From assembly GCA_963736995.1 (NCBI GenBank), contig CAVTRB010000007.1:623884-687883 (forward strand): a stretch of 64,000 bases of DNA. The letters are read 5' to 3'. Source of the DNA: an uncultured Chloroflexia bacterium (GTDB lineage Bacteria; Chloroflexota; Ktedonobacteria; Ktedonobacterales; Ktedonobacteraceae). Numbering within the stretch: position 1 is the stretch's first letter; each line of letters opens with the position of its first letter. The translations under genes were made by a program, and so were the position numbers. Positions 1-64,000 of the stretch are shown here, piece by piece. The notes below the pieces were generated by a model. The model was not told where the DNA came from. It saw only the letters and a program-made list of their open reading frames with translations, and did not search any database.

Positions 1-512
1 TCTACCTGCGCCCGTTGGAGCCAGGGCAGGACAACCATAATTATTCCACGTGGATGAACGACGAGGAGATTCGCCGCTATTTCTCGATCTATCCCACCAG
101 CGACTTTCGTGGCAAGGACCGCATCGAGCAGTTGTATCGCGACGGCAAGCATATTATCTTCGGCGTCGCGCTCAAGAGCGATAACCGGCTGATCGGACTG
201 GTTGGATTGAAGGATATCAATAATGTCAACCAGACAGCCGAGTTCTATGTGATTATCGGCGACCGTCTGGCCTGGGGCAAAGGCTATGGTACCGAGGCTA
301 CAAAACTGATGATTCACTACGGCTTTATGGAACTCAATCTGAATCGCATCCAGACAGAGGATATGGAAGAGAACATTGGCGGCTGGCGGGCGGATGAGAA
401 AGCCGGTTTCAAATACGAGGGCACGCTGCGCGAGGTCATCCTGCGCTTCGGCAAATACCACAATGTGCGCATTTACAGTCTGCTGCGCAGCGAATACCTG
501 GAGAGTTTGTAG
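1..512 (+). CDS. GNAT family N-acetyltransferase (RimJ/RimL-like), 5' end cut by window edge
   Basis: ORF 15..512. The frame stays open to nt 3 (YLRPLE...). GNAT acetyl-CoA motif region LIGLVGL...AWGKGYGTEA. Confidence 0.8.
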   Translation, partial: YLRPLEPGQDNHNYSTWMNDEEIRRYFSIYPTSDFRGKDRIEQLYRDGKHIIFGVALKSDNRLIGLVGLKDINNVNQTAEFYVIIGDRLAWGKGYGTEATKLMIHYGFMELNLNRIQTEDMEENIGGWRADEKAGFKYEGTLREVILRFGKYHNVRIYSLLRSEYLESL

Positions 513-515
513 TAG

Positions 516-1625
516 ATGGCTATCACTGTTTCGGAAATGACCGACCGCGCTCAGTGGGACGACTTCCTGACGAGCCAGCCGCGAGGACACCTGCTGCAAT
601 CCTACGAATGGGGCGAGTTGAATACGTATCTGGGCGGGCGCATCTACCGGCTTGGAGCGCTGGAGGATGGGCGTATGGTCGGGGCCATGCAGCTGTCGGT
701 CGCGCCCGTTCCCATTCCGGTCTCTATCCCCGGCCTGCACCCGACCTGGCTCTACAGTTCGCGGGGCCCGACCGTCGAAGCGCCTGCTTCGCCCGCGCTG
801 CCCGCGCTGGTCGAAAGAGCGCATGCCCTCGCCCGCAAGGAACACGCCGTCGTGCTGCGCCTCGAACCCAATATTGCCGATGACGACCCGAACATGGATC
901 AATGGCTTGCCGCCTATCGCGGCCTGGGCTTCCAGACCAACCCCATCGCCATTCACGGGCGGCGCAGCTGGGTGCTCGATATCCGACCCGACGCCGAACA
1001 ACTGCTCGCCAACTTTAAGATGACGTGGCGGCAGAACGTGCGCGCCTCCGAACGCAAGGGCGTCATCGTGCGCGAGGCGGAGAGCGATGCCGATTTCGAC
1101 GCCTACTACCAGCTTCTGGAAATCACCAGCGAGCGCGACGCCTTCTTCATTCATAGCAAGGACTACCACAAAGAAATCCTGCGCACCTTTGCCGATAAGG
1201 GCGATGCCGTGCTCTACCTCGCCGAGTATGAGGGTGAGCCACTGGCGGCCAAATTGCTGATTCGCTTTGGCGACTGGTGCTGGGACATGTTCGGGGCCTC
1301 GTCCAATAACAGGCGCAACTTGAAGGCCACCTACCTGCTGCAATTCCGCTGCTTCCAGTGGGCGAAGTCAAAGGGGTGTAGCTACTTCGATTTCCGCACC
1401 ATCCCTGAAGTGCTGGAACCGGGCGAAGAGATGTGGGGCGTCTACGAATATAAAAAGGGCTTCGGCGGCTTCTCACGCCTGAACATTCCTACACAGGATT
1501 ACGTCTACCGCCCGCTGATCTACAGCGCCTGGCGTAAATCCGTCGAGCTACGCCGCGCCCACCGCCACGAGGAGCGCAAAAAAGTCGAACTGGAACGTGC
1601 CGCAAGAGGCAACCAGACTACGTAG
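516..1625 (+). CDS. FemAB-family peptidoglycan bridge-forming aminoacyltransferase (FemX-like)
   Basis: 369 aa. Family-typical N-terminus (W..FL......LLQSYEWGEL) and C-terminal WGVYEYKKGFGG. Starts 1 nt after the GNAT stop. Confidence 0.85.
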   Translation: MAITVSEMTDRAQWDDFLTSQPRGHLLQSYEWGELNTYLGGRIYRLGALEDGRMVGAMQLSVAPVPIPVSIPGLHPTWLYSSRGPTVEAPASPALPALVERAHALARKEHAVVLRLEPNIADDDPNMDQWLAAYRGLGFQTNPIAIHGRRSWVLDIRPDAEQLLANFKMTWRQNVRASERKGVIVREAESDADFDAYYQLLEITSERDAFFIHSKDYHKEILRTFADKGDAVLYLAEYEGEPLAAKLLIRFGDWCWDMFGASSNNRRNLKATYLLQFRCFQWAKSKGCSYFDFRTIPEVLEPGEEMWGVYEYKKGFGGFSRLNIPTQDYVYRPLIYSAWRKSVELRRAHRHEERKKVELERAARGNQTT

Positions 1626-1715
1626 GCGCTCGATTTATCGTGCGCACCGCCGATTTATCGGCCCCGGCCATTCCAGTTATTCCAACAAACAAGAAGAATA
1701 TGAGGAACAACATAC

Positions 1716-2759
1716 ATGGAGGCGCGTATCATCACGGACTGCCAGCAATGGAACGATTTTGTGGAGCAGTCGGTGTGTTGCAACATCACACAATCGTATG
1801 AATGGGGCGAACTGGCTCCCCACCTGGGTGCGGAAGCTATGCGCGTGGGCGTCGTTGACGACGAGGGCAGGCTTTGCGCCGCTATGCTCGTCCTCATCTC
1901 GCCCGTTCCCGTGCTGCACCGTCCCTATTTCTACGCGCCGCGCGGCCCCGTCATCGACGACCCCAACTCCCCGGCCATGACTGTCCTGCTCAACTATGTA
2001 CGGGCCTCGGCGCACAAACGCGGCGCGTTCATGCTCAAAGTCGAGCCGAGCGTGCCGGATGGGGATGTACAGTGGCTGGCCGCGCTCAAACGGCGTGGCT
2101 TCCACACCAACCCCTACGCCAGCCATGTGCGCCACGAATGGGTGCTGGATATCCGGCCCGACGAGAAAGAACTGCTGGCAGGTATGAAGGAGAAGTGGCG
2201 CTACAACGTGCGACTGGCTGCCCGCAAAGGCGTGACCATCCGGTGCGCCTCGGGGCAGCAAGAGCAGGCCGATCTGGATACCTTCTATCGCCTCTACGAA
2301 ACGACCAGCGAGCGCGACGAGTTCTTCATCCACAAAAAGTCCCATTACGAGGACGTGATGCGCCTCTACAGTCAGGGTGACCGCGCTGCGCTGCTGCTGG
2401 CGGAACACGAGGGGCAGGCCATCGCAGGCATCATCGTCCTGCGCTTCGGGCGCTGGAGCTGGTACATGTACGGAGCCTCCTCCAACGAGCAGCGCAATCT
2501 CATGCCCAATCACCTCTTGCAGTGGAACGGCATGCAGTGGGCAAAAGCGCGCGGCTGCTGGTACTACAACTTTCGCGGCATTCCCGACATCCTGGAAGAG
2601 GGACAGGAACTCTGGGGCGTCTACGTCTTCAAACGTGGCTTCGGCGGCTATGCCATGCGCTCTCTTGAGACACATGACCTTGTCTACCAGCCCCTCGTCT
2701 ACAATGCCTATCGCCGCCTGCTCGACATCAAACGCTGGCGCGACGAGAAAAGACATTAA
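1716..2759 (+). CDS. FemAB-family aminoacyltransferase, second paralog
   Basis: 347 aa, colinear with the 516..1625 product (QSYEWGEL, TSERDEFFIH, WGVYVFKRGFGG). RBS-like GAGGAA upstream. Confidence 0.85.
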   Translation: MEARIITDCQQWNDFVEQSVCCNITQSYEWGELAPHLGAEAMRVGVVDDEGRLCAAMLVLISPVPVLHRPYFYAPRGPVIDDPNSPAMTVLLNYVRASAHKRGAFMLKVEPSVPDGDVQWLAALKRRGFHTNPYASHVRHEWVLDIRPDEKELLAGMKEKWRYNVRLAARKGVTIRCASGQQEQADLDTFYRLYETTSERDEFFIHKKSHYEDVMRLYSQGDRAALLLAEHEGQAIAGIIVLRFGRWSWYMYGASSNEQRNLMPNHLLQWNGMQWAKARGCWYYNFRGIPDILEEGQELWGVYVFKRGFGGYAMRSLETHDLVYQPLVYNAYRRLLDIKRWRDEKRH

Positions 2760-2854
2760 TATTCCTTAAGAACTTCGAGATTGAGCATTATTATCCCATG
2801 TTTAATCTTGCCTGTTCCGTATAGTCATGCTACACTACTAACAGTGCTGAACCA

Positions 2855-2882
2855 CAAAGCAACGAAGGTTGCTTTGTTTCGT
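2855..2882 (+). terminator. Hairpin (9-bp stem CAAAGCAAC/GTTGCTTTG, GAAG loop) followed by TTTC; terminator or leader structure
   Basis: Read directly. Lies between the femAB paralog and the response regulator. Confidence 0.4.
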
Positions 2883-2984
2883 ATGCTTAAGCAAGGAAGC
2901 AAAGAAGCTTACATCGTAACTTGCGCTGACAGGAGGCTGTACCTCCTTCGCAACTCGAAGATACAATGAGTTTCACATACTGCA

Positions 2985-3410
2985 ATGGCTCGCAGAAGGA
3001 GGCAGGGAGAACGAGTGACAAAACAAATATTAGTCGTTGACGATAAAAGTGAACTGCTGCACCTGATGCGAAGGGTGCTGGAAGATGAACAATATCATGT
3101 CTCTATCCTGCAAGAGGGGAAAGAGGCATTTATGCAAGTAAAAAGTCAATTACCTGATCTGCTCATTCTCGATTTGCGGCTGGGCGATATTTCTGGTCAG
3201 GACATTCTGAAGCAGTTGAAAGATGACCTCGTGACCTGCGATATCCCCGTAATCGTCTATACTGCCGCCGTGCTCGAAGCCGAAGAGGTCACAAGGCTCA
3301 TCACCAGCTACCCCGGACACTATCGAAGTGTGTACGTCGTCCAGAAACCGTTTGAGCTGGATAGCCTGTTGGACCTGGTGCAGCAAGTTCTCAACGAGCC
3401 TGTACGTTAG
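2985..3410 (+). CDS. Single-domain response regulator (CheY-like receiver)
   Basis: ILVVDD...LPDLLILDLRLGD...VIVYTA...KPF receiver signature. The start is uncertain (a GTG about 11 codons downstream is possible). Confidence 0.85.
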   Translation: MARRRRQGERVTKQILVVDDKSELLHLMRRVLEDEQYHVSILQEGKEAFMQVKSQLPDLLILDLRLGDISGQDILKQLKDDLVTCDIPVIVYTAAVLEAEEVTRLITSYPGHYRSVYVVQKPFELDSLLDLVQQVLNEPVR

Positions 3411-3447
3411 CGTACTGTCAAACCTTACAAAAAATCAAACAGAAAGG

Positions 3448-3714
3448 ATGGTGTCAGGAATGAAATTTGTCTTCGGGCTACTCCTGGGCATTGCACTTGG
3501 TGTACTCACCGGTCTGCTGCTCGCGCCACAGTCGGGCGATGCTACCTTAGCTCAACTGAGCGAACAGGGTATTATGCTGCGCAATCGTACCAGTACGCTT
3601 GGCGACGATCTGAAGACACGCGCCACCGAGGCCATGACTCAGGGCCGCGAAATCTACGATCGCACCAAAGTCGAGCTGACCCAGCGTTACAACCAGACGA
3701 AGGGCCAGTTCTAA
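3448..3714 (+). CDS. YtxH-domain small membrane-anchored protein
   Basis: N-terminal TM segment FVFGLLLGIALGVLTGLLLAPQSG (YtxH signature LLAPxSG), then a helical polar tail. ATG at 3448 or 3460, AAAGGA RBS. Confidence 0.75.
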   Translation: MVSGMKFVFGLLLGIALGVLTGLLLAPQSGDATLAQLSEQGIMLRNRTSTLGDDLKTRATEAMTQGREIYDRTKVELTQRYNQTKGQF

Positions 3715-3734
3715 CTCGTATCTATTTCCCACGG

Positions 3735-3780
3735 GCAGGTGCAAGCTGACGATCAGCCTGCACCTGCTCTTGTTTTATTT
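3735..3780. terminator. Intrinsic terminator hairpin between convergent genes
   Basis: GCAGGTGCA...TGCACCTGC stem followed by TCTTGTTTTATTT. Confidence 0.6.
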
Positions 3781-4020
3781 GCTCTCATACTGTTTAATAA
3801 GTCGCTCCACCATATTGCCAATATCATGGAGAAGCTGGTGCTCGTAGTCCAGCAAACGGGCCTGTGTCAGATCAAAGTCGCGATTCCCCGGGTCACGTTT
3901 CGCATTCGCCTCAAACTGCTGCGCGACGAGCCGTTTTTTGTTGCCTTGAGTGTGCAGATCTGCGGCAAATGCATGCAAATCTTGCAGCAAGGCATTGAAT
4001 TTCTCTTCACTACCTGGCAT
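3775..4020 (-). CDS. Hypothetical small helical protein (81 aa)
   Basis: Internal ATG at 4020 with GAAGGGAAAG RBS, 17 nt after the upstream CMD gene ends. The longer ORF 3775..4143 would overlap that gene. Confidence 0.55.
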   Translation of the reverse strand: MPGSEEKFNALLQDLHAFAADLHTQGNKKRLVAQQFEANAKRDPGNRDFDLTQARLLDYEHQLLHDIGNMVERLIKQYESK

Positions 4021-4036
4021 AGAATATCTTTCCCTT

Positions 4037-4600
4037 CTACTCACCATTCGTTTTTTGCTGGCCCGGCGTCTCGCCTGCACCCGCTGGTGGCGGAAGAATT
4101 TGCAGCGCATCGGCGAAACGGTTGAAAAAGTTGAACAGGCCAATGACGGTTGTTAGCTCGACCAACTGGTCATCATCGAAATGCAACTGCAATTCATCCC
4201 ACAGGTTCTCGTCCACATCACCGCCGCTGGTCGTCACAATCTCTGCATAACGCAGCGCGACCAGTTCTCGCGTGCTGAACAGGTGGCCATGCACATCTAT
4301 GTGATAGAGCGCGTCCAGCAGTTCCTCACTCACTCCCATCTGCCTTGCCAGGGCAGTATGTGCTGCCATTCAGTAGAAGCAGTTGTTGACCTGCGAGACT
4401 CGTATAGCCAGCAATTCCTTCAATTGCGGCTCAACCGTTCCCTCACGCATCGTTGCCTGCAACAGCGCGAGGCTGTGCCGGGCCAGTTCCGGGCGATGCT
4501 CCATCACCCGAAACAGCAGCTCCATTGTAGACGCACCCGGTATATCATGAACATCTATCTGCACATGCTCAACAGGTGGAATCCGTGACATACTTGGCAT
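4037..4600 (-). CDS. Carboxymuconolactone decarboxylase/AhpD-like protein interrupted by one in-frame TGA (4370-4372): candidate selenoprotein, or pseudogene
   Basis: ORFs 4370..4600 and 4037..4369 are contiguous in one frame: ...RVSQVNNCFY-TGA-MAAHTALARQMGVSEE... The TGA falls where the CMD family C-x-x-C-x-x-x-H motif has its second Cys. Confidence 0.7.
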
Positions 4601-4819
4601 ACCCTCTTCTCACTCCCATACATACTTGGTTCTTACCCCATTCTAGCGAAGATGGAGAGGATACGCAAGCGAACCGCAACTGGTAATTACGCAGCTGCAA
4701 TCCAGTGATTACCCAGGCCGATGCCTTGCGCTCGGCCTGCTACCTACCTGCGCTTTGTTCGTACACTTCTATAGGAAGGATCAGGATGAGCCAGGCGTGA
4801 CACACTATGGGTCACAATT

Positions 4820-5530
4820 ATGTCTATAAGAAAGTATGAGCACATTATGAGCCAGGAACATACAACAAATCAGTCAGAGCAGGCAATGCCCTCGCATCGC
4901 CGCTTCGCGACATACTACGAGCGCGTGAGCAACAACGAGTCGGAACGGCACTATATGGAGCCTCTGCGCTGGAAGTTGATAGCGCGGGCGCGCGGTCTCG
5001 TGCTCGAAGTGGGCGCCGGCAACGGACTCAACTTCGCCATCTACGACCCGGCGCAGGTTGAGCGCGTCGAGGCCATCGAACCCGACTCCACCATGCTGAG
5101 TTATGCTCGCGAGCGCGTACAGGCGGCTCGCGTCCCCATCACGCTTACACAGGCAACAGCAGAGGCGCTGCCCTTTGCCGACGCCACCTTCGACAGCGTC
5201 GTCGTCACCCTCGTCTTCTGTTCTGTAGGCGACCCGCTCAAGGGCTTGCAGGAGATCAGGCGCGTGCTGAAGCCGGGGGGAAAACTGCTGATGATCGAAC
5301 ACGTGCGCTCCGATAATCGCCTCGTGGCACTCATGCAGAGCGCGCTTATCCCACTCACCACCCGTCTTGCCGGCAACTGCCACTGGAACCGCGATACCCT
5401 GCAAACCGTCCGCGACGCCGGTTTCCAGATCAACGACAAACGCGACTACCGCTTGCCTCTCGGCGGCGCTTTCTTGACGCCATACGTTTCGCTGGAAGCC
5501 AGAAAATCCCCCCTCGACCAGAATGCATAG
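4820..5530 (+). CDS. Class I SAM-dependent methyltransferase (Methyltransf_11-like)
   Basis: Motif I VLEVGAGNGLN, post-I acidic residue, LKPGGKLLMIEH. Confidence 0.85.
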   Translation: MSIRKYEHIMSQEHTTNQSEQAMPSHRRFATYYERVSNNESERHYMEPLRWKLIARARGLVLEVGAGNGLNFAIYDPAQVERVEAIEPDSTMLSYARERVQAARVPITLTQATAEALPFADATFDSVVVTLVFCSVGDPLKGLQEIRRVLKPGGKLLMIEHVRSDNRLVALMQSALIPLTTRLAGNCHWNRDTLQTVRDAGFQINDKRDYRLPLGGAFLTPYVSLEARKSPLDQNA

Positions 5531-5932
5531 TTCTGCTCGTGGAATTCGCTGAAGTTCACCAGTGTCTTTCTTATGCCTTTAGAGCTGCTGTGTGCTGTGC
5601 CGCCTTTCACTCATGATAGTACAAACTCATTGCGTTTAGTGTCAAAATTACTGTAATGACGGAGGTTAAATAATAATATCTCCACCAACTCTCTTAAATC
5701 TTTACTGATCCATAACCAATTTTTAACCGATTTACATCTCTATCCTCTCTAAAATAAGGAACAGTTTCTATAGGATGCTGCCTGTTTTAGTTGGAACGCA
5801 AGGAAGTACATCCACACTATAGCTCACAATACTCCTCCTGGAGGGTGATCAGGTGCAATCAATGGTGGAAGGGCATCATAATGACTGTGTGCTCCTCCAA
5901 ACATCCATCAATTTCGATGAAGGGAGAGCAAG

Positions 5933-6226
5933 ATGGCGAAGCAAACGCGACGTGGCTTTATCAAGCAGACCTCTATGAGCGTGGCTACAGTAGGTGTCCT
6001 GGCTGCTATACCAGGCTTGAATGCCATGCCTGCGCTGGCGACAGCCACGGAATCACTTGCCCCAGATGTTGCCGCAACAGAGATGTCGGCGGCCACAATT
6101 GCCGGTCCTCTAGTTGCCCACATCAGCGATTTTGCCAGTGGCGAAATCTCTCTCCTGGTTGGTACCCAGGAGATCGTGTATCGCGACCCTGACCTTGTTA
6201 TGCGTCTCTTGAATGCTGTAAAGTGA
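5933..6226 (+). CDS. Small protein with twin-arginine (Tat) signal peptide
   Basis: MAKQTRRGFIKQTSMSVATVGVLAA...ALA. GGGAGAG RBS. Confidence 0.65.
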   Translation: MAKQTRRGFIKQTSMSVATVGVLAAIPGLNAMPALATATESLAPDVAATEMSAATIAGPLVAHISDFASGEISLLVGTQEIVYRDPDLVMRLLNAVK

Positions 6227-6276
6227 GCAGCATTCGTTTCAAACAGCTAAAGTAATACGTATTGTGAGGGAAATGA

Positions 6277-7662
6277 ATGTCATCACATCGCGAAGCGCCC
6301 GAAATTTCAAAAGACCCGGTGGCTGATAGTACTGATGTCTACGCCTTCGTCAGCCCGGATCGACCAGACACGGTTACCCTGATCAGCAACTATGTTCCCC
6401 TGGAGGAACCACCTGGCGGACCAAACTTCTTTGAATTTGGCGATGATGTTCTCTATGAGATCAAGCTCGACAATGACGGAGATAAGCTGCCAGAAATCAC
6501 TTACCAATTCCGTTTCCACACGGAAGTACGCAATCCCGACACTTTTCTGTACAACACCGGTACGATTACTTCACTCAATAGCGCGAACTGGAACCGGCGG
6601 CAGTTCTATTCAGTCACTGTGCTTGATAAAAAGGGCAACGCCACTGTCCTGGGAGAGAATTTAGCCTGTCCGCCCTGCAACGTCGGCCCGCGCTCGACTC
6701 CCAACTATGAGGACCTCGCCGAGTCGGCTATTCACAGTCTTCCTGGCGGCATAAAGGTATTTGCCGGGCAGCGCGCCGAAGGATTCTATGTCGACCTGGG
6801 CTCGATCTTTGATCTGGGCGCACTCCGCCCGTTCCAGAACTTGCATCTGATCCCCTTGCCTGCAATGCAGGGCGTGAATGGCACTCAGGGACTCAATGTG
6901 CATTCCATCGCGATACAGGTACCGAAGACACTCCTGAGCCACGATGGCTCTAATCCCACCAATCCTATGGATTCCAGGGCGGTTATTGCTGTCTGGGCAA
7001 CTGCCAGTCGGCGCAAGTCCATCCTCTTTACTGGCGGAGGCCAGATTCAGGAAACCGGGCCATGGATGCAGGTTTCGCGACTCGCTAATCCTCTGATTAA
7101 TGAAGTTATTATCCCGATGGGGAAAAAGGACTACTGGAACTCACAACAGCCCAGCAATGATTCCCAGTTTGCGCAGTACTATGCACATCCTGAACTGGCA
7201 GGCTTGCTCCCTGCGCTCTATCCTGGAGTGTTTCCTAACCTGGCTGCTTACAGCAAAGCACGCGCAGATCTGGAAGCTATCTTGCTCACAGGCCTCCCTG
7301 CCGGCATTGTTTCTGGTTTCCAGAACTATACCGGTGTGACACAGGCGGATCTGCTGCGTCTGAACATGGCTATTCCTCCCACGAAGAAGCCAAATATCCT
7401 CGGCATCATCGGGGGCGATCTGGCAGGATTTCCAAATGGCCGCCGGGTCTTCGATGACACCGTCACCATTGAGATTCGCGCTATCGCTGGTGTCACTATT
7501 CCGCTGGTCGACCCAACCTTCACACCCGATGCAGCCGCATCAGAGGTCAGCGATTTCAATCCCCCGCAGGTTCCAAAGGGTGTGCGGTACCAGGACGAAT
7601 TCCCATACCTGGGCGTTCCCTTTGGCGGATTTCAAAGCCAACCGCATCCTGTGAATTCCTAA
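6277..7662 (+). CDS. DUF4331 domain protein
   Basis: Family-typical extreme N-terminus MSSHREAPEISKDPVADSTDVYAFVSPD. 461 aa. Confidence 0.8.
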   Translation: MSSHREAPEISKDPVADSTDVYAFVSPDRPDTVTLISNYVPLEEPPGGPNFFEFGDDVLYEIKLDNDGDKLPEITYQFRFHTEVRNPDTFLYNTGTITSLNSANWNRRQFYSVTVLDKKGNATVLGENLACPPCNVGPRSTPNYEDLAESAIHSLPGGIKVFAGQRAEGFYVDLGSIFDLGALRPFQNLHLIPLPAMQGVNGTQGLNVHSIAIQVPKTLLSHDGSNPTNPMDSRAVIAVWATASRRKSILFTGGGQIQETGPWMQVSRLANPLINEVIIPMGKKDYWNSQQPSNDSQFAQYYAHPELAGLLPALYPGVFPNLAAYSKARADLEAILLTGLPAGIVSGFQNYTGVTQADLLRLNMAIPPTKKPNILGIIGGDLAGFPNGRRVFDDTVTIEIRAIAGVTIPLVDPTFTPDAAASEVSDFNPPQVPKGVRYQDEFPYLGVPFGGFQSQPHPVNS

Positions 7663-7772
7663 AAGGAAGCCTCACTCTTTCTAAAAGATTGCTCAGAGGA
7701 GTTCGGTAGTTACAACTACCGAACTCCTTGTATGATTGTCTTTATTTGCTTTTGACAGGAGAAGGATAGCCG

Positions 7773-8657
7773 ATGGTGGAAGTCTACGCTGAACGCATTC
7801 ACACCGAACACGCGGTACTGGATATCGGAGAGGATATCGGCGCGCTGGTCATCTATACCACACAGGCATTGCTGGGCAAGGAAATCCAGGTGAGCCAGAA
7901 AGGGATCGAGGCAGCCCGGATGATTCATACCGCTGTCTGGGAGCGCCGCTTCAATGGACAGGTCATGTACGCCGGCATCTATCCCTCACTGCCAGAAGGA
8001 AACTACATCATCTGGGTTCATCCAAGCCGCGAAGTGACCATCACCGGTGGAAACGTCGCCGAGATAGATATAAGTACCAGTAGCGCTGTCTACATCCCTC
8101 CTGCTATCAATCACGCTCATTTCTTCGATCAAAATAGTGCAACAGCGCCTCAGGAGGCTCTACGCGACCTGCTGCCACCACGGTATCGCGAGGGAAAGGT
8201 CAATCCCGCTCCTATGGGGTCAGCTCCAATGCAATACACCGAAGACGGGCAGGTAGCCTGGGATCAAATGTGGAGCAATTTCTGCGATCTGGCACTGGCA
8301 GGAGGTCCTCCGCATCGAGACACTCTACTGGAGCCAGTTTCCCCACACGAAATAAACGCCAACCAGGACTCCTACCAGCAAGTCGTGACGGAGATCGAGC
8401 GAGGACTGGTTCTGGTCACAGGACTACCCAGCATACAGAGCAAAAGTCCAGGATGGGTGGGCTTGCAGTGTGAAGATGAGGAGATGGCGCGCTGGTTGCT
8501 TCGTGCCATCGTTGTAGAAAATGTGTGTGTGCGACGCGAGGGAACTCAACTCTTCTTTCCCGCCGGTCCAGCCTTTCGCATGGAGCGTGAGATCAAAAAC
8601 ATTGTTACGGTCGTCGCCAAGACGCATCACTACTGGAAAGAACACCAGTATGGATGA
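7773..8657 (+). CDS. Hypothetical protein (294 aa) downstream of DUF4331
   Basis: Clean ORF with AGGAGAAGG RBS. No motif I can name with confidence. Confidence 0.6.
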   Translation: MVEVYAERIHTEHAVLDIGEDIGALVIYTTQALLGKEIQVSQKGIEAARMIHTAVWERRFNGQVMYAGIYPSLPEGNYIIWVHPSREVTITGGNVAEIDISTSSAVYIPPAINHAHFFDQNSATAPQEALRDLLPPRYREGKVNPAPMGSAPMQYTEDGQVAWDQMWSNFCDLALAGGPPHRDTLLEPVSPHEINANQDSYQQVVTEIERGLVLVTGLPSIQSKSPGWVGLQCEDEEMARWLLRAIVVENVCVRREGTQLFFPAGPAFRMEREIKNIVTVVAKTHHYWKEHQYG

Positions 8658-8682
8658 GCGGAGTGTGGTCGAGGGCTAAATA

Positions 8683-8711
8683 TTGAATGCGAGGCATAAC
8701 TCTGATATAAT
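8683..8711 (+). promoter_or_regulatory. Sigma-70-like promoter upstream of ruvB
   Basis: TTGAAT (8683-8688), 17-nt spacer, TATAAT (8706-8711). Confidence 0.45.
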
Positions 8712-8786
8712 GTGGTAAGACAACAGTAGAACATTGGTTTCATATTCTGTTTCTATGCGTTTGAGAGATACACATGGGAGAGGAAC

Positions 8787-9845
8787 ATGACGACTGAGCG
8801 GCTGGTCTCACCACAGATGACCGAGGAAGAACAGATCATTGAGGGCAGCCTGCGCCCGCGCAGGCTAGCGGAATATATCGGGCAGGAGAAGATCAAGGAG
8901 AATTTGAGTATCCTGCTGGAGGCGGCACGGCGGCGCAAAGAGACAGCTATCGATCACGTGCTGCTCTATGGGCCACCGGGATTGGGGAAGACGACACTCT
9001 GCAATATTATCGCCGCTGAGATGGGCGTGAGCCTGAAAACGACCTCTGGCCCCGCCATTGAGCACGCTGGCGACCTGGCCTCTATTCTCACCGCCTTGCA
9101 GCCGGGAGAGGTGCTTTTCATCGACGAGATTCACCGCCTCGCACGTGCTGTGGAGGAGCGGCTCTACTCGGCAATGGAAGATTATGCGCTCGACGTGATG
9201 ATCGGCAAGGGACCGGGCGCACGAGCATTGCGCATCTCGCTGCCGCCCTTCACTGTTGTGGGAGCCACCACGCGAGTCGGCTCCATGACTGCTCCCCTGC
9301 GCGACCGCTTCGGGGCCATCTACCGCATGGAATACTACGATAACGAGGCGCTCAAGCAGATTCTCATTCGCTCGTCCCGCATTCTGAAAGCTCCTGCTGA
9401 CGAGGATGGCATCACGGAGATTGCAGGGCGCGCCCGTGGCACACCCCGTATCGTCAACCGCCTGCTCAAGCGCGTGCGCGACTATGCTCAGGTCAAGGCA
9501 GACGGCGTGATTACCCGACCGGTGGCGAAGGCTGCGCTGGACGCGCTGGAAATCGACGAACTGGGCCTCGACCAGACCGACCGCAACCTGTTGCTTGCCA
9601 TCATCCAGAAGTTCGGTGGTGGCCCCGTCGGTCTGGAAACGCTGGCAGCCAGTACCAGCGAAGATTCCGAGACCATCGAGGATGTCTACGAACCCTACCT
9701 GCTGCAACTCGGCTTCATTGCCCGCACGCCACGCGGTCGCGTCACCACTCGCCTCGCCTACCAGCACCTGGGCATTCTCCCTGCAAACGACGGCGATAGC
9801 AACACCACACCCGGCCCTGGTCTCTGGAACACGACCGGCAAATAA
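8787..9845 (+). CDS. ruvB: Holliday junction branch migration ATPase RuvB
   Basis: [19 protein letters not shown]...[13 protein letters not shown]...FIDEIHRL. 352 aa. Confidence 0.97.
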
Positions 9846-9856
9846 AGAGCGTATCC

Positions 9857-10001
9857 GTAGGGGCGAGGGCGGTTGAGTGGATGTGGGGAGGGCCTTTATG
9901 GTCGCCCGCGTCCTTTTTCCCATGAAAGACTGCTCTAATCAGGGTACGGCGGGCGACCATAAAGGCCCTCCCCGCCACTACCCTGCCCCGCTCGCCCCTA
10001 C
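9857..10001. repeat. Composite REP-like palindrome (GTAGGGGCG...CGCCCCTAC ends)
   Basis: Left arm GTAGGGGCGAGGGCGG..GGGGAGGGCCTTTATGGTCGCCCGC mirrors right arm GCGGGCGACCATAAAGGCCCTCCCC..CCGCTCGCCCCTAC. Confidence 0.85.
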
Positions 10002-10165
10002 GGGTATCCCATCCCTTTCACTTCCACCTGGATCGAGTATAAAAAATCTCCTGCATCTTCTGCATGCCCTCCAGCGTATCATGAGCAGAAGAACGCTTCT
10101 GGCATCCTCGAAAAGCGCTTGCCAGAGGTTGGTAATGGCAGCACAGGGAAAAGGAGGGATTTATC

Positions 10166-10441
10166 ATGCAGGCGATAAAGACGATGTTGCTCGGTTTGAT
10201 CATCATGCTTGTGGGTTTTGGCTTCTTTGTTATCCTCATCAACACTAATCTCGGTAGCTACGCAGGCTTTGGGCCTGTCAATGTCCTGGTCGATACATTC
10301 CTGCCTCAGAATAGTGGTAGCAGCGCCTTTGGCTATCTGGATCAGGTAGCCTCCGTCATCCGTCTCGAAGAAGGTATCGCCCTTGCTGTCATCGGAGCAG
10401 GATTCCTTGTTTCGATTGCGGGCTACGTCCGAGGTAGATAG
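10166..10441 (+). CDS. Small membrane protein (2 predicted TM segments)
   Basis: Strong RBS AAAGGAGGG. Hydrophobic segments MLLGLIIMLVGFGFFVILI and IALAVIGAGFLVSIAGYV. Confidence 0.65.
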   Translation: MQAIKTMLLGLIIMLVGFGFFVILINTNLGSYAGFGPVNVLVDTFLPQNSGSSAFGYLDQVASVIRLEEGIALAVIGAGFLVSIAGYVRGR

Positions 10442-10476
10442 ACGGGCTTTTTATCAGCATGGGGCAAACCGCAAGC

Positions 10477-11292
10477 TCAAGAGGGGGACACAATGGCGAC
10501 GGGGCGGATGGGTGAGCCGGTAGCGCCGCGCATTTTGAGGGGAAAGCAGGCAAAAGCGAACTCGTAATGCTGATCCCGCGCCAGCTCTTCGAGAAACAGG
10601 TTTTCGAGGATATAGATGCCGCTGCGCACCAGCAAAATCACGTGGCCGGGCAGCGTGACATTGAGGTTGGGATCAACGACGCCGGGTATGTCCCAGGCGA
10701 CGTTATCGGCTCCAACAGCATACACGTGTCGCTCTGCCAGCCATTGCGAGGCGTCGGAGGTGATGCCCGCGCCCACGAGGTAGGCTTCGGGCTGCTGCCA
10801 GCGTGACCCATTGCCAGTGCGCACCAGCACGACATCTCCCTCGCGCACGTCAACCCCCTGCTGCTGTGACGCCGCTTCCAGGTCAGCGAGAGTGACCGGC
10901 TCGTCGTCTTTAATGCGCTCAACACCCCGGCTGCGAGCAATATCCAGCAAAATGCCCCGGCCCAGCAGCGGCGGGATAGTTTCCACGCCTAGCTCGGTAA
11001 AGCCTGTCGAGGTCTGCACCTGTGGCTCAATCTCACGCCCACCAAACAGCATCATGTGCTCTGCCTGATGACAGAGTGCATCGATATGCGTGCCAGAATG
11101 CTCAGAAGCGTAGTAGGAGCCGGATGCGCTCGTCCGTGCCTCGCCGCTCGCGCCGCGTACATGATGGCGATGCAGGGTATAGACAAAGCCGGGCGCGTGC
11201 GAGGGAAAGATCGGCGAACCAAAGTAGCGTGGTTGCTCCAGATCATAGACGCGAGCCTGTGTCAGTGCGCGCAGCAGGTCTTCTGTAGCCAT
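10477..11292 (-). CDS. Cyclase family protein (kynurenine formamidase-like, PF04199-type)
   Basis: HSGTHIDALCH metal-binding signature. 271 aa. Confidence 0.8.
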   Translation of the reverse strand: MATEDLLRALTQARVYDLEQPRYFGSPIFPSHAPGFVYTLHRHHVRGASGEARTSASGSYYASEHSGTHIDALCHQAEHMMLFGGREIEPQVQTSTGFTELGVETIPPLLGRGILLDIARSRGVERIKDDEPVTLADLEAASQQQGVDVREGDVVLVRTGNGSRWQQPEAYLVGAGITSDASQWLAERHVYAVGADNVAWDIPGVVDPNLNVTLPGHVILLVRSGIYILENLFLEELARDQHYEFAFACFPLKMRGATGSPIRPVAIVSPS

Positions 11293-11576
11293 AAGAAAAA
11301 ACTCCTTCCCTTAATCCAGAAGAGCTTAGAAGATGCTTATCATTTCTTTATTGTACCCTTTGAGGCACGTTTTTGCATTGACACTCCTGGCAGATGTTTC
11401 AAGGCTCAGCGCAGGCTGAAACCCTGTACCATGAGGGCAGAGAAGACGACGGCGTAGGTCATTGTTTTTTCCGCCCTCTTTCGTCCTTTTTACCCATCAA
11501 TGAACGAGAATGGTGATACAATCAGACCAGTAAAACTTGAAAAGAGGTAATGAACATTCAGCAAAGAATGAGGTGA

Positions 11577-12494
11577 ATGATGGATGCTCATATCACGGAC
11601 ATTCTCCACCATATCCCGGAGTGGGATGCTGCTGAGATCACGCTGACGCCGCTCACGGGCGGTATCACCAACCAGAATTACCGCGTAGACAGCGGAGGCG
11701 AGGCGTTTGTGCTGCGCATTGGCGGCAGGGGGACGCGCCTGCTCGGCATTGAGCGCGAGCGCGAGTATGCCTGTACTGCTATTGCGGCGCAGCTGGGCGT
11801 GGGTGCGGAAGTCATCCGTTTTCTGGCGGATCAGGAGGCGCTGGTGACACGCTTCATCTCCGGCAAGAATCTCACGCCGGAGGATGCGGCGCAGCCAGAG
11901 ATGCTGCCGCGCATCGCACAGGCTATGCGCACCTACCACAACGGCCCGCACTTTCCCGGCACCTTCTCGCCCTTCGAGACCGTGCGCGCCTATCACAGGT
12001 TGGCCCTCGCATCCGGCGTTTCCTTTCCCGACACGCTGTCCCAGGTCTTTACCTTGATGGAGCGTATCGAACAGGCCATCGGGCAGAACTTTGCGCCAAA
12101 GCCCTGCCACAACGACCTGCTTGCCAGCAATTTCATCGACGATGGCCGCGCTATCCGCATCCTGGACTGGGAATATGCCGCAATGGGCGACCTCTTCTTT
12201 GACCTCGGCAACTTTGCCGTTAACCAGTCGCTCAGCGAGGAGCAATGCGAGCAATTCCTGCATGCCTACTTCGGCGAAGTGCGGCCAGCCGACCTGGCAC
12301 ACCTGCACCTGATGCGCCTCGGCTCCGATTTGCGCGAGTCCTTCTGGGGCTTCCTGCAACTCGGCATTTCCGAACTCGACTTCGACTACTCCGACTACGC
12401 CCACCATCACCTCACCCGCTTCCTCCACAACGTCGCCACCTCCCCATTTGAACGGTGGCTGCGTGATGTCGGAAGCCATGATAACAGCCCGTAG
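11577..12494 (+). CDS. Choline/ethanolamine kinase-like phosphotransferase (APH fold)
   Basis: LTGGITNQNYRV, Brenner-like motif CHNDLLASNFI, ILDWEYAAMGD. Confidence 0.8.
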   Translation: MMDAHITDILHHIPEWDAAEITLTPLTGGITNQNYRVDSGGEAFVLRIGGRGTRLLGIEREREYACTAIAAQLGVGAEVIRFLADQEALVTRFISGKNLTPEDAAQPEMLPRIAQAMRTYHNGPHFPGTFSPFETVRAYHRLALASGVSFPDTLSQVFTLMERIEQAIGQNFAPKPCHNDLLASNFIDDGRAIRILDWEYAAMGDLFFDLGNFAVNQSLSEEQCEQFLHAYFGEVRPADLAHLHLMRLGSDLRESFWGFLQLGISELDFDYSDYAHHHLTRFLHNVATSPFERWLRDVGSHDNSP

Positions 12495-12619
12495 GGGCGA
12501 TGCCTTGTGCTCGCCCGCAGCTGCACCGTTATCGAGGGGAACACGGGCGAGCACAAGGCATCGCCCCTACGGAAACCTATCCATGGATCACTGCAGGCGA
12601 GCACAGGGCATCGCCCCAG
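12491..12619. repeat. REP-like palindrome plus a third half-copy
   Basis: GTAGGGGCGATGCCTTGTGCTCGCCCG ... CGGGCGAGCACAAGGCATCGCCCCTAC, then GCAGGCGAGCACAGGGCATCGCCCCA. The kinase TAG stop (12492-12494) lies in the GTAG head. Confidence 0.85.
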
Positions 12620-12678
12620 TGGAGACCAATCACAGTTCATAGGTGTTGGTGAATAACTGAAGTTTAGGAGAACCAGTC

Positions 12679-15114
12679 ATGCACGAGCAGGCCAGAGTTG
12701 TAATTATTGGCAGTGGGATTGCCGGTTCCAGCGTCGCGTATCACCTGACGGAACTGGGCTGGCGCGATATTGTGGTGCTTGAGCAGGGGACGTTGAGCGG
12801 CGGCACCACCTCGCATGCACCCGGACTTGTGGGACAGCTACGTTCGTCGGTCAGCCTGACGAAGATGCTGATGTATAGCGTCGACCTCTATAAGCGGCTG
12901 GCGTTAGATGGTCAGCCGGGCTATGCTGAGGTGGGCAGTTTGCGGCTGGCTTCCTCAAAAGAACGTATGGAGGAACTGAAGCGGCAGGTTGGCTTTGCGC
13001 GCGGCGTAGGTCTGACGGCGGAACTGATCAGCGCAGTAGAGGCGCAGCATCTGTTTCCGCTACTTGATACGCGGGGCGTGGAAGGCGCACTCTACCTACC
13101 CGGCGACGGCTCGGCTCGCGCACCCATTCTCGCCCGGGCGCTGGCGAATGCGGCCCGCGAACGCGGCGCAACCTTCTACGCTTCCACACCTGTGACAGGT
13201 ATCGAGGTGGTCAATGGGCGAGTGCAGGCGGTTTCTACGCCGCTGGGATGCATTCGCACGGAGATCGTGGTGGTCGCGGCTGGCATCTGGTCGCCGCGTA
13301 TTGGCCGCATGGCCGGTGTCTCGCTGCCGCTCGTACCAATGCAGCACCAGTACGTCATGACTGCTCCCCTGTCAGAATTGCGTGGGACGACGGTCCCCAA
13401 TGTGCGCGACCCCGACAAACTGGTCTATTTCCGGCAGGATGGCGATTGTCTCGTACTTGGCGGCTACGAACGCGACCCTCTGGCCTTCCCGGTTGATGCC
13501 ATTCCCGAAAGTGAGAACCCTACTGTGCGTCCCTTTGACCCACTACGCTTCGAGAGTCTGCTGGCGGGCGGCTGCGAGTGCGTGCCAGCCCTGCGTGAGA
13601 CAGAACTGGTGAAACGCGTCAACGGGCTGGAGTCGTTCACGCCGGATGGGGAGTTTATCCTGGGCGAAGCGCCGGATGTGCGCGGCTTCTGGGCGGCCTG
13701 CGGCTTCTGCGCGCACGGTGTCTCCGGCTCCGGTGGCGTCGGCAAGATGATCGCCGAATGGATTGTCGAGGGGGAGCCGATCCTGGATCTGTGGCACATG
13801 GATATCCGCCGCTTTGGGGCCTACACCTCCAGCCGCCGCTATATCTCCACTCGCATCCACGAGGTCTACAGCACCTATTACGATATCAGCTACCCCTTGC
13901 AGGAACGCAGCAGCGCCCGCAAGCTGCGCCTCAGCCCGGTTTACCATCGACTGGAGGAACTGGGAGCAGTTTTCGGTGAAAAGGCTGGCTGGGAGCGGCC
14001 AAACTGGTTTGCACACAATGAGGCGCTGGCAGCAGGACAGGGCTGGCTGCAACCGTATGGCTGGGCCAGCCGCTACTGGTCACCCGCCATCGGGGCCGAA
14101 CACCAGGCTACACGCGAACGGCTCGCCATCTTCGACGAAACCTCGTTCAGCAAGCTGGAGGTGCTTGGCTCCGGCGCGGCCTCTTACCTGCAATCCATCA
14201 CGGACAACCAGATGGAGCAGCCCGTTGGCGCTGTGACCTACACGCAGATGCTCAACCGGCACGGCGGCATCGAATGCGATCTGACTGTCACGCGGCTAGC
14301 TCCCGACCGCTTCCAGATCATCACCGGCACAGCCTTCGGCATGCACGACCTGTCCTGGATACGCGGTCAGATGCCCACCGATGGCTCGGTCTATGTCAAC
14401 GATGTCACGTCCAGTCGCTGCTGCATCGGCGTCTGGGGACCGCTGGCTCGCGACCTGATGCAGCAGGTAAGCGAACATGATTTCTCTAACGCGGCCTTCC
14501 CCTACCTGACGGCGCAACAGGTCACCATCGGCGATATCCCCGTGCTGGCCCTGCGCGTCACCTACGTGGGCGAACTGGGCTGGGAACTCTACGCACCAAT
14601 GGAATATGGCCTCAAGCTCTGGGACACACTGTGGGAAGCCGGGCAGCCACTGGGCATGCTAGCAGGCGGCTATCGCGCCATTGAGTCGCTGCGACTGGAA
14701 AAGGGCTATCGCTACTGGAGCGCCGACATCCACTCCGAGTACAACCCCTACGAAGCCGGTCTCGGCTTTGCCGTCAAGCTCAAAAAGGGCGACTTCCTGG
14801 GCAAAGACGCCCTCGAACGCATCAAAGTCGAGGGCATCAAACGCAAACTCTGCTGCCTCGTCATCGACGACCCGCGAGCCGTCGCCCTCAGCGGCGAACC
14901 CCTGCTCTCAGAAGATGGCGAGCGCGTGTTTGGCCGCGTCACCAGCGGCGGCTACGGCTATACCGTCCGCCAGAGCATCGCCTACAGCTACCTCCCCATC
15001 GACTACGCCACTCCAGGAACACAGCTGTTAGTGCAACTCTTCGGCATAAAATACGGAGCAACCGTAATGAAGGAGCCGTTGTATGACCCGAAGAATGAGA
15101 GAGTGAAGATGTGA
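12679..15114 (+). CDS. FAD-dependent sarcosine/dimethylglycine dehydrogenase/oxidase family protein (DAO domain + GcvT-like folate-binding domain)
   Basis: N-terminal VVIIGSGIAGSSVAYHL dinucleotide fold. C-terminal aminomethyltransferase-like half (LEVLGSGA..., GYRAIESLRLEKGYRYW). 811 aa. Confidence 0.85.
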   Translation: MHEQARVVIIGSGIAGSSVAYHLTELGWRDIVVLEQGTLSGGTTSHAPGLVGQLRSSVSLTKMLMYSVDLYKRLALDGQPGYAEVGSLRLASSKERMEELKRQVGFARGVGLTAELISAVEAQHLFPLLDTRGVEGALYLPGDGSARAPILARALANAARERGATFYASTPVTGIEVVNGRVQAVSTPLGCIRTEIVVVAAGIWSPRIGRMAGVSLPLVPMQHQYVMTAPLSELRGTTVPNVRDPDKLVYFRQDGDCLVLGGYERDPLAFPVDAIPESENPTVRPFDPLRFESLLAGGCECVPALRETELVKRVNGLESFTPDGEFILGEAPDVRGFWAACGFCAHGVSGSGGVGKMIAEWIVEGEPILDLWHMDIRRFGAYTSSRRYISTRIHEVYSTYYDISYPLQERSSARKLRLSPVYHRLEELGAVFGEKAGWERPNWFAHNEALAAGQGWLQPYGWASRYWSPAIGAEHQATRERLAIFDETSFSKLEVLGSGAASYLQSITDNQMEQPVGAVTYTQMLNRHGGIECDLTVTRLAPDRFQIITGTAFGMHDLSWIRGQMPTDGSVYVNDVTSSRCCIGVWGPLARDLMQQVSEHDFSNAAFPYLTAQQVTIGDIPVLALRVTYVGELGWELYAPMEYGLKLWDTLWEAGQPLGMLAGGYRAIESLRLEKGYRYWSADIHSEYNPYEAGLGFAVKLKKGDFLGKDALERIKVEGIKRKLCCLVIDDPRAVALSGEPLLSEDGERVFGRVTSGGYGYTVRQSIAYSYLPIDYATPGTQLLVQLFGIKYGATVMKEPLYDPKNERVKM

Positions 15115-15194
15115 GTATGATATGATAGATGAGGCTAATCCACATACGTCTTTTAGTAAATAGATAGCACCACGGTTGAAAGGGGAGAATTGGG

Positions 15195-16691
15195 ATGACC
15201 CGAAACTGGCGCATTGGCGCGCTTCTGCTGGGAGGAATCGCGCTGGCACTGATTCTCTTCTTTTCGCTGCATAGCCTGCTGTTGCCTCCACAGTCTTCTA
15301 AAAACCCTACCATTGTTCCAGGGCGAGCACCCACTTCGTCAGCGGTGGTGCTGCAACGGCAGCCGACGAACACACCGACACCAACGCCTTCTCCGACTCC
15401 CGTCAGTACCATGCCGGTGCAGATCAGCAGTGACCCCTATAGTGGCGATGGAGGTCAGCACAGAACGGAAGTAGAGCCTTCGACCTTCTCGTATGGCGCG
15501 ACCATCGTGGCGACCTTTCAGGCCGGGCGGTTTCGCGATATCGGCAGTACCAACATCGGCTGGGCAACCTCTCCTGATGGAGGTGTAGACTGGCAGCATG
15601 GTTTTCTGCCCGGCACGACAAAAGTGACCGGCGGCGCTTTTGATCGCATTACCGATCCCGTCGTCGCCTATGATGTGAAGCACGATACATGGATGATCGG
15701 AACGGTGGCTTTCGTGTATACCGCCAACGGCATTGCGGCACCCGCCGTACTGGTCAGCCTCTCCGTCAATGGCGGCCTGAGCTGGGGCCATCCGGTGACG
15801 GTGGCGAACGTGGGAAATCAGGGGGGATTGGATAAGGACTGGCTGGTTTGCGACAACAGCTCAACCAGCCCTTTCTACGGTACATGCTACATGCAATGGG
15901 ATGATTACAGCCGCAACGACCTGATCCAGATGAGCACATCGAAAGATGGCGGTCAGACGTGGGGCGCGGCCAGGACGACGGCCAATCAGGCCGCCGGTAC
16001 CAGTGGTTATCCCCTTGTGCAACCCAATGGCACGGTCATTGTCCCGATCAGCAGCAATAATGAGCAAGACCTGATGGTCTTCACCTCGCATGATGGCGGC
16101 AATAGCTGGAGCAGTCCAGTCGTCATTACTCCTGTGACCTCTTTCGCCTCCAATGCCTATTTTCGTGACAATATCCTGCTCACTCCGGCCACCGATAGCT
16201 CCGGCAAAGCCTATCTCGTCTGGGTCGATTGCCGCTTCGAGCCGAATTGCCAGGGCAATGATCTGGTCATGACCACCTCAACCGACGGTGTAAACTGGTC
16301 GCCCATCCAGCGCATTCCACTCGCGCCCGTTGGCAGCGGCATCAATTACTATGTCTCCTGGCTGGCTATCGATAGCAGCACTGCCAATGCCACAGCCCAC
16401 CTCGCGCTGCTGTACTATTATTACACGGCGAACTGCTCCAATAACTGCACCCTCTCGGTTGGCTTTTCCTCCTCCAGCGATGGTGGCAAGACCTGGAGCG
16501 TGCGCAAGACGCTGGCCGGGCCTATTCCCGCCGCCTGGATCGCATCCGGCAACAACAAAGTCGGCGACTATACCGCCATGTCATTTGTACAGGGCAAAGC
16601 CGTTCCCGTCTTCTCTAGCGCGACTCAGCCCGGTGTCGGCTATCTCAATGAGGGAACGTACACTATCCCCGGCGGTATCAGCGTGCCGTGA
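15195..16691 (+). CDS. Secreted/membrane-anchored BNR (Asp-box) repeat protein, sialidase-like beta-propeller
   Basis: N-terminal TM/signal segment, PT-rich linker, repeated Asp-boxes (SVNGGLSWG, STSKDGGQTWG, SHDGGNSWS, SSSDGGKTWS). Confidence 0.75.
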   Translation: MTRNWRIGALLLGGIALALILFFSLHSLLLPPQSSKNPTIVPGRAPTSSAVVLQRQPTNTPTPTPSPTPVSTMPVQISSDPYSGDGGQHRTEVEPSTFSYGATIVATFQAGRFRDIGSTNIGWATSPDGGVDWQHGFLPGTTKVTGGAFDRITDPVVAYDVKHDTWMIGTVAFVYTANGIAAPAVLVSLSVNGGLSWGHPVTVANVGNQGGLDKDWLVCDNSSTSPFYGTCYMQWDDYSRNDLIQMSTSKDGGQTWGAARTTANQAAGTSGYPLVQPNGTVIVPISSNNEQDLMVFTSHDGGNSWSSPVVITPVTSFASNAYFRDNILLTPATDSSGKAYLVWVDCRFEPNCQGNDLVMTTSTDGVNWSPIQRIPLAPVGSGINYYVSWLAIDSSTANATAHLALLYYYYTANCSNNCTLSVGFSSSSDGGKTWSVRKTLAGPIPAAWIASGNNKVGDYTAMSFVQGKAVPVFSSATQPGVGYLNEGTYTIPGGISVP

Positions 16692-16702
16692 GAGGCAATT
16701 AG

Positions 16703-18583
16703 CTAGATTTGCCATACCTTTGCGTTGCTGAACACGACCTCGGCAGAGTCGGTGTCGTTGCCCGCGAGAACTCCGATCTGGCCCGAGGTGTAGGTATTAT
16801 CGGACACGGTTTTGAGCAACTGGTGATTCAGGTAGATGCTGATAGTGCCATTCTGGTCCACCGCCGCAAGAACATTCGTATTACTCATATTTGCCGCCTG
16901 GCCGCTTACCAGTGTCACGGCATCATCCAGCGAGGCGTCGAAGTTGCGCTGCAAGCTGTAGGAGCCGTCGGTGTGAACAATGAAGATGTAGTAGGAGTTT
17001 GCCGCCTCCTTGCAGAAAATGATCCCCATGTAATCGCCCGAGATCATCGTTGCCTGTACCTCAAAGGCGAAATTGCTGTAGTTCGTGTTGGCAGCGGTAC
17101 AGGAGTGGAAGTATGCCGTCTTGGGCTGCGTAACATCATAGCCGCCGTTGGCGAAAGAGCAGGAGGCATTGTTGTCATTGGTTCCCGTCTGCCAGTCTAA
17201 GCCCTTACTATTATCTGTCAGAGGGTCATTGAAGACAAGCGTACCACTGCTGGTATAGGGATTCGTACTTTGCCCACCGGTTGGTTGAACAGTTGAGGGA
17301 GTGGAGGGCGGTGTTGTTGGTTGCACCGGCGTTGCAGTGGAACTGCTCCCGGGCGGCGAATTCGTTATTGAATTTGATCTGGAAGAATTTGTGATGATAT
17401 AGCCACCAACTAGGCCCACGAGCAATAGCAGAACGACCAGCAGGCTAATAATGGCGATGGTGGAACGCGACTTTGGCGCTTGAGCCTGAGAGGAGATGTG
17501 TGGGTACGAGGCCGCAAGCGTTGGAGGCAGCTCTGGCACCGGTTGATAAATAGGAAGAGCCGAAGGGGTTGGAGTATACAATGGAGGTGGTGGGGGAACA
17601 GGAGTAGCCATAGAGGTCGGTAGAGGTGTGTAGGAAGGCGTCGGGGTGGGAGATGGAGGTGGTGCAACACTGCTCCCATTCGGGCTGGAAATCACTGTTG
17701 GGGTGCTGGCAGCTGGATCAAGCAGGGCGGTTTGCAAAGCGTGTGCGAATGCGAGTATAGAGGCGAAACGGTATGTGGGATTTTTAGCAAGCGCCCTCAG
17801 CAGCACTTCGTCTACGTCGGGTGACAACGCTGGATTGAGTTGAGAAGGAGGCGTGGGAGCGACATGGAAATGCTGGTACATCATCTGCTCGCTGCCTCCT
17901 TTAAAAGGAGGACGACCTGTCAGCAGTTCGTAGGCCATGATCGCCAGGCCGTACTGGTCGCTGGCCGATTGAGGATTGCCCGCCCACTGCTCAGGAGCCA
18001 TATAGGTGGGGGTGCCACGCGAAGAATGGCTCATGCTGGAGGTGGCGCTGGCAAATTTCGCAATGCCGAAATCGGCCAGCAAGAGGTCGGGACGACCCTC
18101 GTTGTCCTGTCGCTCGCGAATCAGGAAGTTGGAAGGTTTCACATCCTGATGGATAATCTGGTGATCGTGCGCGTGTTGCAACGCACTGGATGCCTGCCTG
18201 GTAATATGCACAACATCCTGCCAGGAAATCAATGCGCCCTGGCTCCGTTTGTGCAGCCAGTTAGGAAGCGAACCCTCCGGACGATAGGGCATCACCAGGT
18301 AGGTGAAAAGAAGTCCCTGCGTCTGCGCCTCGCCGTAGTCATAGAGGGGAAGAATATTGGGATGGTCCAGCAAAGCAATGGCCCTTGCCTCGCGCTTAAA
18401 GAGACGCTCAAATTCCTGCACAGAGTCATTATTAGGATAAGGCGATGGTTCGCTGCGCACAACCTTGACAGCCACCTGCCGTGGAATGTGAGTATCCTCC
18501 GCCAGGTAGACCTCACCCATTCCTCCACTACCAATCATGCGCAGAAGCCGGTAGTGGTCAAGTTGCATACCTTCAAGTGCCAT
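16703..18583 (-). CDS. Ser/Thr protein kinase with Pro-rich linker, TM segment and extracellular jelly-roll-like (LamG/DUF1080-like) domain
   Basis: Start chosen at ATG 18583 (GGAGGGAGGGAAAG RBS). GSGGMGEVYLAED, HQDVKPSNFL, DFGIAK, TPTYMAPE. Confidence 0.9.
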   Translation of the reverse strand: MALEGMQLDHYRLLRMIGSGGMGEVYLAEDTHIPRQVAVKVVRSEPSPYPNNDSVQEFERLFKREARAIALLDHPNILPLYDYGEAQTQGLLFTYLVMPYRPEGSLPNWLHKRSQGALISWQDVVHITRQASSALQHAHDHQIIHQDVKPSNFLIRERQDNEGRPDLLLADFGIAKFASATSSMSHSSRGTPTYMAPEQWAGNPQSASDQYGLAIMAYELLTGRPPFKGGSEQMMYQHFHVAPTPPSQLNPALSPDVDEVLLRALAKNPTYRFASILAFAHALQTALLDPAASTPTVISSPNGSSVAPPPSPTPTPSYTPLPTSMATPVPPPPPLYTPTPSALPIYQPVPELPPTLAASYPHISSQAQAPKSRSTIAIISLLVVLLLLVGLVGGYIITNSSRSNSITNSPPGSSSTATPVQPTTPPSTPSTVQPTGGQSTNPYTSSGTLVFNDPLTDNSKGLDWQTGTNDNNASCSFANGGYDVTQPKTAYFHSCTAANTNYSNFAFEVQATMISGDYMGIIFCKEAANSYYIFIVHTDGSYSLQRNFDASLDDAVTLVSGQAANMSNTNVLAAVDQNGTISIYLNHQLLKTVSDNTYTSGQIGVLAGNDTDSAEVVFSNAKVWQI

Positions 18584-18796
18584 CTTTCTTTCCCTCCCTC
18601 CTGCTACAAAACCAGCATGACCTCCTGACAACAAAGCGAGTACGTGAAGAAATCCTCCCAATAACACTACTATAACATATATATTTGGAAGAGGAAAGAG
18701 GTTTAAGCGGGATTGTATATAAGAAATTCATTAATTCATTTTCAATGAAACAAGTAGACACGCTTGAGCGCGCAATTCATTGCCCCTCTACAGGGT

Positions 18797-18826
18797 TTGA
18801 CGATTTTTCAGCGTCATGTGTATATA
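18797..18826 (+). promoter_or_regulatory. Sigma-70-like promoter upstream of the ECF sigma gene
   Basis: TTGACG, 17-18 nt spacer, GTATAT/TATATA. Confidence 0.35.
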
Positions 18827-18886
18827 GAGAGCAAAGAAGGGACCTGTCGACAGCCCCGAATTCTTGCTCTGAAGGAGACGTTCATA

Positions 18887-19489
18887 ATGCAGCCACAATC
18901 GTCGCCGTCCGATGCGAGCGGGGAGCAGGGAGAGACACAGGAGCTTCGAGAGCCGGGGGAGCAGGTGGAGATCGTGCAGATGGCACGTGCAGGCAATCAA
19001 CAGGCATTTGCGCAGCTATACGAGCAGTATCATGGCCCGATCTGTACCTACCTGGCGCATCTGGTGGGCAACGACGAGGTAGGGCGCGACCTGGCTCAGG
19101 AGACCTTTATCCGCGCCTGGAAAGGGCTGCCAAAGCTGCAAGACGATCTTTCCTTTCAGCACTGGCTGTATCGCATCGCCACGAATGTTGTGCATTCGTA
19201 TAGACGACAGGAGCGATCGTGGCTGCTGCGCTGGTTGCCCTGGCATGATGACGAGACCGCTGCATTGAGCATAGCAGGACCGGAGGAGCAGGCAGGCGAG
19301 CGCGAGCATATCCGGCAGGTACTGGCTGCCCTTGCGCCACAGGCCCGCACCTGCCTGCTGCTCCAGCACGTGGCCGGGTTCACACAGCGCGAAATCGCCG
19401 CCATTCTGGGCATCAGTGAGAAAAGCGTCAGCGCCTATGTGAGCCGGGGATGCGAGCAGTTTCGCCAACGCTACCAACAGACGAGATGA
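18887..19489 (+). CDS. ECF (group 4) RNA polymerase sigma factor
   Basis: ATG 18887 preceded by GAAGGAGA. Region 2 (FAQLYEQYHGPICTYL...DLAQETFIRAW) and region 4 HTH (QREIAAILGISEKSVSAYVSRG). Confidence 0.9.
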   Translation: MQPQSSPSDASGEQGETQELREPGEQVEIVQMARAGNQQAFAQLYEQYHGPICTYLAHLVGNDEVGRDLAQETFIRAWKGLPKLQDDLSFQHWLYRIATNVVHSYRRQERSWLLRWLPWHDDETAALSIAGPEEQAGEREHIRQVLAALAPQARTCLLLQHVAGFTQREIAAILGISEKSVSAYVSRGCEQFRQRYQQTR

Positions 19490-19502
19490 AAGGAACATCA
19501 CG

Positions 19503-21077
19503 ATGAAGCCATCACCTTCCACTCCCAATCCTGACAATTCTGGAATGCCTGTTCCCTGTCGCTTCTGGGCCGAGAAGCTGGCGGCAGGCCATCCAGACGA
19601 TCTTTCACCCGTCGAGCGTATGGCGTTGGAATCCCATCTTGCGCACTGCCCATCCTGCTCGGCAGTGCGGGCCGAATACGAGGCTATCTGGCAAGAGTTG
19701 CGGCAACTGCCAGCCAGCGAGCCACGCCCAGGTTTGCCACCCGCCCTGCTCAAGCTCTGGCAAGCACAACCAGAGACAGTCATGTCGTCTGGAAACAACG
19801 GAGCGCGTGAGCTACAAACTATGCCCTCATGGCCGCTAAGGCGCAGGCGGCATGCTAACCCGCTTGTCCAGACACTGGCGGTGGTGCTGGTCATTGCCGC
19901 CGTGCTCGGCACTTTCCTGGCAATTTTTACCGTTTATCACAGTAAGTTGACCACCACCGGGGCAAACTCTGGCACTGGCTGGCACATCATCAAAAGCCCA
20001 AATCCCGGCAAGACAGATAACGGACTCAACGCAGTAGCGATTGCCGCGAGCGATGATATCTGGACGGTTGGACATTTTTCTAATAGCCCCCCTGTCTATG
20101 ATAATGGCTCAACGACTATTACCAGCAGCAGCACCTTGACCGAGCACTGGAACGGGAGTAAATGGAACGTTGTACCCGCTCAGAACCCAGGGAAGGCGCT
20201 AAATGATTTCAGTGCAGTGGCGGCTCTCTCCACCAACGATGCCTGGGCCGTTGGCTCCTTCTCAAATAGCTCTAATTCAGAACAGCAACCATTGATCGAA
20301 CACTGGAATGGTATGCAGTGGAGCATTGTTCCCGGAGCTACCAAGCCGGGTGAAAGTGCATCTCTCGTTGGCATTAGCGCCATCTCGGCCAGCAATATCT
20401 GGGCGGTAGGTAGCTCTTACAAATCACAGGCACTGATTGAGCACTGGAACGGTATCAGATGGAATATTGTTCCCACTCCGGACACCGGCTCAACGGAAGG
20501 AGCCGAACTGGATGCATTAACAGTCATCTCCGCCAACGACATCTGGGCGGTGGGCACTATCCCCAACTCCACAGTATGGCAGACATTGATTGAGCACTGG
20601 AATGGTTCTCAATGGAGTATTGTCCAATCCCCTGGCTCGGATAGAAGCGCTCTGGTTGCTGTAGCCGCTGTCTCCGGCAACGATATCTGGGCCGTTGGGA
20701 GCAACACTACTGGCAACATGAACGATAGTTTACAACAAACACTTATCGAACACTGGAATGGCTCTCAGTGGAGCATTGTACCAGGCCCAAATCTCAGTTC
20801 TGACTATGACGATTATCTATCTGGTATCGTCGTTTCGGCCAATGATGTCTGGACCATTGGCAATTCTCCCCAGCAACCGCCGCAGCAGGGGCAAATGCTG
20901 CTTGCACATTGGGATGGCAAATCATGGCACAGTATCAACGGTGCGGACCTGCATCAGGCGAACAACAACATCCTCAACGGCATCGCCCGCGACGCGCACA
21001 GTGGGGCACTCTGGGCCGTTGGCATGAACGGCTCCGGCATCTACGACGACAGCACGCTCATCGAGACGTACCCGTAG
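19503..21077 (+). CDS. Anti-sigma factor (zf-HC2) with TM segment and extracytoplasmic repeat (beta-propeller-like) domain
   Basis: HLAHCPSCSAVRAEY zinc-finger motif and a TM segment (LAVVLVIAAVLGTFLAIF). At least six ~55-aa repeats built on L(I/T)EHWNG.(Q/K)W.(I/V)VP. Confidence 0.8.
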   Translation: MKPSPSTPNPDNSGMPVPCRFWAEKLAAGHPDDLSPVERMALESHLAHCPSCSAVRAEYEAIWQELRQLPASEPRPGLPPALLKLWQAQPETVMSSGNNGARELQTMPSWPLRRRRHANPLVQTLAVVLVIAAVLGTFLAIFTVYHSKLTTTGANSGTGWHIIKSPNPGKTDNGLNAVAIAASDDIWTVGHFSNSPPVYDNGSTTITSSSTLTEHWNGSKWNVVPAQNPGKALNDFSAVAALSTNDAWAVGSFSNSSNSEQQPLIEHWNGMQWSIVPGATKPGESASLVGISAISASNIWAVGSSYKSQALIEHWNGIRWNIVPTPDTGSTEGAELDALTVISANDIWAVGTIPNSTVWQTLIEHWNGSQWSIVQSPGSDRSALVAVAAVSGNDIWAVGSNTTGNMNDSLQQTLIEHWNGSQWSIVPGPNLSSDYDDYLSGIVVSANDVWTIGNSPQQPPQQGQMLLAHWDGKSWHSINGADLHQANNNILNGIARDAHSGALWAVGMNGSGIYDDSTLIETYP

Positions 21078-21215
21078 CTCTATTCTCGACTTTATCCACC
21101 TCATCAACAGGAGAATCAGATAATTTGTCCCTTAGAATATGGAAAAAGTCACACCAACATGCTATACTTATGGTATTCAATGTCCCCCTGTTTATGGCAA
21201 AGATCGAGGTGCTCT

Positions 21216-21641
21216 ATGATGAAGCAGCACGAAGCCGCTTCTCTAAGAGAAGCGGGTGAGAGGAAAACTATTTTGATTGTTGAGGATGATCCCGATACCG
21301 GTCTCGTATTTGTCTCGGCCCTGAAGCAATATACGCTGCTTTCCCCGCTGCTTGCTCAGAGCGGTAGCGAAGCCTTGCACATGGTGCAGAAAAGAAAGCC
21401 TGATCTCTTACTGTTGGATTACCTGTTAGGGGGAATGGATGGCATTGAGCTTTCTGACCAACTCCATCGCATCAGCGGCCTCGAAGCAGTTCCAACTATT
21501 GTAATGAGCGCAGCCACGATGTCCCTTGAACGAGAAGAGCAGTTCAGAACACGCCAGATCGTCTTTCTGAGAAAACCCTTTGACCTGGACGTACTTTTTG
21601 AAACGATTGAGTCCCTGCTCACCGAGAAACAGATAGCATGA
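21216..21641 (+). CDS. Single-domain response regulator (receiver)
   Basis: ATG 21216 with GAGGTG RBS. ILIVEDDPD...PDLLLLDYLLGGMDG...VMSA...KPF. Confidence 0.8.
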   Translation: MMKQHEAASLREAGERKTILIVEDDPDTGLVFVSALKQYTLLSPLLAQSGSEALHMVQKRKPDLLLLDYLLGGMDGIELSDQLHRISGLEAVPTIVMSAATMSLEREEQFRTRQIVFLRKPFDLDVLFETIESLLTEKQIA

Positions 21642-21781
21642 TTGCTATTGAACCCCTTTTATCCAGGCTGTTCTCAGCTTTCCAGGTACTTTTGACCTGA
21701 TCGAAAACTATTTTCCCTCACGTGTCGTAATACTCTAAGGTGAACATACCGCATCCTTACAAAGGAAGCAAGGAAGCAAGC

Positions 21782-22078
21782 ATGATGGTAGATGGCTGGT
21801 TTATCAGCGTAGGACCGTGTTATTCATTGACCGAGGAACAGTCTGAGTTTATTCGCTGGAATCTCACCGTTTTGGCAGTTTCGACGCGAGGACTCTTTGA
21901 TGACCCCGTTCTCTTCACCGGTCAATCGCTGCAGGCGCACTACACCGCTGACTACCACGCGCAAGAAACCTGCGAACACATCAAAGCCTACCTCCAAACC
22001 ATCAAGCAAGACAACCACGTTACAGTAAACATCTGCCCGGCACAATGGGACCGCAGTCGCGTCGACCAACTGCTGTAA
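21782..22078 (+). CDS. Hypothetical protein (98 aa)
   Basis: ATG 21782 with AAGGAAG RBS. No recognisable motif. Confidence 0.45.
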   Translation: MMVDGWFISVGPCYSLTEEQSEFIRWNLTVLAVSTRGLFDDPVLFTGQSLQAHYTADYHAQETCEHIKAYLQTIKQDNHVTVNICPAQWDRSRVDQLL

Positions 22079-22213
22079 ACGAATTTTCTCTCCTGGCAGC
22101 ACGAGGTTCATAATTTGTTCTCTAATAAAGAAAGCGTAACGGGCATCTGGTGAATTGCCCTGCGGTTTTAATGATGGTTGATGCACATGGGAATATGTCC
22201 GTTGCAGGTATGT

Positions 22214-23434
22214 CTATCTATTATCTCGGACTACTGCTAGAAAATCTTCAAGGGCCAGAAGTTGTGATCTGATAGCAGGAACGTATTGTGTATGAAGCGA
22301 TCGGGGAACTACCAGAACGACATTGGAGTCCTGCATTTCCCTGAACTGGTTTTCGGAGATACCCTCTTGTACGGTCAGCAGGTGCTTCACTTCAATTTTA
22401 TCTGCCTCATTCAGAATCTGCCTCCATCGGTCTTTGCAGGTGGTTTTTACTGCCAGCATAAAGAGATTTTTCTCACCTTTTGCACTTCTGTGATAAACCT
22501 CGGCTGAAGGGAACAGAAAATCAGGCTTCTTGTTCAGCTCCGATACTTCTCCGTGTGAATACCTGATATCTTCTTCATCGAAGATGGCTTTCGTCTGAAA
22601 TTCAAGAGACTTCCCGGCTCTCGACTTGCGCCTGTTCGCTACGGAATTAGCAAGTTCCAGAAACTCTTCAACGGAGCTAAATCCGTTACGAATCTGAGGT
22701 AATACATATTGCTCCTCCACAGAACGAAATACATCATATTCGCAAGATTTTCTTTCCATCAGACGGTCATCAGCAGATTTGCCTCTTGCCGGTCTGAGTG
22801 AAATTGCCTTCTGGACAATCTCTGTAGCGGGGGGAAATGTAGGCAACCACGTGGGAGGAATTTCTGAAGGACTTAAAAGACATGAGGTTGGTTTCTGAGA
22901 TCTGTCGTAACTGATTCGTGGAACAATACTCGTTGCTGTATATGCGATGAATATTCTCGCCCCCGGTTCAACTGGTCCAATTCTGTTTTCAACCAGATCT
23001 TCCTGTTCTAAATCAGTACATAGCCATATCCGTACCTCATCAGCATCATGACCTCCTGTCTTATGAAAAGCCAGAATAAAAATCGAGCCAGTAGAGTCGG
23101 GATCAAGGATAGGTGAATTGTTACCTCCCCAGTTCGTAATTCTGCACTCATCCCTCGTTCCATCACTGACAATCCTATTGTTATACCAGATGGCAGACAC
23201 ATTTTCTTCAAGAAGATGAGAGTCAACACTTACTCTAAACCATTTGCGGGGATTCAATGACGTAGATTGCCTGATAGAAGGAACCAGCTCGTCGATTACT
23301 TCCTTCGGAATGTAGGGACCAGCCTGATGTGTTCGATTGAGCAAGGTATCATTACCGGAGAGTCTTTTAACATACCAGTACCATCCCCTCGATGAATATT
23401 TCTCCATCCATGTTGTCAGATCAATTACCTGCAC
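22214..23434 (-). CDS. Type IIE restriction endonuclease, EcoRII family (CCWGG-type)
   Basis: Colinear with EcoRII as I recall it. N-terminal YVKRLSGNDT...HQAGPYIPKE effector (B3-like) domain. C-terminal ANSVANRRKSRAGKSLE...KKPDFLFPSA...LAVKTTCKDRWRQILNEADKI. GTG start at 23434 (alternative ATG 23407). Confidence 0.9.
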   Translation of the reverse strand: MQVIDLTTWMEKYSSRGWYWYVKRLSGNDTLLNRTHQAGPYIPKEVIDELVPSIRQSTSLNPRKWFRVSVDSHLLEENVSAIWYNNRIVSDGTRDECRITNWGGNNSPILDPDSTGSIFILAFHKTGGHDADEVRIWLCTDLEQEDLVENRIGPVEPGARIFIAYTATSIVPRISYDRSQKPTSCLLSPSEIPPTWLPTFPPATEIVQKAISLRPARGKSADDRLMERKSCEYDVFRSVEEQYVLPQIRNGFSSVEEFLELANSVANRRKSRAGKSLEFQTKAIFDEEDIRYSHGEVSELNKKPDFLFPSAEVYHRSAKGEKNLFMLAVKTTCKDRWRQILNEADKIEVKHLLTVQEGISENQFREMQDSNVVLVVPRSLHTQYVPAIRSQLLALEDFLAVVRDNR

Positions 23435-23522
23435 TTCACTTCTCTTTTCCAGATATCATCCTTACGTGTCCCTGTAAAGCTTAGATTTCTGCTTCCCATT
23501 ATACCAGAGGAGAAGAGTGAGG

Positions 23523-24248
23523 TTAAGGTTTTTCGGCGATGTGGGTAGCATCTGTGGAGTGGAGTAACTGCTTTCGTCTGTGAAGGCAGAAATCACTCCC
23601 CAAAGGACATTCACTACAGTGAGGGGCCGGTGTACAGATCTCCATCGAGAAATCAAGAACGGCATAGTTATATTCTCTAGTATTGTTCTGCGGAGTAAAT
23701 CTATCTGCAAGTTCAATCAGCCATCTCTTTCGTCGTGTTTCTCCATCCATTGGTTGATCGACAAGGCGACAGAGCCAGCGAACAATGTTCGCATCAATGA
23801 TTACGCTTCTCCCACCTCCATGAAAACCAAGCCAGGCAGCCGCAACATATGCACCAACACCAGGCAATTCTAGCAAACCTTCTAAAGTTCGAGGGATTTC
23901 TGCGGTAGTCTGTACAAGATACTCCCCAAGTTTCTTAAGAAGTGGAGCACGCCAGCGCAAACCAAGAGGATAGATTATCTGCTCAATATCACTTTCTGAT
24001 GCCTGAGCAAGACTTTCAACAGTGGGAAAACGCTTGAGGAAAGCCTTATAAACAGGTAATACACTACTCACTCTGGTACGTTGAAGCAGGATTTCTGCTA
24101 CTAATCCATGCCATAACTGCTCTGGTGTTCGCCAGGGAAACTCTTTATAGTGTTCTTTTCCCCACTCCAGAAGTCTTTTTCTAATTTCTACAATGGAACC
24201 ATCTGTAATCGTAACTGGTAGGGCCGGGGCCGTTCCTTTTTCTGCCAT
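23523..24248 (-). CDS. HhH-GPD DNA glycosylase of the MutY/EndoIII family with Fe-S cluster Cys motif; probable T:G mismatch (deaminated 5mC) repair glycosylase
   Basis: LLQRT, HhH LPGVGAYVAAA (no catalytic Lys), IDANIVR Asp, four-Cys motif CTPAPHCSECPLGSDFC. ATG 24248 with GAAGGAA RBS, overlapping the dcm 3' end by 61 nt. Confidence 0.8.
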   Translation of the reverse strand: MAEKGTAPALPVTITDGSIVEIRKRLLEWGKEHYKEFPWRTPEQLWHGLVAEILLQRTRVSSVLPVYKAFLKRFPTVESLAQASESDIEQIIYPLGLRWRAPLLKKLGEYLVQTTAEIPRTLEGLLELPGVGAYVAAAWLGFHGGGRSVIIDANIVRWLCRLVDQPMDGETRRKRWLIELADRFTPQNNTREYNYAVLDFSMEICTPAPHCSECPLGSDFCLHRRKQLLHSTDATHIAEKP

Positions 24249-25207
24249 GTTCCTTCGATTCCAGGGAAAAGCGTTTGAACTATCTCCTGAGCTACACATT
24301 TAACTACAGGGACAACAACGGAGTTACCAAATTGTTTGTATGCTCTGGTATCACTGCAAACAATCCTGTATGTTTCAGGGTAACCCATCAATCTGGCACA
24401 CTCTCTCGGGGTAAGCCGACGAGGATTTTTATTCACTTGAGGTACAAGTATCTCTGCACCATCCTTATAATATCGTGCGCTTAAGGTTCGCGCAATACCA
24501 TCCAGATCAGTGAGACCATATCCGAAACCATTTCCTTTTGACCTGTGTTTTTCCGCATATTTTTGCAGGTAAGACCAGAGATGATCTGATAAGGTATATT
24601 TCTCATCTACCTCATCTTCAAGGATATTCCTGAATTTTGGTTTCAGGTCAGGTAGAGTAGGAAAATCGAAATCTAAGGGATCTCTGAATCCCACGATATA
24701 TATTCTTTCACGGTGCTGGGGAACGACAGTGCGGGCATCAAGAATTGCATGATAAACGTGATAACCCAGTTCATCCCTGAGGGTTCGTTCGATGACCTTG
24801 AAAGTTCTTCCCTTATCATGGTTTTTCAAGTTTTTTACATTTTCAAGAAGAAAAGCTTGCGGTCTTTTCTTCTTGATGATGCGAGCTACATCAAAGAAAA
24901 GAGTTCCCTGAGTTGCGTGCAATAAACCATGCTTGTTCCCAAGAGCATTATGCTTTGTTACACCGGCGATACTGAAAGGTTGACAGGGAAAACCGGCAGT
25001 CAGAATATCGTGATCGGGTATACTATCTTCTGAAATTTTTGTGATGTCACCCTCCGGGATGACACCAAAGTTTGCCTGATATGTCTTCTGAGCATACTTA
25101 TCCCACTCAGAAGACATAACACATTGGCCTCCACATTCTGTAAATGCAATACGGAAGCCACCGATACCTGCAAACAGATCGATAAATCTGAACTGATTCT
25201 TCTCCAT
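24188..25207 (-). CDS. dcm: DNA (cytosine-5)-methyltransferase, Dcm-like
   Basis: Motif I FRFIDLFAGIGGF, motif IV GFPCQPFS, motif VI LLENVKNL, motif X QFGNSVVVPV. ATG 25207 preferred over TTG 25294. Confidence 0.92.
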   Translation of the reverse strand: MEKNQFRFIDLFAGIGGFRIAFTECGGQCVMSSEWDKYAQKTYQANFGVIPEGDITKISEDSIPDHDILTAGFPCQPFSIAGVTKHNALGNKHGLLHATQGTLFFDVARIIKKKRPQAFLLENVKNLKNHDKGRTFKVIERTLRDELGYHVYHAILDARTVVPQHRERIYIVGFRDPLDFDFPTLPDLKPKFRNILEDEVDEKYTLSDHLWSYLQKYAEKHRSKGNGFGYGLTDLDGIARTLSARYYKDGAEILVPQVNKNPRRLTPRECARLMGYPETYRIVCSDTRAYKQFGNSVVVPVVKCVAQEIVQTLFPGIEGTWQKKERPRPYQLRLQMVPL

Positions 25208-25550
25208 AAAACAACCTACATTTTCCTGAAATAGCGGGAACACTTCTAACCGGAATTGCTGCAAAAGCGGTGAAAAGTGAGTGTTCTCCAGCAACTAAAG
25301 CCATAAGATCAGGCTTCTACTTAGGACAATCATACATTGAAAGAAGCCCTCTGACAAGATGTAAAATGCACATGGTTTCTATTCTTGAGGGGAAATATAG
25401 CCGAAAAGCCGTAATCTGGAAAATGCAAACTTGCATTTCATTACCCGTCTTTTTGTATGGCAGAAAGAATGAGTTACGTGGAGTCCAACATTGCCTGCCA
25501 CTTTACTGGTTCCTGAATGATCAGATTAGTTTGGAAGATAGAGGTATCAG

Positions 25551-26753
25551 ATGAATCTTTCAGATGTCTTTACAGCAGTCGCGTACAAGCAACTGGTACA
25601 GGTAGATTTACCAGGAGGGTCAAATCAACATGAAATAAACGGTGTTGCGGCCCTCAGAAGCTTCTTCAGAACTTCTGAAAGAATTTCAGGGAAAATTAAC
25701 TGGTACTATTTTGCTGATAATCAGGAACCACAGCATGGAACCGGTGATTTTACCTTTTACGACGCTCGTGAAAATATTGAAAACAGGACCCAATGGCGAT
25801 TTTATTATAGAGGCGATTTTCTCCGCCGTGCAGATGTAGGAGATGTGCTGCTTCTTGCAAGAATCAAAGGGCAGGAAGATATTTACGGACTTGTATTTCA
25901 GGCAAACTCTAACTGGATACGTTCAGCCCGAGCACTTATCGAACTAAGGAATCCAACTAAACAATTAAAGCTCATTTCTTCTGAAGAGTTGAGCAAGCGT
26001 GAGCTTGAGTCTATTGCATCTCTCATCCTGGATGAACTGGACATCGAGTTTCCCTTTCCGGTACGAAGTACAGACGAGGATCTGGTCGTTCAGAAGTTTG
26101 ACAAGATATTCCCGGCAACAATTGCACTATCCCGTCTGGCACGAGAGCAAGTTGAAGTTAATCTTTCTGACCCAGATGAGACACTGCTAAGATGGATTCA
26201 GCGGGAAGAAGAACTTTTCCGGGCACTGGAAAGGATTGTAGTGCAACAGAAACTGGATAGTGGATTTGAAAGCGTGGATGATTTTATCAAGTATTCCCTT
26301 TCAGTGCAAAACCGGAGAAAATCTCGCATGGGATATGCTTTCCAGAACCATATTCAGGCATTACTGGATGCTTACAGCATCAGATACACCCCTCAGGCGC
26401 GAACAGAGGGAGGTAATAAACCAGACTTTCTGTTTCCCGGTCAGAAGGAATACCGTGACCTGACTTTTAACAGCAATTATCTGACAATGCTCGCTTTAAA
26501 AGCCAGCTGTAAAGATCGATGGAGACAGGTTTTGCCTGAAGCAGACAGGATAGCTGAGAAACATCTGGCCACACTGGAACCTGGCATTTCTACAACCCAG
26601 ACGGATGAGATGAGACGGCTGAGGGTTATACCTGTACTTCCACGTAAGCTTCTTATCGAAACTTATACAGAGTCGCAACAGAAAGAGGTAATGACAGTAA
26701 GTCAGTTCCTCTCTCTTGTCCGCTCAAGACAGGATCGCGTAGACAGCCATTAG
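25551..26753 (+). CDS. EcoRII-C-domain restriction endonuclease paralog with divergent N-terminal domain
   Basis: The C-terminal half aligns by eye to the 22214..23434 product (SVQNRRKSRMGYAF...NKPDFLFPGQ...LALKASCKDRWRQVLPEADRI...HLATLEPGIS). The N-terminal ~200 aa share only a faint K.L...D.....NQHE pattern with EcoRII-N. Confidence 0.8.
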   Translation: MNLSDVFTAVAYKQLVQVDLPGGSNQHEINGVAALRSFFRTSERISGKINWYYFADNQEPQHGTGDFTFYDARENIENRTQWRFYYRGDFLRRADVGDVLLLARIKGQEDIYGLVFQANSNWIRSARALIELRNPTKQLKLISSEELSKRELESIASLILDELDIEFPFPVRSTDEDLVVQKFDKIFPATIALSRLAREQVEVNLSDPDETLLRWIQREEELFRALERIVVQQKLDSGFESVDDFIKYSLSVQNRRKSRMGYAFQNHIQALLDAYSIRYTPQARTEGGNKPDFLFPGQKEYRDLTFNSNYLTMLALKASCKDRWRQVLPEADRIAEKHLATLEPGISTTQTDEMRRLRVIPVLPRKLLIETYTESQQKEVMTVSQFLSLVRSRQDRVDSH

Positions 26754-26904
26754 CACTTATTGATGAAATCTATGATCACTTGCTCCCTGTCTGGAAATTC
26801 ATCACCAATCACTAATACTACCCACACACTTCCCTCAATACAAATGTTCCCTTCCCGAAAGGAAGCATGTCCCTTCGGGAACACTTTTATTGAGCTTGAT
26901 AGGG

Positions 26905-28548
26905 TTAGTGAGAGGTGAGGTAGACGCTGGACCAGTCGCCGAAGTAGAGGCCGTTGCTGTTGAGGGTGACGCCGTGGACCCAGGAGGGGATGATGGCGGC
27001 CATGGCCTCGTGGTCGATTGGTAGCCAGCCGACATCGGTAACGGCGATCTGCTCGGCCTGGTTGTAGAGGGTGATACGGGCATCACCGGTGATCTGCTCG
27101 GCCTGCTTGATGAGCTGGTCGAACTGGGCATTGCTCCAGTCGCCATTGTTGTTGGGCGCGTTCGTGGTCAGGTTCAGGGCCAGCCAGTCGTAGGGGTCGG
27201 GGAAGTCCGCGCCCCACTGGGTGAAACCAAATTGTATCTGGTGGTTGGCCGTTTCCTGGTTGTAGGCGTTCAACTCTACGGAATTGAGCCTGACCTGGAT
27301 GCCCAGCGCGTTCTGCCACATCTGTTGCAGGGCAGAAGCCTCGTCCAGTGTGACCTGCGAGCTGGGGTACGAGAAGATAATTGGCGGCACCTGGCTCACA
27401 TCGGGGTAAACGGAGAGCAGAAGCTGTTTGGCCTTCACTTTATCATAGGGTAAGCCTGGATAATTTGGCTGGTAGCCGGGCATACCGGGTGGAATAATCG
27501 TCGGCGCGGGCGTCACCGTATCTTTGAAGATCGCGTGTGCCAGTGTCACCTTATCGGTTGCGTAGGCAAAGGCCTGGCGCACGGCGACGTTATTGAACGG
27601 CGGCTTCGTGTTGTCGAAAAACAGCAGGTCCGATTCCAGCAGGGAATGGCGGATAAAGCCGGGCATATTCTTCGCCGTCTGTTGATCCTGCGGAGAGAGG
27701 TTCCAGACGAAGGCATACTGGCCCGCACGGTAGGCGTTGAATGCCGTGGAAGGGTCGTTCACGAAGAGCATATCGACCTCGCTCAGCCGCGTTTTCGCGC
27801 CGTAGTAGTGCGGGTTGGGAACCAACACCATTTTGACATTGTGATCCCACTCTTTGACCATAAAGGGGCCAGTGCCAATTCCATTACCGGCGGCATGATT
27901 CACCCAGTTGGTTTGACCATACTGATTAATAATCTTCTCGTTGAGCGGGTAGTAAAGCGAGTTGGTGAGCACCTCCAGGAAGTAGGGGGTTGGTTTCGTC
28001 AGCGTAATCTGCAACGTCTGGGCATCAATCGCTTTGACCCCGGCTAGCGTCTTCGTCTTTCCACTGTTGACGGCATCGGCACCTACAATATTCGCCTCAA
28101 AGAACGAGGCAATGCCCGACTTCACCACCGGCAACAATGCACGAGTTAAGGTGTAAATATAGGTTTGAGCGGTGACGGGAGCACCATCGGAGAAGGTAAT
28201 GCCGGGTTTTATGTGGAAGGTGTAGATTGTATTGTTATTAGAGATATCCCAGGTGGCCTGGTCGGGAACAACATTCAAATTTATATCAGACTTGACAAGA
28301 CCGCTGTAGATCATGCTGACCGCAACCGCCGAGTTGGCATCCGGCCCTAAGGCTGGATCGAGACCACCGATATCGGTCGTGCCAACATTGGGGAAGGTCA
28401 GCACCTGCTTGGATGCCGGTGTGGAAGAGCCATTCGCGTTGGAAGAACTGCTGCCGCCACTACACGCGGCAAGCACGAGCAGCAGGGCGGCCAGAAATAG
28501 GAATGCGGTCGGCCAGCGTCGCAGATGGATGGACCATTGATGATACAC
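26905..28548 (-). CDS. ABC transporter substrate-binding lipoprotein, family 5 (peptide/nickel)
   Basis: Lipobox LVLAACSGG. 547 aa with typical SBP_bac_5 layout (LVKSD..., GTGPFMVKEW). Confidence 0.85.
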   Translation of the reverse strand: MYHQWSIHLRRWPTAFLFLAALLLVLAACSGGSSSSNANGSSTPASKQVLTFPNVGTTDIGGLDPALGPDANSAVAVSMIYSGLVKSDINLNVVPDQATWDISNNNTIYTFHIKPGITFSDGAPVTAQTYIYTLTRALLPVVKSGIASFFEANIVGADAVNSGKTKTLAGVKAIDAQTLQITLTKPTPYFLEVLTNSLYYPLNEKIINQYGQTNWVNHAAGNGIGTGPFMVKEWDHNVKMVLVPNPHYYGAKTRLSEVDMLFVNDPSTAFNAYRAGQYAFVWNLSPQDQQTAKNMPGFIRHSLLESDLLFFDNTKPPFNNVAVRQAFAYATDKVTLAHAIFKDTVTPAPTIIPPGMPGYQPNYPGLPYDKVKAKQLLLSVYPDVSQVPPIIFSYPSSQVTLDEASALQQMWQNALGIQVRLNSVELNAYNQETANHQIQFGFTQWGADFPDPYDWLALNLTTNAPNNNGDWSNAQFDQLIKQAEQITGDARITLYNQAEQIAVTDVGWLPIDHEAMAAIIPSWVHGVTLNSNGLYFGDWSSVYLTSH

Positions 28549-28861
28549 AAAGGGCCTCGCTTTCTGAAGCTATGGGAGATAACCACAGGGTATTCCTCCC
28601 TGCAAACGCATTGTACTACTTTTCCAGAAGCGTAGGCAAGAATTCTTGACTGTGCTCATGTCATTCTTCGCTCCACTTTGGATACTATGAGAACGCCCAT
28701 TCACATGATATGACATGCAGGACGGGGTGGATGCCCTGTCGTTTTGGATGGAATAGCAGACCACATTGACTTGCAAAATGGCATAGACAAACGGTAGGTT
28801 CAAACCGTATAATGAAGGTAAGATTTATAGCACTGTTCAACGGCGAGCAGGAGGAGTTTGT

Positions 28862-29755
28862 ATGCAAATTCGCGTGATTGGCGCGCCTATGGACCTGGGG
28901 GCTGATCGGCGAGGGGTTGACATAGGGCCGAGTGCAATCCGCTATGCCGGTCTCAATGACCAGCTTCGGCAAATAGGCCATACCGTTCTTGATGTTGGCA
29001 ATATTGTTATTCCCCAGCCTGAAAGCCAGCCTGTCGGCAATACCCGTCTCAAATACCTCGAACCCATTGTGCAGGTCGCCGACGAGTTGTCGACTCTCGT
29101 AACAGACGCGCTCGAAGCCGGTGAATTTCCACTCGTCCTGGGCGGAGACCACAGCATCGCGCTGGGATCGATTAGCGGCGTGGCTCGTGTGCATAAAGAC
29201 GTGAGCGTAATCTGGGTCGACGCGCATGGCGATTTCAATACGGAGGAGACGACGCCTTCTGGCAACATTCATGGCATGGTACTGGCCGCGCTGGCCGGGG
29301 TAGGGTACAGTCCGCTTGTCAATTTCGGGGGCTGGACACCTAAGATCGACGCGAGCAAGCTTGTGATTGTTGGCGCTCGCGCCCTCGACGCTGGCGAACA
29401 GGCGCTGCTGCGCAAGCATCACATCCATGTCTTCACCATGTCGGAGATCGACGAGCGAGGCATTCATCGCGTGATGCAGGAGGCGATTGCCATAGCAGGA
29501 CGTGATAACAGCCCTATCCACCTGAGCCTTGATCTGGACGCGCTGGACCCACAGGAGGCACCGGGTGTCGGAACGCCGATACGTGGAGGCCTCAGCTATC
29601 GCGAGGCACACCTGGTCATGGAGCATGTCTGTGACTCCGGCAAGATGATCTCAATGGATGTCGTCGAAGTCAATCCCCTGCTCGATCATAACAACGAAAC
29701 GGCATCGCTGGCAGTCGAGTTGATTCGTTCCGCGCTGGGGAAAAAAATTTTGTAG
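28862..29755 (+). CDS. rocF: Arginase
   Basis: [54 protein letters not shown] Mn-binding motifs. Confidence 0.9.
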
Positions 29756-29875
29756 TCCTACAGGAGCAATGACGTTCCGAACCCTTTCCCGCCCGTCGTT
29801 CGTTCTAATGGAGGGGTGAGAAACAACAGAAGGAGGATAAGGGAAGCAGCAAGGGCGCTGCCGACCACACACAAG

Positions 29876-30850
29876 ATGGATGCAAAAGAACTTTTCATGA
29901 ATGGTGAATTTGTGCCTGCTGAGCGGGGCGTAATCTCAGTACGGGCGCATGGTTTTGCCTATGGTACCGGCTGCTTCGAAGGCATTCGAGGCTACTGGAA
30001 CGAAGAGCAGCAAGAGGTTTACCTCTTCCGCCTGCGCGAACATTACGAGCGCCTGCTGCGTTCCTGCAAAATCCTGCAAATACATCTTCCCTATAGCGTT
30101 GACGACCTGATCGACATCAGCACTGAACTGGTAAGGCGCAATGGGCAGCACCAGAACGTCTACCTGAGGCCAGTCGCCTATAAAGGCGATGAGACGCTCG
30201 GCGTGCGCCTGCACGGGCTGAGAGATGACTTCATTATCACCTCCGAGCCGGTTGGAGATTATGTTGCTACAAATGGGCTGCGCTGCGGCGTCTCCTCGTG
30301 GCGGCGCGTCGACGACAATGCTATTCCGGCCCGCGCCAAGATCATCGGCTCATATGTCAATTCGGCCTTAGCCAAAAGCGAGGCCATACAAAACGGCTTC
30401 GACGAGGCCATTATGCTCACCCACGAAGGACACGTCTCCGAGGGCAGCGCAGAGAACATCTTCCTGGTCTTCAATGGCGAGCTTGTCACTACATCACCTA
30501 TGGAAAATATTCTGCTTGGTGTGACCCGCGACACCATCATGCAACTTGCGCGACGCGAACTGGGCCGTATTACCCGCGAGCGACAGGTAGACCGCACCGA
30601 ACTCTATGTGGCTGATGAAATCTTCCTCTGCGGTACCGGCGCGCAGATCGCCCCCGTCATTGAGGTCGACCACCGGCCCGTCGGCGACGGCAAGATCGGC
30701 CCCATCGCAGAGGCCATTCAAGGCCTCTACAACGACGTGGTGCGTGGTCGCCGCCCCGAGTACCGCTCCGAGTGGTGTACGCCCATCTATGCCAGCGCAC
30801 GTGGCACCAGCGAACAACAAAACGTCCCGGAGCACAGCGAAGTATCATAA
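29876..30850 (+). CDS. ilvE: Branched-chain amino acid aminotransferase (fold type IV)
   Basis: FMNGEFVP...HGFAYGTGCFEGIRGY...AKIIGSYVNSALAK...EGSAENIFLV. The start is uncertain (29816/29876/29897). Confidence 0.88.
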   Translation: MDAKELFMNGEFVPAERGVISVRAHGFAYGTGCFEGIRGYWNEEQQEVYLFRLREHYERLLRSCKILQIHLPYSVDDLIDISTELVRRNGQHQNVYLRPVAYKGDETLGVRLHGLRDDFIITSEPVGDYVATNGLRCGVSSWRRVDDNAIPARAKIIGSYVNSALAKSEAIQNGFDEAIMLTHEGHVSEGSAENIFLVFNGELVTTSPMENILLGVTRDTIMQLARRELGRITRERQVDRTELYVADEIFLCGTGAQIAPVIEVDHRPVGDGKIGPIAEAIQGLYNDVVRGRRPEYRSEWCTPIYASARGTSEQQNVPEHSEVS

Positions 30851-30856
30851 GAGTAT

Positions 30857-30929
30857 GGCATAAAAAAGCTCTCTCGCAAGTCGTTTTGAGCGGCGCTCAA
30901 AACGACTTGCGAGAGAGCTTTTTTATGCC
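30857..30929. terminator. Bidirectional intrinsic terminator: near-perfect ~35-bp hairpin flanked by A- and T-runs
   Basis: GGCATAAAAAAGCTCTCTCGCAAGTCGTTTTGAGC / GCTCAAAACGACTTGCGAGAGAGCTTTTTTATGCC. Confidence 0.8.
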
Positions 30930-31087
30930 ATGCCAGCGTCTTTTCAAGATCAAGAACGTACAAAAGCCGGTGGCTGCCCGATGGTACTCAATTGGAGACC
31001 CGCCAGTTGTCATTGACCGTGCTGGCGGACAAACACAGCATCGTGCGGAACCAGGCATTGATGGGGTTGCCGCGATACGCTACGCGC

Positions 31088-31978
31088 TTAGAGATCAGCA
31101 ACGGCGGGAATGACCTCACGACCGATGATCTCTAGCGGCGTAATCTGGTACACGTGCGGAACCACCCCCAGAACTGTCTGAATCCCCATTGAGGCGAGCC
31201 AGCGCAGTTGGCCGATGAGTTCGCTCACTTTGGAGCCATTCTCGCCTACATCGAAGGCAAACATACAGGTTTTTTCAATCGCGTCGTAATCCCGACCCTC
31301 AGCTTCACAATGCTGGCGCAAGACCGCCAGTTTCTGCGGAATTTGCGGTCCGGGTTGAAGGTTGCAGGCGTCGGCATAGCGAGCGACCAACCGCAATGTC
31401 TTTTGCTCACCACTGCCAGCAATCAGAAGCGGAGGATGTGGCCGCGTGGGACTCGTAAGGCTCTGTGGCAGATTGAACGGGCGCTCGACGTGGTAGTATT
31501 GCCCATCGAATGGACGCTCGTCTCCCTTTTCGCCATGCCACATGCGCAAGCAGATCTGCAGCATTTCCTCCAGCCTCTCGTACCGCTCTTTCAGTGGAGG
31601 GAAAGGCAAGCCCGTCCCTCGCGCCTCCTCTTCATAATCACCGGCACCAATGCCGAGCCATGCGCGCCCACCAGATAGCACATCCAGGGTAGTCACCGTC
31701 TTCGCCAGCAGAACCGGCTGCCAGTAGGGCGCAGCAGTCACCAGGGCGAGCACGTTGATACGGCTGGTGTGAGCAGCCAGGAATGTCAGCGTTGGATAGC
31801 ACGAGAGCACCTCGCGCTCCGGGCCTCCGAGGTAGTGAGATTGCCACACATGGTCTCCCACGCTGATACGATCAAAGCCGCATGCATCGGCAGTTTGTGC
31901 AATCTTGACCAGCGTAGGGCCAAGCTGACTCGCCCCTCCCGGCCACGTAAAATCATAGACGTGCAGTCCCAATTTCAT
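31088..31978 (-). CDS. LLM-class (luciferase-like) flavin/F420-dependent oxidoreductase
   Basis: MKLGLHV...FDRISVGDHV...GGRAWLGIGAG. 296 aa. Confidence 0.85.
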   Translation of the reverse strand: MKLGLHVYDFTWPGGASQLGPTLVKIAQTADACGFDRISVGDHVWQSHYLGGPEREVLSCYPTLTFLAAHTSRINVLALVTAAPYWQPVLLAKTVTTLDVLSGGRAWLGIGAGDYEEEARGTGLPFPPLKERYERLEEMLQICLRMWHGEKGDERPFDGQYYHVERPFNLPQSLTSPTRPHPPLLIAGSGEQKTLRLVARYADACNLQPGPQIPQKLAVLRQHCEAEGRDYDAIEKTCMFAFDVGENGSKVSELIGQLRWLASMGIQTVLGVVPHVYQITPLEIIGREVIPAVADL

Positions 31979-32008
31979 GCAACAATACCTCCCTTTATAA
32001 AGCTGGAA

Positions 32009-32990
32009 TCATGCTTGAGCGTGATCCAGCAGGTCGAGCACCGGCGCGAACCACTCGATGCTGGCGATAGTGTTCGGAGTCAGCCAGAGCTGGATATGGC
32101 TGAGGCCCTCCCGTGCATAGCCACGGAGCATTTCGGCGATCTCAGCGGGCGACACTGGCCCCGGCTGCTCACCCCAGGCTGGCGAATGCTGGTCCACTCT
32201 GCGTTCGCGCAGTTGGGATGTTGATCACTACAGAAGCGCTGCGACCGAGAGTAGAGGGATCGCGTCCAACCGCAACACAGGCACCATCGCCTGACGCACG
32301 AAGCGGGATGATCTCCTCAGGTAGACGCATCGGCCCTTCGGCGTTCCAGAGATCGGCGTAGCTCGCCGCGAGACGCAGCATGCGCGGGCCTTTCGCACCG
32401 ATCATGATTGGTGGACCGGCAGGTCGAGGCCCGCGTAGCCGTAGTTCACAATCCCGCGCCCGGTAGTATTTGCCCTCGAAATCAACATGCCCTGTACGTA
32501 GCAATGGCACGATGATCTGTAATGCCTCCTCGAAGCGGTCAACCCGGTGGTCGCTGGGAACACCAAAGGCCTGATCCTCAAACCCACTCCATCCGGCACC
32601 CAGCCCGAGGATCAGGCGTCCACCGCTAATCTCGTCGACTGTATCAGCCATCTTCGCAAGTAGTGCCGGGCTGCGGAAAGCTGTGCAGGTGACGAGTGAG
32701 CCTAATTCCACGCGGCTGGTCACTGCCGCCAGCGCTGCTAGCAGCGACCAGCATTCCCAGGTCCCTCGCGTCTGTTCCTGCCATTTAAGGAGTAGATGAT
32801 CCGGCACCCAGAGCGAGTCAAAGCCGAGCGCCTCTGCCCGTTGAGCGAAGGCGAAGAGGTCTGCCCAACTCGCGGTCTTACCAGCCACCCCGCCTTCGAC
32901 GATTGGCAAGTTGATGCCAATTTTGAGAGGACGCAGGGACTGCGCATCACCAGACATCCTACCCTTAGCTGACTGTTGGTAATCTGTCAT
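32009..32990 (-). pseudogene. LLM-class oxidoreductase with a frameshift near 32170-32215
   Basis: ORF 32169..32990 carries the N-terminal and central LLM regions. The expected C-terminus (SPAEIAEMLRGYAREGLSHIQLWLTPNTIASIEWFAPVLDLLD) is in another frame (ORF 32009..32197). Confidence 0.65.
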
Positions 32991-33116
32991 GATAATCCTT
33001 CCTTATGCTTCTCTTTACACAAGTCTTACTTTGTTCTATTATATAGTCAGTCTATCCAACGAATTAATTTAGATATACAGAATATACAATAAAAATGGGA
33101 GGGTGTCAAGGTTTTT

Positions 33117-33737
33117 ATGAGTCCTCGTCCCTACAAACTTGGTCAGCGGCAAGCAAGCATAGAACAGACGCGAACGCGCATCATCGCTGCGGCACGCGAA
33201 CTGCTGATGGAGCCTGATGGCTTTGCCCGCTTCTCCATTGATGCCGTCGCACGACAGGCCGATGTTGCGCGTATGACGGTGTACCACCAGTTTGGCTCCA
33301 GAGTCGGACTGCTTGAGGCACTGTGCGACTCGCTGGCATTCTCCGGGGGGATGGAGCAGTTAGGCGGAGCATTTCGTCGGCAAGAACCTGTGGAGGCGCT
33401 GGACGAATTCATCGCCGTCTTTGCTCGCTTCTGGAACTCTGATCGGCTGGTGACGCGCCGACTGAGGGGGTTGGCCGCGCTCGACGCAGATTTCGAGCAG
33501 GTGATACGAGCACGAGACGAAGGAAGGCGGCGTGGCCTGGGCGTCCTTGTCGGGCGCTGCACTGAAAAGTACGGGCATCCTGCTCCCGAAGCACATGATG
33601 AACTGGTGAGCGTACTTTTCACGCTGACCAGCTTCGAGTTCTTCGACACCCTCGCCGGTTCCAGACAGAACCTTGAAGAAGTCACGCCCATTGTGCGCCA
33701 ACTTGCCCACGCAGCGCTTGGGGTGGAGAAGAAGTGA
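33117..33737 (+). CDS. TetR/AcrR family transcriptional regulator
   Basis: N-terminal HTH FSIDAVARQADVARMTVYHQFGSR. Confidence 0.85.
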   Translation: MSPRPYKLGQRQASIEQTRTRIIAAARELLMEPDGFARFSIDAVARQADVARMTVYHQFGSRVGLLEALCDSLAFSGGMEQLGGAFRRQEPVEALDEFIAVFARFWNSDRLVTRRLRGLAALDADFEQVIRARDEGRRRGLGVLVGRCTEKYGHPAPEAHDELVSVLFTLTSFEFFDTLAGSRQNLEEVTPIVRQLAHAALGVEKK

Positions 33738-33757
33738 TCAAAAACTTTCTCGACTGG

Positions 33758-34234
33758 CTAGCGCATCGAATCGTTATAGTTCCAGCCATCGAGGGGGGGT
33801 AGCTCGATCCCTTGTTGCGTGAGCAGTGTGGCTATCTGCGAACGATGATCGGTGGCGTGGTTGATGGCTTGAATCATCACAATCATCGCCGGACACTCGT
33901 AGGTTCCTCCATCCAGCGAGAGGATGCGATCCAGATTCTTCTGTTCCGCTGCCTCGATCAGCAGCTCACCCGACATCTGAGCGCGTCGCCGCAATTCGTC
34001 AAAGCCGGGAAACGACCGAAATTCCTTCAGTGTTAGGCTGGGGATTTTTCCTGTGACATGGCGCGCATAGCCCTCTTCGGATGAGAATATGTGCATCAGC
34101 GTCTCACGTATACTGCCGAACGTCCCATCCATCGTCGCGTCCAGTTGCTCATCAGTAAGTTGCGCACATGCAGCGAGCAGGAGCAGATTTGCCCAGAGGT
34201 TATGCTTAAAAAAGTCGGGAAGTCCTGTGGTCAT
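33758..34234 (-). CDS. DinB-family (four-helix bundle) protein
   Basis: ATG 34234. HNLWANLLLL...TLMHIFSSEEGY...AINHATDHRSQI. Confidence 0.8.
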   Translation of the reverse strand: MTTGLPDFFKHNLWANLLLLAACAQLTDEQLDATMDGTFGSIRETLMHIFSSEEGYARHVTGKIPSLTLKEFRSFPGFDELRRRAQMSGELLIEAAEQKNLDRILSLDGGTYECPAMIVMIQAINHATDHRSQIATLLTQQGIELPPLDGWNYNDSMR

Positions 34235-34272
34235 TGCTATGATTTCCTTAATAGTGGGAACAAGAGAGCGAG

Positions 34273-34325
34273 CGCACAAAACGCACAAAAATCGCCCCAC
34301 ATGGCGACTTTTGTGCGTTTGTGTA
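34273..34325 (-). terminator. Intrinsic terminator downstream of rpsI
   Basis: Imperfect long hairpin (CACAAACGCACAAAAGTCGCC / GGCGATTTTTGTGCGTTTTGTG) with a T-run on the minus strand. Confidence 0.6.
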
Positions 34326-34356
34326 CTCACTATGCAACTTACTGCAACAGCGCCAA

Positions 34357-34767
34357 TTAACGCTTTGTGTACTGTGGGGCCTTGCGAGCGCGCTTGAGGC
34401 CGGGCTTCTTGCGTTCCTTCATGCGGGGGTCGCGCGTGAGGAAGCCGGCACGGCGCAGCGCGGGCTTCCAATCGGGATTGACGCGCAGGAGGGCACGGGA
34501 GAGGGCATGGCGAATCGCGCCAGCCTGTCCGCTGACACCGCCGCCCAGCACTTTGATACTCATGTCGTAGGTATCGTTGAGTTCAAGCGTGCGCAGGGGC
34601 GAGTTGATGGTCGCCATCAGCGCCTCACGCTGCCCGAAGTAGGACTGCGCGTTCTTGCCGTTCACGGTCACGTTGCCTTCACCGTTGGGATAGAGGCGCA
34701 CGCGGGCTACTGCCGTCTTACGCCGTCCCATCCCGTAGTAGTACTCACCTTTGTTTGTATCGGCCAC
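34357..34767 (-). CDS. rpsI: 30S ribosomal protein S9
   Basis: GRRKTAVARV...GGGVSGQAGAIRHALSRAL...KKPGLKRARKAPQYTKR. Confidence 0.97.
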   Translation of the reverse strand: MADTNKGEYYYGMGRRKTAVARVRLYPNGEGNVTVNGKNAQSYFGQREALMATINSPLRTLELNDTYDMSIKVLGGGVSGQAGAIRHALSRALLRVNPDWKPALRRAGFLTRDPRMKERKKPGLKRARKAPQYTKR

Positions 34768-34788
34768 GGTCGGTCTCCTCTTTCTTCT

Positions 34789-35301
34789 CTACTCTGCCTT
34801 CGCTTCAGCAGGCTGCTCGTCGGGCATAATCAATTGCGCTCCTCCGTCCTTCTTGAGCAACCCCTGCGGACCTGTCCAGAGGACGGGCTTCTGTGCCTGG
34901 TGCGGATGATTCGGCCCAGCGTAGACCTTCAGGCGGGACATGATATCTGCACCCAGGCGATTGTGCATCACCATGCCGCGCACCGCGTGCTCTATAGCGC
35001 GCTCTGGATGCTTGCCCTCGAGCACCTGCCGCAGCGTCTGCGTCTTCAAGCCGCCGGGGTACTGGCTATGGCGATAGTATTTCTTCAGATCCAGACGATT
35101 GCCCGTGACGGCGATCTTCTCCGCGTTGATCACAATCACAAAGTCACCGCTCTGCAGGTGCGGCGTAAACGTTGGTTTATGTTTGCCGCGCAAAATCTGC
35201 GCGATCTGCGATGCCAGACGACCCAGAATCTGACCCTCGGCATCGATGACGTACCAGGTGGGTTGCAAGTCAGCAGCCCTGGCGCTATATGTCTTTTTCA
35301 T
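34789..35301 (-). CDS. rplM: 50S ribosomal protein L13 (C-terminally extended, 170 aa)
   Basis: WYVIDAEGQILGRLASQIAQILRGKHKP. Confidence 0.97.
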   Translation of the reverse strand: MKKTYSARAADLQPTWYVIDAEGQILGRLASQIAQILRGKHKPTFTPHLQSGDFVIVINAEKIAVTGNRLDLKKYYRHSQYPGGLKTQTLRQVLEGKHPERAIEHAVRGMVMHNRLGADIMSRLKVYAGPNHPHQAQKPVLWTGPQGLLKKDGGAQLIMPDEQPAEAKAE

Positions 35302-35380
35302 CTTCGTTCTCCAAACGAAATCTCTCGAGTTCTCTTATCCTTCATCGCTTTCCGAACGCTCAAACACTCAGAACGCTCAG

Positions 35381-36181
35381 CTACGATGCGAACCCGAACT
35401 CTTCAGGATACTTCACTCGCACCAGACACAGCCCGTGTGGGGGGACTGCTGAACCAGGGTGCGTCTTTTCCGCTCGCTGCACGATAGTGGCGAACTCGTC
35501 GAGGCTCAACCAGTTCTGCCCTACCAGCAGCAGTGTTCCGACCATCCTGCGAACCATGCCTGTTAGAAAGGCATCCGCAGTAAAATCACAATAGATAAGT
35601 GCATTCTCCGGGTTCTCCGTGGCGCGCAGGCAGCGTGCTTCGAGCATCGTGCGCACACTGGAATGCGGCCCCGGCTTCCTCGGATTGGTCTCCTCCGGGC
35701 TGCGCCCGAAAGCTCCAAAGTCTTTGCGACCCGGAAGTAGCTGGCATGCCTCTTGCATGCGAGCCACATCCAGCACCTGTGGACGATAGTAGCTGTAGCG
35801 AGCCAGCAAAGGCGACGGCGCGCTGCCATTCCAGATCGTATACCGGTAGGAGCGGCTCTGCGCGTTGTAGCGGGCGTTGAAGCGTTCAGGAACCTCCTGC
35901 ACCCAGCGCACCGCGAGCGACTGCGGAAGGACGGCATTCATAGCCCGCATCCATACCTCTGGCGGCAACGCTGCCTCTGTATAGAAATTCACCACCTGCC
36001 CACTCGCGTGGACACCGGCGTCTGTACGTCCGGCACCATGTACGGTAGACATGGCACCGGAGATACGCTCGATTGCTGCCTCTAACGCTCCCTGCACGGT
36101 TGGCCCGTGATCGTCCGGCTGTCGCTGAAAGCCGTGAAAATCCGTACCATCGTACTCAATCCCACAGGCAAGATTTTTCAT
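35381..36181 (-). CDS. truA: tRNA pseudouridine(38-40) synthase TruA
   Basis: ATG 36181. IEYDGTDFHGFQRQ...GAGRTDAGVHA. Confidence 0.93.
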   Translation of the reverse strand: MKNLACGIEYDGTDFHGFQRQPDDHGPTVQGALEAAIERISGAMSTVHGAGRTDAGVHASGQVVNFYTEAALPPEVWMRAMNAVLPQSLAVRWVQEVPERFNARYNAQSRSYRYTIWNGSAPSPLLARYSYYRPQVLDVARMQEACQLLPGRKDFGAFGRSPEETNPRKPGPHSSVRTMLEARCLRATENPENALIYCDFTADAFLTGMVRRMVGTLLLVGQNWLSLDEFATIVQRAEKTHPGSAVPPHGLCLVRVKYPEEFGFAS

Positions 36182-36230
36182 GTTCAGTATGGACGCAATG
36201 ATGAAATTGAACAACCATGATCGGGAATCA

Positions 36231-36322
36231 CCATGTCATCCTGAGCGATAGCGAAGGATCTAAAGCAACAGGGCTGTCGCCTGGCCCACTTAGATCCTTC
36301 GCTATCGCTCAGGATGACATGG
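36231..36322. repeat. Perfect inverted repeat, 33-nt arms around a 26-nt centre
   Basis: CCATGTCATCCTGAGCGATAGCGAAGGATCTAA ... TTAGATCCTTCGCTATCGCTCAGGATGACATGG. rplQ-truA spacer. Confidence 0.9.
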
Positions 36323-36393
36323 AGTGGACTTTTCTGTTTCCTGCATTGTCGATCTTGTTCGTTAAAAATCATTATTGCGCCCATAGCCCCCTA

Positions 36394-37020
36394 TTATACC
36401 AGGGAGATCTGGGCTATCGCGGCGGCGTCACCTTTGCGGCGACCCAGCTTGATGATGCGGGTGTAGCCACCGGGGCGACCAACGTAACGAGGTGCCAGCT
36501 CCTCGAACATCTTCCTGACCACCAATTCATCGGGCAGGGCGCTTAGAATCTGGCGGCGAGCGTTCAGCTCAATTACCATCGCCTCGTAAGCCGCTTGCAG
36601 AGCGCGCTCCGCGTCGGCCTCGTTGGAGATGATGCGCAGCAGTTCCTCGCGGCGCTGTTTGAGTTTGTTCTCCAGGAACCGGCGACCTTCTGGCGTCAGG
36701 GGAGCCTTCCCCTGCTGGTAACGTTCCTCGTTGTCTGCCACTCGACCGTTGAGGGAGAAGCGACCACGGCGCGCAAATTCCATAATGCGCTCTGCCTTCT
36801 CCTCGTCGGGCACGACTGCTGCCAGGTGCTGCCTCGCAGCCAGGCGACCCTTGATCGCCTTATCAATCAGTTTTTCTACTTCACCACGAATGGCACGGGC
36901 GCGTGCCTCCGTGGTCTGTATATGATCATACCGGATCAATCCTGCCATCAGGTTGCGACGAACCGAACGGCGCTGGTGCTCCGGCATGCCCATCTTAACA
37001 CCGGCTACTCGATGCCTCAA
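36394..37020 (-). CDS. rplQ: 50S ribosomal protein L17 (209 aa, with internal/C-terminal expansion)
   Basis: TTG start at 37020, 1 nt after the rpoA stop. (M)RHRVAGVKMG...RRNLMAGLIRYDHIQTTEARA...GGYTRIIKLGRRKGD. Confidence 0.9.
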   Translation of the reverse strand: MRHRVAGVKMGMPEHQRRSVRRNLMAGLIRYDHIQTTEARARAIRGEVEKLIDKAIKGRLAARQHLAAVVPDEEKAERIMEFARRGRFSLNGRVADNEERYQQGKAPLTPEGRRFLENKLKQRREELLRIISNEADAERALQAAYEAMVIELNARRQILSALPDELVVRKMFEELAPRYVGRPGGYTRIIKLGRRKGDAAAIAQISLV

Positions 37021-37021
37021 C

Positions 37022-38008
37022 TTAGTCCTCCATTTCCTGATCGCCGTCCATATCGACTCCAACGGCGCTCGGACGCTGATTCGGATTCGGCAGGAAGTTG
37101 CGGGAGAGCAAACGTTCACGCAACTCTTGCAGGCTCTTCTCACCGAAGTTACGCACACCCAGCAGGTCTTCCTCATTCATAGAGAGCACCTGACCCACTT
37201 TCGTGATGTTGCTGCGTTTGAGGCAGTTGTAGGCACGCACCGAGAGATCAAGGTCCTCGATGGGAGTATCGTAAATCTTCTGTGGAATCGGCCAGCTGCT
37301 CAAAGGCTGCTTCTCCGGCTCCGTCAGCACCGCGCGGTAATTGGCAAGCTGGGAGAAGAGCCGCACCAGAATATCGGAACTCTGGCGCATTGCCTCATCC
37401 GGCGTAATTGTTCCGTCCGTCGTAATATCGAGAATAATCTTATCGTAGTTTGTCATCTGCCCCACGCGGGTGTGTTCAACCGTGTAGTTTACCTTTTGCA
37501 CCGGCGTGAAAATGGCATCGATGGGGATAACCCCGATCGGCTGGTCTTCTTTCGAGTCGGCAGGCACGTAGCCGCGACCGTTCTCCACGACCAGTTCCAT
37601 ATCGAGGTGGGCGTTCTCGCTGTCCAGGGCAGCGATATGCTGCTCAGGATTGACAATCTCCACGGTACTGGGAGCAATGATATCCCCGGCAGTCACATCA
37701 CGCTCACCACTCACTTCCAGCCTCATCGAGACGGGATGATCTGAGAAGGAGCGGAGGCGAATTTTTTTGACGTTCAGTACGATATCAGTGACGTCCTCCA
37801 TCACACCGGGAACATCCTGAAACTCGTGCTGGACCCCTTCAAGGCGAACCGAGGTCACGGCAGCACCGGGCAGCGACGAGAGCAACACACGGCGTAGTGA
37901 ATTACCCAGGGTCACGCCATACCCCGCCTCTAATGGCTCAATATCATAACTCGCATAATTTCCCTGTGTTTTCGTATTTTTAATGCGAGGCAGAGTAATA
38001 TCTAGCAA
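37022..38008 (-). CDS. rpoA: DNA-directed RNA polymerase subunit alpha
   Basis: GVTLGNSLRRVLLSSLPGAA. C-terminal domain LDLSVRAYNCLKRSNITKVGQV. Confidence 0.97.
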   Translation of the reverse strand: MLDITLPRIKNTKTQGNYASYDIEPLEAGYGVTLGNSLRRVLLSSLPGAAVTSVRLEGVQHEFQDVPGVMEDVTDIVLNVKKIRLRSFSDHPVSMRLEVSGERDVTAGDIIAPSTVEIVNPEQHIAALDSENAHLDMELVVENGRGYVPADSKEDQPIGVIPIDAIFTPVQKVNYTVEHTRVGQMTNYDKIILDITTDGTITPDEAMRQSSDILVRLFSQLANYRAVLTEPEKQPLSSWPIPQKIYDTPIEDLDLSVRAYNCLKRSNITKVGQVLSMNEEDLLGVRNFGEKSLQELRERLLSRNFLPNPNQRPSAVGVDMDGDQEMED

Positions 38009-38110
38009 GGTTTTAACCTGCCTTTCTTTTTCTACCAGTCCTTACTTCAGGTTCCTTCCCTCTACAATATCGTCGTGCAAGAAACGAGTAGTATTGGCAG
38101 TCCAAGAGGA

Positions 38111-38737
38111 TTATCGCTGGTAGTATTCAACCACCATCTGCTCATCAAACGGCAGTTCGAGTTCGCTGCGTGTCGGTAGAGAGAGGACACGCCCGGTCAT
38201 CTCATTGATATCCAGGGTCAGCCAGGCAGGTACGCCCTTCTGCGCCAGAAGCATCGCACGAACCTTGAAGTACTCCAGACCTTTGCTACGCTCGCGTACA
38301 GAGATAACATCACCCGGTTTTGCGATAAATGAAGGAATGTCCGTTTTGCGTCCATTGACGGCGAAGTGGCCATGATTGACGAGCTGGCGAGCCTGCGCGC
38401 GCGAATCGGCGAAGCCCAGGCGATAGACCAGGTTGTCCAGGCGCATCTCTAAGATTTGCAACAAACGCTCGCCTGTCTTGCCGGGGCTGCGAGATGCCAT
38501 ATCATACGTCTTGCGGAACTGGCGCTCCAACACGCCATACGTGCGACGTACGCGCTGCTTCTCGCGCAACTGCCTGGCATAGCCAGACTCTTTCCGTGCG
38601 CGGCTCGTCCCATGTTGCCCGGGCTTGCTGCTGCGGCGCTCCAACGTGCATTTTGCCATGCACTTGTCGCCTTTTAAGAATAGTTTTACCCCCTCCCGCC
38701 TGCACAGCTTGCAAACGGGTCCGGTATAACGCGCCAT
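38111..38737 (-). CDS. rpsD: 30S ribosomal protein S4
   Basis: [26 protein letters not shown]. Confidence 0.97.
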
Positions 38738-38769
38738 GTAGTTCTTTCCTCCTCAAACGCACTGCGCGC

Positions 38770-39171
38770 TTACACGCGACGCCGCTTTGGCGGTCGGCAG
38801 CCATTGTGCGGAATAGGTGTGACATCAGTAATTGCAGTAATATTCAGGCCAGCGCCCTGCAAGGAGCGAATAGCAGCCTCACGACCGGAACCGGGGCCTT
38901 TGACGAAGACCTCTATCTGTCGCAGACCGTGCTCCATCGCTTTGCGAGCTGCAGTTTCTGCCGTGACCTGTGCGGCATACGGGGTGCTCTTGCGCGACCC
39001 CTTAAAACCCTGGCTGCCCGCGCTTCCCCAGGAGAGGACGTTTCCATTGGGGTCAGTCAGCGTTACAATAGTATTATTAAATGTTGCTTGAATATGGGCC
39101 TGGCCACGCGGCACGGACTTACGTTCGCGCCGTCTGGGCCTGCCCGCCGTTGGTTTCTTTTTATCTGCCAT
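38770..39171 (-). CDS. rpsK: 30S ribosomal protein S11
   Basis: ATG 39171. [18 protein letters not shown]...[11 protein letters not shown]. Confidence 0.96.
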
Positions 39172-39196
39172 GCTTTGCCATTCCTCCAGGCGCTGC

Positions 39197-39259
39197 GGGC
39201 GCCGATGCTCCCTTAAGGTCGCATTCACAGCCTTCCAGGCTGTGTACCTGCGTCCCTAC
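39197..39259 (-). repeat. ~62-nt REP-like element, copy A (rpsM-rpsK spacer)
   Basis: Minus strand: GTAGGGACGCAGGTACACAGCCTGGAAGGCTGTGAATGCGACCTTAAGGGAGCATCGGCGCCC. Contains the rpsM TAG stop. Confidence 0.85.
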
Positions 39260-39639
39260 TTCTTAGCCGTTGCCTTCTTCTTGCCGGCCACCGTCTTTTT
39301 CGGTCCGCGTCGTGTGCGCGCATTGGTGCGCGTGCGCTGTCCGCGCACCGGCAGATTGCGGCGATGGCGCAGGCCACGGTAACAGTTGATCTCGATCAAC
39401 CGCTTGATATTCATATCCACTTCGCGGCGCAGATCACCCTCGACTTTGTATTCGCGGTCGATCAATTCGCGCAAGCGGTTCACTTCTTCCTCGGTCAAAT
39501 CTTTTACCCGGGTGTCCGGGTTAATGCGCGTTCGCTGCAAAATCTTCCGGCTCGTGGTCGGGCCAATGCCAAAGATATAGGTCAGCGAAACTTCCACACG
39601 CTTGTCGCGTGGAATATCAATGCCGGCAATTCTCGCCAT
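39256..39639 (-). CDS. rpsM: 30S ribosomal protein S13
   Basis: [26 protein letters not shown]. Confidence 0.97.
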
Positions 39640-39650
39640 GTTTTCCTCCG

Positions 39651-39767
39651 TTAGCCTTGCTTCTGCTTGTGCTTTGGCTCTTTGCTACAGATCACCATTA
39701 CCACGCGATTGCGCCGGATAACCTTGCAATGATCGCAGCGCGGTTTCACTGAGGCGCGTACTTTCAT
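39651..39767 (-). CDS. rpmJ: 50S ribosomal protein L36 (38 aa; below the ORF-track length cutoff)
   Basis: Manual translation of the minus strand: [38 protein letters not shown]. Confidence 0.93.
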
Positions 39768-39910
39768 GATTTGCCCTCCTCATTCGCTTCACATAGGGAC
39801 TCCACTATCACTCCCTACGTTTCATTCCTTAAGTAAGATTCAGATAGAGTGGCGCGATGCTTTGCGCCCGATTTGCTGAAAGCAAAAAGGAATCAGCACA
39901 GTTTCCTTTT

Positions 39911-40015
39911 GTTTCAATCCCAGACGGGATGGCGAGTCCTTCAAGCTCTTCCGGTAGAGATGATGCCGGTGAGAAGATTAGATTAGTTGCAATCCCAGAT
40001 GGGATGACATCAGAC
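39911..40015 (-). repeat. Pair of CRISPR-repeat-like hairpin elements (period 75 nt) in the infA-rpmJ spacer
   Basis: Minus-strand reads ...GTCATCCCATCTGGGATTGCAAC and ...CGCCATCCCGTCTGGGATTGAAAC. 5-bp stem ATCCC/GGGAT. Confidence 0.6.
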
Positions 40016-40036
40016 TTGTTGAGGAAAGATATCTCA

Positions 40037-40255
40037 CTACCTCACACGCCATGTAATGCGACCTCGTGTCAGATCATAAGGCGAGAGTATGACTCGCACC
40101 TTATCACCAGGCACAATGCGCACAAAATTCATGCGAATGCGCCCTGAAAGCACGGCCAGCACCTGGTGCTGCTCGTCGATCTGCACCTTGAACATGGCGT
40201 TCGGGAGGGCCTCCACAACCGTGCCCTCTACCTCTATCTCATCCTTCTTTGCCAT
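40037..40255 (-). CDS. infA: Translation initiation factor IF-1
   Basis: [24 protein letters not shown]... Confidence 0.97.
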
Positions 40256-40421
40256 AGCATCCTTTGTACATAGCTCAGATACATCTCATCTTAAGAGCAA
40301 TGCGTCAATTGTTATGATTCCATGATAAAATGGCAGCAGTTGACACTGCTGCAGCCAACTACGAATTATAGCACACCATTGCCCAAAAGTCGAGAGGCAA
40401 TTTCTTGCTATCCCACAAAAG

Positions 40422-41174
40422 TCATACCCGTGTCAGAATTTCAGGTTCGCCCCCGGTAATCGCTACCGTATGCTCGAAGTGAGCCGAGTAGCTATGATCC
40501 GCTGTGACGACCGTCCACTCATCGCCGAGCACTTCCGTCTCTTGCTGCCCCATGTTGACCATCGGCTCAATAGCGATGACCATGCCCGGTCTGAGCAGCG
40601 TATTGGGCTGGCCGCGCTCAATGTAGTTGAGCACCTGCGGGTCCTCGTGCATGTCGCGACCCACACCATGCCCACCATACTGGCGCACGATCGAGAAACC
40701 GGCGTTCTCTACGTACTGCTGAATTGTCCTGCTGATATCGTGCAGGCGTTTACCGGCACGAGCCTGGTCGATACCCAGATAAAGAGCATCCTCCGTCACT
40801 TTGAGCAGGCGCTGCGCGTCCGGGGCAACCTCACCTACCGGGACGGTGATGGCCGAATCCGCGTGCCAGCCTTTGTAGCTGGCAGCAAAGTCGATGGTAA
40901 CGATATCGCCCTCGTGCAGCACACGCGAACCCGGAATACCGTGTACGATTTCTTCGTTTACAGACGTACAGATGGACGCCGGGTAACCGTGATAGCCCAA
41001 AGAGCTTGATTTCGCTCCGTACCTCTTCAAAGCCGCAACCGCCAGGGCATCCAGTTCGGCGGTGCTGATGCCCGGTCGAACTGCCGCACGCAGTTCAGCC
41101 AGGATCGTCGCGACGATATGCCCGGTCTCACGGATTTTTGCCACTTCCTCTTTCGACTTGATGATGGGTGCCAT
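40422..41174 (-). CDS. map: Type I methionine aminopeptidase
   Basis: GYHGYPASICTSVNEEIVHGIP...DIVTIDF...GHGVGRDMHE. Confidence 0.96.
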   Translation of the reverse strand: MAPIIKSKEEVAKIRETGHIVATILAELRAAVRPGISTAELDALAVAALKRYGAKSSSLGYHGYPASICTSVNEEIVHGIPGSRVLHEGDIVTIDFAASYKGWHADSAITVPVGEVAPDAQRLLKVTEDALYLGIDQARAGKRLHDISRTIQQYVENAGFSIVRQYGGHGVGRDMHEDPQVLNYIERGQPNTLLRPGMVIAIEPMVNMGQQETEVLGDEWTVVTADHSYSAHFEHTVAITGGEPEILTRV

Positions 41175-41207
41175 GTCGCCTCGTCTTGCCTTGCCTTGTA
41201 CCTGTTC

Positions 41208-41876
41208 TCAGTGTTCTTCTTTCCCGGCCACCCCGGTGCGCAGCTTTTCCACCAGTACCTGATGCACCTGCTCGATGCTCTGGTTTCCATTGACCTCTAC
41301 CAGTTTGTTCTGCGCCCGGTAGTAATCGAGCAGGAGAATGGTCTCGCTGAAAAAGATTTCGAGCCGTCGCTGCACTGCCTCTCCAACATCGTCGAGACGC
41401 TGGTACAGCTCGCTTCCATCGATATCACAGATACCGGGAACCTTTGGCTGGTTCGTATTGATATTGTAGACGTGCTGATTGGCCCGGCAAATATACCTAC
41501 CGGAGAGCCGGTGCAGCAGCTCTTGACGAGGAACTTTCAGATATGCCGCGACATCGATATGCCGACCAATATCTTGCAGGTCTTTGTCCAGAACCGCCGC
41601 CTGCGCGACGGTGCGCGGAAATCCATCCAGTATCACCCCGGGCGTGCAATCCGGTTGCTCAAGACGATTGATGACCATCGCTACTGTGATCTCGTCGGGA
41701 ACCAGGTCCCCTCGATCATTGTAGGCTTTGGCCTGTATGCCGAGTTCTGTTTTCTCAGCTATCGCCCGCCGGATCAGGTCCCCACTGGCAACGTGAGGAA
41801 TGCCGAACGACTGAGAAAGCAATTCCGCCTGCGTCCCTTTCCCCGACCCCTGTGCGCCGATCAGGATGATATTCAC
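41208..41876 (-). CDS. adk: Adenylate kinase
   Basis: MNIILIGAQGSGKGTQAE...ILDGFPRT. Confidence 0.96.
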   Translation of the reverse strand: MNIILIGAQGSGKGTQAELLSQSFGIPHVASGDLIRRAIAEKTELGIQAKAYNDRGDLVPDEITVAMVINRLEQPDCTPGVILDGFPRTVAQAAVLDKDLQDIGRHIDVAAYLKVPRQELLHRLSGRYICRANQHVYNINTNQPKVPGICDIDGSELYQRLDDVGEAVQRRLEIFFSETILLLDYYRAQNKLVEVNGNQSIEQVHQVLVEKLRTGVAGKEEH

Positions 41877-41950
41877 GTCTTTTCCTCCGCTGGAAGCTGT
41901 TTTTCGGGTGCCTCTGTGCGCCCCGGCGACCGATTTTAAAGGTGCAAAAG

Positions 41951-43300
41951 TTACGATAAGAAGCCTGAATAGTTGCGCATCACCATCTGGGCCTCAAGCT
42001 GTCGCACGGTATCGAGCACGACACCAACGACAATCAGGAGCGCGGCGCTGCTGAGCAACTGGTTGCCACCCACACGCGAGATGTAGGGCAAGATGGCTAC
42101 GATACCCAGGAAGAGCGCACCGCCCAGCGTAACGCGGTTGAGAATTGTTTGCAGGTAGCGACTGGTCGGCTCTCCCGGTCGATAGCCGGGAATGAACGCG
42201 CCCTGCTTTTGCAGGTTCTCAGGGATGTTCTGCTGCTGCCAGACCACGTAGGCATAGAAGAACGTAAAGGCCACCACCAGCACAAAGTAGATGAACCAGT
42301 AGTACCAGAGTGATGTATTGACGATGTAAGTACCGATCCACTGCGCAGCCGTGCTCAGCCAGGTCACGCTGTTGCCTACCAGGTACTGCGACAGCACGGC
42401 AGGGAAGATCAACATGGACTGCGCAAAGATGAGCGGAATCATGCCTGCGCTATTGACCTGGATGGGAATATAGGTTGTCTGCGCCGAACCAACCAGCATG
42501 CCACGCCCAACCATACGCTTGGTGGGATACTGCACTGGCACGCGCCGCTGCCCCTGATAGATGTAGACAATGCCGACAATCGTCAACAGGCCGATAATCA
42601 GGAAGACGACGATGCTGACCACACCACTGCCATTGCCATTGCTGGACGAAGTCGCCACAAAACCTTGCTGGACAAAGCCCGGCAGGCGACTGACGATACC
42701 AGCGAAGATGATCAGCGAGATACCATTGCCAATGCCGTTCTCGGTAATCAGCTCGCCGATCCAGACCAGAATCATCGTTCCTGCGACCATTGATATCAAG
42801 ATGGCAAGCGTCGACAGCCACACCCCGTTTCCGCCAAACAGATTAAAGGAACTGGAATCGAGCACGCCCACGCGCACAAAGATTGCCGCATTGCCCAGCG
42901 CCTGCAAGAAGGCCAGTGGAACGGCAATGATGCGGGTGATCTGGCTGAAGCGCAGTCGCCCGGCTTCGCCCTCCATCGCCATATTCTGCAAGGCCGGAAT
43001 AATAGGTTGCAGCAATTGCATCACGATGGTTGCGGTAATGTAGGGATAGACGCCCATCGCCACCACCGAGAACGTCTGCAACGAGCCACCTGAGAAAACA
43101 TCCAGCAAGCCGAGCAGTTGGCCCAGGTTATTATTGTTTGAACTGCCGTTAAAGAGCTTCGCCAGGTTCTGCGCCTCCGTGTGCGTGAGCGGAACCGTGA
43201 TGCTGGCGAGGACGCGGAAGATCAGCAACATCCCCAGGGTAAAGAGAATCTTATTGCGCAAGTCAGGTACGGTCCAGATACTACGCAGTCGATCCCACAT
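41951..43300 (-). CDS. secY: Preprotein translocase subunit SecY
   Basis: 449 aa polytopic membrane protein in the conserved rplO-secY-adk position. GMGELITENGIGNGISLIIFAGI-like motif. Confidence 0.96.
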   Translation of the reverse strand: MWDRLRSIWTVPDLRNKILFTLGMLLIFRVLASITVPLTHTEAQNLAKLFNGSSNNNNLGQLLGLLDVFSGGSLQTFSVVAMGVYPYITATIVMQLLQPIIPALQNMAMEGEAGRLRFSQITRIIAVPLAFLQALGNAAIFVRVGVLDSSSFNLFGGNGVWLSTLAILISMVAGTMILVWIGELITENGIGNGISLIIFAGIVSRLPGFVQQGFVATSSSNGNGSGVVSIVVFLIIGLLTIVGIVYIYQGQRRVPVQYPTKRMVGRGMLVGSAQTTYIPIQVNSAGMIPLIFAQSMLIFPAVLSQYLVGNSVTWLSTAAQWIGTYIVNTSLWYYWFIYFVLVVAFTFFYAYVVWQQQNIPENLQKQGAFIPGYRPGEPTSRYLQTILNRVTLGGALFLGIVAILPYISRVGGNQLLSSAALLIVVGVVLDTVRQLEAQMVMRNYSGFLS

Positions 43301-43377
43301 GGGAGCCTCCTTTTAGAAGTCGCAGGATAGATAGTAAACAAGCAAAGGATACCAGGACACTCGTCCTGGCACCCTTC

Positions 43378-43911
43378 CTACCCTTCACTCTGCTGTCCTG
43401 GAGCCTTCTTGTTTTCGTCCTTACGTCGCTTCGTCTTTTCATAGACTTTTGTCGGAATGATCTCGACGGCACCGCCAGCCGCCTCGATCTTAGCGCGAGC
43501 GCTTTCCGAAAACTTGTGGGCCCGGACCGTCAATGCCCGATCCACTTCGCCATCGCCGAGCACCTTGACAAGGCCACGGGCTTCGGCGGGCGTCATCAAA
43601 TCGGCTTTCACCAGTTCCTCCGGGGTGACAGAGGTACCCGGCTCGAACAGTTCAAGATCAGCGATATTAATAATGGCGTAGTCTTTGCGGAAAGGCGTAT
43701 TGCTGTTGCCCAGACCACGAACGAACGGCAGGCGCTTCGAGAGGCGCGTCTGACCGCCATTAAAGGCGCGATGGACGCTGCCGCCGCTGCGTGCCTTCTG
43801 GCCTTTCGTGCCACGACCGGCGGTCTTACCACGCCCGGAGCCGTGACCACGACCAAGACGCCGTTCCTGCTTATGCGAGCCAGGGACTGGCCGCAAATCA
43901 GAGAGTCTCAC
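43378..43911 (-). CDS. rplO: 50S ribosomal protein L15 (177 aa)
   Basis: [43 protein letters not shown]. Confidence 0.96.
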
Positions 43912-44092
43912 TGCTTATCTCCTCTACCTCTACCAGGTGGCTCACCTTGCGAACCATCCCGCGAATGGCAGGATTGTCCTCATGCTCAACCGTGTGCTGG
44001 AGCTTGCGTAACTTCAGCGCGTGGATGGTCGCCTTCTGATCCTTTGGATGACCAATCGCGCTTCTCACCCATTTTATGCGTAGTTTTGCCAT
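43898..44092 (-). CDS. rpmD: 50S ribosomal protein L30
   Basis: [28 protein letters not shown]. Confidence 0.95.
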
Positions 44093-44117
44093 AATTTTTC
44101 TCTCCTATCGGCTCAAG

Positions 44118-44858
44118 CTAGCGACGGCTGCCGCCACCCTGACCACCGCGACCACCTTGACCACCGCGACCACCGCCTTGACCGCCACGGCCACCGCGAT
44201 CACCGGAACCTCCGCGATCACTACGGTCGCTGCGCTCACCGCCACGGCGATTCTGGCGACTCTCGCGATCTCGGCTCTCCTCTTCGCGAGCAATGCGGGC
44301 TGCGGCAGCCTGCTCGGCTGCGGCGGCTGCCGCTTCGGCATATTGCGCGGCACGTTTCACACCGATTAGCTCGGAAACCGTCTTGCCGCGTCGTACAGCT
44401 TCTTCCTCCGGCGAACGCAGCTCGGCCAGCGCCTGCATGGTTGCCTGTACGGTGTTGGCGGCGTTGGTGCTGCCCAACGACTTGGTCAGAATATCACGAA
44501 TGCCCACGGACTCCATGACGGCGCGTACAGCACCGCCCGCGATCACACCCGTACCAGGCGCTGCCGGCTTGAGCATCACTTCAGAGGCCCCGAAACGGGT
44601 CTTGACCATAAAAGGAATGGTCCTGCCAGACAATGGCACATATACCAGGTGTTTCTTCGCTTCCTCGACACCTTTGCGGATGGCCTCGGTGTATTCGCTT
44701 GCCTTGCCAAAACCGAAGCCGACGTATCCGTTATGATCGCCTACGACGACCAGCGCTCGAATGCTAAAGTTGCGACCGCCCTTGACCACTTTGGAAACGC
44801 GGCTGACCTGGACCACCGTCTCTTCCAGATTCAATTTTGAAGCATCTATTCTTGGCAT
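44118..44858 (-). CDS. rpsE: 30S ribosomal protein S5 with Gly/Arg-rich C-terminal tail (246 aa)
   Basis: [24 protein letters not shown]. The tail ...[31 protein letters not shown] is encoded by short tandem repeats at 44118-44260. Confidence 0.95.
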
Positions 44859-44874
44859 ATTTCTCCTTGCGGCC

Positions 44875-45525
44875 CTAGAATTCCAGGCCTACTTCACGAG
44901 CGCCTTCGGCCAGCGCCGCCACTCGTCCGTGATAAGCGTAGCCTCCACGATCAAAGACAACCTTGTTCACGCCTTTCTCTTTTGCGCGTTGGGCAACCAG
45001 TTTGCCTACCTCACGTGCAACTGCGACCTTCCGGTTGTTGGCGATGGGGGCAAGCGCCTCTACAGGTGTCTTCTTCTCACCCTTCTGCGCCTGTGGCAGG
45101 AGAGTTTTGGCCTGCGCTGCCGGTTTGCCACCCTTACTCGCTGTGCCCTTCTGCTGGGTCTGCCCTTTGGCGGGAGCTTTGGGAGCCTTGTCAGCCTTCG
45201 CACCCTTGCCTTTACCGACACCCGGCAGAATCTCGGCAGCCATTTCGGCCACTCCCGCTACCGCCTCCGCTACAGCGTGCGCAGCACCACCCACTGCTTC
45301 CAGCACCGGGTTCGGCGTCTCCGGTTTAAAATCGCGCAGTGAATCATCCAGCGATGAAGCGGCAACAAGGGTTGTACCCGTCGTATCATCAATAATCTGT
45401 GCGTAGATATGCTGGCCGCTGCGGAAGATGTTCAAGCGGGGACGCCCTGTGGTACCTTCCATGTGGCGTCGAATTCGCTGGTGCCGCCGCAGCCGTGCCT
45501 TATTCGCATGAAATTGCTTAATCAT
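44875..45525 (-). CDS. rplR: 50S ribosomal protein L18 with ~95-aa internal Ala/Lys/Gly-rich insertion (216 aa)
   Basis: N-terminal [10 protein letters not shown]...[20 protein letters not shown] and C-terminal [28 protein letters not shown] flank the insertion. Confidence 0.93.
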
Positions 45526-45653
45526 AGCTCAAGCTTCTCCATCGGGCCTGATAGGAGACGTGGTCGGCACTACGTCTCTCTCTGAATGCCCGTACATTTT
45601 CGTCTATTCTATCAATAAACCTGGGCGCTGGCAAGCCTTTTGCCCGGGACGAC

Positions 45654-45716
45654 GGGCGTGCATGCTCCCTTAAGGTCGCATTCAAAGCCTCCCAGGCTCT
45701 GCGCTTACGCCCCTAC
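45654..45716 (-). repeat. ~62-nt REP-like element, copy B (rplF-rplR spacer)
   Basis: Minus strand: GTAGGGGCGTAAGCGCAGAGCCTGGGAGGCTTTGAATGCGACCTTAAGGGAGCATGCACGCCC. Contains the rplF TAG stop. Confidence 0.85.
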
Positions 45717-46288
45717 TTCTTTTTGCCGCCAACTTTACCGGCTTTACCGGCTTTGCGGCGAATGGCCTCGCCCGCGTAACGGATGCCTTTGCCCTTGTAG
45801 GGTTCGGGCTTGCGAACACTGCGGATCTGAGCCGCGACCTCACCAACCAGCTGCTTGTCGATGCCACTGACGCTCACTCTTGTGGCTTTGGTGGCCGCGT
45901 CCACACCCTCGACGTTCAGCGTAATGCCAGCCGGGGGTTGTACCTCAACCGGGTGAGAGTAGCCTACCTGAATAACCAGATTATCGCCCACCTTCGCGGC
46001 ACGATAACCGACGCCATGAATTTCCAGTTCCTTCTTATACCCGTTCGTCACGCCAACGACCATGTTGTTGATCAGCGTGCGATAGAGACCGTGTATTGCC
46101 TTGTGGGGCTTGCTGTCTGAAGGTCGGGAGACGGTCAAAACGCCGTTCTCCATCTCCAGTGTCAGTTCAGATGGTACCTGGTAGGAGAGTTCGCCTTTCG
46201 GCCCTTTGACCGTGACGAAGTTATTCTCGTTCCAGTTTACCTGCACCTTCGGCGGCACGGAAATCGGTGTACGTCCAATACGAGACAT
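45713..46288 (-). CDS. rplF: 50S ribosomal protein L6
   Basis: [17 protein letters not shown]...GVGYRA. Confidence 0.97.
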
Positions 46289-46301
46289 GTCCTACCTCCC
46301 T

Positions 46302-46697
46302 CTACCAGACGTAGCAGATAACTTCGCCGCCGAGGCCCTCACGATAGGCACGCCTGCCCGTCATCAGCCCCTTTGGCGTTGACAGAATGGCGGTTCCCAG
46401 TCCACCACGGACACGGGGAATATCCGCTCGCTTTGTATAGACACGCAGGCCCGGCTTGCTCACACGCTTCAATTGCGTAATCACGGGTTTCTTTTCATCG
46501 TAGAGCAGTGTCAGCCGCAAGGTTCCCTGCGGATTATCCTTCAGGATTTCGATATCTTTAATATAGCCTTCTTCTTTCAGCACACGTGCGATCGCCAGCT
46601 TCATTTTCGAGGCTGGAATCAGGACGCGAGTGTGCCGTGCTGTCGTCGCATTGCGTATGCGTGTAAGCATATCGGCAATGGGATCAGTCATGTTCAT
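46302..46697 (-). CDS. rpsH: 30S ribosomal protein S8
   Basis: [15 protein letters not shown]... Confidence 0.97.
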
Positions 46698-46801
46698 GGA
46701 ACTGCCTCCATACTTTCCACCGGAGCGAAAATGTTAACGCCTGCCAGTCCTGCGGGTGACGCTCATCTTTTCGTCCTGCTTGCTTCTCTTCGCGTTATTG
46801 A

Positions 46802-46987
46802 CTACCAGCTCGACTTGGTGACGCCGGGCAACTCGCCGCGCAGTGCATGTTCGCGGAAGCAGATGCGGCAGAGACCGAACTTGCGAATATAGCCGCGAGG
46901 TCGTCCGCAAATCTTGCAGCGATTGTGCTGCTGCACCTTAAATTTCGGCTTGCGCTCAGCCTTTACAATCATTGAGGTTTTTGCCAT
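46802..46987 (-). CDS. rpsN: 30S ribosomal protein S14, type Z (zinc-binding, 61 aa)
   Basis: [23 protein letters not shown]. Confidence 0.96.
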
Positions 46988-47001
46988 ATTGCTCTCCAGC
47001 C

Positions 47002-47547
47002 TTATCTCTTCTTAAAGGGCATGCCCATCAACTTGAGCAATTCTCGTCCCTCTTCATCGGTACTGGCCGTGGTGACAATACTCACCTCCATGCCGCGCAC
47101 CTTGTCGATCTTGTCATAGTCGATTTCGGGGAAGACCAGTTGCTCGCGCAGGCCCAGCGTGTAGTTGCCGCGTCCATCGAACGCCTCAGCTGAGACGCCC
47201 TGGAAGTCGCGCAGGCGGGGCAGCGCCACGTTCATCAGCTTATCGAGGAACTGGTACATGCGCTCGCCGCGCAACGTCACCATCGCCCCGATCTGCATGC
47301 CTTCACGTAGTTTGAAGGTGGCGACGGAACGCTTCGCGCGGGTAATGACCGGACGCTGGCCGGTAATGGTAGCCAGATCACCAACGGCGGCATCCAGCGC
47401 CTTCGGATTCTGAATGACCTCGCCCAGACCGATATTGACCACGACCTTCTTCACCGTCGGAACCTGCATAGGGTTGCCGTAGTTAAACTCTTTTTTCAGA
47501 GCTGGCACAACCTCTTGTTGATATTTTTCCTTCAACCTTGATGCCAT
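47002..47547 (-). CDS. rplE: 50S ribosomal protein L5
   Basis: [30 protein letters not shown]. Confidence 0.97.
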
Positions 47548-47552
47548 AACGT

Positions 47553-47942
47553 TTAACTACTCCTCGTCCGATCTTCAATGATCTTGTGACATTTCTTGCA
47601 GACGCGCACCGGGCGCATCTTCTGATCCGTACCCATCTGGCGGCGTTCGTGACCCACGCGCGTCGGCTGCCCGCACTCGGTGCAGATCAGCATGGTGTTC
47701 GACACGTGGATTGGCATTGCCTTCTCGATGATGCCTCCCTGGGTCGTCTGACTCTGCGGGCGTACATGCTTCTTGACGAGGTTCAGGCCCTCAACAATGA
47801 CCTTGTTCGCCTGTGGCATAGCCCGCGAAACCACGCCTTGCTTCCCCCGGTCCTTGCCCGCCAGAATGACGACGGTGTCGCCTTTCTTAATATTCATCTT
47901 GGCAAGGTGGAGAGGCTTTTTCTCTTTCTCTTTTACTGCCAT
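47553..47942 (-). CDS. rplX: 50S ribosomal protein L24 (129 aa; C-terminal CxxC...CxxC)
   Basis: ATG 47942 with [37 protein letters not shown]...CKKCH. Confidence 0.93.
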
Positions 47943-47950
47943 ATCTTTCC

Positions 47951-48319
47951 TCACAATACCTCTGGCGCAAGCGAGATGATCTTCATAAAATTTCGCTCGC
48001 GCAGTTCGCGGGCTACCGGGCCAAAGATACGTGTGCCACGCGGGTTGTTGCCCGCTGCGATAATCACGGCTGCGTTTTCGTCAAAGCGGATATGCGAGCC
48101 ATCGGGGCGCGCATATTCCTTCGCCACACGCACGACCACAGCGTTGACGACCTCACCCTTCTTCACCTGTCCGTTGGGTGTGGCCTGCTTCACCGAGGCC
48201 TTGATGATGTCGCCCACTTCAGCATATTTCTTCCGAGAGCCACTCATCACACGAATACACATAATCTCTTTTGCGCCGGTGTTATCCGCAACCTTCAAGC
48301 GTGTTTGCGGTTGAATCAT
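47951..48319 (-). CDS. rplN: 50S ribosomal protein L14
   Basis: [24 protein letters not shown]. Confidence 0.98.
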
Positions 48320-48324
48320 TTCGT

Positions 48325-48711
48325 CTACTCTCCTTCTTCCTCTGCCGCATCAGGTGCTTCCACCCCGGCAGTCAGATTGGGATCAACCTCGGCCAATAAT
48401 TCTCCCACCGGCACGATGCCGCTGCCACGCTTGACGATACGAACGAGACGCCAGTGCTTTGTCTTGCTTATCGGGCGGCTCTCTTCAATGAGGACCGTAT
48501 CGCCAATCTGCCCTTCGTTATTCTCATCATGCACATGGAATTTCTTGGTGACTTTATAGGTGCGCTTGTAGATACGGTGTTTCTTTAATCTCTCTACAGC
48601 TACAACAATTGTTTTATCCATTTTATTGCTTACCACGCGCCCAACCTTCTGCTCGCGGTGGCTCCGCGTGCCGACGGGAGTTGGCGTTGGCGTTGCATTC
48701 TGCTGTGTCAT
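48325..48711 (-). CDS. rpsQ: 30S ribosomal protein S17 (128 aa, extended at both ends)
   Basis: [27 protein letters not shown]. Confidence 0.95.
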
Positions 48712-48917
48712 CCCTCTGCCTCCAACTCAGATATATGGTGCAGCAAGCGCGCAACATCCTTGCGGGTCTGTGCGAAGACGCGGTTGTTCTTCACCTCACC
48801 GCGCTGCTTCTGCAAACGGAGATTGAACAGCTTCATGCGCAATTCTTTCAGTTCGCGCTGCGACTCTCCAATGGAAAGCTCAGTGATCTGTTTGCGGCGT
48901 TCATTAAGCTTCGACAC
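48708..48917 (-). CDS. rpmC: 50S ribosomal protein L29
   Basis: GTG 48917 behind a GGAGG RBS, overlapping the rplP end by 14 nt. [15 protein letters not shown]. Confidence 0.9.
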
Positions 48918-49335
48918 TCTCCGCCTCCCCTCGTTTAATAAAGCGGGTCGAAACCGGCAATTTGTGACCGGCCAGTCTGACAGCTTCTTTGGCAACTTCT
49001 TCGCTCACGCCGCCAATCTCGAAAATGATGCGACCCGGCTTGACAACCGCGACCCAGTGGTCGACAGCGCCTTTACCGCTACCCATGCGCGTCTCGGCAG
49101 GTTTGGCCGTGATGGGCTTATCGGGAAAGACCCGGATCCAGACTTTGCCACCGCGCTTCATAAAACGGGTGAGGGCAATACGTGCTGCCTCGATCTGGCG
49201 GGCTTCCAGCCAGATCGGTTCCAGAGCCTGCAACCCGAATTCGCCGAAGGCGAGGGTGCTGCCGCGCTGGGCTTCCCCTTTCATGCGACCGCGATGCTGT
49301 TTGCGGTACTTTGTACGTGACGGTGCCAACAACAT
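48904..49335 (-). CDS. rplP: 50S ribosomal protein L16
   Basis: [20 protein letters not shown]. Confidence 0.97.
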
Positions 49336-49359
49336 GGCTTCCTATCTCCTCTACTGGCT

Positions 49360-50727
49360 CTATGCACCTGTTTCTGATGTGGGTGCGGGCGATGCCGGTG
49401 CCTCCGGCGCTACTGATGTTTCCGGTGTTGCTGGTGTTTCCGGGACAGCAGTCGACTGTATTGGCTGCACCGGCTCCGGTGTCTCAACTGTCTGCGTATC
49501 GGACGCGGATACTCCCTTAAGGTCGTATTCAGAGCCTCCCAGGCTCTGCACCTGCGCCCCTGTGTCCTGCGGCTGCGGGATTTCCACAACTGGAGCAGCC
49601 TGGCTTACCCGGGTTTCGGTAACTTCTGGCTGCTTATCAGGCGCAATTGATTGCGCCCCTACGCCCTGTGCCTGCTGGCTTTCCTGTGGACGCGGGCCGC
49701 GCTCCCCCTGTGGACGCTCACGACGCTCTCCCTGAGGGCGTGGCGCTCGCTCCCCCTGTGGGCGTTCGCGACGCTCTCCCTGCGCCTGTCCCTGTGGGCG
49801 CGGCGCTCGCTCTCCGCCTTCGCGACGTGGACGCTCGCGACGCTCTCCCTGCGGTTGACCCTGCGCCTGTCCCTGTGGGCGCGGCGCTCGCTCCCCCTGT
49901 GGGCGTTCGCGGCGCTCTCCCTGCGGACGCTCCCCGCCTTCGCGACGCTCACCACGCTCCCGGCGTTCGCCGCCTTCACGGCGTGATCCGCGCTCGCCGC
50001 CTTCGCGACGGCGTTCACCACGCTCCCGGCGTTCGCCCTCACGTGGGAAGGCTGATTGAGGGGCCGCTTCCCCGGCTTCACCAGGCTCGCGGCGCTTGCT
50101 CGGCAGCACATCACCCTTATATATCCATACTTTGATACCAATTATGCCAAAGGTGGTATGCGCTTCTGCCTGGCCATAATCAATATCGGCACGCAGCGTA
50201 TGCAGGGGAACTTTTCCCTCTACCTCTTTCTCGGAGCGGGCAATTTCCGCTCCACCGAGGCGACCACCAACGATAATCTTGACGCCTTTCGCCCCGGAGC
50301 GCTGCGCCTTTTGCACCGCCTGCTTCATGGCACGGCGGAACGAGACTCGCTTCTCCAGCTGCTCGGCGATACTGCGTCCAACCAGTGTCGCGTCGAGTTC
50401 GGGCTGGCGAATCTCCATGATGTTCAGGCGCACGCGCTTGTGCGTCTTCGCCTCCAGTTGAGCGCGCAGTTTGTCAACCTTCTCGCCACTTTTCCCGATC
50501 ACGATTCCGGGGCGGGCAGTGTAAATGGTCACTGCCACCTGATTGGCGGCGGCACGCTCGATCTCAATCCGCGACACCGAGGCGCTCACCAGCTCCCGGT
50601 TGATCAGTTTCCTGACCTCGTAATCTTCCGCGAATATATCTTTGTAGTTCCGCCCGGCATACCAGCGCGATTGCCATCCCTTGACGACGCCGAGCCGGAA
50701 CCCTGTGGGATGCACTTTCTGTCCCAA
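49360..50727 (-). CDS. rpsC: 30S ribosomal protein S3 with ~245-aa low-complexity C-terminal extension (455 aa)
   Basis: Canonical [13 protein letters not shown]...KVWIYKGD in aa 1-~210. The same frame then stays open through Arg/Glu/Pro/Gln repeats and a REP-derived segment to 49360. Confidence 0.93.
49501..49562 (-). repeat. ~62-nt REP-like element, copy C, inside the rpsC reading frame
   Basis: Minus strand: ACAGGGGCGCAGGTGCAGAGCCTGGGAGGCTCTGAATACGACCTTAAGGGAGTATCCGCGTCC, translated as [21 protein letters not shown]. Confidence 0.85.
49684..50043 (-). repeat. Imperfect in-frame tandem repeats encoding ([20 protein letters not shown])-like units of the S3 tail
   Basis: Repeated strings such as CTCCCCCTGTGGGCGTTCGCGACGCTCTCCCTG recur along the + strand. 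The protein shows reiterated [16 protein letters not shown]. Confidence 0.8.
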
Positions 50728-50769
50728 AGTGTCCTCCTTGTGCTTTTCCCGGCGATCGCCGGGCTATCC

Positions 50770-51123
50770 TTATCGATACCTGGCGTCTGCCGGGTTGTCT
50801 GAAACAATGACCGTGACGTGACTGTAGCGCCGCTGAATATATCCAAAGCGCCCATGCGAACGAGCCTTCGCCCGTTTCAAACGAAACGCTTCATCGGTCA
50901 TAATATTCAGAATATACAGTTCATCAGGATTGAGATTATAGTTATTCTCTGCATTGGCAGCCGCCGAAGCAACGACCTTGCGCACCGGTTCCGCGCCCGC
51001 GTTGGGCAGGTACTGGAGAATAGCTAAAGCATCTGATACCGTCTTCCCTTTGACTGTGTCCGTGACCAGGCGCATCTTGCGCGGCGGGATACCTATATTT
51101 TTTGCAATAGCCCTTACTTGCAT
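50770..51123 (-). CDS. rplV: 50S ribosomal protein L22
   Basis: ATG 51123. MQVRAIAKNIGIPPRKMRLVTDTVKGK. Confidence 0.95.
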   Translation of the reverse strand: MQVRAIAKNIGIPPRKMRLVTDTVKGKTVSDALAILQYLPNAGAEPVRKVVASAAANAENNYNLNPDELYILNIMTDEAFRLKRAKARSHGRFGYIQRRYSHVTVIVSDNPADARYR

Positions 51124-51139
51124 TTTAATTAAACCCCTA

Positions 51140-51427
51140 CTAGCGGACCGAAGTGGTCTTCTCACTCTTGCCGCCCGCATGACCACGGAAATGCCGTGTG
51201 GGGGCAAACTCACCGAGCTTATGACCTACCATATTCTCAGTAATATAGATAGGCACATGTGTCTTTCCGTTATGAACACCGATGGTCATGCCAACCATCT
51301 CAGGGAAGATCATGGAAGCGCGAGACCAGGTCTTGATGACACGGCGGTCTCCGCTTCTCTTCATGACCAGCACCTTTTTCCTGAGCGACTCGTGGATATA
51401 CGGGCCTTTCTTCGTAGAGCGCGACAT
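51140..51427 (-). CDS. rpsS: 30S ribosomal protein S19
   Basis: [15 protein letters not shown]...[11 protein letters not shown]. Confidence 0.98.
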
Positions 51428-51429
51428 GA

Positions 51430-52269
51430 TTACTTTCTCCTCCTGCCTGCGTTACGGCGGCGCACAATGAACTTATCCGTCCTCTTATTGTGACGAGTTT
51501 TGTAACCCAGAGCAGGCTTGCCCCAGGGAGTTTGTGGCTGTCCGCCAATCGGCGAACGGCCTTCACCACCACCATGTGGATGGTCACGTGGGTTCATAAC
51601 GGAACCACGCACAGTTGGACGGCGACCCATATGACGGGCACGTCCGGCCTTGCCGATGCTGATGTTCTCATGATCCACATTGCCAACCTGGCCGATGGTC
51701 GCCATACAGAGAATGTGAACGCGCCGCTGCTCGCCAGAAGGCAGGCGCAAGAGGGCATAATCGCCTTCCTTCGCCATCAACTGCGCTCCGACGCCCGCGC
51801 CACGTGCAAGCTGGCCACCACGTCCTTGCTCCAACTCGATGTTATGAATGGTCGTACCGGTTGGAATGTTCTTCAACGGCAGCGCATTGCCCGGTCGAAT
51901 ATCGGCCTCCGGGCCTGACACCACAGTATCACCAACCTTCAGCCCTACCGGGGCGATGATGTAGCGTTTCTCACCATCACGGTAGAACAGCAGGGCGATA
52001 CGAGCCGAACGATTCGGGTCGTATTCAATAGCCGCGACACGGGCCGGGACACCCGGTTTGTTCCGCTTAAAGTCGATGATGCGGTAGGCGCGTTTGGCGC
52101 CACCGCCGCGATGGCGTGTCGTAATTTTTCCCTGATTATTGCGCCCGGAATGCTTCTTCAAAGGAACGGTCAGCGACTTCTCCGGTTTTGTTTTGGTGAT
52201 TTCCTCGAAAGTCGAGACCGACATGCCGCGACGCCCGGGAGATGTTGGTTTATATTGTCTTACTGGCAT
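51430..52269 (-). CDS. rplB: 50S ribosomal protein L2
   Basis: [14 protein letters not shown]...[10 protein letters not shown]. Confidence 0.98.
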
Positions 52270-52278
52270 TGCTTCTAC

Positions 52279-52575
52279 CTACGCCTTCAATGCTTCAATT
52301 GTCTGGCCCTCCGCCAGGGTCACAATCGCCTTCTTCCACTCGCGAGCTTCGATTGATCGCGGCATGCGTCCACGCAGGTGAATCTTGCGCGGCTTGCCTG
52401 GCATGCGCATGATATTGACCGAAACCACGCGCACGTTAAACATCTGCTCAACGGCGCGGCGGACATCGATCTTGTTTGCCTCCAGGGCAACCCGGAATGT
52501 ATATTTATTCTGCTCCTGCAGCTTCATCGATTTCTCAGTGATGATGCCGTTGCGCAGTACCTCTGTGATCTCCAC
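52279..52575 (-). CDS. rplW: 50S ribosomal protein L23
   Basis: ITEKSMKLQEQNKYTFRV...VNIMRMPGK. Confidence 0.96.
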   Translation of the reverse strand: MEITEVLRNGIITEKSMKLQEQNKYTFRVALEANKIDVRRAVEQMFNVRVVSVNIMRMPGKPRKIHLRGRMPRSIEAREWKKAIVTLAEGQTIEALKA

Positions 52576-52604
52576 AGTTTTTACCTCCTACCTGGCAGCT
52601 GCAG

Positions 52605-53474
52605 CTACTCGTTCTCTTGAGCTGCAATTTCTTCCGACTCGACCCCGGTCTCGGTCTCAGCTTCCGCAGTCGCCTCGGCCTCGGTCTGAACATTTGTCCC
52701 GGATTCACTGGCAGTTGCCTGTTCCTGCTCGTCGGGCGCGGATACTTCCCTAAGGTCGTATTCAGAGCCTGGCAGGCTCTGCGCCTGCGCCCCTCCGTCC
52801 TCATTCGCCAGCCGCTGCGTAGCCTCTTCGGCGCTCAAGCCTTCGCCGAAAACCATCTCAATCCAGCGCACAGTGCTTTCCGGCATAATCAAAGAGTCAT
52901 GCTTCAGCATCTCCACGACGTTAATCGAGGCGACATGCTGTACTTTGGCACTGGGAATGTTGCGCGTCGAAAGAATGATGTTCTCATCACGCTCTGGCAG
53001 CATAATCAGGACATTTTTGCCCTTCTCGGCTACCGCCAGTCGATCCAGCAGGGCCAGCATCTCTTTAGTACGCGGGGTCTCCATGGCCAGGTCTTCAACG
53101 ACGATCAATTGCTCGTTGGCAACTTTGTCCGAAAGGACGGAGCGAATTGCCAGACGGCGCATCTTCTTCGGCACATCATGATGATACGGGTGCGGCCTCG
53201 GGCCAAACACTACGCCACCATGACGGAACTGTGGAGAGCGTGTGCTTCCCTGGCGAGCATGGCCCGTTCCCTTCTGCCGGTATGGTTTCTTATTGCCGCC
53301 CGATACCTCGGCGCGAGTCCTGGTCGAAGCAGTCCCCTGGCGACGATTCACCAGTTGCGCTGTGACAACCTGGTGGAGAACCGCCATATTGGGGTTGACT
53401 CCGAATACCTGCTCGCTCAGTTCGAGCTCTTTTACGGCCTCTCCGGCCATGTTATATACTGTAGTCGAGGGCAT
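52605..53474 (-). CDS. rplD: 50S ribosomal protein L4 with ~75-aa acidic C-terminal extension (289 aa)
   Basis: GGNKKPYRQKGTGHARQGSTRSPQFRHGGVVFGP. The extension begins about aa 211 and runs through REP copy D. Confidence 0.94.
   Translation of the reverse strand: MPSTTVYNMAGEAVKELELSEQVFGVNPNMAVLHQVVTAQLVNRRQGTASTRTRAEVSGGNKKPYRQKGTGHARQGSTRSPQFRHGGVVFGPRPHPYHHDVPKKMRRLAIRSVLSDKVANEQLIVVEDLAMETPRTKEMLALLDRLAVAEKGKNVLIMLPERDENIILSTRNIPSAKVQHVASINVVEMLKHDSLIMPESTVRWIEMVFGEGLSAEEATQRLANEDGGAQAQSLPGSEYDLREVSAPDEQEQATASESGTNVQTEAEATAEAETETGVESEEIAAQENE
52734..52796 (-). repeat. ~62-nt REP-like element, copy D, inside the rplD reading frame
   Basis: Minus strand: GGAGGGGCGCAGGCGCAGAGCCTGCCAGGCTCTGAATACGACCTTAGGGAAGTATCCGCGCCC, translated as GGAQAQSLPGSEYDLREVSAP. 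Confidence 0.85.
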
Positions 53475-53479
53475 TTCGG

Positions 53480-54304
53480 TTACCTCATCACATGCTTCTT
53501 CACTATGAGTAAGCCGCCATTGGCACCGGGTACGGACCCTTTCACCAGCAGCAGGTTACGCTCGGCGTCAGCTTGAATTACTTGCAATCCTTTGATCGTC
53601 ACACGTTCGTTCCCCATGTGACCGGCCATGCGCGTTCCCTTCAGTACGCGGCCCGGCGTAGTGCCGGAACCAATCGAACCAGGAGCACGCAGGCGATCAG
53701 ACTGGCCGTGTGTCTTTGGGCCACCACGGAAGCCGTGGCGTTTGACTCCGCCCTGGAACCCTTTACCTTTGGAGGTACCGACCACATCGATTTCCTCACC
53801 AACGGTAAACAGGTCTGCGCCGAACTGCTTGCCCAGCTCCAGGCCCTCTGCGTTCGCGCCCTCTTGCAAACCCACCTCGCGCAGCACCTTGAATGGCCCA
53901 AGTTCCGGCCCCGGTCGGCGCTGGCGGCTGTTCTGCACTTTCAGCAACTTTTCGATTTGCTTATCTTTTTTCTCTGCGGTAGCGGTAGCGGTTCCTGCTT
54001 CTCCTGCTGCCCCCGTTTCGCCCTCTTTTTTACGCTGCTCTTGCTGGTATGTCTGCAAGCGCCGACGTTGTGCTTTCAGTAATGGCAGGCTGTGGCCTAA
54101 ATGTCCCAGTTCAGCACGAACGGAATGCTTGAGCGTCTTTGGCTCGAAACCAATCTGTACTGCTTCATAGCCATCTCGAGCCGGTGTCTTGATCTGTGTC
54201 ACGACACACGGGCCGACTTCTATCACAGTTACTGGAATGGCTGTGCCATTAGGCCCAAATACCTGGGTCATGCCGACCTTCCTGCCCAATAATGCATTCA
54301 GCAT
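53480..54304 (-). CDS. rplC: 50S ribosomal protein L3 with ~60-aa internal insertion (274 aa)
   Basis: LLGRKVGMTQVF...GTSKGKGFQGGVKRHGF. Inserted Lys/Glu/Gln-rich segment LKAQRRRLQTYQQEQRKKEGE... Confidence 0.95.
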   Translation of the reverse strand: MLNALLGRKVGMTQVFGPNGTAIPVTVIEVGPCVVTQIKTPARDGYEAVQIGFEPKTLKHSVRAELGHLGHSLPLLKAQRRRLQTYQQEQRKKEGETGAAGEAGTATATAEKKDKQIEKLLKVQNSRQRRPGPELGPFKVLREVGLQEGANAEGLELGKQFGADLFTVGEEIDVVGTSKGKGFQGGVKRHGFRGGPKTHGQSDRLRAPGSIGSGTTPGRVLKGTRMAGHMGNERVTIKGLQVIQADAERNLLLVKGSVPGANGGLLIVKKHVMR

Positions 54305-54336
54305 TTCCTCTATCCTCTTTTCTCGTCTCCCTGTTG

Positions 54337-54363
54337 GGCAGGCGCAATGAATTGCGCCCCTAC
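54337..54363 (-). repeat. REP unit GTAGGGGCGCAATTCATTGCGCCTGCC abutting the rpsJ stop
   Basis: The rpsJ TAG stop (54360-54362) is the TAG of the GTAG head. Confidence 0.8.
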
Positions 54364-54677
54364 AGCTTGATCTCGATATCTACTCCAGCGGGCAGATTCA
54401 AACGTGTCAGGGCCTCTACCGTTTTGTTGGTCGGCTCAATAATATCAATCAGGCGTTTATGAGTACGAATCTCAAACTGCTCACGTAAATCTTTGTCAAT
54501 GAACGTCGAGCGCATCACCGTAAATTTGTTGATCTCGGTTGGCAGCGGTACTGGGCCGGAAACTCGTGCGCCCGTCTGCTGCGCCGTATCCACAATCTGC
54601 ATTGCTGACTGATCGAGAATTCGATGGTCGTATGCTTTCAAGCGAATGCGTATGCGTTGTTTTGTCCCTGTTGCCAT
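54360..54677 (-). CDS. rpsJ: 30S ribosomal protein S10
   Basis: ATG 54677 with AAGGAGAAAAACA upstream. [18 protein letters not shown]. Confidence 0.96.
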
Positions 54678-54690
54678 TGTTTTTCTCCTT

Positions 54691-54769
54691 GTAGGGGCGC
54701 AATTCATTGCGTCCGTGTCTGTGAGTTGTATCGTTCCCACAATTTGGGCGCAATTCATTGCGCCCCTAC
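54691..54769. repeat. Convergent pair of REP units in the tuf-rpsJ spacer
   Basis: GTAGGGGCGCAATTCATTGCG ... GGGCGCAATTCATTGCGCCCCTAC. The unit nearest rpsJ ends only 2 nt upstream of its AAGGAG RBS. Confidence 0.85.
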
Positions 54770-54780
54770 TGTCAGCAAAC

Positions 54781-55986
<1,206 letters not shown>

Positions 55987-56079
55987 TTCTGTTTCCCTCG
56001 ATTTGTGCTCAGTGCAAACGTTGTGCGTCAGGGACCTGCACCTTTGCGATGGCACAGATAATGTCTTTTGATTACTTCC

Positions 56080-56152
56080 GTAGGGACCGATAATGAACCT
56101 TTACGAAATCATGCGGCAATTGCGCGCCTACGGGGTCATTATCACGCCCTAC
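56080..56152. repeat. REP-like imperfect palindrome in the fusA-tuf spacer
   Basis: GTAGGGACCGATAATGAACC ... GGGGTCATTATCACGCCCTAC. Confidence 0.7.
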
Positions 56153-56348
56153 GGATAGGACTGGATTTAAAAATGCACAATGCAACTTGCCTGGTTGGCC
56201 TACTCCCTGATTTCGGCTCCGAGGCTATCTGTAGTGCAGGTGCCGATGTATCGAGCACAGCGCCGATTTACCGGCAGGTAAAACCTCTTATCGAAGTAGT
56301 GACTCCCCAGTCTGTATTGCTTGCGCAACGCAGGCTGAGAAGGACATG

Positions 56349-58424
56349 TTAGCGACTTGATTTTGCTATAATTTCGTCAGCGAGATTTCTCGGCACGGGT
56401 TCGTAGTGCGCAAACTCCATAGAGTAGCTGGCACGTCCACTGGTCATGGAACGTAGATCGTTCACATAGCCGAACATTTCGGCGAGGGGAACATGCGCTC
56501 GCACCACATACATCGTTCCCCGGCTCTCCATACCAAGAATGACTCCACGGCGTCGGTTGAGGTCACCGATCACATCTCCATAAAAGTCCTCGGAGGTTGT
56601 CACTTCTACCAGCATCACCGGCTCAAGCAGGATCGGGGCAGCTTTGCGTACAGCCTCGCGAATCGCCAGCGAACCGGCGGTTTTGAAGGCCATTTCGCTT
56701 GAGTCAACCTCATGGTATGACCCGTCATAGAGGGTAGCTTTGACGTCGATCATCGGGAAACCGGCGATGATACCGTTTTCCAATGCCTCTTTAATGCCGT
56801 TTTCTACAGGTCTGATATATTCTTTCGGAATCACGCCGCCAACAACGGCATTGACAAACTCAAAACCCTTGCCGCGTTCACCAGGTGCTACACGAATCCA
56901 CACGTCGCCATATTGACCATGACCACCCGTCTGTCGAACGAACTTGCCCTGGGCCTGGGCTTCACGTGTGATTGATTCACGATAGGCAACCTGTGGGCGT
57001 CCCACATTGGCCTCTACTTTGAATTCGCGGAACATGCGATCCACGATAACTTCCAGGTGCAGCTCGCCCATACCACTGATGATAGTCTGACCGCTTTCTG
57101 GATCGGTATGCACCTGGAAGGTTGGGTCTTCTTCCGCCAGTTTGGTCAGGGCAATCGCCATCTTATCCTGGTCAGCACGGGTCTTCGGTTCGATAGCGAT
57201 CTCAATGACCGGCTGTGGGAAGACGATTGACTCCAGCACAATCGGATGTTGAGCATCACATAGTGTATCACCAGTGAAGGTATTACGCAAGCCCACGGCG
57301 GCGCAGATATCACCGGCGCGAATCTCATCGATGTCTTCACGGTGATTGGCATGCATACGCAGCAGGCGTCCCACACGTTCCGATTTGTCCTTGGTGCTGT
57401 TCTCGATACCCGCGCCCTTGTTCAACGTACCCGAATAGACCCGCAGGTAAGCCAGGCGACCGACGAAGGGGTCGGAGACGATCTTGAACACCAGCGCGCT
57501 GAAGGAGGCATCGTCGCTGACCACGCGTGTCTCAGGAGCACCGGTATCGGGATTGACGCCAACGGGAGCGGGGATATCGAGAGGAGAGGGGAGATAGTCA
57601 ATGACGGCATCGAGCATGGCCTGCACGCCCTTATTCTTCAGCGCGGAACCACAAAGTACCGGCACCAGGGTGCCGGCAATGGTTGCGCGACGGAGGGCCG
57701 CTACCAGCTCCTCGTTTGTAATCTCCTCGCCCTCAAGATATTTGAGGGTCAGCTCCTCGTCTGTTTCGGCGACGCGCTCCACCAGGAACTCGCGGTGCTG
57801 CGCGACCTCGGCGACCATATCGTCGGGTATGGCGGTGTGCTCTGATTTGGTACCCAGGTCATCGGTAAAAATCACTGTCTTCTCATCGAGAAGGTCAACA
57901 AAGCCCTTAAACGCGCTTTCACGACCGATCGGAATCTGAATGGGTACAGGGGCTGCACCCAGGCGTTCGCGAATCATATCGATGGTGCGCCAGAAATCGG
58001 CCCCGATACGGTCCATTTTATTGACAAAACATATACGTGGAACATCATACTTATTTGCCTGACGCCAGACTGTTTCAGATTGTGGTTCCACACCTGCAAC
58101 AGCGTCAAAAACCACGACGCCGCCATCCAGGACACGCAGCGACCGCTCGACTTCCGCCGTGAAGTCGACGTGTCCGGGGGTATCAATGATATTGATGCGG
58201 TTGTCCTGCCAGAAACAGGTAGTAGCGGCAGACGTAATCGTAATGCCTCTCTCCTGCTCCTGCGGCATCCAGTCCATCGTCGCAGCCCCTTCATGCACCT
58301 CACCCATGCGGTGAATCTTCTTTGTGTAGAAGAGAATGCGCTCAGTCGTCGTTGTTTTGCCGGCATCTATATGAGCAATGATACCAATATTGCGAGTTTT
58401 TTCTAACGGGAATTCTCTTGCCAT
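56349..58424 (-). CDS. fusA: Elongation factor G
   Basis: [25 protein letters not shown]. 691 aa. Confidence 0.98.
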
Positions 58425-58433
58425 GATGTAATG

Positions 58434-58904
58434 TTACCAGCGATAATGAGCGAAAGCCTTGTTAGACTCCGCCATTTTATGGGTCTCCTCACGTTTCTTG
58501 ATCGTAGCCCCCTGTCCCGCTGCGGCATCCATCAACTCGTTCGCAAGTTTCTCCGACATCGAGTGGCCTGTGCGTGCGCGAGCAGATTTGATCAGCCAGC
58601 GCATAGCAAGCGCACTGCGGCGCTCACCACGAATGTCGACAGGAACTTGATAGGTTGAACCGCCAACACGACGGGGCTTTACTTCGATAGTAGGCATAGC
58701 GTTCTTCAGCGCCTGCTCAAATACTTCGAGCGGGGGGCGCTTCTGTTTGGCCTCAATGAGATCAAACGCATCATAGATAATGCGCTCGGCAAGGCTGCGC
58801 TTTCCATCAAGCATCAACTTACTGGTAAAGCGGGACACATTCTTGCTCTTGTACTTTGCATCCGGGATATCCGGGCGTTTCACAACTTTTTTGCGCCTTG
58901 GCAA
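58434..58904 (-). CDS. rpsG: 30S ribosomal protein S7
   Basis: TTG 58904 behind AAGAGGAGG. (M)PRRKKVVKRPDIPDAKYKS...AFAHYRW. Confidence 0.94.
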   Translation of the reverse strand: MPRRKKVVKRPDIPDAKYKSKNVSRFTSKLMLDGKRSLAERIIYDAFDLIEAKQKRPPLEVFEQALKNAMPTIEVKPRRVGGSTYQVPVDIRGERRSALAMRWLIKSARARTGHSMSEKLANELMDAAAGQGATIKKREETHKMAESNKAFAHYRW

Positions 58905-59031
58905 GGTCTGCCTCCTCTTAACATAAACACCAGAAAAGGCGTCGAGTTCGATTGGTCGTGGGCAGCCTACCTGATTTCTCAGGGACTCCCCCGGCAATCT
59001 CAACAGACGCCTACACGCGAGTGCCTTTCCA

Positions 59032-59122
59032 TTTCAATCCCAGCTGGGATGGTTAGCGCCTTCAGACGCAGTGGAGAACACCCGACTCTCACCGTTTTCA
59101 ATTCCAGATGGGAAGTTAACCC
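59032..59122 (-). repeat. Pair of CRISPR-repeat-like hairpin elements (period 64 nt) in the rpsL-rpsG spacer
   Basis: Minus-strand reads ...AACCATCCCAGCTGGGATTGAAAT and ...AACTTCCCATCTGGAATTGAAAAC. Same core as the 39911-40015 pair. Confidence 0.6.
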
Positions 59123-59177
59123 TTTTCAGGCTCTTCTCTCTGCAATTACGGTGACGTGCGATATGTCTAATGTTACC

Positions 59178-59630
59178 TTATTTTCTTGCGCCCTTCGCCG
59201 GAGCAGCTCCCTGCCCGGGTTTGGGTCGCTTGGCTCCGTACTTGGAGCGCCCTCTACGTCGTTTCGCCACGCCATCACTGTCGAGTGTGCCTCGCACGAT
59301 ATGGTAGCGAACGCTTGGCAGGTCTTTTACACGCCCACCACGGATGAGCACCACGGAGTGCTCCTGTAAGTTATGCCCTTCCCCAGGAATGTAAGCGGTA
59401 ACTTCCATCTGGTTACTAAGACGAACACGGGCAATCTTGCGCATTGCCGAGTTCGGCTTTTTGGGCGTCATGGTGCGCACCTGAGTGCAGACCCCACGTT
59501 TCTGGGGAGAGCCACGCAGGCGCGAGGTCTCATTCTTCAACGCGTTATATGAATACAGCAGCGCTGGCGCTTTCGACCTCTTTGTTTTGTGCGAACGGCC
59601 CTTGCGGACCAATTGATTGATCGTCGGCAA
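59178..59630 (-). CDS. rpsL: 30S ribosomal protein S12 (150 aa, C-terminally extended)
   Basis: [12 protein letters not shown]...[10 protein letters not shown]...VRYHIVRG. Confidence 0.97.
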
Positions 59631-59678
59631 TGAACGATCCTCCCTAGTTCTTCTTATTCCTCATCCTTATGCACTTTG

Positions 59679-59705
59679 ATAAGGGCGCAATAGGTGCGCC
59701 CTTAT
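59679..59705 (-). promoter_or_regulatory. Perfect 11-bp hairpin (ATAAGGGCGCA / TGCGCCCTTAT, 5-nt loop) between rpoC and rpsL
   Basis: Read directly. No U-tract follows on the minus strand, so it is more likely a processing or attenuation structure than a strong terminator. Confidence 0.4.
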
Positions 59706-59730
59706 CTCCATGTTGCGGATATCTATACTA

Positions 59731-64000
<4,270 letters not shown>

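Follow-up and report, generated by a model that had tools for sequence, protein, structure and literature searches.

On the minus strand of the window, by which we mean the whole stretch of 64,000 nucleotides that was analysed, positions 4600..4037 form a frame of 187 codons, whose sole internal stop is a TGA at 4372..4370 and which ends with a TAG codon at 4039..4037. The two open reading frames listed separately in the preliminary description were thereby confirmed to be one frame, interrupted by this single TGA only. On the minus strand, the codon is flanked as in ...RVSQVNNCFY-TGA-MAAHTALARQMGV, and its longer context is ...LAIRVSQVNNCFY-TGA-MAAHTALARQMGVSEELLDAL.... A second, shorter gene follows on the same strand, and the features of the locus are as follows.

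4037..4600, minus strand: candidate AhpD-like (CMD-family) selenoprotein gene, a single frame with a Pfam CMD match across the TGA and with orthologues
4370..4372, minus strand: in-frame TGA, candidate Sec codon (residue 77 counted from the ATG at 4600, residue 74 from the ATG at 4591)
4358..4381, minus strand: redox motif C-F-Y-U-M-A-A-H (CxxUxxxH), aligned with the CxxCxxxH of PA0269
4340..4356, minus strand: SECIS-like hairpin CUGCC(C)-UGGCA-(A)GGCAG, 13 nt after the TGA, identified by RNAalifold and covariation
3775..4020, minus strand: conserved 81-aa ORF, 16 nt downstream of the candidate selenoprotein gene

The frame contains two in-frame ATG codons on the minus strand, at 4600 and 4591, which are three codons apart. 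Because the N-termini of the orthologues read M[S/P]RIPP, the ATG at 4591 is the likelier start, giving a protein of 184 aa with Sec74. The product size of 187 aa given previously is, thus, correct for the frame counted from the ATG at 4600 but is to be reduced to 184 aa for the likelier start.

When Cys was put at the position of the TGA, the Pfam model CMD (PF02627) matched residues 37-119 with 61.6 bits against a cutoff of 23. The match spans the TGA, in agreement with the earlier assignment of this codon to the second Cys of CxxCxxxH in a CMD/AhpD domain. The model of the AhpD core domain (TIGR00778) was also matched above its cutoff (54.4 bits vs 27.8), and that of the peroxidase-related enzymes (TIGR01926), which is the one assigned to 'AhpD-like' selenoproteins, just below it (70.6 bits vs 81.8), indicating a relative of the latter and not a formal member. 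The scores were below the cutoff for NF053654 (YciW-related (seleno)protein; 86.8 bits vs 310), NF041238 (AhpD_rel_CFYUT; 53.5 bits vs 175), and TIGR00777 (the 'ahpD' subfamily; 18 bits vs 192). None of the curated (seleno)protein HMMs was, therefore, matched at its cutoff and, among the NCBIfam models listed, only the generic core model TIGR00778 was. NF053654 and NF041238, which were the best and fourth-best NCBIfam matches, nevertheless represent Sec/Cys families of the AhpD superfamily. The latter is named for C-F-Y-U-T, to be compared with C-F-Y-U-M in the window protein, and is a model of 357 positions whose match is confined to the C-terminal AhpD part.

The nearest solved structure by sequence was that of PA0269, an AhpD of Pseudomonas aeruginosa (2o4d, 2ijc, and 7xw1; E ~1e-17), in which C-A-Y-C-V-N-M-H aligns column for column with C-F-Y-U-M-A-A-H. 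Residues 26-168 were aligned with 2o4d, the best PDB match, as one domain. PA0269 differs in having Cys instead of Sec, is ~35% identical, and lacks counterparts of the Pro-rich tail and of the ~25 residues at the N-terminus. The fold was assessed using a Cys homologue, P0003, which is 65% identical to the window protein, in place of the window protein itself. Its AlphaFold model (AF2; pLDDT 73.5) was all-helical with the motif at a helix start, and its top matches in the PDB were all AhpD/CMD proteins with TM scores of 0.64-0.82 (the value of 0.82, target-normalised, being for PA0269). The N-terminal half is, thus, predicted by this model to be an integral part of a single domain. The AhpD of Mycobacterium tuberculosis uses a CxxC with a His/Glu relay and reduces AhpC. 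The window protein shares with it the domain core (TIGR00778) and the CxxCxxxH signature, but fails TIGR00777 and has no ahpC nearby.

The supposition that Sec-containing members of the AhpD-like proteins had been reported was verified in the literature, where the family is documented. 'AhpD-like', 'AhpD-like 2', and 'Distant AhpD homolog' are all listed as selenoprotein families (Peng et al. 2016, PMC5029168, Table S3), AhpD-like CxxU selenoproteins of the COG2128/YciW and TIGR01926 types were first described in the Sargasso Sea selenoproteome in 2005, and the family is also included in a 2026 AEM review. For two members in the deep-Sep supplement, from Occallatibacter riparius (29% identity; E=1e-20) and under the accession MCB9421940.1 (22%; E=4e-10), U was aligned on the TGA of the window, so that the Sec position coincides exactly with that of known members. 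The CMD/AhpD fold, the motif N-x-C-x-Y-U-x-x-x-H, and the C-terminal motif F/Y-x-N-R-x-A-D are all shared with the AhpD-like CxxU selenoproteins. The proteins from Ktedonobacteria are, however, only 22-29% identical to these two published examples and are distinguished by a conserved SECIS sequence of their own and by the 81-aa partner gene. They constitute a separate clade, which is restricted to Ktedonobacteria as far as the best 80 loci show.

In a genome scan with one genome per species, the 80 best-scoring loci were taken, ahead of 89 lower-scoring relatives. The best 80 loci were all from the class Ktedonobacteria, and the carriers include Ktedonobacter racemifer DSM 44963 (locus L008, with TGA), K. 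robiniae, Thermogemmatispora carboxidivorans, T. aurantia, T. tikiterensis, four Dictyobacter species, Ktedonosporobacter rubrisoli, strain brp13, and many metagenome-assembled genomes. TGA occupied the position of the second Cys in 81 of the 81 sequences (the window and the best 80 loci), and three residues around it did not vary among them, namely Cys (-3), Tyr (-1), and His (+4). The preliminary description had proposed aligning the orthologues at this codon and looking for disabling mutations in close relatives; the former yielded TGA in 80/80 of the best loci, with TGT or TGC in distant homologues, and the latter yielded none in any orthologue. No second stop was found in codons -48..+92 around the TGA in any of the 81 sequences.

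The mean pN/pS over all pairs was 0.24 for the 48 codons upstream of the TGA and 0.18 for the 92 codons downstream, with an all-pairs mean pS of ~0.75, which is near saturation. For the window and its closest relative (L001), pN was 0.03 and pS was 0.4-0.5 on either side of the TGA. Both halves are, thus, under purifying selection, also in the lineage of the window, and must therefore be translated in frame, so that a pseudogene and a sequencing error are excluded and a split gene becomes very unlikely. UGA-containing orthologues in other species and coding conservation on both sides of the codon, as expected of a selenoprotein gene, were hence found together (TGA in 81/81).

A homology search using the fused protein identified ~150 relatives, nearly all of which are 102-133 aa long and align with just ~55% of the query, at its C-terminal end. 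These short relatives start with 'MAAHTALA...' or 'MSVHTALA...', indicating that gene callers begin at the Met after the same stop, and some of them are RefSeq entries of Thermogemmatispora named 'carboxymuconolactone decarboxylase family protein'. Full-length homologues with 56-65% identity (P0003-P0006 and P0017) have CxxC at the motif, and their DNA has TGT or TGC at the position of the Sec codon. The UGA is, thus, aligned with Cys in these homologues and in PA0269, as in a Sec/Cys pair. In one JGI gene call (P0002), the residue at the Sec position is given as 'W', and the codon in the DNA is TGA. Another close relative (P0013; 139 aa) was observed to be missing ~35 residues around the CxxU, with ...SGTV joined straight to DALYHID..., which may reflect either a genuine deletion or an artefact introduced when a gene caller or assembler skipped the TGA.

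The RNA downstream of the TGA was analysed in an ungapped alignment of 79 nt around this codon. The hairpin noted earlier as UGA-N13-CUGCC-CUGGCAA-GGCAG was located at 4356..4340 just as described and was found to be conserved with covariation among the orthologues. Its commonest form in the orthologues, CUGCCU-UGGCA-AGGCAG, has a stem of 6 bp, and RNAalifold returned the same helix with an additional U-A pair closing a GGC triloop. The hairpin cells of the alignment were paired at 99.2%. Pair 5 was C-G in 62 distinct sequences and U-A in 17, and pair 6, at the top, was U-A in 60, C-G in 16, and C·A in 3, so that compensatory changes occurred at two pairs, spread over several separate clades. 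Neither the observed pairing nor the covariation was matched by any of 500 shuffles, and the pairing fell to 22-50% when the 3' arm was slid by one to three columns. Parsimony on a rough neighbour-joining tree, which rests on ~129 residues only, gave approximate numbers of ~9 independent exchange events for pair 5 and ~7 for pair 6.

These pair exchanges couple synonymous changes in Ala (GCC/GCU) and Leu (UUG/CUG) codons with the residue at +9, which is Arg (AGG), Lys (AAG), Gly (GGG), or Glu (GAG). The synonymous-site entropy in codons +4..+10, with conserved residues and with the variable codon +9 left unscored, was 0.38, 0.10, 0.77, 0.79, 0.10, and 0.0 bit, compared with values elsewhere in the gene of ~1 bit for two-fold codons and of 1.5-2.3 bits for those that are four- or six-fold. 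The hairpin region is under selection at the RNA level, beyond that at the protein level. It provides a natural example of an RNA signal shaping a protein, in that the R/K/G/E residue covaries with synonymous sites and the SECIS stem is kept.

In the bSECIS model, the loop is 3-9 nt, the upper stem is 4-16 bp, the distance from the UGA to the loop is 16-37 nt, and a G is present in the first two loop positions, following the pattern N1-G-[G/U]-N-N2 (PMC13188914). Compared with the consensus of Zhang & Gladyshev, as given in the same source, the orthologue hairpin is alike in its 6-bp stem, its U-GGC-A loop, its distance of 19 nt from the UGA, and its position immediately 3' of the UGA inside the coding sequence, and it differs in being short, with energies in isolation of -5.3 to -10.4 kcal/mol. 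The orthologue family, thus, falls within the ranges of the model, and the window copy agrees with it in part. In the latter, the top pair is a mismatched C·A, and the stem is reduced to 5 bp with an energy of -5.9 kcal/mol, compared with -8.0 kcal/mol for the common form. The first G is at loop position 3, so that the rule for the loop fits only when the inner U-A pair is counted. This RNA was at first called weakly compatible with a bacterial SECIS; its hairpin fits the model in the orthologues, and the window copy is a slightly weakened variant.

L001 and L002 are the two sequences closest to the window, and the three make up the sole clade in which the top pair of the SECIS is broken, being C·A and not U-A or C-G. 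The weakened variant is evidently tolerated, and it may cause a lower efficiency of read-through in this lineage. An alternative hairpin pointed out earlier, GGCAG-CACAUA-CUGCC, is present in the window but was not conserved among the orthologues, where 72.9% of its cells were paired, as in the shuffles, and it was discarded. A search of Rfam found no family matching the hairpin at gathering thresholds, and permissive thresholds gave only a chance match to an lncRNA.

In four Cys-form homologues, the hairpin columns make 3, 4, 3, and 5 of the six pairs. The value of this control is limited by the similarity of the amino acids: the hairpin lies within a conserved part of the coding sequence, and 3-5 of the six pairs in the Cys forms arise from amino-acid constraint alone. 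At the locus of P0003 (L089, 518-1054, with TGT), 5/6 of the pairs are kept in the form CUGUUC-UGGCC-AGACAG, as would be expected if the change between Sec and Cys was recent.

The machinery for Sec incorporation was searched for at the locus and in its orthologues. A tRNA scan of the window and 60 loci detected no tRNA-Sec, and E. coli SelA, SelB, and SelD used as tblastn queries on the window and the 80 loci returned only EF-Tu, which is the product of tuf (54781..56055) and the sole match for E. coli SelB; selA, selB, selC, and selD were, thus, absent from the 64-kb window and from ~1.2 Mb of orthologous flanks. This tuf gene lies in a core translation/transcription cluster (51430-63999, minus strand) comprising rpoC, rpsG, fusA, tuf, rpsJ, rplC, rplD, and rplB, the upstream part of rpoC running past the window end. 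Among the carriers, K. racemifer DSM 44963 is recorded as SelD+, SelA+, and SelB+ (Peng et al. 2016, PMC5029168, Table S1), and five known selenoproteins are assigned to it in Table S2 of the same study. No statement on selenoproteins of Ktedonobacteria was found in the supplementary material of Secmarker, Mariotti 2015, Lin 2015, BSepDB, and deep-Sep, and a full-text literature search for Ktedonobacter with selenocysteine or seleno- returned nothing specific. A crude scan of ~1.3 Mb for other in-frame TGAs with a bSECIS-like hairpin gave off-frame noise only.

Taken together, the class-wide TGA among the best 80 loci, the Cys-form homologues, the purifying selection, the covarying hairpin, and the standard genetic code strongly support the selenoprotein reading put forward in the preliminary description, and the locus is very probably a true selenoprotein gene of the AhpD-like CxxU kind with recoding dependent on SelB and a SECIS, as judged from sequence comparison. 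The intact gene would encode an AhpD-like (CMD, COG2128/TIGR01926-type) thiol-selenol oxidoreductase of ~184 aa with the motif C-x-x-U-x-x-x-H. The UGA at 4372..4370 would be decoded by Sec-tRNA(Sec) brought by SelB, which the hairpin 13 nt downstream, having the 6-bp stem and the U-GGC-A loop in the orthologues, would recruit; such SelB-dependent decoding presumably operates also in the organism of the window. The Cys-x-x-Sec would act as the redox pair, with Sec at the position of the second active-site Cys. By analogy, the chemistry could be that of a peroxide or disulfide reductase, in which the nucleophilic attack would be made by Sec and the resolution by Cys.

The rival that survives best is SelB-independent read-through by a near-cognate tRNA for Trp, Cys, or Arg. 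The hairpin might stimulate this read-through, and the product would be a full-length protein free of selenium. This rival is consistent with the conservation and selection data, which demand read-through only and not Sec insertion, but we consider it improbable. The codon is at the catalytic Cys of a redox motif for which Cys homologues exist, making a classic Sec/Cys pair; the geometry of the hairpin is that of a SelB-type bSECIS; SelA, SelB, and SelD are reported for at least one carrier, K. racemifer (PMC5029168); relatives in the catalogued family have U at the same site; and Cys could be encoded more simply by TGC.

It is still less probable that the gene is split, with re-initiation at UGA-AUG and with an N-terminal polypeptide of ~73 aa and a C-terminal one of ~110 aa forming one CMD fold, as might be thought from the annotation of the C-terminal part alone by gene callers and from the ATG that directly follows the TGA in 72/81 sequences. 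The codon at this position is GAG (in five sequences), CAG, ACT, CTG, or ATA in the other nine, and separate initiation of the C-terminal half is very unlikely because these orthologues lack a start codon there. A Met at this position is also present in the Cys-form homologues, which, like all solved relatives, are single-chain proteins; moreover, the break would fall within the CxxC, and the covarying hairpin would be left unexplained. That the gene is a pseudogene with a nonsense mutation, or that TGC/TGT was miscalled in sequencing, is suggested by nothing but the bare presence of the stop codon and is refuted by the same TGA in 80 independent assemblies and by the purifying selection on both halves, including that since the split from L001, with no further stops or frameshifts. 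Genome-wide reassignment of UGA to sense, to which only the one JGI gene call with W would lend itself, is likewise refuted, as TGA is the ordinary stop of rpoC, a DAO/GCV_T gene, and a BNR-repeat gene in the window and ends 25 of the 81 orthologues besides occurring inside them. The genetic code is, thus, the standard one, and in these 25 orthologues the TGA would therefore have two meanings inside one gene, apparently told apart by the hairpin.

Returning to the selenoprotein reading, its mechanism itself is not new and, because CxxU AhpD/CMD selenoproteins and the use of Sec in at least one species of Ktedonobacteria were already known, the proteins described here represent a well-defined class-wide subfamily of the known CxxU AhpD kind. 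The best 80 loci show that one selenoprotein has been kept class-wide in Ktedonobacteria, which are aerobic bacteria with large genomes from soil and geothermal environments, and its retention across the class implies a class-wide requirement for selenium. The public entries, including those of RefSeq for Thermogemmatispora, are in systematic error, as they represent a C-terminal fragment of 102-133 aa without the catalytic motif.

The analysis also brings to notice the uncharacterised protein of 81 aa encoded downstream. A homologue of its ORF is in the same position in 77/80 of the best loci and was also found directly after the Cys-form gene in L087 (2259-2630). The ORF is probably co-transcribed with the selenoprotein gene, and its product may act together with the selenoprotein. 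The 81-aa protein has no match in Pfam or NCBIfam, and a homology search returned only relatives annotated as 'hypothetical protein'; it is helical and has the conserved motif ...YLH.RG.KT...QF..NA.KD.SNR.FDL.Q.RMLDYQHH.WHEIGN.... No AhpC homologue was found in the window or within ±10 kb in the best 80 loci, and AhpC may, therefore, not be the substrate. Reversion to Cys was seen in 0/81 of the species-level sequences (the window and the best 80 loci). It is conceivable, although we put this forward only tentatively and think it rather doubtful, that the selenoprotein and the linked 81-aa partner make up an undescribed two-component selenol redox module with a substrate other than AhpC and with Sec effectively fixed. 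If this were true, the module would be a marker of obligate selenium use in a whole bacterial class of aerobic soil Chloroflexota.

Further neighbours are shared among the loci. A YtxH-like gene and a gene for a CheY-like response regulator are located downstream in convergent orientation in more than 50 loci, and a gene for a class I SAM methyltransferase is located upstream in divergent orientation in 16. Because these neighbours and the 81-aa gene are shared, the locus is orthologous across the class. In the window, the coordinates for the response regulator, YtxH-like, and methyltransferase neighbours are 2985-3714 and 4820-5530, both on the plus strand.

What the first reader, a model, noticed from the sequence alone, without database searches (positions are those of the whole stretch)
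25551..26753. Second, divergent EcoRII-C nuclease sharing a single Dcm methyltransferase with a canonical EcoRII
The island has only one methyltransferase (24188-25207) but two nucleases. Their C-terminal halves align by eye over the PD-(D/E)XK region: NRRKSR.G, KPDFLFP, LA.K..CKDRWRQ.L.EAD, then L.T...GIS. The minus-strand enzyme is colinear with EcoRII throughout. The plus-strand enzyme has an N-terminal ~200 aa that keeps only a faint trace of the EcoRII-N effector motif: AYKQLVQVDLPGGSNQHEINGV versus YVKRLSGNDTLLNRTHQAGPYIP. EcoRII-N is the autoinhibitory domain that makes EcoRII need multiple CCWGG sites. Two catalytic paralogs with different sensor domains behind one protective MTase could therefore be a two-sensor restriction module, for example one that defeats site-poor invaders. 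I do not recall this arrangement being described.
Basis: partly seen in the sequence, partly recalled or inferred. Interest (0 to 1): 0.72.

Follow-up and report, generated by a model that had tools for sequence, protein, structure and literature searches.

The report
Guest EcoRII-like nuclease sharing one methylase
A small DNA-defence island carries two related CCWGG-type restriction nucleases but only one protective methylase; the second nuclease belongs to a large, unstudied sister family of EcoRII that normally has its own methylase, so the pairing is a rare, dispensable add-on and not a new kind of system.

Summary
A low-GC island (about 21.7-26.8 kb) encodes a canonical EcoRII (22214-23434, minus strand), an HhH-GPD glycosylase, one Dcm-type C5 methylase (24188-25207, minus strand) and, divergently, a second EcoRII-C nuclease that I call R2 (25551-26753, plus strand). 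The two C-terminal halves are 39% identical (E 9e-39).

R2's N-terminal 190 aa match no Pfam, NCBIfam or PDB sequence. A confident AlphaFold model (pLDDT 95) finds EcoRII-N as its nearest solved fold, then plant B3 domains. A weak profile alignment places family-invariant residues on EcoRII-N's CCWGG-reading residues, including R-x-E-x-R.

R2 belongs to a large family (437 clusters at 50% identity). In about 80 loci this family is almost always the sole nuclease of its own Dcm + Vsr or HhH-GPD operon. The window's methylase is closest (76-80%) to methylases of EcoRII-only operons, so R2 is the guest.

The four-gene layout recurs in one sister lineage, where all four genes are under purifying selection (dN/dS 0.07-0.13). 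A third lineage has lost R2 by a 1.27 kb deletion.

Catalytic Glu271 is Gln in R2, but Gln is the norm in its subclade.

The "two-sensor module" idea is neither supported nor excluded. This is a variant of a known kind, of moderate-to-low interest.

The parts
25551..26753 (+). R2: an EcoRII-sister-family restriction endonuclease (400 aa). It has a cryptic B3-like N-domain, a helical linker and an EcoRII-C catalytic domain.
   Evidence: AlphaFold model pLDDT 94.8. Foldseek matches 1na6_B at E 1.4e-25 over 417 columns.
25551..26120 (+). R2 N-terminal domain (aa 1-190): a DNA-binding pseudobarrel (B3/EcoRII-N-like) from a sequence family not covered by Pfam EcoRII-N.
   Evidence: No Pfam, NCBIfam or PDB sequence hit. 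Foldseek top hit is EcoRII-N 3hqf_A (E 1.8e-4, prob 1.0), followed by VAL1/LEC2/FUS3 B3 domains. hhalign against EcoRII-N gives P 0.0025-0.005 and aligns K13, Q26, Y70 and R79-x-E/Q81-x-R83 with K23, Q37, Y85 and R94-x-E96-x-R98.
26217..26711 (+). R2 EcoRII-C catalytic/recognition domain (aa 223-387). D292, K317 and E330 correspond to EcoRII D299, K324 and E337. K321-D322-R323 is the CC:GG reader. Q265 replaces Glu271.
   Evidence: Residue roles are taken from PMC2770665.
25208..25550 (.). Divergent intergenic region between M and R2. It has a promoter-like site on the minus strand at 25357-25329, upstream of M.
   Evidence: consensus scan only; no more sites than in shuffles.
24188..25207 (-). 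M: a Dcm-type C5 cytosine methylase, the only methylase of the island. Its specificity is presumed to be CCWGG.
   Evidence: PF00145 at E 6e-93. TIGR00675 dcm and PRK10458. Best PADLOC hit DrmMII at 1e-159. It is 76-80% identical to the M of EcoRII-only operons.
23523..24299 (-). V: an HhH-GPD (MutY/Nth-like) DNA glycosylase, presumed to be the T:G mismatch repair partner of the 5mC methylase (a Vsr analogue). The start is probably at 24248.
   Evidence: PADLOC 'Type II nicking endonuclease' PDLC03398 at 3e-27. It takes the place of Vsr in many related operons.
22214..23434 (-). R1: canonical EcoRII (EcoRII-N plus EcoRII-C).
   Evidence: More than 6800 homologues share this architecture.
21700..26800 (.). 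Low-GC island that holds the four genes.
   Evidence: GC is 0.41-0.47 against about 0.56 in the flanks. The same block occurs in other genomic contexts in L084 and L089.

Best explanation
R2 is a normal, probably active member of a large uncharacterised sister family of EcoRII. It consists of a deeply diverged B3-type pseudobarrel effector domain, a helical linker and an EcoRII-C nuclease.

Members of this family are almost always the only nuclease of a Dcm-like methylase plus Vsr (or HhH-GPD glycosylase) operon. In the window's lineage, an R2-type gene without a methylase of its own lies divergently beside a complete M / HhH-GPD / EcoRII operon. I infer that it depends on that operon's CCWGG methylation for self-protection.

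Both nucleases are inferred to cut unmethylated CCWGG independently. Each would use its own pseudobarrel domain to bind extra CCWGG copies, as a type IIE enzyme does. The glycosylase would repair T:G mismatches that arise from 5mC deamination.

Shown here: the domain content, the fold, the family context, which gene is the guest, purifying selection on all four genes, and loss of R2 in one relative. Inferred: CCWGG specificity of R2, its activity, its type IIE behaviour, and independent action of the two nucleases.
For: - Domains and paralogy.
- Fold of the N-domain.
- Alignment of family-invariant N-domain residues onto the EcoRII-N base readers: with residue roles from PMC2770665.
- Family size and uniform architecture: 437 clusters, and 79 of 79 full-length members carry EcoRII-C.
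- Context: the family sits in M + R2-type + Vsr or HhH-GPD operons without a canonical EcoRII in L001, in about 78 of 80 metagenome loci, and on RefSeq plasmids, where it is annotated 'type II restriction endonuclease'.
- Guest status: the window M is 76-80% identical to the M of EcoRII-only operons whose R1 is 67-73% identical. It is at most 74% identical to the M of R2-type operons, whose R2 N-domains are only 39-53% identical.
- Recurrence: the same layout is found in L002 and L084.
- Selection: dN/dS is 0.13 for R2, 0.11 for R1, 0.07 for M and 0.10 for the glycosylase.
- No site avoidance: CCWGG is not avoided in the host DNA, with 215 sites against 142 +/- 10 expected. Active enzymes therefore require methylation.
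Against: - The equivalent of catalytic Glu271 is Gln in R2, and the Glu275 equivalent is also Gln. Golovenko et al. describe this residue as absolutely conserved in EcoRII homologues.
- The flipped-base pocket differs. R222 becomes Ile and Y226 becomes Glu. A family-conserved Trp lies one residue earlier.
- The window's R2 has Gln where the family and L002/L084 have Glu81 in the R-x-E-x-R motif.
- The N-domain homology rests on a Foldseek TM-score of about 0.5 and a weak hhalign score (probability 7-12%).
- No biochemical data exist for any family member that I could find.
Confidence: 0.68

Rival explanations
1. Cooperative two-sensor module. R1 and R2 were selected to work together behind one methylase. 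Their different effector domains would impose different site-number or geometry requirements, or the two proteins would form mixed oligomers. The pair would then restrict invaders that escape either enzyme alone.
For: Two paralogs with very different effector-domain sequences are kept under purifying selection in two lineages. The block, including R2 or its remnant, appears to move as one island between genomic contexts. Two other R2-type loci also carry an extra EcoRII-N-like protein.
Against: The pairing occurs only in the window's own lineage among about 87 loci examined. R2 was deleted in L089 and L090 with M-V-R1 left intact. R2-type enzymes work without EcoRII everywhere else. The N-domain keeps EcoRII-N-like reader residues, so it probably senses the same sequence. 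C-domain identity of 39% makes heterodimers unlikely.
Confidence: 0.15
2. R2 is a catalytically impaired paralog. It would act as a CCWGG-binding protein or a nickase, tolerated or used for regulation, and not as a true second restriction enzyme.
For: Glu271 is replaced by Gln, and Glu275 is also replaced by Gln.
Against: Gln at this position is the norm (21 of 25 loci) in the R2-proximal clade, where the protein is the only nuclease in M+V+R operons. D299, K324, E337 and the K-D-R reader are all retained. dN/dS of 0.13 applies across the gene. A methylase plus a mismatch-repair gene tightly linked to a dead nuclease in dozens of lineages would be hard to explain.
Confidence: 0.12
3. R2 is a transient leftover of recombination between two isospecific R-M systems and is on its way to being lost, with no selected function.
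For: It has no methylase of its own. It was deleted in L089 and L090. Solitary nucleases that rely on isospecific methylases are known (PMC3488263; PMC3874152).
Against: The reading frame is intact and dN/dS is 0.13 at dS of about 0.56 between the window and L002. That is long-term purifying selection, similar to R1.
Confidence: 0.05

Closest known systems
EcoRII (type IIE, CCWGG; PDB 1NA6, 3HQF, 3HQG)
   Same: The two-domain plan is the same. The EcoRII-C catalytic domain is about 40% identical to R2's, and Foldseek gives TM 0.89 on 3hqg. D299, K324, E337 and the K-D-R CC:GG reader are retained. The N-terminal domain is a B3-type pseudobarrel. The partners are a Dcm-type methylase and a 5mC-deamination repair gene.
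   Different: The N-domain is only about 15% identical and is invisible to Pfam EcoRII-N and to PDB sequence search. Glu271 is Gln. The pocket residues R222 and Y226 are replaced. In this window R2 has no methylase of its own.
UbaLAI (monomeric type IIE, CC/WGG; PDB 5O63; PMC5766183)
   Same: It is a precedent for an EcoRII-N-like B3 effector domain that has diverged to about 18% identity yet still reads CCWGG with partly conserved contacts, such as the matching Glu.
   Different: UbaLAI's catalytic domain is MvaI-like, not EcoRII-C. 5O63 was not among the top Foldseek hits for R2's N-domain.
PspGI and Ecl18kI (EcoRII-C-like, base-flipping CCWGG/CCNGG enzymes)
   Same: They share the catalytic core and the base-flipping family. 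Foldseek E is 1e-9 to 1e-10 and phmmer E is 1e-3.
   Different: They have no effector domain.
Solitary restriction endonucleases protected by a methylase from another system (Ershova et al. 2012, PMC3488263)
   Same: A nuclease gene lacks its own methylase and relies on isospecific methylation.
   Different: Here the borrowed methylase is immediately adjacent and already serves a paralogous nuclease of the same family.
Vsr, and Mig-type HhH-GPD T:G glycosylases linked to 5mC methylases (own knowledge)
   Same: A repair gene for T:G mismatches from 5mC deamination is embedded in the R-M operon. Vsr and HhH-GPD alternate in the related loci.
   Different: Nothing unusual. The activity of this glycosylase was not tested.

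Membership tests
EcoRII-family restriction endonuclease | EcoRII-C (PF09019) catalytic domain | tested here: met
   E 6.9e-64, covering the full model 1-165. 3hqg_A matches at 1.4e-40. Foldseek TM is 0.89 on 3hqg.
EcoRII-family restriction endonuclease | Active-site residues Glu271, Asp299, Lys324 and Glu337 (PMC2770665) | tested here: not met
   D292, K317 and E330 are present, but Glu271 is replaced by Gln265. Gln is typical of R2's subclade. In the wider family, 63 of 79 members have Glu.
EcoRII-family restriction endonuclease | CC:GG reader Lys328-Asp329-Arg330, plus Arg262 | tested here: met
   K321-D322-R323 lies in the CKDRWRQ motif, and the NRRKSR motif is present.
EcoRII-family restriction endonuclease | Flipped-base pocket R222, E225, Y226, F229 | tested here: inconclusive
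   E219 and F223 are conserved. R222 becomes I216 and Y226 becomes E220. A family-conserved W215 lies adjacent.
EcoRII-family restriction endonuclease | EcoRII-N (PF09217) effector domain, by sequence | tested here: not met
   No Pfam hit at E <= 0.01 in R2 or in any of 79 family members. A PDB profile search found nothing. hhalign probability is 7-12%.
EcoRII-family restriction endonuclease | B3-type DNA-binding pseudobarrel at the N-terminus, by fold | tested here: met
   Foldseek hits 3hqf_A at E 1.8e-4, prob 1.0, TM 0.49/0.54, followed by plant B3 domains.
EcoRII-family restriction endonuclease | Type IIE behaviour (needs at least two CCWGG copies; autoinhibition by the N-domain) | not testable with these tools
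   This needs enzyme kinetics on one-site and multi-site substrates.
Type II R-M system | Linked cognate methylase of matching specificity | tested here: inconclusive
   A Dcm-type M lies 343 bp away and is divergently transcribed. Its specificity and its protection of R2 sites are inferred, not shown.
Methylation-dependent (type IV/IIM) nuclease | Absence of a methylase that creates its target in the same cell | tested here: not met
   R2-type genes are almost always in an operon with a Dcm-like methylase, so a 5mC-dependent activity would be suicidal.

The most novel reading that the evidence does not exclude
The island could be a genuine dual type IIE module. The two EcoRII paralogs, with effector domains from two anciently separated pseudobarrel families, would impose different synapsis or site-spacing rules, or would co-assemble. 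Invaders with sparse or unfavourably spaced CCWGG sites, which are refractory to EcoRII, would still be cut. Separately, the Gln271 clade may use an alternative active-site arrangement.
Probability: 0.12. Interest if true: 0.6.

Novelty: new variant of a known kind. Interest (0 to 1): 0.36.

Why it matters
The finding matters in three ways.

First, it flags a large sister family of EcoRII that databases label only as 'type II restriction endonuclease'. The family's effector domain escapes Pfam, and many members lack the supposedly invariant catalytic Glu271. It is a cheap target for biochemistry: does the cryptic B3 domain still read CCWGG, and how does the Gln-type active site work?

Second, the same N-domain also sits on GHKL ATPases, a Fic protein and a DUF6339 protein, so it may be a reusable DNA sensor in other defence systems.

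Third, the two-nuclease, one-methylase island is a natural test of whether stacking type IIE enzymes of one specificity widens restriction. The evidence here suggests an opportunistic, dispensable add-on.

Tried and rejected
- Sequence searches for the N-domain found nothing: Pfam, NCBIfam and PADLOC and a PDB profile search.
- The word-indexed search found only 3 homologues. The exhaustive HMMER search was needed to find the family.
- The search for related loci with a 25-sequence alignment failed because it had no conserved stretch. A 6-sequence alignment worked.
- The genome-contig scan gave only one locus.
- An exact look-up of R2 found no contig record.
- A methylation-dependent nuclease was rejected, because the family is obligately linked to Dcm.
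- An assembly chimera was rejected, because the same layout occurs in independent JGI and NCBI assemblies.
- A dead paralog is judged unlikely.
- A literature search for a described 'two nucleases, one methylase' EcoRII arrangement, or for a characterised member of this family, found nothing direct. That search covers the held open-access library only. REBASE was not available.
- The source organism was not determined.

Full report
**1. Observation**

The region 21.7-26.8 kb is a low-GC island, with GC 0.41-0.47 against about 0.56 in the flanks. It holds four genes:

| Gene | Coordinates | Strand | Size | What it is |
|---|---|---|---|---|
| R1 | 22214-23434 | minus | 406 aa | EcoRII-N plus EcoRII-C |
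| V | 23523-24299 | minus | 258 aa | HhH-GPD MutY/Nth-like glycosylase; PADLOC calls it 'type II nicking endonuclease' |
| M | 24188-25207 | minus | 339 aa | Dcm-type C5 methylase; best PADLOC model is DrmMII |
| R2 | 25551-26753 | plus | 400 aa | EcoRII-C at aa 223-387; nothing recognised in aa 1-222 |

**2. What the N-terminal domain of R2 is**

Sequence methods see nothing. Pfam, NCBIfam and PADLOC give no hit, and a profile of the domain finds no PDB sequence even at E 10.

An AlphaFold2 model built on a 79-sequence family alignment is very confident (pLDDT 94.8, pTM 0.90). A model of the domain alone has pLDDT 88.

Foldseek with the full-length model hits EcoRII 1NA6 over 417 columns (E 1.4e-25). 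It also hits the EcoRII-N/DNA complex 3HQF (E 2e-4, prob 1.0) and plant B3 domains. The domain-only model gives the same ranking: 3HQF_A first (E 1.8e-4, prob 1.0, TM 0.49/0.54, 15% identity), then 1NA6, then VAL1, LEC2 and FUS3. The domain is therefore a B3-type DNA-binding pseudobarrel, and its nearest solved relative is EcoRII-N.

Profile-profile comparison with EcoRII-N is weak: P 0.0025-0.005 and HH probability 7-12%. Its register nevertheless fits the fold, and it places family-invariant residues of R2 on residues that Golovenko et al. 2009 (PMC2770665) show contacting the CCWGG bases or backbone:

| R2 residue | EcoRII-N residue |
|---|---|
| K13 | K23 |
| Q26 | Q37 |
| Y70 | Y85 |
| R79-x-E81-x-R83 | R94-x-E96-x-R98 |

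The window's copy has Gln at position 81, whereas L002, L084 and the rest of the family have Glu. UbaLAI-N is a precedent for a pseudobarrel that still reads CCWGG at 18% identity to EcoRII-N (PMC5766183). My inference is that R2's N-domain binds CCWGG or something very close to it.

**3. The family R2 belongs to**

An exhaustive HMMER search with aa 1-190 found 437 clusters (50% identity representatives) at E <= 1e-3. Most are about 400 aa long with the domain at the N-terminus. All 79 full-length members scanned carry EcoRII-C and no other Pfam domain.

In a Flavobacteriales MAG, the R2-type gene (50% identical) sits in a Dcm - R - Vsr operon with no EcoRII. In 80 metagenome loci recovered with N-domain motifs, the gene is almost always next to a Dcm-like methylase (50-74% identical to the window's M) and either Vsr or an HhH-GPD glycosylase. 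It is usually co-directional with them. A canonical EcoRII is absent in all but one of these loci.

RefSeq plasmids of Alphaproteobacteria, Actinobacteria, Enterobacter and Aeromonas carry the same dcm-vsr-R operons, where the gene is annotated only as 'type II restriction endonuclease'. R2 is therefore a regular member of a widespread, self-sufficient, uncharacterised sister family of EcoRII. It is not an accessory of EcoRII.

**4. Which nuclease owns the methylase**

Close relatives of R1 (67-73% identical) occur in M - HhH-GPD - R1 operons without any R2-type gene (L085-L088). Their M is 76-80% identical to the window's M, and their glycosylase is 65-72% identical.

The best M matches among R2-type operons reach only 70-74%, and the N-domains of their R2 genes are 46-49% identical. 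The nearest R2 N-domain relatives (about 53%) have M at 59%. M-V-R1 is therefore the co-evolving unit, and R2 is a guest without its own methylase. This matches the known idea of solitary nucleases protected by an isospecific methylase (PMC3488263 and PMC3874152).

**5. Is the pairing conserved?**

L002 (a JGI metagenome contig) and L084 (NCBI GCA_037025385.1) show the same layout: R1 - V - M on one strand and R2 divergent. The two contigs are identical where they overlap, so they count as one lineage.

Against the window, dS is 0.55-0.8. dN/dS is 0.13 for R2 (289 codons), 0.11 for R1, 0.07 for M and 0.10 for V. All four genes are under purifying selection.

A third member of the clade (L089, L090, L091) keeps M-V-R1 at 81-90% identity. 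It has a clean deletion of about 1.27 kb that removes the R2 promoter region and about 364 codons, leaving only the last 36 or so codons next to M.

R2 was therefore present in the clade's ancestor, has been maintained in two branches, and is dispensable in a third. The island, with R2 or its stump, lies in different genomic contexts in these genomes.

Among about 87 loci examined, a canonical EcoRII plus an R2-type gene occurs only in this clade.

**6. Catalytic competence and specificity**

Equivalents of D299, K324, E337 and the K328-D329-R330 reader are present in R2. They are nearly invariant in the family.

Glu271, described as absolutely conserved in EcoRII homologues, is Gln265 in R2. 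Gln is found in 13 of 79 family representatives. It is found in 21 of 25 loci of the R2-proximal clade, where the enzyme is the sole nuclease of its operon. Gln is therefore a stable clade feature and not a sign of decay. How catalysis is achieved with Gln is unexplained.

The flipped-base pocket keeps E225 and F229 but replaces R222 and Y226, and a conserved Trp lies next to it.

R1 is a canonical CCWGG enzyme, and M is the only methylase. CCWGG is frequent in the host DNA: 215 sites against 142 +/- 10 expected. An active R2 must therefore cut only sites that M protects. This argues for CCWGG or a subset of it.

A methylation-dependent activity is excluded by the family's obligate linkage to Dcm.

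**7. Verdict**

The 'faint EcoRII-N trace' is genuine remote homology.

The 'two-sensor module' reading is not supported, for four reasons:
- The second sensor seems to read the same sequence.
- R2's family normally works alone.
- The pairing is confined to one clade.
- The pairing is dispensable.

It is not excluded either, because both genes are kept under selection in two lineages.

The most likely picture is two independent type IIE-like CCWGG nucleases behind one Dcm, with R2 acquired as a methylase-less guest. This is a new variant of a known kind.

The more useful by-product is the recognition of a large, unstudied EcoRII sister family. It has a cryptic B3 effector domain and, in many members, Gln in place of catalytic Glu271.

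Noticed in passing
L030 4265-4681 (+) with 2349-4262 (+); L064 7950-8525 (-) with 8381-10219 (-): In two R2-type loci, a small stand-alone EcoRII-N-like B3 protein of about 140-190 aa (motifs NDTG..SHQAG and YNNR..TRDEYR) sits beside an SNF2-family helicase gene, next to the Dcm/R2-type system. This may be a separate helicase-plus-DNA-reader module that uses the same methylation mark.
   Followed up: partly
L037 5489-6004 (+): A stand-alone copy of the R2-type N-domain (171 aa, with SNQHE and RSEWRLYY motifs) is encoded between the methylase and the full-length R2-type nuclease. The nuclease's own reader motif there is KER instead of KDR.
   Followed up: partly
proteins P0024, P0033, P0068, P0079: The R2-type N-domain also occurs at the N-terminus of 870-910 aa proteins with two GHKL ATPase domains (HATPase_c_3 plus HATPase_c). 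It occurs at the C-terminus of a Fic/SoFic protein and in a DUF6339 protein. This suggests a mobile DNA-sensor domain used by other, possibly defence-related, systems.
   Followed up: partly
window 26343-26345 (R2 Gln265) and loci L001-L038: The catalytic Glu271 equivalent is Gln in 21 of 25 enzymes of the R2-proximal clade, including sole-nuclease operons. The wider family mostly has Glu. No compensating acidic residue is obvious in the window's copy, where the Glu275 equivalent is also Gln.
   Followed up: partly
window 1-64000: CCWGG is over-represented: 215 sites against 142.5 +/- 10.5 expected from dinucleotide shuffles. This fits methylation with efficient T:G repair rather than site avoidance.
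   Followed up: no
window 23523-24299 (-), and L010, L013, L015, L020, L023, L031, L085-L089: An HhH-GPD (MutY/Nth-like) glycosylase takes the place of Vsr in all close EcoRII operons and in roughly a quarter of the R2-type operons. Its 5' end overlaps the 3' end of the methylase gene.
   Followed up: partly
L089 1-4289 (+); L084 3983-7129 (-): In relatives, the island sits next to other defence genes: an MmeI/Eco57I-type enzyme and a 1130 aa PLD-nuclease/SNF2 helicase fusion. In the window it lies between a response-regulator gene (21159-21641) and an ABC-type solute-binding protein gene (26905-28548).
   Followed up: no
window 21740-22078 (+): A 112-aa ORF with no Pfam, NCBIfam or PADLOC match lies at the low-GC edge of the island, just beyond the 3' end of R1.
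   Followed up: no

Follow-up and report, generated by a model that had tools for sequence, protein, structure and literature searches.

The REP and BIME sequences of Escherichia coli are GC-rich extragenic palindromes that occupy operon spacers, are co-transcribed and are linked to RAYT; the REPs are essentially extragenic simple hairpins. GTAG-tagged REPs are palindromes whose TAG often also terminates the ORF upstream of them (Di Nocera et al. 2013, PMC3733652). They are simple hairpins of 20–40 nt, are associated with REP-flanked RAYT genes and have been reported in Chloroflexi, and a minority lie wholly inside ORFs of known proteins, where they encode ~20–30 aa that linkers and termini are believed to tolerate (PMC3733652). 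Ktedonobacteria lay outside that survey, and the term "ribosomal protein" is absent from the supplementary text examined. As summarized in PMC10969869, Rickettsia palindromic elements (RPEs) are selfish palindromes found in frame in many unrelated functional genes (Ogata et al. 2000, cited therein), where they add a conserved peptide at fold-compatible positions, the orthologues of related genomes being without them. RPEs measure ~100–150 bp, reside in reduced obligate intracellular genomes, carry a CGTC tag or none, and have no known transposase. The QMITEs of Coxiella burnetii are small non-autonomous repeats with terminal inverted repeats and direct repeats; they reach into the 3' ends of functional genes and alter the C-terminal residues of the products, and in the Dugway strain, enhC carries a true repeat-derived 3' extension (PMC5896051).

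We analyzed a 64,000-nt stretch of DNA (the window) from a Ktedonobacteraceae genome in which rplD, the gene for ribosomal protein uL4, is traversed by a REP-like element. It is very probable that a recent, species-specific mobile repeat inserted in frame into the ancestral acidic tail of uL4 and left the stop codon unchanged. The element resembles GTAG REPs in its GTAG head, its use as TAG stops and its intragenic minority, and it shares its genome with RAYTs flanked by GTAG REPs. It differs in that a three-way junction of ~66 nt, with two hairpins nested in the stem, takes the place of their simple hairpin, and about one quarter of its copies are intragenic, with three ribosomal proteins among the hosts. 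With RPEs, it shares the presence of one repeat in frame in several unrelated intact genes whose orthologues are without the insert; it differs in being ~66 nt long, of GTAG type and resident in a free-living soil bacterium with RAYTs. Homology to RPEs is unlikely, because the described sizes and tags (GTAG versus CGTC) set the two apart. Like QMITEs, it is a small repeat that contributes residues near a protein C-terminus. However, the QMITE cases change or extend the C-terminus to a stop in or beside the element, which is the mechanism the initial annotation had proposed for rplD, whereas the rplD element is internal to an older tail with an unchanged stop, and no terminal inverted or direct repeats were seen. 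In comparison with REP/BIME of E. coli, the present family is composite, often intragenic and confined to one species. The element is a new example of the known intragenic-REP phenomenon, as with the palindromic elements of Rickettsia.

The rplD ORF and its stop codon were reproduced exactly as initially annotated (Table 1). The gene has its conserved S10-operon position between rplC and rplW, with 29 nt separating it from the latter. The match of uL4 to the PF00573 profile is full-length (233.7 bits, profile positions 1–189 of 190). AlphaFold2 modeled the globular core with a pLDDT of ~85–94 and the 47–99 loop with low values. The insert lies outside the Pfam domain, mostly within a segment having a pLDDT <50. 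The 289-aa annotation of L4 is real, and neither trimming nor a read-through flag is warranted.

Table 1. Features of rplD, its REP-derived insert and the related repeats in the window.
Feature	Position	Strand	Evidence
rplD (uL4) ORF, 289 aa + TAG stop	52605..53474	(-)	Pfam Ribosomal_L4, E 1.7e-69
Ribosomal_L4 domain, aa 17–207	52854..53426	(-)	Pfam
Proximal ancestral tail (VFGEGLSAEEATQRLANEDG), kept in relatives, modeled helix 215–231	52793..52853	(-)	relatives' alignments, AlphaFold2
REP-derived insert, 69 nt aligned, net +66 nt (22 codons) versus G002	52724..52792	(-)	DNA alignment of this genome, G002 and G001
Outer stem 5' arm, GGGGCGC	52787..52793	(-)	fold, copy alignment
Hairpin H1, CAGAGCC-TGCCA-GGCTCTG	52763..52781	(-)	fold; compensatory changes across 26 genome copies
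Hairpin H2, ATAC-GACCTTAGGGAA-GTAT, read YDLREV	52742..52761	(-)	fold; compensatory changes
Outer stem 3' arm (GCGCCC) + GACGAGCAGG extension	52724..52739	(-)	fold, copy comparison
Distal acidic tail, homologous to G002 tail, terminates EEIAAQENE	52608..52723	(-)	DNA alignment
Ancestral rplD TAG stop, position as in G002 and G001	52605..52607	(-)	DNA alignment
Shine-Dalgarno AGGAGG (52584–52589) + rplW GTG start (52573–52575)	52573..52589	(-)	sequence, G002 comparison
Copy C in rpsC (uS3) tail, read in the frame used in rplD; head ACAG	49492..49568	(-)	copy alignment
Second REP type (GTAGGGGCGCAATCAATTGCGCC), simple hairpin, in frame in rpsC tail	49625..49662	(-)	sequence comparison
Copy B, rplF–rplR spacer; GTAG head supplies rplF TAG stop	45645..45721	(-)	copy alignment
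Copy A, rpsM–rpsK spacer; GTAG head supplies rpsM TAG stop	39188..39264	(-)	copy alignment

The rplD frame enters the ~66-nt element at aa 227–228, reads it as GGAQAQSLPGSEYDLREVSAPDE and continues into an acidic tail; the insert proper encodes ~aa 228–250, GAQAQSLPGSEYDLREVSAPDEQ. That the ORF passes through a REP copy was correctly noted at the outset. The repeat occurs four times in the window, each time on the minus strand and over ~77 nt, and these copies match our covariance model with E values of 1e-16 to 1e-20. The copy in rplD (copy D) occupies 52725–52801, with a model match at 52730–52794 (E 2e-16), and its closest relative is copy C (86%). Each unit of ~60–66 nt folds as a three-way junction, in which a GGGGCGC/GCGCCC stem surrounds hairpins H1 and H2. 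The folds are stable (about -29 to -32 kcal/mol), and 10 of the 12 pairs of H1 and H2 show compensatory changes across 26 genome copies, which had been preselected with a stem filter. The GACGAGCAGG extension of copy D is common to the copy in the S6 gene, and that of the MutL copy is near-identical (AACGAGCAGA). The ORF is intact through the element, so an essential ribosomal protein gene does encode a repeat-derived peptide, as had been claimed; from this intact ORF we infer that the peptide is translated. The tryptic peptide predicted across the 5' junction is LANEDGGAQAQSLPGSEYDLR; SLPGSEYDLR, suggested earlier for mass spectrometry, is not tryptic by itself.

Comparison of rplD with its relatives speaks to the age of the tail and of the stop. 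An acidic C-terminal tail was present in all ~110 Ktedonobacteria L4 genes examined (29 + 80 relatives) and the element motif in none of them, and a search of the relatives' rplD loci with the covariance model found no copies. In the congener G002, the last residues (EEI.A.ENE), the TAG and the downstream Shine-Dalgarno and rplW start are the same as in our genome; the ENE-TAG ending and the Shine-Dalgarno/rplW start are common to G001 as well. Given this agreement with G002, the stop at 52605 is ancestral. One clean in-frame insertion, net +66 nt, separates our rplD from that of G002: the 300 nt 5' of it, up to 52793, align without gaps at 91% identity, and on the other side, in a stretch that begins 42 nt beyond the insert and extends into rplW, identity is 84.6%. 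The tail was found in no RNA run; in X9, the only metatranscriptome to reach this region, the sequence belongs to a relative whose tail is shorter and lacks the element. Judged by the alignments, the REP-derived element is an internal in-frame insertion into a pre-existing L4 tail. When the L4 and MutL sites were compared with the empty sites of G002 and G001, no target-site duplication or transposition footprint was visible. EPLIAPAQGETLPLVP, found in some other Ktedonobacteria L4 tails, was considered as a second repeat-derived motif and dropped because its DNA is not strongly palindromic.

The element belongs to a dispersed family. The covariance model found ~50 copies at E <1e-5, on all seven contigs of the assembly, and only marginal matches (E >=9e-4) in 40 relatives. 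The pattern GCCTGGGAGGC-N(6-12)-CGACCTTRAGGGAG had no match in 185,579 species genomes or in JGI metagenome contigs, a search that covers the commonest H1 loop only, so diverged relatives of the element could be missed. By this distribution, the family is a recent species-specific burst. About 75% of the copies are intergenic in a genome that is ~82% coding, and ~12 copies (about a quarter) lie in frame within real genes, at tails or linkers. The nine sense hosts are uS3, uL4, bS6, MutL, a PLD-family protein, an oxoprolinase, MurT, an FAD oxidoreductase and PFOR; an EccC-like protein, PFOR and an MFS transporter are hosts of antisense copies, of which there are three to four in coding regions. 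Since the gene calls of this census came from a home-made codon-usage model, the sense, antisense and intragenic counts are approximate. The Pfam domains of the host genes are intact on both sides of the insert, and the insert is missing from the closest-relative orthologues in all four genes checked (uL4, uS3, bS6 and MutL).

The element is a GTAG-headed REP derivative, and the label "REP-like" that it had been given was apt. It combines a GTAG head and a GC-rich stem with dispersed, mostly extragenic copies, as is typical of REPs. REPs of this type have GT(A/G)G directly 5' of the stem, and here GTAGGG(G/A)CG is found in copies A and B as well as in many others across the genome, against GGAG in copy D and ACAG in copy C; as the initial annotation stated, the TAG of this head is the stop codon of rpsM and rplF. 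GTAGGGGCG occurs 291 times in the genome against 55 expected. Rather than a single hairpin of 20–40 nt, the element has two hairpins nested in an outer stem. Simple-hairpin REPs with the same head exist in our genome and, in G002, at the sites of copies A and B, where G002 has TAA. The second REP type of the rpsC tail is missing from both G002 and G001. As an unusual possibility, the H1–H2 module might itself be mobile and home into loops that belong to different REP stems. It occurs within stems of the GGGGCGC, GGGGCGA and GGGACAGG types, and where it lies at sites A and B, G002 has a plain REP. The terminal inverted repeats and target-site duplication that define MITEs were not found; the outer stem could itself pass for a terminal inverted repeat, a very short one. 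Six ORFs for Y1 transposases are present in the genome, five of them flanked by inverted GTAGGG repeats, and two of the three tested passed the cut-off of NCBIfam REP_Tyr_transpos (NF047646). The REPs that flank the RAYTs have the same heads as the sub-families GGGGCGA and GGGACA; no RAYT adjoining a REP with the GGGGCGCAGG head of the sub-family of copies A–D was found in this 91%-complete assembly.

The course of events that we consider very probable is as follows. A family-wide acidic, disordered uL4 tail existed first, ending at the ancestral stop. After the split from the sequenced congeners, one copy of the repeat entered this tail. The inserted sequence was a multiple of three with a stop-free sense frame encoding a hydrophilic peptide, and so left rplD intact with 22 extra residues. 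Such insertions would persist at permissive tails and linkers and be purged elsewhere. The engine was likely a RAYT of the same genome, or recombination between copies; this mobilization mechanism and the neutrality of the peptide are what we infer. The L4 insert peptide is most likely a tolerated passenger without a function of its own.

Several other readings were weighed against this insertion of a tolerated mobile repeat. Five of the ~50 copies are in ribosomal-protein genes or their spacers (three tails and two operon spacers, all sense), and a 13.6-kb stretch contains four of the six closest sub-family members; pure random insertion predicts otherwise on both counts. H1–H2 might be kept preferentially in ribosomal-protein genes and operons, its RNA or ~22-aa peptide conferring a novel, species-specific property on the ribosome or on its mRNAs, for example through a docking motif common to uS3, uL4 and bS6 or through an RNA handle for co-regulation; we regard this as very unlikely.

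That the three-way junction is kept as a functional RNA, serving the mRNA as a processing site, decay barrier or protein-binding site, with its coding copies selected for the RNA, is very unlikely. The sense orientation of all four copies in the ribosomal-protein cluster, the enrichment in ribosomal-protein genes and spacers, the compensatory changes and the stable folds are all in its favor. However, a constraint on single-stranded DNA handled by a RAYT predicts the same covariation, and the copies counted were stem-filtered. Genome-wide there is no strand bias among the intergenic copies (~13 sense and ~14 antisense to the flanking genes), and the antisense coding copies also run counter to an RNA role. 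The congeners and 38 other relatives do without the family, and their operons work. An Rfam 15 scan of the whole window at gathering thresholds found no family, and relaxing it to E = 10 around copy C gave chance matches only (E 2 and 3.8). With the element missing in all relatives and no strand bias among its intergenic copies, a conserved functional RNA was rejected as the main reading.

It is highly improbable that the ~22-aa peptide of the uS3, uL4 and bS6 tails was recruited as a linear motif of the ribosome surface and retained for that. All three of these tails are surface-exposed and carry it, and at H2 all nine sense coding copies use the same, hydrophilic one of two open frames, a uniformity that shows selection on the encoded peptide and could go beyond mere tolerance. 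But the other H2 frame is rich in Arg, Trp and Cys, so that simple tolerance explains the bias. Furthermore, the same peptide is found in unrelated enzymes (MutL, the PLD-family protein, oxoprolinase, MurT and PFOR), is of recent origin and confined to this species, and has no structure in the AlphaFold2 model.

An assembly or sequencing error that created the insertion or its open frame, the true protein being shorter or free of the element, is extremely improbable. The assembly consists of seven contigs from soil, and an apparent frameshift in a PFOR-like gene at another locus means that it may contain some errors. Nevertheless, short-read unitigs of two soil metagenomes, one of which may be the source of the assembly, matched 52735–52885, 52755–52905 and 52559–52710 without any difference; they take in the 5' junction from both sides and the distal tail, leaving out 52711–52734. 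Given these matches, the rplD junction is not an assembly artefact. In addition, the frame is uninterrupted, and the distal tail agrees in frame with that of G002.

The initial annotation had explained the tail by stop loss, with a REP 3' of an old rplD stop, a change of GTAG to GGAG and translation onward to the next stop; this model is refuted by the annotation's own criterion and by the alignment with G002, since, although GTAG heads do supply stops at copies A and B and rplD does have GGAG (52793–52796, the last G shared with the stem arm), the intergenic TAG falls one base off the rplD and rpsC frame, so that a T at 52795 gives GTA (Val), and the ~110 relatives compared at the rplD 3' end, as had been suggested, have the acidic tail without a REP, while the sequence 3' of the element is homologous to the coding tail of G002 and ends at the same stop.

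Overall, a documented in-frame insertion replaces the stop-loss story for L4. One REP burst put the same ~22-residue peptide in frame into six or more enzymes and three ribosomal proteins. Selfish palindromes that insert in frame are best known from Rickettsia, and the present family provides a clean second setting, one in which close relatives offer empty-site orthologues and the genome itself carries candidate transposases. The strict choice of H2 frame amounts to a small natural experiment on tolerated peptides, and in Ktedonobacteria the long, disordered tails that ribosomal proteins carry are permissive landing pads for such repeats.

The initial annotation noted that the rplD ORF reads through a REP-like element, and that the GTAG head of intergenic copies supplies the TAG stop of the preceding gene. 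Comparison of the ORF and the repeats showed that this observation was correct as written. The Pfam Ribosomal_L4 profile spans aa 17-207 of uL4 (E 1.7e-69), beyond which the ORF reads VFGEGLSAEEATQRLANEDGGAQAQSLPGSEYDLREVSAPDEQEQATASESGTNVQTEAEATAEAETETGVESEEIAAQENE. Each of the four ~77-nt repeats that the window contains has the minus-strand orientation, in which the ribosomal-protein cluster is transcribed; the TAG in the heads of copies A and B is the stop of rpsM and rplF, respectively. The rplD/element sequence is genuine and not an artefact. Two soil metagenomes belonging to a single study, one of them possibly the sample from which the assembly was made, yielded short-read unitigs that matched 52735-52885, 52755-52905 and 52559-52710 with zero differences (52711-52734 was uncovered). 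These unitigs span the 5' junction, where the L4 body meets the element, as well as the distal tail and its stop.

Coordinates of the rplD locus, element copies, host genes and Y1-transposase ORFs (no prefix, window positions; C2, C3, C5 and C7, contigs of the same genome)
Feature	Position	Strand	Remark
rplD ORF (uL4), 289 aa	52605..53474	minus	ORF translation
rplD TAG stop	52605-52607	minus	29 nt before rplW GTG at 52575
Copy A	39188-39264	minus	3' of rpsM
Copy B	45645-45721	minus	3' of rplF
Copy C	49492-49568	minus	inside rpsC tail
Copy D	52725-52801	minus	inside rplD tail
bS6, 232 aa (locus L121)	C5:133045-133743		acidic tail with element-derived peptide SLGGSAESVERSQYDLGGVSAPDEQ
MutL (locus L118)	C2:972278-974161		element at 972736-972800
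RAYT-like Y1 gene	C2:766166-766537		inverted GTAGGG-headed flanks
RAYT-like Y1 gene	C7:931820-932176		inverted GTAGGG-headed flanks
RAYT-like Y1 gene	C2:168112-168474		inverted GTAGGG-headed flanks
RAYT-like Y1 gene	C7:867927-868184		inverted GTAGGG-headed flanks
RAYT-like Y1 gene	C2:1158488-1158751		inverted GTAGGG-headed flanks
Sixth Y1 ORF	C3:57611		without GTAGGG-headed flanks

The explanation offered at that stage was that a REP once lay 3' of the rplD stop, and that loss of the stop (GTAG to GGAG) extended the gene through it. We rejected this model on three independent counts: the frame, the ancestral tail and the ancestral stop. The frame is wrong because the TAG of copies A and B is one base off the register of the reading frame that copies C and D share (GAQxQSLxGSEYDLxxVSAxD); changing G52795 to T in rplD gives GTA (Val), and the ORF remains open. 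A tail past the VFGEG-type motif was present in every L4 extracted, both in 29 relatives (same family or order) and in another 80 Ktedonobacteria genomes. The tails were almost always strongly acidic and, in the 80 genomes, 19-95 aa long. The element peptide was found in none of these tails, nor did the element covariance model match those rplD loci or the operons of the congeners G002 and G001 and of another genome, G020. A long acidic tail lacking REP similarity in the relatives is the outcome that the initial annotation itself had named as refuting its stop-loss model, and the acidic tail is ancestral. Lastly, G002 belongs to the same genus and its operon has ~90% nucleotide identity. Upstream of 52793 the DNA alignment with G002 is gap-free at 91% identity over 300 nt, and the distal tail, the ENE-TAG ending, the Shine-Dalgarno sequence and the rplW start are all alignable. 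Relative to G002, the genome under study has an extra block, GGGCGCAGG...GCGCCCGACGAGCAGG (52724-52792), of 69 nt as aligned and a net gain of 66 nt, or 22 codons. The alignment indicates that the rplD stop codon is also ancestral.

It is very likely, in our view, that a species-specific REP derivative inserted recently, and in-frame, into an ancestral disordered uL4 tail. The earlier proposal of a repeat-derived peptide in a ribosomal protein stands in that the rplD gene encodes one; that it is translated we infer from the open frame. An AlphaFold2 model of uL4, built with 51 Ktedonobacteria L4 sequences, had a globular core with pLDDT of about 85-94 and low values in the long 47-99 loop, which is taken to be the extended loop inserting into rRNA. 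Residues 215-231 were modelled as a helix, and from about residue 233 onwards, as far as the C-terminus, pLDDT stayed below 50. The insert (about aa 228-250) is thus predicted to begin at the end of this last helix and to lie mainly in the disordered tail, which is consistent with a tolerated passenger.

Tails and insertions were also seen in other ribosomal proteins. uS3 (rpsC, window 49360-50727) has a ~250-aa ERRERPQG-type repeat tail that is common to the congeners (total 415-455 aa), uL3 (rplC, window 53480-54304) has an internal charged insertion, and it appears that long low-complexity extensions are a general trait of ribosomal proteins in this lineage. Five rplD loci of a Ktedonobacteria sub-clade (L108, L112, L115-L117) have in common a non-acidic L4-tail motif, EPLIAPAQGETLPLVPTPSEDG, whose DNA forms no clear palindrome. 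A contig from a soil metatranscriptome run (X9), from a related organism, covers the rplD to rplW interval (window 52590-52887) with 117 nt versus 180 nt here, so that a shorter, element-free L4 tail is transcribed in a relative.

Each copy folded alone as a three-way junction (about -29 to -32 kcal/mol) with an outer stem, GGGGCGC/GCGCCC, and two hairpins, H1 (CAGAGCC-UGGGA-GGCUCUG) and H2 (AURC-GACCUUAAGGGA-GYAU). Scanning the entire 4.53-Mb assembly for this structure found ~40 copies, and a covariance model trained on 26 of them found 50 at E < 1e-5. Compensatory substitutions were observed at 10 of 12 pairs in H1 and H2, among copies that had been chosen with a stem filter. The occurrence of the same H1-H2 module within different REP outer stems (GGGGCGC, GGGGCGA and GGGACAGG) suggests that it may be mobile in its own right. 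Among the 40 genomes nearest to this one, both congeners included, the covariance model gave only marginal matches (E of at least 9e-4); a diagnostic pattern had no hits in 185,579 species genomes or in JGI metagenome contigs, and Rfam had no match to the element. On these searches, the family appears to be confined to one species.

A GTAG head, as is typical of REPs, marks the intergenic copies, and the genome contains 291 occurrences of GTAGGGGCG where 55 were expected. Five of the six Y1-transposase ORFs are bracketed by inverted GTAGGG-headed repeats in the classic REPtron layout, and two of three tested passed the NCBIfam cut-off for REP-associated tyrosine transposases, the third being slightly below. 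As the flanking repeats belong to a different sequence family at each of the five genes, the genome has several REPtrons. At two of the genes the flanking repeats have the same heads as the GGGGCGA and GGGACA element sub-families, the 3' flank being shared as well in one case; no RAYT gene has, at its flanks, repeats of the GGGGCGCAGG sub-family, which includes copies A-D. At sites A and B, G002 (locus L031) has a plain REP-like hairpin and TAA versus the three-way-junction element and TAG here, and it seems that either one REP type replaced another or the H1-H2 module entered an existing REP. A second REP family, a simple hairpin (GTAGGGGCGCAAT..ATTGCGCC), was observed at 49625-49662 in the rpsC tail, in-frame in uS3 as a 12-aa peptide, with further copies at 34808, 54326 and 54732, the rpsJ-rplC and tuf-rpsJ spacers being among the sites.

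About 12-13 of the 50 copies are intragenic based on crude gene calls (a codon-usage model; 3,477 genes, 82% coding), all of them frame-preserving and in high-scoring genes. The tested hosts were identified with Pfam, which also placed those copies that sit between two domain matches or in the tail of a ribosomal protein. Sense hosts were uS3, uL4, bS6, MutL, a PLD-family protein, a fused oxoprolinase/hydantoinase A-B, a MurT-like ligase, an FAD oxidoreductase and PFOR; antisense hosts were an FtsK/EccC-like ATPase, the same PFOR and an MFS transporter (identified by eye, outside the Pfam run). The PFOR-like gene (C2:268205-270901; copies at 270836-270901, sense, and 268940-269004, antisense) is apparently split by a frameshift between its two copies, as a pseudogene or through assembly error. 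The insert was absent from congener orthologues in each case checked (S3, S6, MutL and L4). The S3 proteins of G002 and G001 have 415 and 430 aa, respectively, versus 455 aa here, and G002 bS6 is without the ~50-aa block that here carries both the element peptide and a second REP-type peptide, AVGTQFIAPDEQ. In the MutL_C region of MutL, the motif HRAHERVIYEHL is directly followed by an in-frame insert of 18 aa. Both congeners have GGCGCxCAxGC at this point, a native sequence that already resembles the 5' arm of the element, so that the addition comprises H1, H2 and the 3' arm alone (54 nt); this hints at homology-assisted copying.

Since coding sequence makes up 82% of the genome yet holds only ~25% of the copies, purging must have removed most insertions into genes. 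The element can be read through without a stop in two sense frames, and all nine sense coding copies use the hydrophilic one, in which H2 reads DL(K/E/R/G)G, and none the Arg/Trp/Cys-rich one (probability ~0.002 if the two were equally likely). By the crude gene calls, intergenic copies showed no strand preference relative to neighbouring genes (~13 sense, ~14 antisense), a balance that speaks against the family in general having a strand-specific RNA role. Of the six closest sub-family members, four fall within a 13.6-kb stretch of the ribosomal-protein cluster; rpsF, on a different contig, has a fifth related copy. Candidate causes of this local enrichment are local hopping or gene conversion, single-stranded DNA exposure where transcription is high, and the permissive tails, unusually long, of these ribosomal proteins.

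In-frame intragenic repeats are already known as a kind of event, the Rickettsia palindromic elements being the classic example of frequent insertion (PMC10969869). Coxiella QMITEs change gene 3' ends, and enhC of one strain has a true repeat-derived extension (PMC5896051), which is the mechanism of the stop-loss model but does not apply to rplD here. Di Nocera et al. 2013 (PMC3733652) described GTAG-tagged REPs whose termini often provide the TAG stop of flanking ORFs, REPs entirely within ORFs of known proteins, notably replication/repair genes, where they encode 20-30 residues, and GTAG repeats in Chloroflexi; the term "ribosomal protein" is absent from the available supplementary text of that paper. 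What is new in this organism is the composite three-way-junction architecture of the element, its apparent restriction to a single species, the large fraction of its copies that is intragenic, and its three ribosomal-protein hosts, uS3, uL4 and bS6.
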